Origin: Neodothiora populina
Lineage: Eukaryota
DNA length: 64,000 nt
Assembly: GCF_041146345.1 (NCBI RefSeq)
Contig: NW_027191410.1
Coordinates: 1,302,001-1,366,000, forward strand
Direction of reading: 5' to 3'
Below the pieces are notes generated by a model. It had not been told where the DNA came from, ran no database searches, and was given only the letters and a program-made list of their open reading frames with translations. Numbering within the stretch: position 1 is the first letter of the stretch; each line of letters begins with the position of its first letter. A program made the translations under genes and the position numbers. This document shows, piece by piece, positions 1 to 64,000 of the stretch.

Positions 1-1
1 G

Positions 2-64
2 CTCGAGGCCCACAGACGCGCCGTCGAGATCAGACTGGAGTACATGAACAAGAACAACTTGTAG
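2..64 (+). CDS. HIS4: 3' end of histidine biosynthesis trifunctional protein (histidinol dehydrogenase C-terminus), partial
   Basis: Frame from base 2 reads LEAHRRAVEIRLEYMNKNNL-TAG, matching the C-terminus I recall for fungal His4/his-3. Only 20 codons are visible. Confidence 0.65.
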   Translation, partial: LEAHRRAVEIRLEYMNKNNL

Positions 65-461
65 TCTCCTTATCTTCTTACTTGAGTCTACCTTGCAAAA
101 AAAGCCCGTGCATGGAGAAATAGGGAGAGGAAACAAAAAGTATTTGGAATTCCTTCTAGAGCTGGAAAGGGAGAAAAAGTGCCCTGATGAAAATAGATGT
201 GGAAATGATATATTTTGTGCTCCATCTTGTATCTTGACACTCCCTGTTCGATTATCTCACATGAACTAATTCTTTGTGTTATCACACAGTCGATTGGGCT
301 TGTGGATGGATGAAGAGATGAAGAGGTGTACGAGTTGATTGATCCCAACAAGATCACTGAGAGTGACGAGAGAGACACATAGAACAATTGGCAGGGAAAC
401 TGAAAAGGTCATGATACGCTTGCTATCCATCTTGTCTCATCTCATTCCATCTCATAGGAGC

Positions 462-2787
462 TCACTCCGTACCCCAACCCAGAGTCCCGTTCAGATCCCT
501 AAAGTCACCTCTCAGGCACCCGACCCCGTCCCTCTTGACCTCCTCCACGAGCTCCTTGACTTTAGGCGCGATGTTCTCTGCACTGAATCCGAAATAATCA
601 TACGCTTCCTTGCCAGGCAAACTCTTGCCAAACGAACTCATGCAAAAACCTGCGTCGGCATACCTTTCCCACCCGTTGACCGCATACGCTTCAATCACCA
701 CCCGCGGCGCATCCGTGTCCCAGCGCAGCACCGATTTCCTGTACTCCCACGACTGGGCGTCGAAGAGGCGCTGGCAGGGGAAACTGACGACGCGCGCCGA
801 GACGCCGTATTCGGTCTCGAGAAGCTCCTTTGTGGCGACTGCAAAGTTCAGCTCTGCGCCGATGCCGATGAGCGTCACGTCTGCTGGCTCGGTGGCTTCC
901 ATGAGCACGTAGCCGCCCTTTTGCACTTTGTCGCGGTCTGTGTGCTCGGGGTATTGAGGCAGCGCTTGACGGCTGAGCGAGATGATGGTCGGGGTCCGTG
1001 GCGCCGACATGGCTGCGATGAATGCGCCCGCTACTTCTTCGCTGTCGCAGGGGCGCATGTACAGCAGGTTTGGCATGCTGCGGTAGAGGTTCGCCAGAGC
1101 GATAGGTTGGTGTGTGGGACCATCCTCGCCTGTTCCGATCGAGTCGTGTGTTGCGATGTGGATCTGTTGGAGGCCTTGTAGAGCTCCCATGCGGATGCCG
1201 GGCGCGGCGTAGATGTAGAACATGAAGAAGGAAGATGTCACCGGAAGAATGGTGCCGCGGTTGTACGCCACCAGTCCGTTGGATATGGATGCCATGGCGT
1301 GTTCGCGGACGCCCCAGTGGATGTATCGACCAGTGTAGTCGCCGTTGATCCCGCACGCTGTCTGGAGCTCGGGATGCTGGAAATCTTTCTTGCCTTTCCA
1401 CGCCATGTGTACCGACGGCGTGAGGTCTGCTGTTCCAACCATCAGGCTGGGCAGATGTTCAGCCAAGGGGTTGCATACAAAACCCGCAGACTTTCGGGAT
1501 GGCGTTGGTGCTTTGGGGAAAGAACCTTTGGCCGGGATGAATCGAGTCCAGTCGTCCGCCATCTTGCCTGACACTCGGAGTTTGAACTCCTTCCCAAGCT
1601 CGGGATACTTGCGGCTGTAGGCATCGACCAGGTCGCTCCATTTCTTCTCGTAGTCTTGGCCGCGTGACCGCGCTTCGTGGAAGAAGTCGTAGACCGAGTC
1701 GGGAACGACAAAGTGTTTCTCCGGGTCCATGCCAAAGGCACGCTTGATGTATGCTACATCCTCTGCTCCAAACGCTGCACCGTGAGTCTTTGCGTCTCCT
1801 GCATTTGAGCTACCGACTCCGATGATGGTGCGGATGTTAATGAATGTGGGCTTGTCCGTGCTGGCTCGACCAGCAATGAGTGCCTGAACAATATCGGTGA
1901 TGTTGTTGACTCCGTCATGCACATCAATGACATTCCATCCGAATGCTCTCATCTTGCCGTTGACATCGTCGTTGCAAGTCATATCCACGGAACCGTCACA
2001 GGTGATTTGGTTGTTGTCGTAGATCACAGTCAGATTGTTCAGGCGCCAGTGACCCGCGAGCGAGACCGCTTCCATGCCTACACCTTCTTGCAAACATGCG
2101 TCTCCGATCATGCACCAAGTGTGGTTGTCCACCACTGGAAAATCAGGTTTATTATATGTTGCTGCTAGATGCTTGGTTGCCATGGCCAGACCCACAGCGT
2201 TGGCCACACCTTGACCCAAAGGTCCGGTTGTGACTTCAATGCCTTCGTGCTCGATCTCCGGATGCCCAGGACATATTGAGTCTGTCCTTTTGGAGTGGTA
2301 CGATTTGAGTTGATCGATGGTCATTTGCTCGTACCCGACAAGGTGCATGAATGTGTACTGGAATAGACAGGTATGGCCTTGTCTTGATTGTCAGTCATGA
2401 TCCTCGAGAACTAAAATAGGACCAACGCACCATTCGACAAGACGAATCTATCTCTGTTAAAGTATAGTGGGTTACTCGGTGAATACTTCATCGCATACTT
2501 CCACAAACTGACACCGATGGCGGCCATGCCCATGGCTCCTCTGTTGCTTGATCAATCTCCAGCATTCAAGCGTCTAGGAGTTCCTTTACATACCCGGGAT
2601 GTCCGCCTGCGAATTGCTCGCACAAGTCTGCAATCAGACATCTAAACACACGAAGGACATGATCGTGCTGATCGCTTCCCTCGAGCTCGAGGGAAGCTAC
2701 ATCATTGATATTTTCGATGTGGGAAGAGACGACCTTGACAGGCACATTCGACGTCACTCGCTGATATCTATCAATTGACGGAGACAT
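462..2787 (-). CDS. Transketolase family, dihydroxyacetone synthase-like; 3 exons
   Basis: Motifs GGHPG, NRDRFVLSNGH, GHPE, TTGPLGQG, GDACLQEG..N (ThDP binding), GVREHAM, THDSIGTGEDGPTHQP. GT-AG introns at about 2593-2541 and 2430-2378. Confidence 0.93.
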
Positions 2788-3796
2788 TACTTCTATTCAT
2801 ATAATGCAGTAGTGTATGCCAAATCGACAACCAATTTGACGAGCACGACGACGGGCGAAAGTACCCATCTATATAGGCTACCATATCAAACTGTTTCTTT
2901 GGCTTCATCTCAAGTCTACAAGATGTCCTATCAGGCAAAGATCGATGTGGACGTCGTCGTAGACTCAGCCATGCACAAGAACATCGTCCCATTTGGGAAA
3001 TATAGAGCGCCATCTGCGATGTTTGCGATGTTGGAGACCCCGCAGCTCTTTTACCGTACGCGCTTCGGATTGCCACTTCGGGATACCCCGACTGTGAAGC
3101 TCTGCCATCTCCTCTTCCTCAGACCAGTTATTCCCTAATCAGGTCTTCCATCTCATTCGCCTCTCCGACAGCTGTCAACCCTCTCCGATCTGGGTTGCTT
3201 GACTCATAGATTGGGCCACCAGGCCGATTCTACAAAAATCGCCCTACGTCAGCATCTTCCATGGAGGACATTGATCATCAGCATTATTCCCACACATATG
3301 TCAATCTCCTTCTACGGTCCATGGTCTCGCCCAAGATGTCCTTGCCCTACGCTGGACAAGTTGGCATACGCTCACAGAAGCCTGCTAAATGCCTTTTTCC
3401 ACAGACGTCAATTAGTCTGCGCAACAACACGGACCATTCATAGGGAGACTAGGTATCATGGAAGTCTGTCGCTACGGTAGGTTTATATGATGTAGAGGGC
3501 GAGACGAACAGTTGCTCGGCGTCGAATACCAGACTACTTGTAGGTCTCGCCACATGATCAAACGATAGACACTCTTTCGAACATCATGGTCCAGACATAC
3601 TACTGTAGAGTCAAGCTTGGCTGAAGGATCAAACCGGAGCAACACCGAAACTGTATAGAGTTGTGCTGAGTAGGTACAGTAAAATGCCCCCACAAGGTCC
3701 CCCACACTGGTTTCCCCGCTTCTCCAGATTGTCACTCCCTTACCTACTTGGAACTTCCGCTCGGTCGACTTATGAGATGATGTCTTGCCGCTCCCA

Positions 3797-6004
3797 ATGA
3801 TGACTGAGAACGTAGAGACTAGGAATAGATATGCCAGGCACACCGAATCCATGAAACGTGTCAAACGGCCCCGGGGCCGTTCGGGCTGCCTCAATTGTCG
3901 CCGCAGACGAAAGAAGTGTGACGAGAAGAAACCTGCATGTGCTAAATGTGAACATCTCGGCGACAAATGCGAATGGGATACAGGGACGGTGACGTTTCGC
4001 TTGAACGGCATAGATGCCACACATCCGTCAATGCAGATCCGACGGGAGAGCAATTCTCAGAACTTCCACATGGTTGATGTCACGTTCGATTCTTCCACTC
4101 ATAAGAGGATCGAATCACGAAAGCTGAATCCACTTGCGCGATTTAAAGATGGCAAACGAAGAGATGACGAATTCGCCCGGGATATGGACGTCTGTGATCC
4201 CTTGGACTCTCCTGTAGGACGCTTTTCGGAATCATCGAGTCCGGCTTTAGCCACTCACAAGTCCTCGATACCTAATGGTGGCGGCCAGATAGACAGTACG
4301 GGGAATGTTCAATCGTTGAGTCCAGAACTCCATAGATTGAATGCTGAGCCCAGGCAAGGTCAAGACATCTCACCACAAGCTTCAGTATCATCAATGAGTA
4401 TGCCAGTTAACCCTACGCTTATTGATGTTTATGAAGCCGTTCCGACGCAACTCGATTACCTCGACTATCTCACCGATACAGCGGGTGTTCACGTGGGCAA
4501 AGATCTAGATTGGTCTGTTTATGAGGACAACAACACCATGGCTTCGCCGTTCGGACCACTATTCGCTGGCTCCCCGGATGAGTTTTCATGGTACTATCCC
4601 ACTGCCGAATACAAGGAGCTCCATACGACGTTGTATAATCACATGGTGGAAACCGCGAGAGGAACGGGATCGACAAGACAGGGAAGTCCAAATATGGAAG
4701 AGACTGTCGATCTGGCACGCGAAACAAAACCCGCCGAGCGGGAGTCCTCGGGCTGGTCCAAACTATCCAAGGGAATAAGCCGCGAGAAGGAGGCTGTCTT
4801 GTGGAAAAGCTATCTGGACGAAATCGTCGTTTGGCTCGACATGTTCGATATAGATTGCCATTTTCGGAATACATTGCCTGTTCTTGCTCGCACGTCCGAG
4901 GCACTACGGCTTTCCATACTGGCCCTCGCTGCTCGCCAATTAGAGAGGAAAGACCCTGACAAGCCATACATCGAGAGCCTCGGGCTATATCAGGAAGCAA
5001 TACAACTGATCATGCAAGATCTGCAGACCATGGACACCGCAGTAATTGCATCATGTGTCTTACTCTGCGTCCTTGAGATGATGAGTTCCTCGCCACGAGA
5101 TTGGGCGCGGCACTTGGATGGTTGCGCCATGCTCATCAAAGCTGCCGGAATCAACGGTGTTTCCGGCGGAGTGAACCAGGCCATATTCTGGTGTTTTGCC
5201 AGAATGGATCTCTGGGGAGGTTTCCTGACTGACACGAATACAAAGATCCCAACTAGCCTCTGGTTCATGCCGAGTGGCCCAATGTCTGCCGCAGTCAGTC
5301 GCTTCAAGGCCGATTTCAAACACTTTGATCAATACGCCAATTACGCAGTGTTTCTCTGCGCCAGTGTTCTGAATGTGATCACCAACCAAGACGAGTCATC
5401 GTATGTTGCTAGATGGAAAGCGCTTTTCGATCTTTTGGAAGACTGGCGTGCCAACAGACCGGCTGAGATGAGGCCTATCGTGTCGGTATCCGTGGAAGAG
5501 ACGACACATACATTTCCAGTCCTAGTCTACTCGAATGCCCCGGCCATTAGTGGCAATCAGCTCTACCATTCCGCCGTGCTACTTATGCTACAGAACAAGC
5601 CAGATAGAATCAGAGTTCAAGGTTCGATGTCACTCCTCTCGCATGCTCGTCAGATATGTGGTATAACAGCATCAAACTCGAGCCAGTACGTCCCACTCTG
5701 TATCTATGTAATCTGGTCCCTGCTGACGCTATTCTCAAGTGGTGGATACACAAATGCGCCCCAGCCGCTTTGGATTGCCGGGCGTGTTCTGCAGCACCCT
5801 GTCGAACGCAGCTTTGTACTTGCGCTTCTGGCACATATCGAAATGAACACGGGTTTCGCTACTGCATGGCGGGCAGATGATCTACGCGCATATTGGGACA
5901 AGACACAGTCGGACATGAGGAAGAGCTTCTCGTGGCAGAATGTCATGCCCGAGATCAGCCATGACTTTGCTACCGCCTTTGGGAGCGGGTCTACGCCGAA
6001 TTGA
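3797..6004 (+). CDS. Zn(II)2Cys6 transcription factor with fungal-specific C-terminal domain
   Basis: CLNCRRRRKKCDEKKPACAKCEHLGDKC binuclear cluster; WLDMFD and FWCFARMD segments; probable in-frame 54-nt intron 5686-5739 (GTACGT..CTGAC..AAG). Start could also be 3851. Confidence 0.9.
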   Translation: MMTENVETRNRYARHTESMKRVKRPRGRSGCLNCRRRRKKCDEKKPACAKCEHLGDKCEWDTGTVTFRLNGIDATHPSMQIRRESNSQNFHMVDVTFDSSTHKRIESRKLNPLARFKDGKRRDDEFARDMDVCDPLDSPVGRFSESSSPALATHKSSIPNGGGQIDSTGNVQSLSPELHRLNAEPRQGQDISPQASVSSMSMPVNPTLIDVYEAVPTQLDYLDYLTDTAGVHVGKDLDWSVYEDNNTMASPFGPLFAGSPDEFSWYYPTAEYKELHTTLYNHMVETARGTGSTRQGSPNMEETVDLARETKPAERESSGWSKLSKGISREKEAVLWKSYLDEIVVWLDMFDIDCHFRNTLPVLARTSEALRLSILALAARQLERKDPDKPYIESLGLYQEAIQLIMQDLQTMDTAVIASCVLLCVLEMMSSSPRDWARHLDGCAMLIKAAGINGVSGGVNQAIFWCFARMDLWGGFLTDTNTKIPTSLWFMPSGPMSAAVSRFKADFKHFDQYANYAVFLCASVLNVITNQDESSYVARWKALFDLLEDWRANRPAEMRPIVSVSVEETTHTFPVLVYSNAPAISGNQLYHSAVLLMLQNKPDRIRVQGSMSLLSHARQICGITASNSSQYVPLCIYVIWSLLTLFSSGGYTNAPQPLWIAGRVLQHPVERSFVLALLAHIEMNTGFATAWRADDLRAYWDKTQSDMRKSFSWQNVMPEISHDFATAFGSGSTPN

Positions 6005-6401
6005 GCCAGTATTGTGAAGCATTGTACATCAAGTTGTAGCTTTCAGTGCACTATAAAGACTGTAGATAGATGTTCAGGGAAAAAACATTTCGAGTCGTGT
6101 ACCGGAACGTCCGTATCGTCTGGATTCACTCATACATCATTACGTATTTCTGAACAATCGGACCTATCGTAATTGTATAGCGACAATGAAGCAACGACGA
6201 AGTAGTGTATCATTAGAGACGGTGACCAGTAAGTCAGTAGATGTAAATAAGATGTTACAGAAGCTCAGCTATGTTGGCATGATGTTCCCAACAGCTGCAT
6301 CTTATGTTCGTGATGATGCCAAAAAAAGGCCAGGGTTGCCCTCGATTTGCTGTAGCACGCGAAGGATTATATATTGCAGATCTTGTAATGATGTCATTAA
6401 C

Positions 6402-6493
6402 AGTCGCATGGTGTAGTGGCTATCACGTTCGCTTCACACGGTCTTCAAACCTGGAAGCGCGAAAGGTCCTGGGTTCGATCCCCAGTGTGACTA
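6402..6493 (+). tRNA. tRNA-Val (anticodon CAC) with 19-nt intron 6439-6457
   Basis: Acceptor stem AGTCGCA/TGTGACT+A, A-box TGGTGTAGTGG, anticodon stem TTCGC/GCGAA with CAC at 6435-6437, intron after base 37, T-arm CTGGG-TTCGATC-CCCAG, T-run downstream. Spliced length 73 nt. Confidence 0.95.
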
Positions 6494-8024
6494 CGTTCTT
6501 TTGGTGTATACATATCTCGTAATGTCGATTTCTCTTCTTTTGCTTACATCTGGAGGAGCAATTCCCTCCATCCCGTGTCAGCATTCAACCAAATTACATC
6601 AACAGATCAGCAGTCTAATGGGGTAGCTCTTGTCTACACCTCCTTGCTCACAAGGCTATAGACAGTGAGACTAGACTTCCCGTTCCAGGCTACCTGACCT
6701 CTTTTCCGTCAAAGGGTACGCTAACTTGGGCGAATGGCGGGGTAGACTTAACAGAGGATGAATGGTAAAGTAGACTCGATATCAACACGGTTTGCAACTC
6801 ACGCGGAAGTTGGCGGTTGCTGCTGAGAACAGCTCAGCCCCACGCCTCATTGACTACTATGGTAAGGTAAGTTTCACACGCTTGGCTGACATGGCAACTA
6901 ATGACTGTGTAGAGTCAGAGATAGGAGCCGATGACCGTATCAGGTCGCAGGTCAATTCATAATCATCTGGGTTGGACGTTTCATCGTACTAATAATGTCG
7001 ACCAGGGAGTCAGCTTTACCTTTCCTAGATCTCACCAGGATCGGATTTAAACTGAAGATGAGGCTGAAAGCCGAAGGCGGCATTCTATTCCGCTCCATCT
7101 TTGAGATTTAGTCCGGAGAAATCCATCTCGTCTAACGAATCTACTCCATCGCGTGGAGTCGAGCGGATATGGTCATGATTCGATCCACAATCCTTCCTCC
7201 TTTTTTTTTCTTGCACCGCTCGATTGTTGAATGGAAAATGGCAGAGACTATCGAACTTTGCAAGAAGCATTGAGACACTTGCATCACCGGCTTTGCGTGA
7301 GAAAATTTTGCAAGCTGGTCAATTTCGTGTATACTTAACGTTAGGGGACGAGTTGACACATAAAGTAGGCACCACCTACCTATAGCGAACACAGCAGCGA
7401 GGAACTCCCTTTAGACGCCTAGCGCGCAAATATGAGGAGCGGAGCTCGGACCCTGCTCTCTTCGTGTCCAATTGTGATGTCGCGAAGAGCCGACGAAGGA
7501 GTCGAAGACCGTGAAATCAAAACAACGATGTTGGCAAAACAACACGGTATCTACCTGCGGTGATTCATTCAGAGCAAGCTAAGTCGAAGATCACCGCCTC
7601 GTGGCTTAACGATATCGCATCTGATTGACAAGCATGTCAAGAAGGGCGCGAGTGAATAGGGCGCAGGAAGCACGCTAAACCCTATACAGCTAGCAGAACC
7701 GCCTACCGGTGTTCTTCACCCATGTGTCTCTTTTAGAGTTGGTGACATGCAGGGCGTGAGATTCGCAAGCCATGTACAGATGACTCCAGACATGCCAATG
7801 CTTGTCCAGGCTCAGTATCAGAATGTAGGTCAGAAGAGAGTATATCAGGTGGTAGATTCCCCGCTCAATGGAGATCAGTCAGTCAACTGCTACTTCATAC
7901 CATCATCTCTCCACACTTCAGTGCAATCACATACCGACTCATTAGTGTCCTGGTGTTAGTATCAGACCTCTTGAAGCAGAACATAACATCCCCCATCAGC
8001 TCGCTCGAGCTTCCTACATCAAAG

Positions 8025-9599
8025 ATGCCTGCCTCCACGTACTCAGCATCGTTCGTAAACTCGCCGACCTTGAACAAGCCCAGCAAGCTGTTCGGTCTGG
8101 GGTCGCAGGCGAAGGCTCACATCACCATTGAGCTTTTTGGAAACAACATGACCTACTCAACCATGGACAGGATTCCCGGAAAAGTGACCATCTCGGTATC
8201 TCACAACACAAGATTCGAGAGCATCAGCATACAACTCCACGGAACGTCACAGACCTGGTTGGAGAAACTACAGACAACGCCAGGAATGACTGCCAGCCAG
8301 ACGGCGTTTCATAACTTCCTCAGACTCACACAGCCCATATCCGAATCCATGTATCCGCAACCGAGGATCCTGGAAGCTGGACGAACTTATACCTTTCCCT
8401 TTCTCTTCGTCGTTCCCCAGCACTTACTACCGCGCGTATGCCGCCATGCAGTACAGCATGAATCTGTACGAGAGCTGCATCTGCAACTACCCCCCAGCCT
8501 TGGGTCTCAAGGCGAGATTGATGGCTATGCAGCTGGTCTAGATGATTACGCCCCAATGATGGCCAACATCAGCTATAAAATAGTAGCGTGCATCGAAGGA
8601 GAGGACAAGGCCAAGCTGGCATCACAGTGCAGGCTCATCAAGATTCTGCCAAAGTCAGAGGAGCAACCGCCGGTCATCGTTGACGAAACCGATGGCGAAC
8701 ACCGCCTTCGCAGGGAAAAGAGCATTAAGAAAGGTCTTTTCAAGGGCCGTCTCGGAAGCTTAGTAGCCGAAGCCAATCAGCCACGATCACTACGCCTGCC
8801 TCACAACTATGCTCAGACACACGGCCCCGTCAGCACTGCAGCGACAATCAGGCTGCGTTTCGATCCGTCGGATGCCAACGTCTTGCCACCCAGACTCAGC
8901 AACCTCAACAGCAGACTCAAGATTAACACATGGTATGCCGATGCGGCAAGACCGGTGGTGCCAAACAAGAAATGCATCATGAACGACCTGCACCAAGGAC
9001 TCCACTCGGAAATGCTCAATCTTTCTACGAGGTCGATGGAGGGTGTGGAATGGAAATATCAGGCCGGGGACAATGCTCCGGCGCTCAGCCGACGAGACTC
9101 TGCTCTATCTGCTCTTTCCAAAAGCTCGAGCTCAGGCGGTGGCATTCCGGCGCCAAGCGAGAGATATCGTAGCGGTGGTTTCTACACAGCAGAGATACTC
9201 GTGCCTGTGACTCTTCCATCAGACAAACACCTCATCCCGACATTCCACTCTTGCCTTATCTCACGGACATACACGCTCTACCTGAACATCAGTGTCCAGG
9301 GTGGAACGATCACAGCACCCAGCGTGGACCTAAAGCTACCGATTCAGATCTTGTCAGAAGGCAGCGAGGCATCTCTGCGTCGGGAGTCGCAGATAAGTGC
9401 CGTCGAGGAAGAAGAGGAGATGCGAAGTGCAGACGAGTTCTTCATGCCCAGGACAATTTCGCCTATCGCCGATAGCCTGGCAGGGAACAGTGTCATACAG
9501 GGTGTTGCTCCGGTCACGACCCCTTCAGAGATACCCTCGGATCTGCCTCCACAGTATGAGTTCTTCGGAGAGGTCCGCAAATTGAAAATGATTGAGTGA
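8025..9599 (+). CDS. Alpha-arrestin / Bul1-like adaptor protein
   Basis: Single long ORF; YSTMDRIPGKVTI, HNFLRLTQP, YTFPFLFVVP, LPPSLG, PTFHSCLISRTYTL; C-terminal PY-like motif LPPQY. Confidence 0.82.
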   Translation: MPASTYSASFVNSPTLNKPSKLFGLGSQAKAHITIELFGNNMTYSTMDRIPGKVTISVSHNTRFESISIQLHGTSQTWLEKLQTTPGMTASQTAFHNFLRLTQPISESMYPQPRILEAGRTYTFPFLFVVPQHLLPRVCRHAVQHESVRELHLQLPPSLGSQGEIDGYAAGLDDYAPMMANISYKIVACIEGEDKAKLASQCRLIKILPKSEEQPPVIVDETDGEHRLRREKSIKKGLFKGRLGSLVAEANQPRSLRLPHNYAQTHGPVSTAATIRLRFDPSDANVLPPRLSNLNSRLKINTWYADAARPVVPNKKCIMNDLHQGLHSEMLNLSTRSMEGVEWKYQAGDNAPALSRRDSALSALSKSSSSGGGIPAPSERYRSGGFYTAEILVPVTLPSDKHLIPTFHSCLISRTYTLYLNISVQGGTITAPSVDLKLPIQILSEGSEASLRRESQISAVEEEEEMRSADEFFMPRTISPIADSLAGNSVIQGVAPVTTPSEIPSDLPPQYEFFGEVRKLKMIE

Positions 9600-10390
9600 A
9601 CGGGATATTTTGCTAGAGCTGCAGTTTACTGTCGGAGTTGTTTGTTTGTTTGTTCTGCCATTTTTCGCCGTTCTTCTTCATTCACGATCTTGTCCGCAGC
9701 AGACACGGACTTTGGCTCTTCCAGAATGTATATAATGAGAGATACCCCAGTATTAATAGAGACTCGACGCATTCGAGACTGAAGGTCTACCTACATACCT
9801 AGTCTATCGCTGTATCGGAAACGAAACCATGATTACAAGAACGAGCATTGACCGCAATCAAGCAGTCAAGACTTCCAAGCCTATAACCCAAGACTCTCAG
9901 GACTTGCGGTGGATGTTTGCACTAACCTCTGTCCGGATAGTGTTCCATAGCCATTCCAACCTCCCCCAGACTCCGAGCAGATGACATGTGAAAGGGAAGG
10001 AACGTCATAGCTGCCAAGACCTTCACATGCCTCGGCCAAGTCTCTTTCCCCGGGTCGTCTGCCCCACGCCATTCCACCCACAAGCTCCGAGCACATGAAG
10101 TAACACATGAAGGAACACATGACAGCAGAGCTGTAAAGGTAAGTGAGATATATCAGCGACTTTAGTAGGGAGGAGGACTAACGGTGTTCTTCTATCCTCC
10201 CGATCTCTCCCTTTTCTTTTCTCTCCCTCTCTCTTCTTGTCCATAAACACATACTGAGGACCATCTCTCTGCAAAGTACCTTAGTATCGTTGGAGCCATC
10301 GTCTTCCCAGTAAAGCATCATTACCATATACATACCAGACCAAAACGTCAAAACAACACAAATCCCACACGTAAAAGCGATCATCCCAAC

Positions 10391-10894
10391 ATGTCTCTCA
10401 AGGACGGTAAGTTCTCCAAAAAAAACACGAGAGAGACTCCATCGTCCTCGCGAGCTCCGACCCAAACTCCAGATTAGAAGACGTGCCCAATATACTGAGA
10501 CGGGCAATCCCAAAAAGAACAATTCCCAGCCTCAGCAGCCTTCGACTGGATCGCCTCGGCCCTATCCGGCTCCGACGCCGAGCGCAAAGACGCCATCAAA
10601 AAAGGCAACGCCATCTTCGCCTTCACGCTCAAGAACAGCTCGGGCGCGCAGGAGAGCTGGTACATCGACCTGAAGAAGACCGGCACAGTAGGCAGGGGCA
10701 CTGCACCGCCCGACGGAAGTAAGAGCGACGTGACGCTTGTGCTGGCGGAAAAGGACTTTGAGGGCTTGATAAACGGCAAGGCCAATGCGCAGAAGTTGTT
10801 CATGAGTGGGAAACTCAAGGTCAGAGGCGATGTCATGAAGGCTACCAAGGTCGAGCCTGTGTTGAAGAAGGTGCAGAGCAAGGCTAAGCTTTGA
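10391..10894 (+). CDS. SCP2 sterol carrier / oleate-induced peroxisomal lipid-transfer protein; 2 exons
   Basis: Not in the ORF track. ATG 10391, intron 10407-10517 (GTAAGT..AAG). Spliced product MSLKDEQFPASAAFDWI..ESWYIDLKKTG..KANAQKLFMSGKLKVRGDVMKATK..SKAKL, ending in PTS1 AKL. Confidence 0.92.
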
Positions 10895-11211
10895 GGAGGG
10901 GGATTTGGTTTTCGCTCCTTCTTGTTTCGTTTCTCCCGTCGGAGCTGGTGGTATGGATTTGGAACACGCTATAAATATAACATTCTGAAAGCCATGGGGC
11001 TGCATACACTCATGTGCAGCTATGTCTGGTGGTACTGCAACAGACGAAAATCATAGAAACATTTATGTCGTGGTCACAGAGGGTAGCCTACTGGTATATC
11101 CTTCAAGCCATACGACGTGTACAACAAGGACATGAGGCAGCTTTGACTGAATTGGAGTCTGTTATTAAGCTACATACACAAAGTCTCCACATCACACACG
11201 ACACTGCTTCA

Positions 11212-14200
11212 CTACCAGGACAGGACCCAATCTTGAGTCCATGCGCCCGAGTTAGTGACGTTTTGCAGTCCAGTGATCTTCAGGACATTGCTTGTCGAGT
11301 TGTATTCGGCTCCACTGCTGACGCTGACACCGTTGAATGTGACATTTCCAGGTTCGCTTTTCACGCCCATGATTGTGACGTTGGCAAGCGAGTTTGTGTC
11401 TTTGTACAGACCTCTTGCGCTGGCGTAGAGACTGTTCTGCGCAACTGTGAAGTCAACAGACAATGTAGCGTTTTGCACAATGGACTCGCCATCATCAACG
11501 TAGAGCAGACCTGTGGCGGCACCCTCGGCATTGAGCGCACAGAGCAAGCTCCAGGAAGTGTTCCTCGATTCCGCCGTTGTCATTCTGGGTTCTTGTTGAG
11601 GCAGCACACTGCCACCGCGTACATAGAGGGGAATGTGACCCAGAGGAGCATCGATGGTCGTGTTTACACGGGCCTTGACATCCATAGCTGATTGAGTGTA
11701 CCAGTCGTACCAAACCTCGCCGTCACCAACTCCAGGGAAGACGCCGTCGACGGTAGTAGCACCCTGTTCGAGGACTGGGGTGACCAACAGACTAGGTCCG
11801 AGCAGGAATTGACGGTCTGCTGCAGCGAGAGTGGGATCATTGGGGAACTCCCAAGCCAGCGCGCGCATAACAGTTGAGCCAGTGGTATGGGAGTTGTGGA
11901 AGAGAGTGTAAAGATAAGGAAGCAGTGAATAACGGATCGTCATAGCTGTCTTTGAGGCTTCCATGACGGAAGACCAAACTATGAGGCGAGTCAGCGAATG
12001 TGCACACACGAAGTGCTCCAGCAAAACCTACCGTAGGGCTCCTGGGGGTTGGCTGAAAGGGTGTTGTGGTTCCTGTAAAACGGAAAGAATGCGCTGAGCT
12101 GCATCCATCGGTTGCAGAGTTCTTCGTCCGAGTTGCCGTTGAAGCCACAGGTGTCCACGCCGAACATGGGAATGCCGAATAGAGCAAAGTTAAGTGCCTG
12201 AGGAATGGAAAAGAACATGTACGCGAAGCGAGAGGCGTTGTCGCCACCCCAGTGACCAGCCCACTTTCCAGCCCCCGCGAAGGTACTGCGTCCGATGATG
12301 AACGGGCGCTTCTCTGGGATTGCAGCTAGCAGGGCTTGGTAGGTCGCATTCAAGATCTGAAGACCGAAAAGGTTGTGGACGTCATATTCCTCAGTGCCAT
12401 CGGCATGTGTGGCATTTGGAGACACTGCATGGACTGCCAAGTCTCCATTCACGTTGTTGATGGCGTACGGCGGGTAATTCACGTCACGAACACCTGCAGT
12501 TGGGGTAGTGAACAAGTACGGAACAGTTGCGCTAGATCCTGCTGTAGCCGCAGCCACAGAGGATTGAGAAGCTGATGATGAAGATGCAGCGGCAGCTTCG
12601 GTCGAGTTTGTAAGATTGAAGTTTTCGGGGTAGTCAAAGATGACATTTCCAGCCTCTCCAGGAAGAGAAAAGGGCGGGTGGACGGGGTTCAGTGACAGAT
12701 TGCCAGAACCGCAGCTTCCAACACAGAATGACGAGACCTCGGACATATCGATCCAAGCACCGTCGATTGGAATCCTCCTGTGCCAGTCGACGAAAGAATC
12801 GACCCACCAAGAGACTGCGTCTTCGGAGATCCAGTCAGGGAAAACGGTGTAGCCTGGCCAAACACTACCAATGTACTCTGAGGAGTCTGGGTTTTTCATG
12901 AAAACGTCACGCTCATGACCATCAGTGTATACCGAGTACGCGTCGGTCTCATTGTCCGGATTCGGGATATAGATTGCGGAATCAATGATGACCACGTAGT
13001 GTTGACCATTGTCGTGGAGACGTGTGATAAACTCTTCACCCTGCTCGTAAGGGAAAGTGTTAGGGTCCTGCGTGAAATCACGGTATTGGAACATGTAGTC
13101 GATATCTGACTTTGTTAGCTCTTTCTACTTGGCGCGCGAATTCCCGGCGTGAACTTACCATTCCAGATGGTCTCAAGTGGTATATCGTAGTTGGAAAAAT
13201 TATCTACAACCTCTTGCATCTCGGTCCAGTTCTTGTATCCCCAACGACATTGGTGGTACCCGAAAGTCCAGTATTGCTGCATAGCTGGTAACCCAACAGC
13301 TCCTGTCTGATACTGCTGCGCCACATCCGCAGCGGTTGGACCATCGAAAAAGTACATGTCAATGCTGCCTCCAAGGGTGCGCCAAGTGATATTGTTCGGT
13401 TGCATGAGAGCTTCCATGCCGTGCGAGTTGCGCAGATACACACCATGACTGTAAGAGACATATGTGGCATTGGCGGTTGCATTTCCAGTGAGCAAGGTCA
13501 TGTTCCCCTCTGCGCCGTCGACCTCGTAGTAGCGAGTGTCAACATAGAAAGGGTGATTACCGTACAGGTTGTAGTCGATTGGATCTCCTACATCTGCAGC
13601 ATAGAAGGTTGCCGTAAAGTTGTTTCCTAGCCTCAGACCATGAATACGTTCACCCATACCGTAAAGATTGTAGTTCTCTGGCAGGGCACTGCCGAATTCG
13701 ATGAATTGGTTTTCGTAGACGAGGACCGTACCCTCGGTAGAGAAGATGACATCCCCTGTAGACTTACGCAAAACAGTGAATGAGAAACTAGGTTCATTGC
13801 TCCATGTGAATTGCAAATCACTCTCGCTAGTGGAGTTGATGCCTTCTTGCTCTGGCAAGTCGATCAGGTTTTCAGGAAGAATAAATTGAGTTATGTTTTC
13901 AGCAGACAAATAAGCGGGTGAGATGTTGACACCGAGACGATGAGAAGATTGGTATGCCACGGTAAGATTCAGGACATCGACATCTGTGCCGTAGACATCA
14001 CACTAAGCAACTCATCAGTTCCTCAACCTAGGTTCTTGAGTAGCGCATGTAACTTACGGCATCTCCGGCCAGGGTGAGGATCGCAGTGAATCCATAGGCG
14101 GACCGCTTCACGTTCGAGGCAGTATAGCCAGGACAGACTGTTTGGGCGTCGGTGGCATTTGGGTCTTTGATGTTAGGTAGAATGTTTTGCCCTACGTCAG

Positions 14201-14417
14201 CAGCAGCGGGAACAGTGAATTGAACACTGTAGGTTGATTGCGTGCCGTTGACGAGCGCAGTCCCTACGGTTGCTGACGCAGAAGAGCTTACAGATGGAGA
14301 TTGTACTCCATCTGCAGGACTGGATGCAGTACCGGTAGAGGTTTGGGCTTGCGCAGTGCTGCAAAGCAGGAGGCCCTGAGCAATGGACGCTGCCCAAGAG
14401 CGTGTTAGACGCACCAT
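11212..14417 (-). CDS. Secreted GH31 alpha-glucosidase; 4 exons
   Basis: Signal peptide, GYHQCRWGY, nucleophile motif WIDMSE, GHWGGDN acid/base motif, FFPFYRNHN; exon ORFs joined by GT-AG introns. Confidence 0.95.
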
Positions 14418-15498
14418 ACTGGGCAAGCTCTTGGTGATTGGGAACGAAGCTTGTGGTGAAGGACGAGAGAAGAGTCGAATGATTTGTCTCTATTCTAGAG
14501 GATTACCTAGCAGCCACTTTATATAAGGTACTTCTGTCATGCGATGCCGGAACACAACATGCCAGCCTGAATAAGTTCCAAGGTTACCTTACCTACCAGG
14601 TACTGTTCAAGATTTACTCGTAAACATGTACAAAGGCAATACCCCGCAGTGTCGGACCTTCCCCGAGCTAGAAATGATATTCAGGCACCAGACCAAGGTG
14701 AACTACGAAGGAACAGCGAATAAGCGGATATCTGGCTGTGGATTTCTGGAATGCGGGGATCATGGCCGATGGCGCGAGGAGGACGTGATTGTGTCGCAAT
14801 ACTTTTTTTCTTCGTCTCATACCACAGGCGATCGTCGTATCCCTGTGTATGTACTTAAGGTTCAGATACAAGGTTTAGCCTTCGACGTCAATGCTTCGGT
14901 TCTCCACAAGTGGAGGCGGCACTGGGGCAAGATGTGGAGAACACATGGAGATTTGCTAGGCTTTTGAGATGTGATTCGTGGAACTAGTGAGGCTCGTCAC
15001 TCCATCACGGTCCGAGAGCAGATCAGAGCAGGAGCCTCATACGACATATAGTCGGAATGTGTCACGTCCATATACAAGTAGGTTGCCTTGGCTGGATCTT
15101 TACTGCACACTTCTTCTGCAGCTTTCGGTGTCATTTTCGGGGTTATTCTCGGGGTCCCTAAGACCGACAAAAGAGGAATCCCCGTGATTCCATCAATTGA
15201 CACCTCTATTCCTCGTACCCGTACCGCGGTTGGCCAATGTAACCAATTTTTTTTTTACCAAGGCATACTAATAAGATGTGCCTTTGCAATGTCGAAACAT
15301 GATCTGGTTAGCCGGGACGTATCTAGCTTTGGAAAAGATTGTGTTCTCAGTCGATGAAACATGTCCATATTATCTATGTAAAATAGTCGTATGCGAAACA
15401 ACAAATGCTTCGCAGGTGCATTGCAATACTCGTCAAATTGTTATATAACCATCAAGCAGATCCAAGAATATGTCCACCGAAGCGGCGTTGGCTACAGC

Positions 15499-16963
15499 TT
15501 AGTACTTGGTGAGGCTCGGGCTTCCGGCACATGGAGGGGCAGAAAACTTGGTCTCAACGAAAACCTTCTGCATGCCGTCTTCTTTCTTGTCAAACTTGTG
15601 ATAGACCGTCTCGAGATCTTCGACGCGCACTCTGTGTGACACCATCTTGAGAGGGTCAATCTTGCCTTCTTGGATCATCACAAGAAGTTCCTCCCAGTAT
15701 TTGTGGACAGGAGCTTGGCCGTTGCCGATGAAGCGGATGCCACGGTTCATAACAGATCCGATGTTGAAATGGTTTGTCTGTGATAAGATCAGATTAGTAC
15801 CGCACCGAATATTGCACATGGATTACTTACGTATCCAACGTAGACACCAGTGATGCCAACGCTTCCGAAACCTCGCACACTCTCAATCATCTCGTTTAGA
15901 ATCTCACTTGTGTCTGTCTCGAGGCCAGTAGCGATCTCTAGCTTGTGAGCCCAACTCTGAGGATATTCGCCGGCGACGCACTCGAGCGCCACATTCGGAC
16001 CAACTCCTTCAACCATTTCCTTGAGCTTGCTTACGACAGTCTCACCCTTGGGAAGCTCCAGGAAGTTGATGGTCTCCACGTTGGGGTACATCTCCTTGAC
16101 CCTGTCGAGACGCCAATTGCAGTCAATCACAATGACTCGTTTAGCACCGTTGATGTAGCAAAAGTCGATGCACATCTGTCCGATGGGGCCAGCACCCCAG
16201 ATGGCAACGACGTCGCCCTCCTTGACACCGGTGTCAACCACGCAGTTCCAGCTCGTGCAGATGACATCGGACAGGTAGAGACCCTTCTCGTCGGGAACAT
16301 CGTCGGGTAGTTTGAGCAAGTTGACGTCGCCAAAGGGAATCCGCGTGTATTCCGACTGACCTCCGGCAAATCCTCCGGTGAAATGCGAGTATCCAAAGAA
16401 GCCAGCGGTGTTGCCTCCGTACATGCCTCGCTCAATGGTGTTGGCATTGGTCCTGCAGCATTGAGAAGACAGCTTCTGCTTGCAGTAAATGCAGTCACCA
16501 CACGCAATCTGGAAACTCGCCACGACTCTGTCTCCCTTCTTCAGATTGGTGACGCCCGTTCCGACTTCGTCGACTATACCGCAGAACTCATGACCGAGGA
16601 TATCGCCCTTTTGCATCTCTACAACAGAACCGTGGAGGAGATGGAGATCACTTCCACAGACGGTGCTACCCGTAATCTTGAGGATAACATCACGGTCCTC
16701 GATGAGGATGGGCTTCGGAACGTCAATGACTTTGACGTTGTTCTTGCCCTGGAACGTCAAGGCCTTCATCATCACACTGGTATCTCCATACTTGTTGTTG
16801 TTGAGAGCTGGATTCGTAACACTGTTGATACAACCATCATCAGCAAATGTCATCAATACTGCTGCTTCTCAGCTCCCGATCGAACGCACTCTTGTATCGT
16901 AACGGCATTGTCTCCGTGGCCAATGGCCTGCTCAACCTTGAAAGCTGCCTGTGACATTGCCAT
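15499..16963 (-). CDS. Zn-dependent medium-chain dehydrogenase (formaldehyde dehydrogenase-like); 3 exons
   Basis: CGSDLH, GHEFCG, structural Zn site CGDCIYC..C, GAGPIG Rossmann motif; first exon MAMSQAAFKVEQAIGHGDN (start 16963 or 16957). Confidence 0.9.
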
Positions 16964-18112
16964 GTTTGCGAGCGTAGTGGGTGACTTGATGTGGAGGGAT
17001 GTTGTAAGAATATGCTTCACTAGTAAGGTATAATAATCAAAGGATGAGACCTTCCTTATTTCTCATTAGAATGTTCCCAAACTTTATACCCTTTTCGAAA
17101 AAGGAATGTTGTACCATCGTAGCTGGTACTACTAAAACACCCGCGACCCTCCGTTTCAGACATTAAAAGTGTATACGTCAGGCTGAGCAAATGTGTTAAT
17201 CCTACGTCATCCAGCGCTCATTAGCGTCGTCAAAATCACGGCACAAATGCGCCAACAAAGACCCGCCATGGTAGAGTATGAGTACATCTACACAATGCCT
17301 CCTACGCGAGGCGTTTGTGTAACTAGGTAGTCCGTTGGACATGAGTCGAGCGCAGTCTGTTGGATATAAGCCGAGCGAAGTCCGTTGAACGTGAGCCGAG
17401 CGAAGTCCGACACCCACCCGGAATCCTCGTTATCAGCAGCTTGTACAAGTATAGGACTTTCGTAGTGGAAAACTGAGCCATATTGTGATGTCAGGGGCTG
17501 CGGCTTCTGAAATCCACTGTGAACGGTATTTGTGATTTTGTCCAGATGCCTTCTCCATGCAAGAGAGACGGTGCTGTGGAGGACGACCCAAAGAGCTTCC
17601 TGCAGATAGATGAAAGAAGATGCGTAAGCTTGGCAACGTTCCCCGCGGTCGGCGCCTCACTTCTCCGTGCCCCTCATCGACCCCTTGCCTTACCTTACCT
17701 CGTGAGGCATCCCTTGGCCTGCAAGAACCCCCCAGATAGCGTTTTGCACTCGCACCATTGCTCTCATCAGTGTTTCTGAGTTGCTCGTATCAAAAAATTA
17801 TCAAGAAGCTATCAAGAAGTTGAGTATCAGAATGGTGTCAGTAGCACAAGTACCTTAGATGGCAAAGAACATTCTTGTCTCAAGGTAGCAGCATTTGTTG
17901 GATTAAAGTAAGGCATCCGGCGCACGTCCCGAACAGGCAGGTAGAGTAATGTCACTTGGCCGGAGTGGCTACAGCTCGTGTTCGGGCAACGTTTGGCCAT
18001 GGTTGCATGATCAAGAAAAAGGTGTATCCAATAGCTCACGTCTTTCAGTCGTGATACTAATGCTCTAGTCCTCCATTAACACGGAAAATAGTAATCATCC
18101 ATCAAGGTAGTC

Positions 18113-19537
18113 ATGGATAGCTCTTTCGACGTAGTTGCTACTAGGAAGCAATTCCCCGCGCTCGACAAGAGCCAAATTTACTTTGACAACGCTGGTGGTA
18201 GTCAAGTACTTGGTCAAGTTGCTGAAGCGTACGTACTCGAGATATTAAGAACATCAGTGACAAGCGTGGTTGACCATGTACAAGCATCTCGAACTATCTG
18301 TTGTCTTCTAACGTACAGCTCGGTGCTTCATATCCCGTAGCACAACAGTCGACAGACCTTTTTGTGAAGGGCAAAGCAGCAGCTGCTACATATGTCAATG
18401 CATCACCTGCTGAAGTCGGTAAGATGGCTAAGGTGATACTTGGACAGGATGATTATTTCTGACGCGACACGTAGTGCTGGGACCTTCCACCACGCAACTT
18501 TTCCGGAATCTCTCATTAGCATTGTGGGAGCATCTGACTCCTGGCTCTGAGATTATCTTGTCTAAACTTGATCATGAGGCAAATGTCGCATCGTGGTTGC
18601 AGCTTGCCTCTTGGAGAGATCTCACCGTCAAGTGGTGGGGTTCGCCTGACAAGCACAACCCTCAGCTTGACTGCGAGGTACTTAAGACTTTACTGACTGA
18701 CAAGACCAAGCTGGTAGCATGTACCCATACCAGTAACATCCTGGGAACCATCAGTCCCATCAAGCAGATTGCCGAGACTGTCCATACCATCCCAGGCGCA
18801 CTTTTATGCGTCGATGGTGTGGCCTACGCTCCGCACAGGCAGATTGATGTCGAAGATCTCGGAGTCGACTTTTATTCGTTCTCGTGGTACAAAGTAAGTA
18901 TCGTAGCTCACGTGCCTCTCGTCCCCACTTGACGAATCAATCCAGGTGTACGGGCCTCACATAGCCATGATGTATGCGAAGCAATCGAGCCAGTCTTATC
19001 TTCGAACACTCGGTCATTATTTCAAGGGTACAAACAACCTTGAGGATCTGCTTGGCCTTGCAGCTGCGAACTATGAGCTGACATCTTCCGTACCGGTTGT
19101 TTGTCAGTATCTCAGTCAGATACCTTGGAACAGCATTGCAAAACACGAAGAGACCATCCAAGGTTTTCTCCTTGACTATCTCAGATCCAAGGATGCTGTA
19201 CAGATCTATGGCGAACCTACCGCTGATGCCAGCAAGCGTGTACCAGTCATCAGCTTCACGGTCAAAGGCAGAAGCAGCAGAAGCGTTGTTGAAGAAATCG
19301 AATCCACGAGTAACTTTGGATTTAGATGGGGTTCTTTCTATAGCAACAGATTGGTTCAGGAAGTTATGGGTTTGGATCCGGTGGATGGAGTGATAAGAAT
19401 AAGTCTTGTTCACTATAACAAAGGTAAGCTCAATCCCACGAACGCGTATTAGACCGGTGGAAATAATGGCTAACGTGGAGACAGCGGACGAGGTCAAGAG
19501 CTTCGTTCGAGTTCTGGACGAGGTCCTGGGCGCTTAA
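18113..19537 (+). CDS. Class V PLP-dependent aminotransferase fold, cysteine-desulfurase-like / UstD-like; about 5 exons
   Basis: FPAL..YFDNAGGSQ, DHEAN, SNILGTI, VDGVAYAPH, FSWYK (PLP lysine), RISLVHYN; stop TAA at 19535-19537. Confidence 0.88.
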
Positions 19538-19995
19538 TGTACGTCAAAGTTATCTGCTTGTCCTTAGAGGAGGGTACGCTATCTCAAGTATGTGTATGTA
19601 AGGTAATCAGAATAAACTTTTGGATAAGCAGTCCAGATCATGGAGAAAATCACAAACACCAAATACCGAATACAACACCCGACAATGTTCACGTACGTGA
19701 GCCAACGCTTGCCTCTTGGCTCAGCGATAATCTTCAGTCTGCTCACTGGATATCAATGGTCACAAGAGTCGGATGTGATATTGAGTTTGACGCTAACACA
19801 AACTCTACTTTACCCCACGACCGAGGTTCAATGACGGGAGTCAATGTTACGCGGGGGCTGGCCCAAGAGTCTGGGGTTACTGGCAGAGTAGAGGAGGAGA
19901 AGGACCACCTCATCTGGGGTAGGTAAGTCTATAAAGGTTGGATCCTCTGCATGGTCAATATATAAACATATCTGTCAACACTCATTACTAACAAC

Positions 19996-21654
19996 ATGTC
20001 TCCTTCCAAGGTATCAACCGTGCAATTTGACTCATTCTCGAACATTGTCGACGGGCAATGCCGTAGCGGCAAGTCCTTCCATCAAGGAATTAATCCGTCC
20101 AGTGGCGAGAAGCTGTGGGATGTTCCAATTGCCACCCAGCAAGATGTGGACGATGCCGTCCGTTCTGCAGAGAAAGCCTTTGTTTCCTGGAGCCAGACTA
20201 CACTTGCACATAGAAAGGACCTCCTGCAAAAGTTCTGTGATCTCTACATGAGCCACAACGATGAGATGACCGATCTGTTGTGTAAAGAGACTGGCAAGCC
20301 GGTGAGTCAGACATTGAAGCGGGAGTCAAGCACCCATCTCTGACAAGAACCAGCGTCAATTTGCAAGCTTTGAGGTCCAGGGTGTCAGCATGTGGTTCTC
20401 TCATCACTTGACGCTCGAGATCCCACAAGAAAGGGTTGAGGACGACGACAAGATCTTGACGACTCGTTACACCCCTCTTGGTGTAGTTGGTGCCATATGT
20501 CCTTGGAACTTTCCCCTTATCCTTTCTTTCGGAAAGATTATTCCAGCGATCCTTACCGGTTGCACCATCATTGTCAAGCCATCGCCCTTTACGCCATACA
20601 GTGCCCTCAAGGCAATTGAGCTTGCCCAAGAGATCTTTCCCCCCGGCGTACTCCAAGCTCTTGGTGGAGACGATAAGTTGGGTCCCATGATGACTGCTCA
20701 TCCTGGTATCGCCAAGATCAGTTTCACTGGATCTATTGCCACGGGTAAGAAGATCATGGAGGCCTGCTCGAAGACATTGAAGCGTGTCACCCTTGAACTT
20801 GGAGGCAACGACGCGTCTATTGTGCTTCCTGATGTAGACATCGAGAAGACCGCCCCAGAACTTGTTATGGGAGCTTTCCAGAACTCCGGCCAGGTATTTA
20901 CTCTTCAATTGCAACATATGCATGCTGCAACAACAATTTATGCGCCCAATTTTGGATCGCGCACAACGGTACGAGATGCTAATATTCATATCAGGTCTGT
21001 GTCGCGACTAAGAGGATCTACATCCACGAGAAAATCTACAAGCCAATGTTAGAGGCTATGGCAAAGGCCGCCGCTAATCTGAAAGTCGGCTCTCCGGACG
21101 AGGAAGGCGTCATGCTCGGTCCAATCCAGAACTCCATGCAATACGAGCGTGTCAAAACTTTCTTCGCGGACTCGAAGGAGAAGGGCTACAAATTCGCCAC
21201 GGGAGATCCAGACGTTGCCACCGGCAAGGGGTACTTCATTCAGCCCACGATTATCGACAATCCACCTAACGATAGCAAAATCATTGCCGAGGAACCATTC
21301 GGTAGGATACGCTCCATCTCTGCGGTTCGACCCTAGAAGCGATTACTAATATTTTCACTAGGTCCAATTGTGCCGACACAGCCATGGTCGGACGAAGAGG
21401 AAGTTATCGCTCGCGCAAATGGCACCAACACCGGCCTGGGCGCATGCGTGTGGAGTAAGGATGTAGAAGCAGCCGAGAAAATCGCAATGAGACTTCAAGC
21501 CGGCAGTGTCTTTGTCAATAGTTGGGAGAAGCCGACTCCTCAAGCAGTGTTCGGAGGACACAAGGAGAGCGGCATTGGAGGTGAATGGGGTACGCAGGGG
21601 CTTCTGGCTTACTGCAACCCTCACGTCATTCATACCTATAAGAGCAAGATGTAG
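19996..21654 (+). CDS. NAD(P)-dependent aldehyde dehydrogenase; 4 exons; PTS1-like SKM end
   Basis: ICPWNFP, KPSPFTP, FTGSIATG, LELGGND, NSGQ-VC (catalytic Cys across the intron), EEPFGP, FGGHKESG. Confidence 0.95.
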
Positions 21655-22018
21655 GGATGACTCGAGGACGATGTAGCGCAAATTTAACCCGATATGCAGT
21701 CACTGATTAAATAGAATCGAGCGATCAATTTCAAATGAACCATGCTGTTCATGTCTTATACCACGTCACGATGCGCTTTCATGCACACGAGACGAATGCG
21801 AGGCGTCAAGGCCAAGAGTATTGGTCTGTGCTTCTGCATCCTTCAATCCTTCGATCCTGCCAACTATTGTTCAAGGTAACGCTATCTTATATATTTCACA
21901 ATGATCGACTCCAAGCTATGGTACAAGTACCTGTATCTTGATTGGTCGATGAAGAAAGGTACAGATGTCCATTGAAGACGGATTCTTTGATTGAATTCTT
22001 TATTTTCACCCATTGAAA

Positions 22019-23241
22019 ATGAAACACTATCTCACCGTAGCGGTGCTACTGCTGGCGTCAACTTACGGGACGTACGCCCTTTTCGGATTCGGCTATAAGA
22101 ATGGACTACTGGCGCTGGTACAGGAGCAACTCAAGTCTGGTCATGTTGCAGACGGTGTCGCGGCCGAGGTCACTTCTCCGACAGGCATTGCGTCGGCAGA
22201 CGAGCAATTAGCTGGATTGCTGACCTTCTTCTGGCCTGTGCTAGACGGCAGTAGACCAGATGTATCCCTTCACTGCCTGTACTTCGGAGGTCAATGTATT
22301 GCGATGTGGACCATCACAGCGATTGAGGGTCTTCGTGCCGGTAACAGAGGTCGCATGGTCGCATGGTGAGTACTGCCGAGTTGTTGCAATTGCCATTTGC
22401 TAAGCTCTGCAGCACAACAATATACGGGTTATTGTTCCAGACGATAGGAATCGCGGTCGCAGCGCCACTTTATCTGGTCCTGCATCTAGCCACCTCTCCT
22501 ACTGCCACCAATCCCATGGTCGCAAATTCACAGGTAAACTCGAACGAGTTGCAAGCTCTGCCATTTAGTACGATCACTGGGTTTATCATCCCATCGATAT
22601 TCATGTCCCTGCACGCGCCAAGCTACTTGACCTGGGACATGAAGGCTTATGCAATCTTGCTTTGGCAGTTCTTTCCTTTGTGGTGCTACCTTTCGCAATG
22701 GGTCTGGAAACGCCTCTTCACTATCAGATCTGTTGGACCAAGGTCCCATCATCTCGATCCCGACAGGAACTTGATGGAAGTGCGAAATATGAGAAAAGTA
22801 TACTTCTTCGCCGTCGCATGCACAGCTATCATACACATCGGCGTATGGTCTGTCTCTGTTGCGGCTTTCATGTTTCCTTCTTCGTTCGCCGAAGGACTAG
22901 CTCCCAGTCTAGTACCCTCAAGACTTTTCGTCCCGACTGGTCCGTGGTCAAGTGTCAAGGCCGATTCAATTGCCACCGGAGCCCATTGGCTTTTGCAATG
23001 GGACCTCGTGATAAGCAGCTCCGCATATCTGCTATGGGCCTGTTATATGGCATTTAACACCAAAGCAAAGACGGAAAACATCCATGGGTATTTCCAAGAT
23101 GCGTTTGCGATGCTTTTGAAAGTATCTCTCCTAGGTCTGGCTGGAGCTGCGGCCTATACTATCTGGGAGAGGGACGAGCTAGTTTATAGCGAAAACCCAC
23201 GACAAAGGACATACGAACAAGCTAGTCGTAAGACGCTGTAG
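22019..23241 (+). CDS. Multi-pass membrane protein resembling the AtmA/PaxA/CtvD-like family; 2 exons
   Basis: Intron about 22366-22412; several hydrophobic helices; TGIASADEQLAGLLTFFWP, W....EGLRAGN, APLYLVLHL, WQFFPLW, LLQWD, WERDE segments. Family assignment from memory. Confidence 0.6.
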
Positions 23242-23575
23242 TGGTTCTTGTGAAAGCTCCCAAAGGAATACAACAACGTATGTCTATGAGAGTAAGCTAT
23301 GAGGCTCTGTGTTAGATGACAGCATTGTCTCTGGCTTCGTTGCTAGAGACTCGTCAAGTATCATGCCGTCTTCGCATATGCGAGGCCGCTACATGATAAG
23401 TAGCTCATCGGCATAGATTTTCCACACGGATGTGCTATATTTTGTCCAAGTAGATTGCCAGACCACGCTGTCACTGAAATAATGCAGATCGTACGAAGCC
23501 AAGGAGATACAGATAAGTTTCAAGTCGAATGCCTGAGTCCCCGATTGTATCAAAACTCCGATCCGTCTGCTGGGA

Positions 23576-24832
23576 TCATAGTCGTGCTGCGCGCTTGAGT
23601 AGATCGACAGCCTCTTTTGCCATTCCCCTATATCTGGTATCAGTGATCAGCACACGAATGTGTCGACAAAACACTTACCATGACGCCTGATAGCCTGCCC
23701 CGCCAGCACCGTAGTTGTGAATCACAAGATTACTGCGATACTGCTGTCGCTCTAACCTCGCACCGCCTTTCCTACTTGCTACAGTGTGTCAGTATAGTCT
23801 TAAGTCATGGCGGTTAAGAACGCATACGTCTTAATCCCACCGCGTGTGAAATGACTTTTAGATCTTCCGGCTTCCCCAATTCAGGAGCCAGTGCGCAACA
23901 TCGCCGTTTGATGTCTTCCGCGAACCCGAGATCTACTTTGCCATCCCAAACATTATCCAATCGACATCCTCCAAGAATGACGCCTCCATGTGGACCACGT
24001 GGGAAGATGTATGTTGTATCTTTGTCAACCCGACGAGGCGATCTGAAATACATCCTGTCGAGATTTCTGGGGGGATTTTCTACGAGCATGACTTGGCCCT
24101 GATTGTGGTCAGCAAATTTACCCTACATAGTAACAGCGGGTCGTACGCACTCGGGTCGGGTAGACATTTTTGTCTTCTACTCCTTTCAAAGAGTAAGAAC
24201 CAAGACCAGTACAATTGAAATAGGCCGTCGCTCCAGGATAAGCTCGAAAGAGATCCTCGATGCTGTCAAACATAGCACGATGTATCGCTATCCCGCTGGC
24301 AAGGACTTGCGATTGTAGCCTTATCAGGACGTCAGAAGGGCGAAAGGCGATGTGACTGCGCATTCGCTACTCACCATGGTAGATACACTTGAGTATCGAT
24401 GACGAAGGTATCTAATTCGTAACCAAATGCGACTCCCGAAGGAAGATCTCTACTCGGGATCATTCTGAGGCCCCCTACAAGGCTCTCATACCATATCTTC
24501 TTAGTCTTAACACTGAGCACACCTGCATCCTCAATCGGATTGTCGTAAACAGCGTATATCTCCATGTTCCTGACGCCTGTCTTGCTCGTATCATTGGCCA
24601 GATGTTTCAAACGTTCATACGTTACAGCATCCCAATCTTCCTGCCGACCGTTATCCGTAGCTACGGACAGCCAGTTTGCGCCTGCCCATGGTGAGGCATA
24701 TTCAGGATGGCGGTCGCCTGGTAAGAATTTCGCAACCAATGTGATCTTGGCATCTGGATATCTTTTGTGCAGCTCTAAGGCGGTCGTGAGACCAACTACA
24801 CCGGCCCCTAGAATGACATAAGATCCTGACAT
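23576..24832 (-). CDS. D-amino-acid oxidase (FAD), peroxisomal; about 5 exons
   Basis: GAGVVGLTTA, YASPWAGAN, NCTGLG, P.RGQ, YIFPR, VGLRP, HNYGAGGAGYQASWG; ends ..LKRAARL (PTS1 ARL), stop at 23576-23578. Confidence 0.93.
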
Positions 24833-26277
24833 GCTAATGTGCGAGACGCGAATGCCTTATGGTACAGTCTGCGAGCGCGATAAGGAAATGTGAAAGATAA
24901 ATAGACGAGTAGCGAGATCCACAATAGCAGCCGAGCTGCCATGCCAAGAACGTCGGGCCGGTTCTGGTACTTGTACAGCGACACCCGGTCTTCTTCGCTG
25001 CTTTCCCAACATCAGAATATGGCTTTGGATCTCGTAGAAGATACCAAACTACGCTCGAGCTACTGACTCGGACAGAATCATGATCGCATAAGATGATGGT
25101 TAGATTAGCCAGGAAAGTCAGCATGGACAGCCAAATTAGCGCCACGGGAGTGTTACAGGCCAACCTTGAGCTGATAGGCCAAAATTGTAACATGAATCTT
25201 CAAGATTTGTAGAGAATCTAGACAAGGGAGGCACGCGGCTCAGCATCTGCCACTACCAGACGCGAAGGACCTAGAAGTGAATGCTATGTTTTTATCACCT
25301 GCTCACTATTCACAGTACTATTTCCAGTCTTTTCCAATCTACCCACTGTATGCAGGGTAAGGTAGTTAAATGATAGGTTAGCATCAGCTGAAGCCGAGTG
25401 GACCCTGAACGTCGCAAGTGAGATATCTTAGCCATACGGGATCACGATGAGCTCCTTATCTTGTCGCAGATATGCAAGGGGGGCGTCTACCATCGCACAG
25501 TAGTTCGCATCGCTGCGACACTAATATATTGCCAGCAAACCGCTGTGGATACACCGCGATTGACAGTGGCAGACTCGATGTGTTTCAGGACGGGAGTATA
25601 CCTTGAGGTAGGTAGGCAAAATTGCCAAGACCAAGGCCGCGGCAGCTGTTCTACTGTTTAAGACGTCCGAAAGCGTACAAACACAATATCGAACTTGCCT
25701 TGCTTGACTGTCTTGCCATCTCGATGTTTCCACAATATTGCCATACCCCTGTACTGCACTTCTCCACGCACAGGTCATGCGGGCCACCTCTCTTCAGATG
25801 GGTGGGCAGTTGGAATGTCGGGTGACATTGACCACCGATTCCATGTTTCTGGGTTTCATATCGAGAAACTCTTTGTGATTGGCGGTCGATCTGCATAGAT
25901 AAGTTTGTTATCAATTAACCGTCGTTGAGTGGATGTCCTGAGCTCCCAATGTTACATTTGGACCAGGCTGATATGGCACTTACCCTGCATAGAGTAGGAT
26001 CTTCATATCGTATCTATCAAATCACGCCTTGGCACAGTACCTATTCAGCTCCTTCTGATAAGACCTTTGCCAACCAATCTCTCCAGCTCGCGTGGATACA
26101 ATATGCATGCATGGGTCGTGATGTGGGTAGCATGTGGCGTTCTAGACACCGTCCAGCCGAAGACATATTTAGATAGGTCGCACGCCTCGAGAAGCACTTG
26201 CAGTTCTGTCCTGCTTCTTCGAATGTTCTGCGCCCGCTAGACCCCATCATTCCTCAAGCAGACGACAACAAGTTGCC

Positions 26278-28000
26278 ATGAGCGATTTCGAGAAAAAGAC
26301 GTCTCCGAACGTCGATGAAAGTCATGACAATGGCTCACCAGTGCCGGGTGAGATCTACACAGATCAAGACCATGGCGCCGATTCGGAGCTTCATAGGAAC
26401 CTGAGCACCAGGCATATAACGATGATAGCTCTAGGTAGTAGTATTGGTATGGGTCTATGGCTCGGAAGTGGTACCTCATTGCAGAATGGTGGCCCGGCGG
26501 GTATCTTCATAGGATATCTGCTTTCTGGATCTATGATCTGGGCCGTCAGTCATTCCATAGGAGAGATGGCCATCATGTATCCTCTACCTTCTGCATTTGT
26601 GCAATGGAGTTCAAAGTTCATTGACCCCGCTGCTGGATTTGCTTTGGGCTGGGCCTATTGGTTTTCCTACTGGATTACGATCGCGAACGAATTACAAGTC
26701 AGATCCCATGCCCACTCATTCCGCTTCATTCCGCTATGATACTGACAATGGCTATGCTGTAGGGAGTGGTGACAGTGCTTTCGTTCTGGACTACGGCTGT
26801 GCCCACTGCGGCCTGGATTACCATCTTCTGGGTCGTCATCATTTGTATCAACGTTGTCGGCGTCAAGTTCTTCGGCGAAGTAGAAGTCACTGCATCACTA
26901 ATAAAGTTCGGCTGGATCTTCGTTGTCATCATCTCCTCCATCGTGGTCTCGGCTGGAGGCGCCAAGTCAGAGGCAATAGGTTTCAGATACTGGAACAGCA
27001 TGCCCTTCACGAATGGTTTCAAAGGATTCCTCAGCGTGCTGCCTACTTGCATTTTCGCTATGAGCGGTAGTGAGAACGCTGGTTTGGTCGCTGCAGAGAC
27101 AGCTAACCCTCGTAAATCGGTGCCCAGAGCTGTAGGGAGTATTTGGCTGCGTTTGTCGCTGTTCTACATCCTCGGTTCTTTGATGATCACGATCACCGTA
27201 TCCCCAAAGGACCCGAACCTGTTTGGAGGATCGGGTACAAACGCATCCCCCTTCGTCATCGCTTACCGCAATTCTGGTCTCAGTCCTTTGGCTCATATCA
27301 TGAATGCCATCATCTTCATATCGGTTCTATCGACTGGTTCTATTTCTGGATACGCTGGTTCCCGGACATTGGTAGGCTTGGCTCAGATTGGCATGGCGCC
27401 CAAGGTAAGCTATTTCTTCTTTAATCGCGAATTGCCTACTGACTGGACCAGTTCTTCCAGAAAGCGGACAAGAGTGGCCGTCCTTGGTACGGTCTCTTCA
27501 TTACTCTTCTCATTGGAGGAGGTCTTGCCTACCTCAATGTCAGCAACACTGGCTCCGAAGTCTTTACGTGGTTTTCTAACTTGACGTCGCTGTTCACTCT
27601 CTTTGGATGGGGTATGATTTGCCTGTCACACTTACGCATGAGACATGCATGGAAAGTGCAAGGTCGTCCTGCGGAAGATTTACCTTGGAGATCCTGGACC
27701 TATCCCTGGGGCGCATACTGGGGCCTTTTCTGGTGCTGCTTGCTTCTCGTAGTCGAGTTCTATCTTGCTGTCTGGCCACTCGGCGACAGCCCCTCCGCGA
27801 AGAACTTCTTCGCAAACTACGTCTCAGTACCAGCGATCCTCGTCTTGTATATTGGTGCCAAGTGCTACTACGGAGGCCGCCGCTGGGTTGATACGGCCAC
27901 CATCGACTTGGACGCAAGCCGAAGGTGGTATAAGGAAGAAGACCACGAGAAGAGCAGTGGAAATATCGTGAAGAAAATCGTTGAAGGGATCTGGTCTTGA
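26278..28000 (+). CDS. Amino-acid permease (APC/YAT family); 3 exons
   Basis: LSTRHITMIALGSSIGMGL, GEMA, FFGEVE, GSENAGLVAAETANPRKSVP, SPFVIA; about 12 hydrophobic segments. Confidence 0.95.
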
Positions 28001-28527
28001 GTTTGTTCGGCGGTTCATTAATGGGCTTCTTTACCGCACATACTTACGGGATTGATACTACGAAAATTACAGGGCCGTGTCCTGCGACAGTGAATCATGT
28101 TTTACTTGTACTTCGTTGTTAAGTTTCATGATACAGTATGTTGATTTAAGAGTCTTGGATCAGGACCAGCTCTTCCATACCCTCAGTGTAGATCTCCCAA
28201 GAATCGGAACCTTTCTCATGCAGGAATATAGCTTTTGTGGAGTTACCGCTACTCATAATGGCTCACCATCCGTGCCGTTATAGCTCTCGTGATCAATAAG
28301 GCTCTTATCACTTTAGAAGCATAGAATCCGGTCAATATGACGCAGCTACACATTTCGTGTAGGGATCAGGCCGTAGACGGCCCATATGGCGCGGGGTAAG
28401 GTGATTATCTGACCATGGTCATGGACTCGTTAAGCAGTGTAGCATTCCTAGATATCATATACAATACATGAAACCCCTGTCTGATGGGTAAATCGGTGTG
28501 ACTCTCGACTCAAGATCCGTCGTCAAA

Positions 28528-29025
28528 ATGGTAGCTGCAAATTTGACGACACTTTACAGGACGTTGATCACTGCGTCTCACATCCTCCATTATAACGAGA
28601 CCGACGTGCAAGATCTCCTTGTCCGCAACATTCCCTTGGGGGCAGCTCTTGCTGATGTACTCGCGGGCACGACTACTCAGGATAATGTGACGAACCCCGC
28701 ACACTCGACCGTCTTGCTAAGTAACCACGGGTTTACCACTTGCTCACAGAGTATCGAGCTTGCTGTGATGCAAGCTATGTATGTGCAAACAAATGCTGTT
28801 ATACAAGCTTCCGCACTCGCCTTACGTAACGCATACCTCGGCTCCCAAGGCAGCGCATTGGCTTACTTAAGTCCAAAAGAGGCTTCAGACTCTTGGGCAA
28901 CCATGGCAGGGACAGTCGATAGGCCGTGGAATATGTCGATGCATGAGGTTCAATCCTCAAACCTCTACGTTAACAGACTTGATCCAAACCAGACCGCGGC
29001 GGCTGCACCGGATTATGTTCTTTGA
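28528..29025 (+). pseudogene. Class II aldolase/adducin-family gene with a large in-frame internal deletion
   Basis: LITASHILHY joins directly to NETDVQDLLVRN..LGAALA..VLLSNHGFTT..DRPW. The GHISVR and HSH metal-binding segments normally found between them are absent. Confidence 0.7.
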
Positions 29026-29341
29026 CAGCTTACCTGGTATGATTACTCGCTCCAAATGCTATAAGGAATGGGGCTGTTTCCAACAACACATACTGGACCA
29101 CTCTGATCTGAAGGGAAATCGAGTATCGTCTCTCTAACCAGGAGTATATAACGAAGGTTATGATATTGTAATAAGATGAGAACTCTTTCCAATATGAACA
29201 CAAGTACATAAACAATGTCCCCAACGCCACTTTAGGATCAAAGTGCAACATAAGTCCAGCTGATGTACACAAGACTTACGCAAAGATATGACAGCCATTC
29301 GCTTCCAAGATGAAAGTCCACCAAGATATTTCAGTCGACTT

Positions 29342-31516
29342 TTAACCAATGTGTATGCGCCATAATTCCCTAGGCGCGCCCGGGGTAAAACCCGTACGCG
29401 TATGCATCATGCTGATATTATCACTCAATACCAGATCGCCAGCAACCCACTTATGATAGTAGCACACTCGTCGATCGTAGAGCAGTGAGTCCATGATGTT
29501 GGTCAATCTCACGCTCTCCTCACTACCGATATCATCGATAACGACTGTGGTCGGATCGAAGCGTGTTCGACTGGATGGCCATGGCTCGTGGTATCTCAGA
29601 CAAGGTTGTTTTGTTGTCGGATGCGGGACTACCAGCTTCAGTCCTTGGATTGTGCTATTGTCAAAGGCTGTGGTAGATACTGTCCAGGTAAGGTGTTCAA
29701 GCTGATCCAACGGGTGTGAATCTGGCAGATGCTCGAACAGGAGACGAGAAGAGGCGAGAAGAGTATCACCGCAATTCTCAGGCGATGGCGTTGCAACAGT
29801 AAACCACTGAAACCTAAATGGAATGTCAGCCGTGTCTTTCTCCATATCATCAGAAATACCCACTGTGGAGGTTGAGGAACTAGACGCTCTTTGCCATCAC
29901 TGTTCTTTACAGAGATCGTTTTGAACAGCCCATCGAAATGCATGGGCATTGGCTCAGCACTCAAGACATTGTTGAGGCCACCACTCTCGGTGCCTGCGTC
30001 CTTTACCACAAGAACCTCGCCAAATTTCCACGGCATCACGGCCCCAATCTCGCGAGCTTTGCGTACGAACAGGTCTCTATCTGTTGAATCCTGAAAGCCG
30101 CGGAAGACCAATGGTGAATTCAGCTCAGCCAATCCCCTAGCCTTTTGCATGTCGATATCTGCCATTGATAGATTTTGGCCATTGCTCGGAGTGATCAAAA
30201 GCCCGCATGGGTGTGTTGGAGCTATATCAACCTTGACGTCGTCCCAATCGTACAGATCGGATACCTTACGATAATGCGATTGCCTGCCATCGACGACAAC
30301 GAGTTCATAGGAGACATCGCCAGAGAAGACGTCTTGGTGCGCAAACCGCCAGGATCCATCTAGTTCTTGAGCACAGGTGCAATGCCATGGTGTCGTGTAT
30401 GCTGCGTGTCTTGACAGCAATGACACGGGAAGTTTTGATAGTTGCTCTGAGACATGTATCGACAAACGAATTGATGATGGAAATGCCTTTTCAATAGCGT
30501 TTGCGAAAGCCTAGATCATATGGGTCAATGAAGTGATACGTGTTGTCAATAGTGTCGCACTTACTGCGCCTCTTACGATCATCCGTTTGGCTACGGTCTC
30601 GTTCATCTTCTTGACCTTGCTCTTGCTGAGACCTTGCCTCGAAGGCTCATACTTGAGATCTGTGGCGAGAAACTTGATATATCCTCGATATGTCAGAAGC
30701 GTGTTGATCTGTTCCTTCAATGCAACATCAACATCGAATCCCTTCGGTAAGTGTTGTTGTAGCAGCTGGTCTCTGTACCACTGCGCATTCTCCAGATACT
30801 CTGTCAGAGTGGTGGGCTCTGGACATTCATCAGAGACCAGACTACTTAGTCTGGCGAACGATATATGCTGGCAATTACGGCTTGCAAGCTCTCGCAAAGA
30901 TGATCCGTAATGCCAAACATCCGTGTCAGATACGCCAAGGATGTCTGTGACGGTGATAAGAATCGATCACTACAATTGAAGGCGGCTGTTACTCACCATT
31001 GTACACGAGACCATCTGATACAATGCTCAAGGTGGTGTCGGGATAGACTTCCCGAATCTGACTACAGAGGCCATCGAGTCTGGCAAGTGCCAACTCTTCG
31101 CCTTTGTCTGGCAAAGCTCCTAAAACTTTGTCGATCCTGTTAGGTGACTTGAATGGAAAAGCAGGTAAGATGAAGTGCAAGTGCTTCTTGTCCTGCACCA
31201 CTCTTTTTATAGATGTTTTCAGTCTGAATGAGCTGGCCTTAGGAGATCTTTTTATTACGGTCGCTGGCGAGTAGGATTTCAAAATGCCAAATACTCGTTC
31301 AGAGATTATTCGATCCGCCTCACTCAGGCCTGGCGGCTCAGGGATATCGAGATATCGGTCCTCGGTGTTGGAGAAGCAGTTGCCGCCATCGGGTTGTGAC
31401 AGCGGTGAACCTAGCGAAGTTGATCTTGAGTATTCCGAAAGCTCACTGATCGCGGACACTCTGTCTGACTCAGGAGAGCTGTGCTGATCAACAAGAATTG
31501 AGGTTGGTGACGACAT
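29342..31516 (-). CDS. Isocyanide synthase (Dit1/PvcA family) fused to a TauD-type Fe(II)/2-oxoglutarate dioxygenase; 4 exons
   Basis: ICS motifs [50 protein letters not shown]; dioxygenase HFDG and MMHTRT..RELWRIH. Three GT-AG introns splice in frame with no internal stops. Confidence 0.93.
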
Positions 31517-32195
31517 ATTGATGGGAAGTAGTTCGGTTCAATAGTGACGCAGACAGAAGAGTCTAAGGAAATTATTTGTCTGACTGGATCTAAGCACAAG
31601 GTAGGCAGAAACAGGTGGTAGAACAAATGTTATATGTGCGGTACATCTCAATAAGACTTTGGACACGAGGCCCATGGTTCGGTAACACTGCGGGCTCGAT
31701 ACACTGGTTCTTTGAGGCACTGCATGTAGCGGAAAACCCCCGCTCGAGGGTCTTAATGGTGATTTGTGAGCTGTGGTATAGAGCATCGAACCCTAGATCG
31801 TGACAAAGCTCTCGCATATGAGCCGTCAGGTCACCTAACACCACCTAGTTGCATAGAGTCTTACTAGCGGCGAGCTGAGGCCAGGGTTCCACACCACAAC
31901 TGAATAGGCACAACTTGCGACCATGTGGGGATCACGGAGTTCATAGTTCATATTTTACATGAATCTAACTTGTAGCTCAGATTCATATACCGCGGAAGCG
32001 ATATTCTCGGATCAGTCAACGTTTGTGATTTTAGTGCTGCCGCTTTACTTACTCGCCGGACGCCTATCTCAGATGCTCGATTCGCCACAAATTATGCAAT
32101 GCAGTTGGAGGAACGTTACATTGGACAAGAAAATCTAGTAGTAAATGGCCACAGTGAATAAACGTGACTTTTCCAAATACAATCTATCGAGGTTT

Positions 32196-34039
32196 CTAAT
32201 TTGAAGTCCCAGCATTGATTGTTGGATCATTGCTGAAGCGATTGAAGTAAGAAGTGGCGTCATGACCAGCGTATCCAATGTAAAAGTCTGGGCGCATTAT
32301 CACGACCGCGTCCTCGGGGAAGGGATGTTCTGTTGTCAAGGTCGCAGGAGTGGAGGTGGTAACGTTCCATTTCTCTCCGTCCCTTGTGACAGTCCATATG
32401 TCGATACGATCTTCTAGCCAGGATGGTACAGAAATCCTCATCTTGCCACTGTTGAAGATAAGGAAGCGGCCGTATCTTGCAATTTCGTATAGCCTCAATA
32501 GGACTACGTTACTCTTCAGAAACGAGATGTCGGGGAATCGGCTCCCAGCTTGGAAGGACCCTGCACAGCTTTCCATGGTCGATAGAACATTCGGAGCGTA
32601 TTTGACGCCCATTCCCGTGATATTGGCAGCCTTTTGCTCTACAATTGTAACGTACTCCTGGGCAGTCCGTAAAGTGCTTCGTACGAGCTTTCCGGCGACT
32701 TCCACAACTGTTTCGGCAGCCTTTCGTCGCTCGATATCATAGGAACAAAGTAACTTCTGGCCTAAAGCCTCCGCGTAGCTTGTACAGCGAATAGCGAGTG
32801 CGAGGCGCCATACCAGACCAAATGCATCTGCAACGCCGGTATTGAGACCTTGGCCGCCATTGACGGCGTGGATATGACTGGCATCGCCAGCTAAGATAAT
32901 CTTAGATAACGGAGACGTGAAGGAAGCAGCGACTCGTTCTTGCACTATAAAAGGTCAGCGAAAAGAGTCATAGCCATGTATACCTTACACACCATCGTAT
33001 GTACTGAACCATTCAGTCTTGGAAAATTCAACATTAAATGGTGCCATATGTTTACGTATGGACTTCTCGGACTTTTCTTGTGTAACTTCACCTTCCAAGA
33101 GGATATAAAATCGAGCCATCCCGCGCTCTCTGTATAGAAGGTAAGCATCGTTACGCCAGAATTGATGGTACTGCTCACCTAGGGATCCACGACACTCTCG
33201 ATTGTCCATTGTGTTCAAAACTAATGATCTCGTTACAGACTGGAAAATCCGTTTTGATGAAAGTGTCCAGCACCGCCCAACGCATGTTTGGCATGTCTCC
33301 TCGGAATTCGATGCCTAACTGCTTTCGAATCTGGGATTGACCCCCGTCGGCGGCGATCAGATACTTGGAATACATGGTCTCTCCACCAACTGTGACTTTT
33401 ACTTCTCGGTCCGACTCTGACACTTTTGATACTTCAGTCTCGTAGAGGACATCGATGTCGAGATGCTTCACGAGTGCTCTCTCAACGTCTGCTTGACCAA
33501 TCATCAGGAACTCTTTGTACGCCGAATCGGCTATGCTTGTCCACCATCGATTGTTACGACTTTGGAATTCGCCATCCTTGAATACTGAACTCGCTAGAGT
33601 GGCGTTGGATGTAAGTCTCCAAAAGTTCCTAGGTGTGAAAGATGAACCTACTGTTGCAGAGCAGACCCTTTGGACGCAAATCTCCGAGTACACCAACAAT
33701 CTCGAGCACTTGCTGTGTGCGTGCATTGAGAGCATCTGCGCGGCCGGCTTCTAATGGGCCGGGTCTTCGTTCTGACATGCAGCATCAGCTTCCAAGCAGA
33801 TTGAGCCCCCCGGCGCTGTATACTTGCCACGATACTTACCGAAGATCTTTACAGTGAGGCCCAATTGCCGAGCAAGAAGAGCGCAACATAGTCCAGTTGG
33901 TCCAGCTAATGAGACGCATGAGATTCAAGTTGTGCTGCAGTTGTTGATCATTGGTCTGTGACTAACCTCCGACTATTATTACATCCGTCTCGCACCTCTG
34001 TGGCTGACACTGTTCAAGGTCGTTGATCCCACTTGCCAT
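32196..34039 (-). CDS. FAD-dependent monooxygenase (group A, phenol/aromatic hydroxylase type); 6 exons
   Basis: VIIVGAGPTG, GRADALNART, AADGGQS, LAGDASHIH..GGQGLNTG, SYDIERR, C-terminal RPDFYIGY. Five GT-AG introns splice in frame. Confidence 0.92.
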
Positions 34040-35962
34040 TGTTGGTGTCTTCGGATTGTCAATGTCTGCGTCTTGTGTTCTAATGCTAGTTGACAGCCTG
34101 GAGCTGGATCACAACTTCGGAAAGGATTTTTATTTCCCTCCACATGCCATGTCATGTCAGCCATTTCCGGCGAATCGACCTCGCTCTGTCCACACGTGCT
34201 TGATCAGCTTGTAGATTTTAACAATGATTTCTCATCGTACGATTGATACCATCAAACGCCGTTGTATGCCTTTACGAGACCTAGCGGTTTCGAAACTTTG
34301 TAGAATCCACATCTGATATTACTGGGCTCTTGGCAAAAATCGGATGGCGTGACTTAGTAATATCCTTTCATGTGTATACACTTGCCGTACAGTAGCTCCA
34401 GACAGCTCCACTTCTGTATACTCGGAATTGCGTATGACAGAGAAATGGAAACTTGTCGCACGATTGCGGTCCAGAGCTACGCCAGAAAGCCAAGGTGCTA
34501 TGACTTACGTACCTGCCCAGCATGATGTAGTCACATAGATCAGATTAGATATACAATCAATATACAATGTAAATGATGACTGATTTAGATCCGAGGTCCC
34601 GTATGTAGTAGGTCACACTATCCGTGATACTAGTGGTACTGATATATGTCTTTTGCTTACTTATAGAGTAGCGGCTCGCTTAGAGTAGGCGGCTGGCAGA
34701 CTTTATTGGCATCATACATCGAGCCTGTGCATGGCTGCCTGTAATGTACATATCTGGACTCGTCAGGACACTACTGTGGCGTACACGTACGTCGTCGGCT
34801 AGTATGCCTGTGTTGCTATAACCACGTGCAGTCCTGGTTTTGTGGAGCCATGAACGACGAGAGAGTCGCTGTATCTGGAAATAGCAGTTGTGTGCCTCTG
34901 TGCAGAGTACCTATACTCCAGGTTAAATCTTGTATCTTTTTAATCAAAATAAGAAATCAGGTCACTATACCGCGGCTCGCTCGGGTCCGGACGTTCTGAA
35001 TTCTCAGCACGCGCTTGGAACCACAGTATACAGTACCACACACACCACTAATTATATAAGTACTTAGTAAATGTCGGGAAATTTGTCAGATCGACATGCG
35101 ATACAAAGCTCTTCCGATGTAGTACACCGAGGACGACGGTGATACGACAAACGTTCCACTGACTTAGTAAGGTATGTCCAGGATCAAGGAACTATCTGAC
35201 CTCGTGGGAGTCTTCGTCAGGGTATCTACACTACATTGCACAAGTTTAGTGATCGGAGCTCCGCACCGAGCGCACATCCAATGTCACCTTGTAAAATGCT
35301 CTTCCCATATATATGTAACGTAGCGCCTGCCGATCAGCAGGTGCGATCACCTTTTGCGTTTCCTGCAGTGCTGCCTCTCATACTGTACTTGCCTGATCAA
35401 CTGTAGCTGTAGACCTATGCTTACCCTTTGCCTTATTGCCTACTCCTACAGTAGCCCACAATATCGCGTTGCACTCAGCGCAGGAAATCTGCGAGATGTA
35501 GGACAAGATTGCTACCAGTCATGTCCTAGATGATGACGTCTTCCGCAGTCCGTATCACCCATGCCGAGTTGTTGTTGTCTATGGCCAACCACCCCATATC
35601 CTGCTACGTGCTGTTGGCCGAAATCCTAACATAAGGCTAGATGAAGTCAACAAACTAAAAACCTTTCTTGTATTGCACCAAGGTGTGATGAATCCTCGTA
35701 GGACGTATGCCACAACATGTTGATTATACACGTCATATAGAACGACTCATACAGACTATGAAAGTGTTGTAACATCAAGCTGCGATAATGTTATCAGGAT
35801 GTCTAGATGCAACACTACAATCACGTTCGGCGAGATTCTTATCTTCGCGACTATCTTAGAAGACTGAACTCATATATAAGCCATAATGTAATTTTGTTCC
35901 ATACATACCTGTCTAGCCATGCGTAATTGAGCAATAGACACGACTACCGGCAGGATCGCGAC

Positions 35963-38156
35963 ATGTATCCCAAGCTGGGATGGACCGGACTCATCAGTCT
36001 GTTATCCTCTTTCTCAATCGATACGTTGCACGAAAACATCATGGCATACAGGACTGATTTGCGAGAAAGTCGACCCTCGGCTTGTTGGATTGCCAACTGT
36101 CCCATTCAATATCACTGGGTTGGGTGTGTTTGACGCGTCAAAAGTGAAATTTATACATGTGGATCCTTTGTACGCAAACTCAGTAAATAGCGAAGGAGAA
36201 ACCCTCATTCCACCAAAATTGATTGACTTTGCACATACCTTTGCAGAGGATCTACTGTCCAAACACCACATCGACGCTCGAGTTACTGAGCGTAGCCGGG
36301 GAGGCCTTGATTCCATCTTTCTCACTCTTGGCGACGATGCAGACTACCTCGATGCCGCTGGGAGACCTAGCGCAGAAGGATACGCACTCCACGTCGATCA
36401 TATAGGAGTGACAATATCTGGTGCAAGTCCCCTCGGTGTTTGGTGGGGAACACGCACATTTTTGCAGCAAGTGACACTAGGCAACGGAAGATTACCTCTC
36501 GGCACAGGACATGATACTCCCGGGTGGAGGACACGAGGAATGATGCTTGATATTGGACGGCATTACTATCCGCCTGACTTCATCACTGAGTTATGCACTT
36601 ATATGTCTTACTTCAAACAAAATACCTTCCATCTCCACTTGAGCGACAATCTTTATAACAACTTGGATGTGTACACAAGAGAAGAGAGTCTGGCACTCTA
36701 TGCGCGATTCAGGCTTTGGAGCGATTCAGCAACCGTGGACCGGCTGAACAAGCATAGGAACGAGTCCTATACCCGACAGAAATTTGATTCTATACAGCGC
36801 AGCTGCGCGCGAAGAGGAGTGACAGTGATCCCTGAGATCGAAGCTCCAGGCCATGCTCTTGTTCTCACTCAGTGGAAGCCGCAGCTTGGTCTTAGCGATT
36901 TGAGTCTCCTGAATGTCTCATATCCAGACACCATCCCCACTATGCAGTCAATATGGAGGACTTTTGTTGACTGGTTCCATTGCAAGACAGTCCATATCGG
37001 TGCTGACGAATATACCGCCTCTCCTACGGACTACACTAGCTTTGTCAACACAATGGATAGATATATCACCAGTATATCTGGAAAGCATATTCGAATCTGG
37101 GGCGCTTTTACACCCAATGTCACGAATGGCTATCCGGACCATGGCGTTTCTATCCAACACTGGGCTGCATTTGAGGCAAATCCATATACGGCTTTCATCC
37201 AACAGAACTATTCGGTAGTCAATTCGGACGATTGGATGTACTGTGTTGCGAAATATTCTGGCAGTTATCCTCAAGTATTGGAACCTGCCAAAGCTTTCTC
37301 GATTCCAAGTGGGGGACCTTGGTACCCATATGTTTTCGACACCAAAAATTCTTCGAACAATCCGGCGCCGTCCGATCGAAGGATCCTTGGAGCGGTCGCT
37401 GCTCTCTGGAACGACTACGGACCCTCAACAACAACGTACTTAGAAGCATACTACACTTGGAGGCGAGGTCTACCTGCTGTTGCTGATAGACAATGGCGAG
37501 GCGATATCAGTGAGGACGAGTACTATCGCATCTTCGCTAAGCTCCATGCAGATATCCCTGGCCAGAACTTGCATCGGACCGTGGCCTCCAAGTCCTCGAC
37601 GATCCTAAGGTATAAGTGGAACGGTACAAGAAATGCTACTGGGCCCGACCTGACTGTGTACGATCTATCTGGCAATGGCTACAATGCTATCGCATCATGC
37701 CCAATCAACGAGAATGGAACATTACCCTTGAATGTTTCTTGTCACTTGACGACTCCACTCAATTCCGAGGGTAGGAATTATACCATGACAATCATGCTCA
37801 GAATTAGTGAGATGTCCGAGGACAGGAACACGCCTGCACGATTGCTCAGTGGGCGGGATTCTGTACTATACATAAGCCCTACTGTGGGACTCAAGTCCAG
37901 CAATGGATGGCTGTATGCCACTGATCAACATATACCTGTCAATACATGGACTACACTTGTTGTCAGCGGAAGGAATAACGAGACGTATATCCAGATCGGA
38001 GAAGCAAAGGAAGTTCAAGTCACTACAACGGTTAATGTCAATAGTGAGACGAACGAAACCAGCCCAATAGCCATTGAGGCTCCATTAGAACGTTTTGGCG
38101 GCGATGGCTGTGGATTCTCCGGAGAGCTGAACTTCTTCGAACTTTTAAGTACATAG
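35963..38156 (+). CDS. GH20 beta-N-acetylhexosaminidase, secreted; intron 1 has a non-canonical donor (possibly inactivated)
   Basis: RGMMLDIGRHYY, HLHLSDN, PEIEAPGH, catalytic HIGADE, WNDYG. Signal-peptide exon 35963-36020 joins in frame only through an AT..AG intron 36021-36069. Confidence 0.88.
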
Positions 38157-39082
38157 ACGATGTTTGAAGAGCATGATGTAACCGAAGGCAATCTGTTGTG
38201 GTTATGGATGTCTTCGTGTGACATGAAATCTTTAGAGAGCTCGGCCTCTCCTGCAAGCATGTCCAGACTGTATCAATCGATTTGTTGTTGACAAGGCCTG
38301 GTGCTAGTGCGGTTACATTGCGATACCTGTTCATATACCCCAATACTGAAGGCGTACCGTACCGGCACGTAGCGGAGACGACATCTTCTGTATCACTGTC
38401 GGCTTGAGATGTTGATCAACGCCCTGTAATGGGAGAGCCGCAGACCACTCCGCTAGGTACCACACGTATAGATAAGCTCAGTATTACCGTATATTGAATG
38501 GGTCCGGGTGAGTCATGGCATGACATGCACGATGTGGCAGTCCATTAGCTGTCACTGTAACTATACTACTGCACTGCGATGCCGCGGCCTGAGTGCGTTG
38601 CCAAGGAAGGACGTAAAGAAAGGCAATATCCCATTGTTGGTCAGACTACGGAAGTTTAAAACAGTACCTGCATTGGACTCCGAGCTCAAATGACGGTGAA
38701 AGCTTCATCGCTCCTTATACCTTAGCAGTTGGATCTAGAGATCATCGCGTAAACTGTTGATTGACTCGTAATGATAGTCATCGCGCTCGCCTTCATCTCA
38801 GGTAGAACCAGTATGGGGTTGCAGGTCCCTCGAGCAAATCGTTACGAGAGGGCCATAGAGTAGCGTGACAAGAGCTTCTTCTTTGAGTGCGCGCAGATGA
38901 AGCCAAATTGCACCCGAATTTATTACAAGTGATAACATACAAAGAGAATAACAAGAATACGCGCATGTAGCGATTCGAATCAGATAAAACTAGAAATTTT
39001 CGGGGCCTCTAAGCACGTACAATACACGTTCAAGTAAGAAGTTGTACATCATGCAAAAGCAGCACTACAAGAGTCGTTCGGC

Positions 39083-40964
39083 TCACGCGACGACAGCACC
39101 TTTCTCAACAGTCTTGGCTCTTCCCTCGACAATACCTTCGAGTCCAGCGACCTCCTGGCTACTGTTGCGTCCACTATCAGATCCGTTGCTCGCAACACCA
39201 TCTAGTTCAGCGTCGGCACGCCAGAAGTCTTTCTTGCCTCTGGCAAGACGCCTGATCCAAGGAGGCAGGAGACCACCTTCAACCTTGTAGGTCCAGGCCT
39301 CGGAGTCTGCCTTGCCGTAAGGAATGATGCGACCACCTGTTGCCTTCTCGATGATGAAGGGGACACCATTGAGAAGAATGTAGGTGCAAATTCCAGCAAT
39401 AAGTCCGTAAGCAATGGCTGTAAGATTGGTCAGCATATCGCATCAATGTCTTGGTCTTGCACGTAGACTTACAGTAGGTGAATGGCATGACCATGAGCGT
39501 GATGAATGCCGGGATAGCATCGCCTGGGTACATCCAATTGATCTCCAGCACGGCCTTCATCATCATCGAACCGATGAGGATCAGAGTTCCACCCGTTGCC
39601 CAAGGAGGGATAGATGCAAAGATCGGCGCAAAGAATATAGCGATAAAGAAGCACAAACCGGTAGTGATGGCTGTGAGTCCAGTTCTGCCACCTTCTTGGA
39701 TACCGGCACCAGACTCGATGAACGCAGTGACGGGAGAAAGACCGAAGAGACTACCGATGACAATACTGAAAGCGTCAACAAGGTAGGCAGTTGCTGAGCC
39801 CTCGAAGTCCTGTGTGCGCTTGTCGAGGAAACCTGCATAACGTGCCATGGAGTAGAGTGTTCCTGTGCAGTCAAAGATGTCGACATAGAGGAATGTGATG
39901 AATGCGAGACCGAAAGAGCCGGGGGCATCACCGAGAGAGAAATCCAGCACATTCAGGGTATGTTTGATCGGGTGAAACGTTACTACTTTCTTGAAAAAAT
40001 CGAAAGACGAGTTTCCGAGATCAGTGTAAGGAAAGTATGTCAGGTTTGTTGTTCGAGGCCAAGAGATGATACTCGTGAGAGCGATACCATAGATGATCGC
40101 ACCTTTGACGCGATACATCATGAGGATGGCGATGAGAATACCTCCAGTGAATATGCCAAGCCATGTAGTCGGGTTGCGTAGCTTATCCGAATTGGGGCAT
40201 GCTCCAGTATCGACGTCTCTCATGCTAGGGTGGCAGCCTGCTAGTTCGAGGGGAGTGGACTGGGCACCAACTGTGATACCAATTCCGGAGTCGTACGTGC
40301 ATCCAATTAGAGCAAGATAAAGACCGATGCCTACACCAGTCGCTAACTTGATACATGAAGGGACGGATCGTGCAAGCCATTGTCGAAGACCGAGGATAGT
40401 TAGGGCGACAAAAACAAAACCTTCTACAAAGACTGCAGTCAAAGCAGTTCTGTAAGGGACAGGACCAGTACCATGGTAGCCAACGACAGTATAAGTGAAA
40501 TAGGCATTCACACCTAGACCAGGAGCAAGAGCGATGGGCACTACATGATGGTCAGCTTCCGAGTCGTGCATAGCTATACGTCAGCCCGACTTACAATTTG
40601 CAAAAAGACCCATGCACACGGTGGATAAAGCAGCGATGGCAGCAGTAGCTGTGACCAGATCACGCTGCACCTCCTGCACACACTGCAGGTACGCAGGATC
40701 AACGTCACAGACGGGATCTTCAGCCAGACCCGGGCAGACGCAGGTGCCACCGGTCTGGGACACCATGTTGGAGTTGACAGAGATAATGTAGGCCATGGCG
40801 AAGAACGTCGCCAAGCCAGCGCGAATCTCGGTAAAAAATAGAGAGCCCTTCCTCTCAGACTTGTGACCTGAACCTTCGAGCTGGAAGCGTCTGCCTATGA
40901 AGGACTTTGCCACAGCCACATTGATCCTGTGGAAGGCATTATCGACGGTTTCTCCGAACCCCAT
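39083..40964 (-). CDS. azgA: AzgA-like purine (hypoxanthine/adenine/guanine) permease; 3 exons
   Basis: TEIRAGLATFFAMAYIISVN, APGLGVNAYF, YVDIFDCTGTL, SPVTAFIESGAGI.EGGRTGL, PFTY.IAYG. Confidence 0.88.
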
Positions 40965-43116
40965 CTTGCGGGCAGCTGGGACTGTCTCTACCGGGAGATG
41001 ATGAGATGTGTTGATGAGCACGAATGCTGATGGAAAGGTCACAGCGCACAAAATGATATTGCGACCAGGAAGGAAAGCCGTATATAAACGCCGTGGTGTC
41101 GTTCGCTAGTTTCACGGAGATGCCCGAATCTAGAACACAAGATCTTCTGCAGACTGAAGATACCGCAGCTACGTCCTGATAAACGAAGGACATTTCGAGA
41201 ACGATTGTTCAATTGAATTGCATTTTCGCCGACAGGCCAAGCCACCAATCCCTTCTACCAAGAAAAGCCAAGTGATAAGGAACCTTGGCCAGACAACCGT
41301 CGCGAAAACAAATGTCAAACGTAAGCGCTGGACGTGACCGCTCTGACAGGATTATTCATGGCAGTTGCATGCTGCGCTATTCGTCTCTAGAGTAGTTGGA
41401 AAGAAGCCCACATGGATGCATACTTCATGATATAGAAAGATTCAAGGAACTTTAGCGTGCATGACACTGACCGCTAAGAAATGTGGTATGGGGGATTTGC
41501 AGTGAAGCACGTTAGGCCCATCGGGGTCCCCGCCAAGGCAGCCTCAATCTTGGCACAATCCCACGTTTTCGTCGTCGTGCACCCCAGATTGGCATGTGCT
41601 AAGGTACCGATATCTTTTGTGACTGCTCGTCTAGGCATGCTCCCATCGGAAGACTGCTTATCTCGACCGACTGATACACACGCGAAGATGTTGATGCGGA
41701 GGTGACCAGCGGCGAAATCCTAAAAGTTGCTGGGGATGTGATTTGGACACGAGTAAGGAATCGCAGGTGAGATTCTTGGAATCAGATTCCTACATACAGC
41801 GAACCAGACCCTGACCCAATTTCGAGCCTGCTTCGAGGGCCGCGTGCGCGAAGAATTCAGTATCGTGAGTAGAAGATGTGTGGACCAGTGATTGTCCATT
41901 GTATGACAGACATAGATAGCTAAGGCTGGGAATGACTGCTCGTGTCTTCTAATCGCGCGCCTTCACTTCCCTTACGTCCGCAACGCACGTAAGGTGCTAT
42001 GTCTTGCAATGATCTATTGATGTTTACAGCTATTACCTCGTGTGAGAGTTATGTAGCAAGGACGATGTGTAGTATACCGGCACGCATTGGTGTGACACAG
42101 GCACATCCAATTATTTCGAGCCTATTACCTATGCCGCCAAGTATATACGTGAGGTTGAGGAAGTTGAAGTCGTGTGGCGATGTAACCGTATCAAGCAGTA
42201 AAATTGCCCCGTTCTAGAAACTTACTGTAGGCTGACAATATATTTGCGCATAACACACTATGTGCAATCCGCGGACAAAAATCGACTCTGGGTGTTTCTA
42301 GAGTCATTGAGGAAGTACTCTCTAGTTGGTCGGTCTTGACCTAGAGGAGATGCGGATCCCCCACTACGTGTACTAGCAGGGATGTTTGACGGTCTGTACT
42401 GCGGGGAGTAAATCCCAGTCCCCCCTCCATCCATACCTTATTTCACAGATTAATCTTCATACGATATGCACAGTAAACCTCTCTCTAGGTGGAGAATAAT
42501 GTCAAGCGCGTTTCTGCACCTGCTCCAACAAAGAATATGAGCCATAAAGCAGCCAGCAATTTGGCGGCCAGGCTTCGCATTTACACATATGATAAAACAG
42601 CATGTCAAAAGGCCATCGATGGAAAGGAAGTCCCACACGCGCTCGGCTTACCTCTCACTCGCCTCTGTATAGTCCGGGGTGTACGTTACCATGATGGCTT
42701 TGGCGAAGAGCTTCGTGGTGTGTTGTCTGTATCTGCATTAGAAGCTTGGCCTACCCGCACATTCAATGCTACAGAACAAAGAAGTACTTGTCGAGGACAT
42801 GGACTGAAGAAGAGAATACTGCTTGTATCTATTACGCATGGCTACTATTTATTACGCTACATAGGTTTTTTTTTGGGTTGGATTAGTTTTTCGGGTTCTG
42901 AAGTGACAAAAGTCGATAGATGGATCAAGAAGGAAAGAAGGAGACAAGAAAAGACAGAAAAGCAAAACGAGAAGACCAGGAAAGGGAATGAGGTTAAAAG
43001 ACAACGGCTTCAACTCCAGGAGAGGTATGTTCCGCAGGAGCATGATCTTCCCTCGAACAGATCGCGGTCACAAAGCCTTGTCGCCATGCGCCCCTTGTCA
43101 AATTATCGTTGTCCAT

Positions 43117-44688
43117 CTATTCACAACCGAAGGAGGAAGCCAGATCAGCATCACCGCCGAGGTAGACCTGCATCTTGGGATATTGACATAGAGGTCTTGT
43201 AGCCGAGCCTTCTTGGAATGTGCCAGCCAATGTCTCTGGGGCAATGCCATTCTCGACCCAATTAACAAGATCGGCAAGAATGTCATCTGGCATAGCACCA
43301 ATACCGTCGCCGCAGTGCTCAACACCTGGTGAGGTAAAGAGACGGTAAAAGTCATCGACACCGGAATCCTGCGCCGAAACCTTGTTGTAATAGTCAAAGG
43401 TGCCATTGGTGAAGATGAGCTGGTCTGCCAGTCCGTGCCAGCTGATCATCTTGCCGCCATTCGCTTTGAAGTCAGACAAATCCGGGTTGTCGGTGCCGAT
43501 AATGTCCGTGTAGTTGCTGACTGAGGATGCGAAGGCGCTGGCAAAGCCGGCGTAGCCCATATTATTAACATCGAAATCAGAGTTCTCTTCGAGGTAGTAC
43601 TGAATCCACGCCTGAGATGTAGCGAAGCTAGAACCAGCGCAGTCGGTGTTGTTGATAGAGCATACTGTAGTAGCCAGCATATTAAGAGATGCGCCCATGC
43701 TCAAACCATACCAGAGTGACTCGCCCGTGGCCTGGTCACGAGGCCCATCCCATACCATTTTGACAATCTCGACTGTTCTGTTATCAATGGTCCAGTCGCT
43801 TCCATTGCACATAAAGTGCTCGCCCACAGCCGTAGACACGTCATAATCGCACTGGTAAGGATTTCCGATGATACCATCCTTAACGCCGTCGAGCTCGTCG
43901 CATGCATCCATGAGAAAGTCGTTAATAGCCGCAAACTCGCAAGTCGGAGGCCAGTAGCCGACCTCATTCATAACAATTTGAGGCCAAGATTCTGAAGGAA
44001 TGAACTTTTGCCAATTGATAGCCGGGGCCATTGCGAGGATACCATCGTAATTAGTCGGATAGCGTTGGGCGTTCATAAGACCTTGACGACCGCCAGTCGA
44101 GCAGCCGGCCCAGTAAGAATATTTAGCTGGTTCGCCGTAGTAGGATGCAGTGACCTGTTTTCCGAATTTCGCCATATCGTCGAGACCGATGGAGGCGAAG
44201 ACCTCGAGAGCATACATGTCTAGGTCGCCCGCGCTGTCTCTTGCCCAGCTCGTAACGAATTCGTCCATGTTGTGGCCTCCGTCAGTATTGGCAGCGGCGT
44301 ATCCAGCATCTACAGCCGGAGCGAGGACTTCGGGACCAAGGCCCATGACCCAGCCACCGCCTCCAGTGCCCTGAAAGCGCCCGTTCCACTTGTCAGGGGT
44401 AGGAAGCCAGACAGATACACATATCTTGTCGTTCTTGTCAGGGTGCTCATAAGTTATGGTCACGTTGCAAAAGGCCAGATCATCCACGTTGCCGTCTTTG
44501 ACAGAGCCATCCACATAAGTGGCAAGACTGTAGCCCGTGACGGTTTCTGCAGTCACATCCAGGACTTTAGTACCGTCCACCTGAGGTGTACCAATGACAG
44601 TAGCAGAGCATGCGTTAGTAACAGGAGCTGCCAAGGCACGACCCAGGATAAGGCCACCGAAAGCGACGATATATCTGGTGAAAGCCAT
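43117..44688 (-). CDS. Secreted tannase / feruloyl esterase
   Basis: Signal peptide, WNGRFQGTGGGG, GCSTGGRQG nucleophile motif, WHGLADQLI, PGVEHCG, RPLCQYP; intronless. Confidence 0.95.
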   Translation of the reverse strand: MAFTRYIVAFGGLILGRALAAPVTNACSATVIGTPQVDGTKVLDVTAETVTGYSLATYVDGSVKDGNVDDLAFCNVTITYEHPDKNDKICVSVWLPTPDKWNGRFQGTGGGGWVMGLGPEVLAPAVDAGYAAANTDGGHNMDEFVTSWARDSAGDLDMYALEVFASIGLDDMAKFGKQVTASYYGEPAKYSYWAGCSTGGRQGLMNAQRYPTNYDGILAMAPAINWQKFIPSESWPQIVMNEVGYWPPTCEFAAINDFLMDACDELDGVKDGIIGNPYQCDYDVSTAVGEHFMCNGSDWTIDNRTVEIVKMVWDGPRDQATGESLWYGLSMGASLNMLATTVCSINNTDCAGSSFATSQAWIQYYLEENSDFDVNNMGYAGFASAFASSVSNYTDIIGTDNPDLSDFKANGGKMISWHGLADQLIFTNGTFDYYNKVSAQDSGVDDFYRLFTSPGVEHCGDGIGAMPDDILADLVNWVENGIAPETLAGTFQEGSATRPLCQYPKMQVYLGGDADLASSFGCE

Positions 44689-44729
44689 TGTATAGATGAT
44701 GTCTTTGCTGATAGAGATGATCTATTTGC

Positions 44730-44827
44730 TGGCTTTTATGCCTTCGTGATTGATACAGTGAATGTAGAAGAGCTTGAGTGGCTTTTATGCCTTCGTGATT
44801 GATACAGTGAATGTAGAAGAGCTTGAG
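44730..44827. repeat. Exact 49-bp tandem duplication just upstream of the tannase start
   Basis: TGGCTTTTATGCCTTCGTGATTGATACAGTGAATGTAGAAGAGCTTGAG at 44730-44778 and again at 44779-44827. Confidence 0.97.
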
Positions 44828-47584
44828 GAATGGGATCTTGTGACTCTGTTGCTGCTTTGGCTTTCCGAATGCTTTGTTGCTGATGTCTTCCAGTTGTCGA
44901 GGGCTTGACCAGCTACTTATACGCTTCTCTCCTACGTTGGACTGGTGCGGTCGACAGCGGCGACAGTATCCCCGCAGTAGCCCACGAAGACTTCTCAGTC
45001 TGTCAACACGCACCCATATTCGTGTTGGTAGGATCTGGATGGAGAGTTACTGTCTAGGACGAAGGGCGGGAATTGCGGCAACCTGCTTGATGGATGGCGC
45101 GTATACTCGTGCTTCACTGTGTGTATCACACTTGAGGTAAGCTTTGCCATATCGACTGCTATTGAGACAGAGTTTGCCGTTCGCTCAACACATTGTTTGC
45201 GCTCAGGATAGATGGTAGCGGCGGAGCGTGCGGTCGCAGCGGATCATCTTTGTGTTCGGTAGACTGATCTTGCAAGACGCATTGCAGAGTCTCAGCAGCG
45301 CCGCATCGCTTCCTCCATCTTAGAGACATCGAAAGTCTGTACAGATCTCGATCGGATGCTTCATAGGGAGATCTATCCTGCGAAATTCGACTGCTAGTCG
45401 CCGGTCCTCCTCGGAAAGGACACAGAACGCAGCAGGAAGTACATAATCATCCGTATCGATTCCCAAGGCGAGGAACATTCTCGAAACAGATCGTCGATGT
45501 ATAGAGTGTCGGATCGTCTTTAGAGTCTAACGCAAAGGCAATCGCGGGGAGGAAAATCATCCTGGATATCGGAGCGGATGGGGAATGACTCCATGAGATC
45601 GGCGATATAGGTCGTGCGCAAGCAGCATTGACATGCCACGGCCAGATCTGCGGACGAAGAGCGGAATGTTTGGGACCAGCGCTGATGTGGGATCGATGAC
45701 CCCAGATCCAAACGGCTACAATAGGAACTTGATCAAAGATCGCCAGGGGACCACGACACCACTCACTTGGTACATTTAGGACTTCAGGTATGGGTAACCT
45801 CTATATTCAGTGAGCCCAAATCTCATGTACGCCAGTGAGTTGAACACGTCGACTATGGTGTCTTACATAAATTCGCACACACTGGCTTTGTCGCCGTGAC
45901 TTGGTACCCATAGGTGTGCCTTCAAATGGTGTACCCAAATGCTAAAGCACCGTCTCGAGGGCCAGGAATGGCCAGAACAGGACACTGGCAGCCGCTAAAC
46001 AGTGTCTTCACACAGCACCGTGTGAAGCGGATAGGAAAGGGCTCCAGCGTTCCGATCCGCAGACCAGGCACCAGATACAGCCAATGGCAAGAAGCACGAT
46101 GGTGCCTCTGGACAACGTGCCTGCTCTTCCAGAGATATGTCCAGAACCCTGATTGATAGGACAGAGGCTATCTCGACCACACGTGGTCTGTAAATAGGAG
46201 CCATCATTAGGTTTGCTTGTGACTGGAAATGATACTCCGGCTCCGTTACAGCCCAGTGCACGGAATGCCGAGCACCTGTTGAGGATCCGCTTTAGGCAAG
46301 GGTTCGATCTCTGCCGAACCAGTGACATCCCGACTGCTTCGTTGAGATGGTGAGGTATCAGGGCTGATTTTAGAACTCTTACTAAGTGAAGGGTCGGAAC
46401 AGCCTTGTGAGAAATCCTTATTTACCGCGGATGAGATCGTATCGCTTAACGACATTTGAATGCACGTCCGCAAGAAGCTATCGTAAACAAGCGAGACCGA
46501 GTTGTGAATGGTAGGCACAAGCTCAAAAAAAAGACTCGACAATCAGCTGTTAATGAGACGAGAGTTATGGAGCCGACCGTGAGTGTTGGATCATTTCTCG
46601 TCGACCGCAGGAATGGAATGTCTCACGCTCGATCAGCTCAAAAGGCTCGGTACGTTGCCGGAGGCGGCCAGAAGACTTTGGCTGCTGTCTTGGTAGGAAG
46701 AAAAATACGCCAGCGACGTAAGATTGGCCAACAACGAGGAGGATTTTCGTCCGCAGACTAGAGCGGGATCCTTCGTCTCTCATCCTCCATTGTCGAGTGT
46801 ATGCGAAAGGTCAACGGCAAGGAATCACGTTCAATTTAGGACTGGCTTCAATGCTGCGGAGAAGCATAGATCCCGGGCAGCAGAAAGCACGTGCCGAGCG
46901 ATCGGTTGTGAGACTTTCAGTCCCCGCTTCTTCTTCTACGATACAGGAACGCTACCCAAGCGGTATTGTGAAGCATGCTAATGCGTGCATGATGTTCAGG
47001 GTTCGACTGCCTGGCAAATTGGGAATGAGGCATTCGCTGGAGCAGTTGTTCTGGAAAGTCCCGCAACCATATTTGACGATCAGCTTCGTTTTACAGTCAA
47101 AGCTTGGCTTATGGACAGTCGACTTCGCTGCATGCGGTAGAGTCGTAGCGGTTTAACACTACCGTACGCTCTGCTCGAGTGATTCAGTCACCACCCGCAA
47201 GGAACCGTCATGAAGAAGGATCAGGCAGGCAGCTTCTGAGGCTTGGCATGCTCCCTACTATATCGCATTTGGTCCACTGTCGAGTCTTCTTCCTTTCTAA
47301 TAAGGCAATGTCGCAAGCCATGTGGGGCGTGGCGCACTTATCATTTTGACTGAATACGATGCCGCCCACTGCACTTCTAAGAACTACGTTGAGCTTCGAG
47401 TTTGGAGCACTTCGGCACGACTGGAGGCTTTCTTTGCCAATCTGTATCAATGTGGCTTGCGGAGGCATATCTTGCTACAAATACTATGCATACACATCGC
47501 AGCTCTTCGCATGTGCTGCCACGGAATGCGCGTTAATTATGAGCAACAGCACATTGAGCAGACTAATAATGTCTGAGCTTGCTC

Positions 47585-49240
47585 CTAAACCAAACAGTAG
47601 TCCCAGCTTCGAGAATAGCCGAAGGACACTCGCCACGCGACACGATAAGCTTTGTTAGCTCGACAAAGGGACTTGCGGTCCGTGATAGCCGGCGTAATCG
47701 CCAGTTTACTATTTGACAGCAGCAGAGCTGATTTTTTGTCTGAGAGGAACAATTGTTTCGGGCTATTAGGCGAGCGTGAGTGATAGCAGGACGATGAACG
47801 CCTTGCGATTGTGCTCCTGGTACAGACGAGAGGCCTAATCATAATCGATGGCGGCTTCATTGGGTGTATGCGAGCTTGCTGACAATACTTCCAAGAGACA
47901 ATTGGCTTGCAGCATACCCACGACCTCCTTTTGAACAACCGCAGGTGGAAGAGGCTGCGCTTCGTCATAACGCTTCCTTCGACTCAAATATTGGGCAGCC
48001 ACCATAATCCTGCGCAGCTTTTCACCATAGTCTTTCCTTAAGTAGTGTGAATCCTGCAAGCCGTTTGTATCCCCATCGAAAAACTGATTCTGTCGCTTAT
48101 CCTTCCTTCCCTTCCTCTCCTCCATCACTTCGTTCTCGTGGTTTGTTGTTCAAGACTTAGCCACCTTTGCAGCCCTCAAATTCCCTCAAATTTAACGGTT
48201 TGATAGAGAACCCAGCGATGGACAGGGATGCCCCACAGCCCAACAACATTTTTGAAATAGTCGGACCATAGCCTTAGAAGAGCTATCTGGCACCAAACTT
48301 CCAGGTTTGCATGTTAAGAGTCATGGCCAGATCTTGACGGCCTTGGCACAATCGATTGGCACCCCGCCTTGAGATACACTTACACCAAATGTTGCACTAC
48401 ACACTGACCAGCCATAAGGTTCACATAAATCGCCAGCGAGATTCGATTACCGAACTTGCAGGTCCTTGACATGCTTTTAATCTCACTTACCCTGATAGAT
48501 GTCGTTCCCTCCTGTTTCTTGGAGACTGAAATGCTTCGGTCGTTGCCTATGGTTTGTGGTATACAGCTGAACTACTGTATTTACTGGGTAAATGCGAAAG
48601 TGATAGTTCTGAGCAGTGATCTATTCAGCTGATTGTCTCGAGGCTCAGCTTGACCATCGAAGTAGGTATGCCCATCGCTCATGCTGAGGTCCTGGTGACT
48701 CTTAACAGCGGTTCTGCATTCAAGAGTAGCCAGTCCGTTCCGTCTGAAGGTGATCTCATCCAAGCATTTGGCGGCTACGCGGAACTGGAATTCGTTGCAC
48801 TTCGCCCTTCTGATAACAAGTTCATGGGCCGCAGACTTCATGGCGCAAGACATCGGTCGAGAACGCTTTCCCAAGATCACTAAGACCCATAGCATTCTTT
48901 GCTAGTTGAGTCAAATTGGGAAGTTTAGACATCTAAGCCAGGTCATGCTGAAAGTTGAGCAGATTTTCGCAGTTATTCTTGGACAGGGAGGCTCCAGGGC
49001 GTACGGAGATCTTTACACTGGACTGGTCTGAAACCTCTCACCTCCGAAGGACAACTTCGTAATTAAACATGGTGCACAGATTGACCTTCTTCGTGAAAGG
49101 CACACCCGAAATGGCTTCCAGATTAGAGCTCTTTCCACTAGATTGATCCTCACAAACAATCAATTGAGGCAGTGAGAGGAAATCGCTAACTTCATGAGCC
49201 CGCAGATCATCGACTGCATCAGGAAGATGCGAGTGACTTC
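47585..49240 (-). pseudogene. Mx-like / dynamin-family GTPase, heavily decayed
   Basis: Hand translation DAVDDLRAHEVSDFLSLPQLIVCEDQSSGKSSNLEAISGVPFTKKVNLCTMFNYEVVLRR* (G1 with G>E), later AFSTDVLRHEVCGP*. Multiple stops, frameshifts and deletions; ends approximate. Confidence 0.85.
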
Positions 49241-49699
49241 TCGATCTAAGGCTAAATGAAGATTGTTCGAAAGGGCCCCGGGGAGATTCCGAGAGCCAGG
49301 TGTCGGTGACCGATTGCCCGTCGCTCGCTCTGAGCGGACCGTCAGTATTGGGCGCGGTGGTGTGTTCTCGGCTATTGACCGTTGGGTTGAGTCGAGTTGA
49401 GTTGACTTCATTTGACCTGACCCCTCGCCTTAAGCGATATGCAGGCTACATACTGCTGAAGTTCATGCTAGCTACACATGTTCAAGTTCCGGTCTTCGTT
49501 TCTACAAGGAAAACGTCTCAGTTTCCAGCGTCCCCCTCTCTTACAAACCTCTATAAGTCTTCTGCAAAGTCCAGCACTGTATTGAGCTCTATGGATGTAC
49601 TTCCCAGTATTCCTTGCTAGTACTGTCCGTGCGTGTGCCGTCCTCATTTTTCTATGCATCGTGAGCAATACTGTTTCTATATAGCAACGATGGCGATAG

Positions 49700-50330
49700 T
49701 CGTGACTATGATCCTCCACCCAGCATTGACGAAAGCCTTTTTAACTCCTCACAGATCTCGATTGCTATGTTAGGCTTTTTTAAGACTCCTCTAGTCTAGC
49801 GAGGTTCTAGACGAGATCTAACGCAAAATCGCCCTTGTCTTTTACATATGCTAGAAGAGTCGTCGACGCAAGTACTTTAACACGGTGCTTGACAATAAGC
49901 CGAACGACTGCTGATTTCGGATTTTTGTCAGCAAGATGACGGCCTAAGCGGCGGGAATCGCATTTGACGGGCAATGAACAGAGCAAAGCATCTCTGCGCA
50001 TTAACGAGCTTATATATTTACTGCTCGAATATAGGATTGCATTGCGAGTTGGAGGTGAAGGAGGAGATGGTGCGGTGGGCACGAGTTAGAGTTAGGAGCT
50101 TATGTATATAGCCGGCCCGTTTCATGAGTCGGCCTTCGGCGGAGCTCTACCCACCTAGCGACGACGGAAACATCACCTCGTCAAGATTCCACTGCTACTA
50201 GCATTTGACATATCCAGGCGAATGCCACAAATAAGTCACATGGACCACGTTCATTTGCCGTGTCTTTCTCCCACGTGCGGACAGGTTTGCCCAAGCGGTT
50301 TGCCGATGTTGTTGCGAAGCACTGATGCGA
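49700..50330 (-). pseudogene. Possible BTB/POZ-domain gene relic
   Basis: Fragments HVGE..TWS..LIC, D.SVVARWV..LYT and AVVRLIVKH..KGDFALDLV* resemble fungal BTB proteins. Many stops and frameshifts; boundaries approximate. Confidence 0.4.
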
Positions 50331-51198
50331 CGTGGAGTCAAGACATCGAACCCTACTGAATCCATGCCATTTCACCACACCGTGCCTTCATCATACGATT
50401 GCTGCCTCCCGAGCAGCGAAAAGTCTCGCGGTTGGTGTACCTGACAGTAGATTCTGTTATCTTGACATGCCTCGCCCACAACACGCACGCGACAATGACC
50501 CCACGGACCTATCTCACCAGTAGACATCCGCTGAGCCTGCAGCAGGCGTCAAAAGCAGCAAGAAACCTGTTGAATATGGCGACCATTCAAGCACTTACCG
50601 GGCTCCAGGATGGAAGTCTACTTGAATTATCAAGTTTTACCTAATGAGCATTTTCCCATCGGTCTCGTGTTTATAAGACCCTGGCGACTACTCCTCGAAG
50701 GACAAGACTATGGAGACCGCTACTGCGTAGAGGCGGTTGTATAAGACCGAAAACAAAATAAAGAAGAGAACAAAACGTACAGCAGCAGGGATTCCCACGT
50801 GGTCACCTACTGTAGTACTAATCTGCCGGTCAACTGTGTATGGCAGAGCGGACGGGATGCCCAGTTTTGAGCTGCCTGTGGCCGTACGTGGAGGCTTCGA
50901 GAAGATTTAGGTTATCATGCTTGCAGTGGTGAGCGGGAGCTACAGCGTCAAGGAAGTAATCGTGAGAACGATTACAAAGATAGACTATACATACCCACTA
51001 ACCCAAGAAGCTGGTAGATCATTATATCTTGCTCGGTCATGTATAGTACTATTTCGTAGTTTCTAGAATCTAGTTCAGACTCCTCGAAAAGTTTTGCACA
51101 GAGAATCTTGGAATTCTTGATATGGACTGTGAAATCAGATCATTATATCACTATAGGTTCTACATAACAGCCACGATTACACTAACAATAAGACCAGA

Positions 51199-53061
51199 TC
51201 ACTCGCTGACCATCATTGAGCTACTCCCAGACATCTTGCTCTTCTTCGTAATGGTAGTCGAAGTACGAAGTCCAGACGAAGAAGAAGAAGACTGCGCGTG
51301 AAGGCGTGCGGCTGCACTCTCTTCAAAACGCTCGAGCTCGCGACACTTCTCCTCATACTTGGAATAGGCATCATCACGCTCACGGTCTGCAGCAGTCCTC
51401 GCAGCTATGACTTGTTCCTTTTGCTCGCGAGCCTCACGCAACATCGTGCGCATGCTTTCCAATTCGAATTCGACCTCGGCGCTTTCGTCCTGGGTGATGG
51501 TCTCTGTGACCTCCTCGAGCTCTTCGCGAGAGCGGCGCAACTCCTCGTGCAAAGCCTCGCGTTGGCCCCTAATTGCGAAGATCTCGTTCTGGAGAAGGAC
51601 AATCCTGCCCTTGAGCTCGATGAGTTGGTCACTCAGGCCGGTGTTCTTCGTCTGCCAATCAAGCTTTTCGCGCTCGAGGGCCTTAATAGTTCCACTCAAT
51701 AGAGTCATCTCAGGGCGAGCATCAACGACAATCTGCTCGGTCTTCTGGGTAGCTTCGGTGAGAAGGTTGATCTGTCTCTTGCCCGCATCGACCTTTGCGC
51801 GGGTGTTGGAGAGTTCGCTGTGAAGCTCGTCGCGTGAAATGACAACAAGCTTGTGCTGCTCACGAGAATGCTCGAGAGCCTGCTGCTTCTCGTCCCTGTC
51901 TAGCTCAGTGGCACTGAGCTTGTCTTCCATGAGGGACAAATCACGCTTGAGGTGTTCCATGACGGAGGGTTTCTCCACCAACAAAGCTTGGACCTCGTCA
52001 CGTTCAGCGATAGTAGACTTCAGATCGCGAACCCTGGCATCGACAGCAATGGAGAGTTCATCGCGCTCGGTTTTGACAGAGTGAAGAAGATCCTTCAGCT
52101 TGTTAATCTCACCGTGGGAGTGGCCGAATTTCTCCGACATGACGAGGAGTCCCTAGGCTGACTCCTGCTCCTCAGTGCGAGACTTGCGGATTTCCTCCTT
52201 GAGACGAGTAATCTCCTGGACCTTTTCTTCCTTCTCAAGTTCGAACCTTCTGAGGCGTTCAGCAGAAATTGATGCCTCCTTGCGCAACGTGTCCAAAGTG
52301 GTAGTGACCTCGTCAAACTTCGAGCTGATCTCAGTGCGCTCAAGTGTGACTCTGCGGAGATCGTGCTGATATCTTTCAACATCCTCCTTTGCACCATCTC
52401 GCTCATTCAGTGCGACCCTAAGCGACGACTCATTGGACTGGGAATCGGATCTGAAACGATCGACCTAGGAGCGGAAAGTTGCGGCAAGCTCTTGCTGGCT
52501 GATGAGCTCGTTGCGCAGTCTATTGATGTGCAGGTCGCGATCGGCAATCTTAGTCTTCTCGGAAGACAGATTATTGATGGCGGATGTGAGCTCATTGGAG
52601 AGTGTTCGAAGCTTCTCCTTGTGCTCTCCAAGCTCATTCTCGTTCCTCGACTCGAAGTTGGCCTTGGTTTCCAGCTCGTATGTTACTTCTTCGATCTGCT
52701 CACGCAAGTCCTCCCGCTCGCCGGCGAAGTTGCGACGCTCAGCGGCCATTTGGGTCCAGAGGTCTTTCAAGGAAATCGCCTCTCTCGAGGCACTAGAGAC
52801 CAAGTCCAAGAATGCGAAGAACTTGGCTTCTGCCTGAGCTGTGTTCTCCATCGCCATTGAGTTACGGAAAGACGATGCCAAAGCGCTTTGGCGGCGCGAC
52901 GCGGTAGAAGTCGAGCGGCGAACAGCACGAGAGCTCGAAGACCCGGAAGCAGAACGCGTATGCTCATTGTAGCCCGATCCTTCGCGGCCTCCAACGGTGT
53001 ATGTAGACTGAGACCTGCTGAGGACTGCGTCGATAGGAAGTGCTGCTCGAAGCTTGTCCAT
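51199..53061 (-). pseudogene. Long coiled-coil protein gene interrupted by two in-frame TAG codons
   Basis: One continuous 621-codon frame with TAG at 52465-52467 and 52153-52155. The segment between them reads VDRFRSDSQSNESSLRVALNERDGAKEDVERYQHDLRR.. in the same frame, with coiled-coil character throughout. Confidence 0.8.
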
Positions 53062-53775
53062 GGTGAAGCTACCCTCTACAGGCGAGTCGGGTTTGTTTTA
53101 AGGAAGAGTGGGATCCATGATGAAGTTGGGGATATTGTAAGAGCGTGAATGGTAATGTGAATGGTATAAAAATGATTGACTTGGGATGGCCACGAGCCGT
53201 ATATAGCTACATTCATCCCAGCATTTCCGCACATTCTTTTGTCAGAGGATATCCGTCGCTCAATACGATACTTACATGACGTTGCACCCTACTGAATGAT
53301 CGCTCATATCCGTAGCTTGACAAATCTCGCTTGAGACTGCTCTGTAGAAAGAGAATGGTCCCCTGATCCGCGACCGATCTTTTGATGCAGATGCTAGACG
53401 ATCGCGGACCGAAGCAGTTCGTCCATATCCTGCTTGACAAGCTGGCAGCTTGACGTGTCAGCTGTCGTCGGAGTGTTCACATCAGAGTTCGACTCTGCAT
53501 GCATTTGTTCCGTGTTAGGCTTCAGCTAGCACTCCAATTTATGCTTTTCCATGCACGTGGACGTTACAGTATAGCTCACAGTGCTTAGACACTCGTTGCT
53601 TCATCTGACTCGGAGGCCTAAGAGAGAAGTCGAATAATAAGCTACCGTGCCCAGATAGTCGGGTTACGTCAATGTCATGACACGTATATCATGCTGGAAG
53701 GTGTGAACAAAATATTGAAAAGTAGATACTAGACTTGTTCAGTCCTCTCATTACTAAGCATGGTATCATGCGTTT

Positions 53776-54425
53776 ATAGCGGCAGGTATACTACACTTTG
53801 TTTTGACGTTGCACCGTAAGTCAGACCTTGCAAGGAAGAGGACGCGTTGCGCGTTGAAATACTCAACGTCTAGCCTTCGGGACCCGGATGGTATGATACA
53901 TTCACCGCTTTCAGCGGTTCTGAATGATGAATTTGAGCAGGTCGATGTGGCCTAGCCAGGCCATTGCTGCGCCGTGGGCTTCTACGGGGCCAAAGGCTTC
54001 AAAGGCGGTGATGAATTCGTCTGACCAGGTTGGCTGGGCGGGGATTTAGAGGTCGATGTTCGAGGCTGAGGCTGCGGCTTGGAGGCCGTCGACTCGCCAT
54101 TTCGTGCCTTGAGAGAGCGCGAGGAGTGCTTGGAACCGTGGTATCTATGTTAGAATTGATTTTCGAGTGTCAATGGCTAGACAATGGCATTGCTTACACC
54201 CAAGGTGGAGTTGCCAGCGGAAAGATCCTCCCCAATGGATAGGTCCTGTTCAGGTTGAGCCGGCTCTTCTGCCACGACGGCCGGCGCCTCAAACACATCT
54301 TCATCCACCCGCCATGCTTTGTAGTGTCTCCGACCTGGAGTGGCCTGTCTGTATGCGAAGAGAGAAATAAGAGTGAAGACGACGATCAAGGTGAGCACTA
54401 CGCCCAAAGACCTGCTTCGCGTCAT
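53776..54425 (-). pseudogene. Glycosyltransferase family 25-like pseudogene (type II membrane anchor)
   Basis: TM anchor, AGNSTLG, intron, FQALLALSQGTKWRVDGL..DL*IPAQPTW..AMAWLGHIDLLKFIIQNR*. Stops at 54046-54048 (TAA) and 53911-53913 (TGA); likely acceptor reads CGG instead of CAG; EDD region not found. 3' end approximate. Confidence 0.7.
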
Positions 54426-55583
54426 GTGCGCGATCCATTTCGGGCAGGTGAGTAAGGATGTCAGAGCAGATCAAGAACAAATCTCCGAATTGAGGCTCTA
54501 TTGGGAAGAAAAGAAGGATAGAGTGCAGGGACGGCGGTGAGCTTAAATTGATTATGTTTACCTAAGGTACGTTATACCAGATATGCGAGTCTCATATAGC
54601 AAGGTAGATCAGAAGTGGGGAGGGATGGAAAAGGTCAAGCCCATCCACTCAACACCCTTCTTACACCAACTTACCGTTAACCCAACCAACATGGATAGGA
54701 GCATTGGGGCTGCTGGCCATGACGTCGAAAATCTCGCTTATCTGCAGCGCCCGTTGACAGCGCGAAAATTTCATATCTTGGTTTCTTTCATCGTCTCAAA
54801 GGGGGCGCACAAATGACGAGACGGGATATGGGGAAACAGGCTGAGGTTGAAGGATCACAAGGGCGAGGCAGCGCCGAAAAGGCGGCCGGCCATGATTCGA
54901 GCGAAGGCCAGGCCGCTTGGCGCCCCGAGAGGCATTGATAGGAGGATAGGAGGCTCTCGAGATAGATTTGTTGTTGGTGACGTCGCCGACAAAGAAACAT
55001 ACAGGTACCTACTCTCATTACTACGACGAGATAAGTTGATGTCTTGATGACAAGACTTTGTGGAGCAGGGTAAGGAACACGAAGGGCCGCGAAAAGGTTT
55101 GGGGTGTTGAAGCATAATGTATGAGTCGTGAGGCTCACATAAGCAAAACATTAACCGAGGCGAATCGCCAGCCTTGTCAGAGAGTTCCAGGCCGATCGTT
55201 TCGAGGCCCAGCTCTGCTTCATCATCAGCGAGCATCTTCTTGTCAACGAGTCACAGAAGTCTGAACACTACAGCACAACATGATGATGCTGCTTGCGTAC
55301 AACGAGGATGTTGGAGAATATATCGGCTTATTGTGGCCAAGGCTGCGTTCATGAAAGAGGGGTAGGTTGGTAATACCATATATCTTGGTATTAACGATAA
55401 GTATATGTACTGCAAGCTCTGCGTTGCCCGCGCTTCTATCTCTCTTCCATTCATCACGAAGTGACAGCTTTCATGTCGTCTCAAAATGGTCAACAACCCT
55501 GTGAACACTGACGATTGGACGTCCATCATTGAAACATGCCTTGTAACGTCTGCCAAAATCATATCCTGTCTGTCGTTGGAAGT

Positions 55584-56570
55584 CTACTCGAGCTGTCTCC
55601 AGAAGTCTCCGATCAGTTTTGCAACCTCGGGCACCTTCTCCCTGACTACCGCATGTCCCACTTGCGGAACAACATGAACATTCTCAAACCCAGCCCCTTG
55701 CAGATCTTCTTCGCAACATAAATCATCCAGCTCGCCAAGCACGACCAATGAACGAACACCAGTCTTTGCCGCCTGAGCAAACTCAGCCTGTCGATCCAGA
55801 GCACCTCCATCCCTGGAGATAGCAATCACGGAAGACGTATGGCCCTTATGCCAACGTGTCTGCCACTCACGCACAGCTTCGGCCACAACTTCGCCTCGTT
55901 GTATGCGCTGCTTAGCATCGAGGGGTACGATCAGATCTCCACCCTCCAAGAAGTGCAGGACTCATGCCTGGGCGGCATCTTCAAGACCTTCGCCACCTTT
56001 GAGGTACTCTCGCTGCTGCTCTGCGAACTCTGATGACCGTATGAAGCCGGCAGGTGCAACAAGCGCCATACTTTCGACGCGGTGAGGCTGTTTCGCAACA
56101 TAGGTAGCTGTCACAGCACAGCCAAACGAGAAAGACACAAAGTGTGCCGAGACCCAACTCAAGCGATCGAGCAGAGCGTCTAGCAGCGCGTGGAAGAGCG
56201 CCGGTTCATGAGGGGCTATCGGCGTCTCGCTCAGTCCATGGCCCCAGAGATCAAACAGGACGCAGTGCGAGTGCGGGAAGGCGGTGTGTAGCTTTCGCGC
56301 TAGAGGTAGCATGCCCAACGCAGGTGTTTGAACGCCATGGATGAAGACGGGGCGATTAGGTGGACCTAATAGAGCTTTCTCGGTGGAGCTTGGTAACAGC
56401 TCGTATAATACTGCTTTGCCATATGTTGTGCTGATGGACTGCGCTGGTGGCAGCAATGTGCCGAATGCCTCTGTAAAGGCCGATTCTGCCGGTGCTTGTA
56501 TCGAGTGTACTGGGGTCTTGACTGGCGGCCCAGGCCGTGGCAAGACCAACTGACCAAAGAGGATTGACAT
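55584..56570 (-). pseudogene. Alpha/beta-hydrolase with one in-frame premature TGA
   Basis: FIHGVQTP, FDLWGHGLS, SFSFG (G-x-S-x-G site altered), LVAPAG, GELDD, VGHAVV. TGA at 55962-55964 in AQA*VLHFLEGG; the frame continues to 55584. Confidence 0.8.
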
Positions 56571-56896
56571 GTCCGTATCTACTCGTAGATGCTTGCTGTT
56601 CTTGAATCCGCCGTTGTTCAATTGCAATCGGGGGAGGATACCTTGAGGTCGCGCGTATCGGTCCGTCTGCCTTTATGTCCGACGATGCTCGACTTTGTAA
56701 CTTGTCCAGTTCTGAGTAAGTTCTCGATAGGATACTTATCTCCAGGCAGCCATACTCCACAGATATGATACGTACATATTTACTAACTATAGGACAAATG
56801 GATGTGAGGGCTCACCCCCATGTTTCTGCTGTTGTAATTAGTTCAAATTTTGCGGGGAAATCCAGAAAGTGCTCTCACCCCTATTATCTACCCAGT

Positions 56897-57230
56897 ATTG
56901 ATTGATTGATTGATTGATTGATCTATCAAGCTATTCACGGTCTTGTCGTCTGTATGAGCTGTCTAATGTCGTTCCCTCGTTTTCTTGCCTGTTGCTTAGC
57001 CTCACGGATGATAAAAGAAGAACAATATAATGCTTAACGCTCCTTATTCCCTAATCGCTACCCTCCTGTTGCTGTAGAGGGATAGCTGCCATCCTGGTTG
57101 TCTGTTAAAGGAACCGGACCGTCGCTTTCACAATTTTCAAATTCGGTCTCCACCTCTCGAGCGGGCCATTTACTAGCTGATCTGTGCGCATTTCTCTTTT
57201 CTTACTGTACCTGTAATAGCATAGGTGACC
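56897..57230 (-). mobile_element. 3' remnant of a Tad1-like LINE with (CAAT)6 tail
   Basis: Minus strand reads YSKKREMRTDQLVNGPLERWRPNLKIVKATVRFL*QTTRM, like the C-terminus of fungal LINE ORF2, followed by a 3' UTR and a tandem tail (ATTG x6 at 56897-56920 on +). Confidence 0.75.
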
Positions 57231-57630
57231 CGTGCTTTGGGTCGCCAAGTAGGGGTCTGGATGCCTTAGGCGTCGACCCTTTCGTCCGAACCCCGCTTAC
57301 AGTACCGCATGCTTGTAGCATGCGGGCCGCATGCGCGGTATTCACTATATGAGAGGGGTGTCCCCTCATTGCCTATTGAAGGCAACGATTAGTCTTGATT
57401 TTATAGGACATCTATTCCTATAGGAGGACCATACGTTGCTACACTTAGTTATTCCGTTACATCTAGTCTACTAATATAGAATGACGGGGTTTTATAAGGT
57501 AGACTATAAAGAGCCACCTTCAGGTAGCGAAACTGTTTTGCCTCGCCGCCGCCCTACGGCGCTATCGGCTCTATATAGTTATTGTTTAACCTTTTGTTGC
57601 GCTAGAAGCTCAACCTTAAAAGGGGGATAC

Positions 57631-57828
57631 TGTCACGGTGTAGTTGTTAACTACCAAGACACCTGAGTTAGTATAGGTCACGTGACCTATACTCCTGACT
57701 CGTGGCTTCAACGCTGTACTTCTCTGTCCTCGACCTAGTACTGTCTTTCCTCCCCTGTCTACGTCTCGTCATATAACTTGGACCCATATCTACGTACTGA
57801 TCTTTATTCCTGACTCCGAACCATGACA
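57631..57828 (+). mobile_element. 198-bp LTR (Gypsy-like 3' LTR) preceded by a polypurine tract
   Basis: TGTCA..TGACA termini; AAAAGGGGGATAC immediately upstream; about 92% identical to the inverted copy at 58075-58272 (15 mismatches by hand count). Confidence 0.82.
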
Positions 57829-58074
57829 ATTAACCTATCTGGTCCTAGTGAGCACATAGCTGTTTTACCGCGGCTTAATTGCTATGATTGAGATGCTAGC
57901 CCCAGCCGAACGAAACCTGAACTTACCGATCCCGCAAATTAATCCGCGAAAACCCTCGAGACTAAGAGTACTAAAGATGGTACCTCAGGGTCGCCCTAGA
58001 GTATGACAGCTATGTTAAAATTCTCTTCCTATTAGTAACGACTCTGATTAACAACTTTAGAAATGTTCGATTAG

Positions 58075-58272
58075 TGTCAGGGTTCGGAGTCAGGAATAAA
58101 GATCAGTACGTAGATATGGGTCCAAGCTATATGACGAGACGTAGACAAGGGAGGAAAGACAGTACGAGGTCGAGGACAGGGAAGTACGGCGTTGAAGCCA
58201 CGAGTCAGGAGTATAGATCACGTGATCTATACTAACTCAGGTGTCACGGTGGTCAACGACCAAACCGTGACA
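58075..58272 (-). mobile_element. Second 198-bp LTR copy, inverted, lying inside a pseudogene
   Basis: Reverse complement aligns without gaps to 57631-57828; TG..CA ends; no PPT, PBS or matching TSD seen. Confidence 0.82.
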
Positions 58273-59104
58273 CGTCTTGTGTTAATTCTTTGGTTAGAAT
58301 AAGTGATAGAAAATTGGCCGTGATAGGAAGTCGCCAGCGCGGTCTAAAAAGCTCTCCTATCTGCATCGCTGCCTTTAACTGTTCTATCCTTATGCCATGT
58401 TGCCCGACTCTTATGTTTGTGCGCGAATTAAGTACTTCCTTCGCTAAGTAGCATCATAGATCGCCCATCGAATCCTTAAAGCTTGGCTGAAGCAAGAAGA
58501 GATCACAATCTATGAGACAGGATGAGGAGACGATTACACTTCTTTCTTCGATTTTTAGTGCTCCTTGAGCTAGATCTTCTCTAAAGTAGCAAGAAAGAGG
58601 TCCAGAAGCTGTGTTGCGTATGCGTTTCCGCGTAGCTGAAAACTCAGCTAAGCTGGGATTGAAACGGCTATAGAAGTCCATGAGGTCTAAGTCTCGGACG
58701 AACACGCGCTCTGCAAATATAGTAGTGTCTACCACGTAAAGCATTATCTCGTTTAGATCTGTCCCACGACGAGAGCGTCTGTAGCATATGTACTGAATTG
58801 CGAAAAGAAGTGAACTAGTCCAGGAGATCATGTTGCTAGGGTCTCCAGACGAGGAATGCTAACGTAGATGTTCATCGAGCATTGTAGCGACCTGTTCCGG
58901 CCTTTTCCTCTCGAAGATGTCCTTAAATGCCGTGACCTTCTCCAGGCAAGCGGCTTTTGATCGTGTCTAAGTAGGATCCATAGAACTGTCTAAGTGCGAA
59001 TCATAGACTCGAAACAGGTAGCGTGGAAGGGGACTCAGAGCTTTGTCAGTCCTATCCGTGTTACCTAGAGGTTTCAATAGGATGGATTCAGTGACATCTA
59101 TCAT
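58273..59104 (-). pseudogene. Fungal protein with YLFR / SWTSSLLFAIQY motifs (possible ADP-ribosyltransferase-like fold), pseudogenised
   Basis: Single frame PRYLFRVYD..PT*TRS..HLR*HSS..ISWTSSLLFAIQY..QGALKIE..GDL*..RWRLPI. TAG at 58967-58969 and 58859-58861, TGA at 58454-58456; interrupted by the LTR at 58272. Confidence 0.65.
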
Positions 59105-59403
59105 CAGAGCCTACAAGTCAGTCGTCAATTTATCGATGGACATGATGCGTGTATTTAGAGATGTGAGAGCTTGATGGTGGATGGGAAAGTGTGTCAAAAT
59201 GAAGACAGTAGTGTTCAATTGTTTGGTTGAGTAATGTGATAGTTCCGCAGACCGGCCAGAACCGACTGAAGATATAAGGTCCGCGAGAATATCGGGCAGT
59301 GGTTAAAATGCAATCAGACAAGTTCTTTTAGGCGCGTTGCCCAATTGCGATGATGTTGTGCAGGCAGGTATAAGCCGTCAGTGGTTCCAATTGGTTAGGG
59401 GCT

Positions 59404-59422
59404 GTGTGTGTGTGTGTGTGTG
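59404..59422. repeat. (TG)n microsatellite
   Basis: Run of about 9 TG units. Confidence 0.9.
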
Positions 59423-60226
59423 CGTGCGATGGGGAAGGGGATGGGACCGTGGGTAAAATCACATCCAATGATCTACTTCTGACACGGTGTGATAAGCGGG
59501 GATGATCGCTGGCTACCTCCATGTACGGAGCTGGACATCGACGTATCGAGCTATCATCACTGTTAGACTGGTGCTGCCACCTTACGCATCTACTGCGTAT
59601 CATGCATGCCAGTGAAGTAGATAAGTCAACGGGCGACTTTATGATCTGATAGATCTCGGGGTATGTCGCATAAACTGACAAAGTCTTTCACCACTTTCTT
59701 GACCCATGGTGACCATCAAATCAGGTTTATGAGCAACACGAAAGCGGCTTACTGAGTTGACGTCAATTTGCACGTACTGAGCTTGGCAGATCCGGTCATG
59801 TCGAGATTCGGTAGGATTAGATAAACAATGCTTAAAAGTCATAGGTATCTAGCGTTTTGCCGTGGTGGCGTGACTATTACACTAACATGGTCTTCCAGCG
59901 TCTGGTGTTACTCGTTGCTTCATGCGCGTGCTACGATCAATTCTTTCATAGGTCTCTCAGCATACTCTAAGCAGGTACGTTTACAGCCTCCATAATAGGT
60001 CACTAGTTCATAAACCCTGTGTTCTATCGCAAGCAATGACTGCCCACTAACAACCTGGTTCATGCAGTCGCGTCAATCCAATCTAGGTCCGAGTTGATGG
60101 TTCTTTAGGAACAATTTGCTCTGCTAGCAAGTTGATGCAGGGTGATGAACATCACTCAATCACGCATGTGTGAGTGCTCGGATAAAGGCTTTCTCGTTGT
60201 AAGCTAACAGAGTCTATGCTGCAGAG

Positions 60227-61100
60227 ATGTCTCCAAGACTTCTCTTTCTTATTATCTTTCTTGTTCTCGCTAGCACGGTACTGTTTCGTCCCGGATCTCG
60301 GAGCTTTAATAACACCTTCCTGTGCAGAGTATGACGTCTCAGGCGATCCTATCAGCTGTCTCATGGGGAATATCGTGCTCACAATCGACACTGCACATAC
60401 TAAAAAGATCCCATACTACCATATCTGAAAGATCGATGGTCTGCTTCGTTCCTCCAGAGATTTCCATTCGTATGAAACCTGTTTCGGTCTAAACTTTTGT
60501 ATTAAGCCCCTCGTGCATCACTTCTTCACTGGTATCTCTGGCAGTTGGTTTTTAATATTACTTAGCAGAAATGCTAGATTTTGACTGTGACGCTCGACAA
60601 TACTGTTCCGATATTAAACAATGCTTCACAAGACGAGTCCAAGGTAAGGGAAATTAGCTACTACTGACGTTGGGTCTAAATGTGACTTAGTGGATGGTGC
60701 TTCGACTTTGACGCAACGCACTAAGGTCTGTCATTAAATCTTCTAAGGATTATCTTGAACATGCTGCTATAGGAAAGCTTTTTCAACATTGTTCCCTGCA
60801 GCGTTGATAGTCAGTCTAGCACTCTACGGAGATCGATTTTGCAAAGTGTCCTGAAAATCACGCAGGCTTAGAGGAACATGTAGAGTTCGCAAGCGCATGC
60901 CGATTCGTTCCCGTGAGCTTGATCCTCGGCGTCAGACCCAGGAGCTTTGATGTAGAGATGCGTTATTGCTATTTAAAGCCTATACTATGGTACATCGTTC
61001 GTACGCAGGTGTTCTCCATTGCCAATTGTGAACCAGCAGGATTGCCTACTCATGCGATGGGAACCTTGATCTAGAATTGCCGTTCCATCAAAAGAGAAAG
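60227..61100 (+). pseudogene. Possible GT32 (Och1-like) glycosyltransferase relic
   Basis: Anchor MSPRLLFLIIFLVLASTVLF, then KKIPYYHI*K, HHFFT and VPIL fragments resembling the KIP..IWQ / FxTD / PILKAD motifs. Very degraded. Confidence 0.35.
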
Positions 61101-61580
61101 GTGGACATGCAGCGCAAGAGGTATAACACCGTCAGCCGATTTCCTTATCTACATATCAGCGTGTCAAGGCACGAGTAAGTGTGTCGATGTCTGCATGGAT
61201 GTCAAAAGCTATTCAGTGATACATGTAGATTCTCTTAGTCCCTATGATGTCTGTAACAAGGATTAGACTTAATCAGACTGACTTCTCAAACGCTGCAATT
61301 ATGAGGACTTAAGTTTCGCAGCCTAAACACCTGTGAACGAGGTATCTTAGCATATACGCTGATTGCATCTCACTAAGCCTGAAAATGTCGGGAGCAGATA
61401 ACGAAAGTATAGTTTGCCTGTGGTACCGTTACCTATTTATGGCTTGTCCTACAACAGGGGTTGAGATGGACCTGGGTATGGGCAGGCAAAATTATTCCTT
61501 ACTTATATCGCTAATTTTCACTGCTCACTACATAGTCGAATAACACCCAACCACCACTCAGCTTTAATCGTATCCCATTA

Positions 61581-63322
61581 GTTGATCATGTGATTTTCAC
61601 CTCAACTTTAGTGGCAAAGCTACTTCCGCAGTGTATGAAGTATATGACAATATCTTTAAGGTACTTCCCTATCTCACAGCAGTCGCATGACTCACGCTAG
61701 CTATAGTCCCAGCAGCCAAATTTCAAGTAGGTCCATGGCGCAGGGCTAAGTGTGCCCAAATATACATGCTGTAAGTTCGACACTAAAGCGTACTGTAAGA
61801 TGTATACAGAGTACACGTTCAGTCATTTATATCGTCAGCATGTCCTCACCCACTTCACTCTCTTCTTCCCATCACTCGGCTTCTCACCGATCCTAAAAGA
61901 CAATTGCATCATATCTCTAGGTCCCACTAATAACATATTCTGCTGTCCTGATGTTAGTCCATATTCTCGGCCGATTCAAACTAAGAAGGACCACATATAC
62001 AATGCATTCGTCAATGCCGCACGAGGCTCGCTGCCAGAGTCCGGAGCTTTCAGAGAGGAATCTGACCAGTCGATTCGTTCTTAAGTACTGTGCACAGATA
62101 GCTACAAAATTCCCATGGTAGAATCATGCTAGGTGGATCGATCCAGAACTCACATCGACTAGTCTATTCGATGATCGTAACTGCCGGTCTGTACGAAACG
62201 CTCTGCAAAGGCTCTTGACTTACAAGCTGATTCGGCATTTAGATTCGACATCGCACAGGATCTAATCTCACGCGAAGTCATCTTAGATCTCGAGTTTTTA
62301 ATGAGGACAGTCAAAGCTACGTCCTATCATGCAACCACAGAGACGAAGTCGTTCCGCAAAGGATGCATGCAAGTCTTAAGCAACCATAAAGTTATCGAGA
62401 GTCATGGCAACGAACCAGGGTTCACTGAACACAATTCGAATGGAACGATATTGTACGATGTACGTTTTGGACCGTTAAATCTCGATCGCAAAACAGCAGA
62501 CAGCTATCGTGTTCTTAAAGTCGATTAGACGGGATATCCTACATAGAGCCCGAAAATAACAGCTGGGTCCTTCTTACATGATTCTCACCGGCTGCTGAGT
62601 GAGGATGTAAATTCGGCCCTCTCTGCTTTGTTTAATAACACCGTCTATTTCAGTTGAATTAGCGCGACTGAGCTTGTCAAACGGGTAATACTTGTCTCCG
62701 AAAACTCCACTCGGTTAGACAGCATGTACTAAGTATTATGCGGAACCACTAACACTTTATTCGAGACAAGTCTCCATGTGGGCGATGCAGGAAGATACGT
62801 TCGCGCTGTGTCTGTTACTACAGGTGACACTGTCTTAGCGGCGAGTCCAGTGCTAGACATGCGGACGAGTGAAACTCTTAAGAAAACTTGGAATATCGAT
62901 GCTTTCAGCTCACGATGCAAGGAGAATAAGAGCAGGAAAAATGATGACGACAAGCACCAAATCGACAAGGGCCGGGTCGATATCTAAGCTTATGAGATCG
63001 CGGCACTGGCCGAACGATACAACGCGCTTAAGGAAGACTGGTAGAATGTGCAAGTGACCACGCAAAACATCTTGATTGCTGTCGTACTTAGCGGATCTCT
63101 TGCGATGTTCATAATCATTCCGATGCTAATTTGGCAAAATCGTCTCTTTCTTTTAAGATCACTAGTTTACATCCCTTGCGGGACTATACCGAAGTATCGA
63201 GCACAAAATATGACAAAGTAGATCACAGTCCGAATAGTCGATCCGGCGACACCGACTCGGAGAAAGCGCTGGATCGTCGCAGGTCGGAAGAAAGCAACGA
63301 AGACGGCCTAAATACAGTATAG
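61581..63322 (+). pseudogene. Arylsulfotransferase (ASST-domain) pseudogene with C-terminal TM helix
   Basis: Ordered fragments DFHLNFSGKATSAVYE, ATKFPW*NHARW..SLFDD, KGCMQVLSN..GNEPGFTEH..DVRFGP..SYRVLKVD*TGYP, TVYFS*ISATE, RYVRAVSV..VLAASPVLD, then ILIAVVLSGSLAMFIIIPMLIW. Many stops; start approximate. Confidence 0.75.
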
Positions 63323-64000
63323 CAGCGTATGGTGGCCAGTTGAAAACGGATCTTTGACCGGAGGCAGGATTTCATACATCATGAAGACAAATACTAGCAC
63401 AATTAACATTATTGGCGGTTAAAATCTCTAAAGGTTTGAATCTCTAAAGGTTTAACATCGCTTAGCGACAGATGTGGATTATATGAAGGCTTCAGTCTGG
63501 AAGCGCTTTTCGCCAGCAGTACTTTCAGTAACCTGTCCTACTAAAGCTATGACAAGCTACAAGATGCGGAAGTGAACGTGCGAGGGCACATAGCCTAAAG
63601 GCTGACCAGTTTCATTACCCCTTATAGCGGTTCATAATCCATTATGTCCCCTTGTCAATGATCATGCGCTGACTGTCGTTACTGGTTATACTATGGAGGT
63701 CGGTACTTTCGTTATCACGTTTGCCAGTATGTATGGACGCTGTTAAGCTCTCCCGCACAGGGTGATTGACGTGGTTAGTATCGCGCGACTCTTGTCCTTC
63801 AAGCTCTGGCAAGCGATTCATGCCGTTGTACGGTCTGATGCTGGGAATAACAGCGACTTAATTACTATCTGGCTAAGGGACATTTGTTCTTCCAAGCTTG
63901 TTCATTTCGTAACCTCTAGTAGCCGATGAATCGGGGGCAGAGAAGCCTACTCCGTAGCTGTATGCGGAAGCTGCAGTGCTGTTCTGCCTAAACGCGCTAT

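Follow-up and report, generated by a model that had tools for sequence, protein, structure and literature searches.

Small isocyanide pathways built around an isocyanide synthase (ICS) and a TauD-type Fe/2OG enzyme have been described in both bacteria and fungi. The xan cluster of Aspergillus fumigatus (XanB, XanG, XanA) contains an ICS-TauD fusion that is proposed to make a tyrosine-derived vinyl isocyanide (PMC5974471), and beside the ICS it carries the P450 XanG, the DJ-1 hydratase XanA and a methyltransferase. In rhabduscin/byelyankacin-type isnAB systems, the IsnB enzyme has a decarboxylating signature and the phenol is glycosylated, not oxygenated. Pseudomonas pvcABCD, which makes paerucumarin, combines an ICS and an Fe/2OG enzyme with flavin-dependent ring oxidation, and PvcB keeps the carboxylate. 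PvcC is an HpaB-type enzyme, and neither PvcC nor PvcD is known to be a group A FAD monooxygenase (FMO). Two residues distinguish the dioxygenases: K or R at PIsnB K107 with N or H at N188 is found in decarboxylating enzymes, and Leu/Cys in PvcB-type, acrylate-forming ones (PMC9467999). Because single swaps at these positions left the product unchanged in Kim 2022 (PMC9467999), the signature is a correlate only. Fungal ICS families were catalogued in Nickles 2023 (PMC10153163). In the parts of that catalogue drawn on here, an ICS-TauD lineage apart from xan extends over Eurotio-, Sordario-, Leotio- and Dothideomycetes and one basidiomycete record, and Table S4 shows relatives adjoining FAD_binding_3 genes, and the main text makes no mention of an FAD monooxygenase.

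The window analysed here, a stretch of 64,000 nucleotides from the Dothideales fungus Neodothiora populina, contains two adjacent, co-oriented genes on the minus strand, 679 bp apart, with no ORF of at least 100 aa in the spacer (31517..32195). The ICS-TauD fusion gene (29342..31516) has four exons (31516-30997, 30944-30565, 30510-29864, 29813-29342) separated by three GT-AG introns of 50-54 nt; splicing leaves no internal stops, and the resulting 672-aa protein is identical to a database protein (P0001). The FMO gene (32196..34039) has six exons (34039-33967, 33905-33840, 33771-33652, 33593-33179, 33129-32993, 32944-32196), five introns, all GT-AG and 48-68 nt long, and a 519-aa frame without a stop; the deposited version (P0042) has 475 aa, the N-terminal GAGPTG part being missing from it. 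The preliminary description of this DNA had called both genes spliceable, which the eight canonical introns bear out.

That description also held both neighbours to be damaged, and this is correct for one of them. A class II aldolase-like remnant (28528..29025, plus strand), convergent with the ICS gene and outside the unit, covers only positions 119-182 of a 183-position Pfam model, and an internal deletion is supported because the two parts fused in this ORF lie about 740 nt apart in a paralogue from the same genome. Internally deleted and with no match in 80 ICS metagenome loci, it was rejected as a pathway gene. On the other flank, the GH20 hexosaminidase gene (35963..38156, plus strand) had been credited with a broken donor; a 55-nt GT-AG intron (35997-36051) restores an open frame from the ATG at 35963, the catalytic HIGADE motif is intact, and the 5' end is ambiguous. 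Seven queries gave no match in the window to P450, DJ-1, O-methyltransferase, MFS or metallo-beta-lactamase-fold proteins, and neither a transporter nor an isocyanide hydratase was found there. The reported absence of P450 and NRPS-like genes agrees with the 66 ORFs scanned out of 135 listed in the window, none of which encodes either. A second ICS of this genome was rejected as a partner: it has one weak match to the window ICS, and no TauD or FMO match occurs in 40 kb around it.

Both domains of the fusion protein pass their Pfam cut-offs on a single chain, with DIT1_PvcA (PF05141, about aa 103-369) at 293 bits against a cut-off of 26.4 and TauD (PF02668, about aa 423-669) at 96.7 against 27. 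The iron triad H491-x-D493...H653 is intact, as had been claimed; its three residues and the substrate-binding W461 and R664 are invariant in 26 of 26 sequences, and of 162 columns that are highly conserved among its relatives, the protein deviates in 4. The equivalents of PIsnB K107 and N188, located through the PvcB alignment, are K497 and H591, a decarboxylating, PIsnB-type signature in place of the Leu/Cys of PvcB. Of 41 fungal TauD domains, 40 have K or R at the first position and 38 have H at the second; all 74 bacterial domains have R at the first, and at the second 60 of them have N and nine have Cys.

The second protein, described earlier as a single-component FAD hydroxylase, is a single-component group A FMO with the GxGxxG, DG and GD motifs and a PHHY-like fold. 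It differs from its relatives at one of 121 highly conserved columns, and its R57, D59, I223, R231 and Y233 correspond to residues of the phenol-hydroxylase/VibO pocket, which is nearly invariant across two kingdoms. VibO (PDB 7YJ0; PMC10257657) is the best PDB match by sequence (269 vs 222 bits), at an identity of only ~26%, and ranks first by fold, with a hydroquinone hydroxylase scoring almost the same (E 1.5e-27 for VibO, 2.1e-27 for the hydroxylase). Its R97, D99, I279, R287 and Y289 all have equivalents in the FMO, the D, I and Y being residues of the phenol hydroxylase PHHY as well. The two enzymes also share the loss of a usual Pro, as VibO has Ala363 and the FMO Val298 at a position that is Pro in most outgroup FMOs; the window FMO is, however, shorter by about 130 aa. 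In trees (all LG+G4), the fungal FMOs group together with the bacterial ones against 23 other FMOs (SH-aLRT 100), and the window enzyme falls in a fungal sister clade of bacterial PRK07190. Scored on the N-terminally short P0042, it reaches 345.7 bits with the PRK07190 model NF005531, under the curated cut-off of 530.

Pairing of ICS-TauD and FMO is conserved in fungi and not rare. In four ascomycete classes, relatives of the two genes carry neighbouring accession numbers, and relatives are present in Fusarium, Trichoderma, Aspergillus flavus, Penicillium and many plant pathogens. Seven of ten ICS relatives looked up have an FMO or FAD_binding_3 neighbour (six by accession, Uncinocarpus by the part of Nickles Table S4 covered), and nine of ten FMO relatives have an ICS-TauD within two accessions. 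In metagenome DNA, four loci (L092, L115, L119, L124) carry both genes, all four in the ICS clade of the window, and the outgroup-clade ICS-TauD loci have no FMO match (0/9). Three xan-like loci (L099, L131, L156) group in an ICS clade of their own (100/100; XanB itself is absent from the tree), in keeping with the earlier proposal of a route distinct from xan. The linkage is not absolute. No FMO is visible in two short metagenome loci of the window's ICS clade (L120, L136), and the catalogue entries for T. asperellum cluster 771, Coleophoma cluster 834 and Metarhizium cluster 85 show no FAD_binding_3 gene; in the latter two, the called cluster has the ICS at its edge.

The window pair is a further member of a catalogued but chemically uncharacterised family, and the earlier description missed that this pairing is common and already on record. 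As a cluster type, the locus is unsurprising. It probably belongs to Nickles GCF 6. If so, its family ranks with dit and crm as the three most widespread among fungal ICS clusters, of which the three together make up 27.5% in the portion of the catalogue used (PMC10153163), and it is the one of those three with no product in the literature covered. Titles and abstract openings among the matches listed describe no product of an ICS-TauD and FMO pair. Bigger clusters in other fungi, as far as the catalogue was drawn on, carry SDR, GNAT, metallo-hydrolase and P450 genes as well; the window has only the two core genes left, and this version without accessory genes is the simplest system in which to test the core chemistry.

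In several bacterial phyla, these three enzymes are encoded together in an operon. A search of genome contigs with the fungal FMO alone gave no confirmed relatives among 71 candidates, and an alignment of bacterial FMO matches was used as query thereafter. In the best 80 of 181 bacterial loci, picked by their FMO alone, a PvcB-like TauD gene lies just upstream of the PRK07190 FMO in all 80 and an ICS is present in 76, the four exceptions being contigs whose upstream sequence runs out within 1.5 kb; a LysR gene is present in 37 of these 80 loci and an MFS gene in 16. In the reverse direction, one of five bacterial ICS loci with 16-20 kb of context has the FMO (L197 and L198 are too short to count), and two loci with a glycosyltransferase (L193, L194) are without it. 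Carriers of the operon include Vibrio, Legionella, Bdellovibrio, Flavobacteriaceae and Burkholderia. It shares with the window the three activities, a sister-clade FMO and the decarboxylating signature, and differs in that its ICS and TauD are mostly separate genes. Judged by these likenesses, the true counterpart of the window pair is this isnA-isnB-PRK07190 operon and not pvcABCD.

We propose, with a probability of roughly 0.65, that the two genes constitute a minimal pathway to a ring-oxygenated, tyrosine-derived vinyl isocyanide. Going by its family, the ICS domain would condense L-tyrosine with a carbon from ribulose-5-phosphate to give tyrosine isocyanide, which the Fe/2OG domain, given its signature residues, would decarboxylate to 4-(2-isocyanovinyl)phenol, likewise the proposed intermediate of XanB and IsnAB. 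The conserved linkage and the phenol-binding pocket suggest that the FMO would then use NAD(P)H and O2 to place one oxygen on the phenol ring, giving C9H7NO2, which bigger clusters in other fungi may modify further. Within this reading, an ortho-catechol has about an even chance of being the product; a VibO-like oxepinone is a tentative second possibility, and an ipso-quinol or another product a less probable third. By analogy with xanthocillin and rhabduscin, the product would probably be an antimicrobial or metalloenzyme-inhibiting isocyanide. Against this reading count the incomplete linkage, the Cys in nine bacterial TauD partners, the correlative nature of the signature and the lack of a transporter or isocyanide hydratase in the window. 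A ring-hydroxylated vinyl isocyanide was also one of the two products suggested at first, and a ring-oxygenated one is our best guess.

An oxepinone route is possible because the closest solved relative of the FMO, VibO, is a ring-expanding enzyme. One may speculate, as a doubtful extension, that the whole FMO family is VibO-like and converts 4-(2-isocyanovinyl)phenol to an isocyanovinyl oxepin-2-one as the core chemistry of bacteria and most ascomycete classes. Trichoderma clusters in the catalogue add a metallo-beta-lactamase-fold hydrolase, SDRs and a P450, and these would open, recyclise and epoxidise the oxepinone, giving cyclopentyl isonitriles, dermadin and isonitrinic acid among them; the window pair would then be a minimal entry module from a Helotiales fungus. 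The Trichoderma cyclopentyl isonitriles are of tyrosine origin, and dermadin, C9H7NO3, corresponds to the vinyl phenol plus two oxygens. If the FMO does expand the ring, these isonitriles would have their genes, and nature a second family of oxepinone-forming enzymes.

It is unlikely that the FMO instead serves self-protection or disposal by oxidising a toxic vinyl isocyanide that is itself the end product. Drug-inactivating rifampin monooxygenases are among its PDB relatives, some ICS relatives have no listed FMO, and the window has no DJ-1 isocyanide hydratase, compared with 21% of ICS clusters that have one in the part of the catalogue covered (PMC10153163). A disposal enzyme would however sit poorly with a phenol-hydroxylase-like pocket kept over two kingdoms, and the genes added in bigger clusters resemble further tailoring. 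Also quite unlikely is that the substrate is tryptophan, or that the FMO acts earlier, on tyrosine or its isocyanide, yielding a hydroxyindole or DOPA-type isocyanide. The best PDB match of the ICS does carry the label Tyr/Trp isonitrile synthase family protein; yet among NCBIfam models it scores highest with L-tyrosine isonitrile synthase, albeit at 125, far under the cut-off of 600, and the phenol-binding Asp and Tyr are retained in the FMO pocket.

The analogy to pvcABCD drawn in the preliminary description, with an isocyano-dihydroxycoumarin made from isocyanoacrylate, is very unlikely to hold. The three activity classes (ICS, Fe/2OG, flavin hydroxylase) are indeed the same and the signature rule is correlative (PMC9467999), but with the decarboxylating K497/H591 the carboxylate needed for the lactone would be lost, and paerucumarin would require, from the formulas, that carboxylate and two further ring oxygenations. 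Moreover, the FMO is single-component with a bacterial operon of its own, and no HpaB-type gene (PF03241) matched in this genome, the control being positive in 4 of 14 genomes. Highly improbable, too, is that the pair, though intact, is no longer used and is left over from a horizontally acquired cluster whose surroundings are decaying: the adjoining aldolase is deleted and the window lacks the MFS gene by which three metagenome loci separate the pair, but all eight introns are canonical, there are no stops, just 5 of 283 conserved columns differ and the GH20 gene alongside may be intact.

In unrooted quick trees, the ICS and TauD domains of fungi show no specific grouping with those of the FMO-linked bacterial loci, and these trees therefore lend no support to a one-time transfer of the bacterial operon as a whole into fungi. 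Both window genes nest among Helotiales in a Dothideales host, a placement that suggests, but does not prove, transfer. Two further leads from the literature were set aside. SpgI is not a characterised relative, since a spg-type locus (L192) has no match to the FMO family and its FAD enzyme is FAD_binding_4; the spg cluster, in which knockout of the FAD-oxygenase left the product unaffected, is unrelated to the window unit. A match for lpg0176 was a plasmid name in an unrelated locus. For Vibrio, co-expression of VC1945, which we take to be the FMO, with a virulence subnetwork has been noted in the literature.

The two genes of the unit form a real, intact and minimal member of a widespread, catalogued family. 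The window is eukaryotic DNA from contig C2 of the 24-Mb genome of Neodothiora populina, a Dothideales fungus. The preliminary description of two adjacent, co-oriented, spliceable genes with HxD..H retained is borne out by canonical introns and stop-free frames in both, and by the intact iron triad (H491/D493/H653) in the fusion of isocyanide synthase (ICS) and TauD-type Fe/2OG dioxygenase domains. This ICS-TauD gene (31516-29342, minus strand) encodes 672 aa, its domains score well over the cut-off, and its spliced model is identical to database protein P0001. The group A flavin monooxygenase (FMO) gene (34039-32196, minus strand) encodes 519 aa, its motifs being intact too; the deposited model, P0042, has its start in exon 3, without the FAD-binding GAGPTG motif present in the 519-aa spliced model. 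Departures from relatives at highly conserved columns amount to 4 of 162 in ICS-TauD and 1 of 121 in the FMO.

Seven queries for tailoring, transport and protection genes gave no match anywhere in the window. Both neighbours had been thought damaged: the class II aldolase-like remnant (28528-29025) does carry an in-frame internal deletion, but the 'broken donor' of the GH20 gene is unproven, since an alternative GT-AG intron restores an open frame. Adjoining the unit, positions 15789-28000 hold alcohol dehydrogenase, class V aminotransferase, aldehyde dehydrogenase, DAO-type oxidoreductase and amino-acid permease genes, a run suggestive of amine or amino-acid catabolism.

Linkage of the FMO to ICS orthologues in other genomes, presupposed by the preliminary description, was confirmed. 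Fungal relatives were sought with one exon of each gene as query and ten matches per gene were looked up; the partner was present in 7 of 10 ICS and 9 of 10 FMO look-ups, the others being unchecked or not listed. The ICS and the FMO carry consecutive accession numbers in Hymenoscyphus fraxineus, H. albidus, Diplocarpon rosae, Tricladium, Halenospora, Phyllosticta capitalensis and Apiospora aurea, and consecutive locus tags in Drepanopeziza and Fusarium sarcochroum. The available part of Table S4 of Nickles 2023 (PMC10153163) extends the linkage of ICS and FAD_binding_3 to Uncinocarpus, Coccidioides (where one gene separates the two), Penicillium expansum, Talaromyces marneffei, F. graminearum, Aspergillus flavus, Sphaceloma and three species of Trichoderma; these neighbours are identified by the FAD_binding_3 label alone, orthology to the window FMO being assumed. 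Counting against strict linkage, three catalogued ICS clusters list no FAD_binding_3 gene in the part available. Among metagenome ICS loci, 23 of 80 have a TauD domain and 4 of those 23 also have the FMO, all four falling within the window's ICS clade; the FMO was not found at any of nine outgroup ICS-TauD loci in the same tree, some with xan-like neighbours.

The available part of Table S4 holds at least 412 FAD_binding_3 rows and at least 760 TauD rows, so the cluster type is already catalogued. The same paper, as far as available, describes two ICS-TauD lineages, and the class range of its gene cluster family GCF 6 is that seen for the window relatives; we infer that the window cluster type is GCF 6. 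The literature searched, including the available parts of PMC5974471, PMC5126622, PMC7343309, PMC6989116, PMC13005658, PMC12142736, PMC10804414, PMC11663191, PMC3639982, PMC5109203 and PMC8252389, describes no product for the pair and no link of the FMO family to isocyanides; Brady 2007 may cover bacterial versions. The family product thus seems undescribed.

The family into which the FMO falls has sharp limits, and NF005531/PRK07190 is defined by its bacterial members. Bacterial loci were retrieved by FMO alone, and among the best 80 of 181 a PvcB-like gene lies upstream in all 80 and an ICS in 76, the remaining four being cut-off contigs; in the reverse direction, the FMO is present at one of five bacterial ICS loci with full context. 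In a tree, the FMOs of fungi and those of bacteria form sister clades that jointly exclude 23 other FMOs. Judged from sequence, the ICS/TauD/FMO partnership is common to fungi and bacteria. A single operon transfer is unsupported, because the fungal ICS and TauD domains show no specific grouping with their FMO-linked bacterial counterparts. At three Vibrio/Marinomonas loci (L009:9834-11657, L012, L018) a stand-alone PvcB and FMO are paired with an ICS-TauD fusion that is divergent and scores weakly in its TauD part. At six Legionella loci (L025, L026, L031, L042, L043, L047) an FAD monooxygenase directly follows isnAB, whereas according to the available part of PMC5126622 the cluster always comes with a P450. 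The FMO also occurs in two amoebae (P0152, P0077): the Balamuthia copy falls with the bacterial FMOs and the Planoprotostelium copy with the fungal ones, which may reflect transfer or contamination.

The window unit belongs to neither pvcABCD nor xan; it would work as IsnAB and XanB do, with a phenol monooxygenase step then added. In the available part of Kim 2022 (PMC9467999), K/R plus N/H at two marker positions denotes decarboxylating enzymes and Leu plus Cys the acrylate-forming PvcB. The window TauD domain has K497 and H591; among the partners, 40 of 41 fungal and all 74 bacterial ones carry K/R at the first position. Single swaps leave the product unswitched in that study, so the decarboxylating signature is a correlate only. 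The Fe/2OG domain would decarboxylate the tyrosine isocyanide, making 4-(2-isocyanovinyl)phenol the likely intermediate. The earlier proposals of a pvcABCD analogue and an isocyano-coumarin product fare poorly, the window carrying K497/H591 and not the PvcB-type pair, and the decarboxylation that these residues indicate removing the carboxylate that a coumarin requires.

The FMO retains the phenol-pocket residues common to VibO and phenol hydroxylase (available part of PMC10257657), and therefore one ring oxygen is expected, which the enzyme would add to the phenol ring of the vinyl isocyanide. VibO is the best PDB match by sequence and by fold, at ~26% identity and with the fold match almost tied with a plain hydroxylase. 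At the position of Val298, Val is found in 113 of 115 family matches and 78 of 79 bacterial ORFs, whereas Pro stands there in 75 of 101 outgroup proteins and Ala in VibO; this family-wide Val in place of Pro hints at unusual chemistry. VibO itself yields an oxepinone plus minor catechol (PMC10257657). We rank a catechol product first and an oxepinone second; that a VibO-like FMO would expand the ring to an oxepinone, as an entry towards the Trichoderma cyclopentyl isonitriles, is improbable. Dermadin and isonitrins, which originate from tyrosine, are produced by Trichoderma species, and the Trichoderma clusters carry extra SDR, GNAT, metallo-hydrolase and P450 genes.

As for origin, the trees suggest that the unit was transferred from a Helotiales fungus, with a probability of roughly 0.55. 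The ICS nests among Helotiales proteins with support of 100/100, in a tree from which 27 of 58 rows were dropped, the Dothideomycete Pseudocercospora among them, and the FMO does so with support of 98-99. AU tests (LG+G4), with groups chosen after quick trees had been seen, reject joining the window ICS to other Dothideomycetes (p=1.2e-4), joining the window FMO to Botryosphaeriales (p=2.6e-90), and a Helotiales group excluding the window (p=0.010 for ICS, 4e-4 for FMO). The Pseudocercospora ICS groups with Sordariomycetes, and the gene trees conflict with the species tree at other points also, so old paralogy with loss is a possible explanation for both genes instead of transfer. Two of the four Aureobasidium species checked lack any ICS. 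A cluster of the window's type (ICS-TauD, FMO and MFS) is catalogued in Sphaceloma murrayae, which belongs to the related order Myriangiales. The sole basidiomycete ICS relative seen, P0298, clusters with Sordariomycetes and comes from a contig of only 7 kb; it may be contamination. The host genome carries a second, apparently monodomain ICS gene (G000:C14:23540-24900; L002, L004), distant from the window ICS, with a GMC-oxidoreductase-like ORF close by and a large NRPS-like ORF at ~13 kb, these neighbours being judged by eye.
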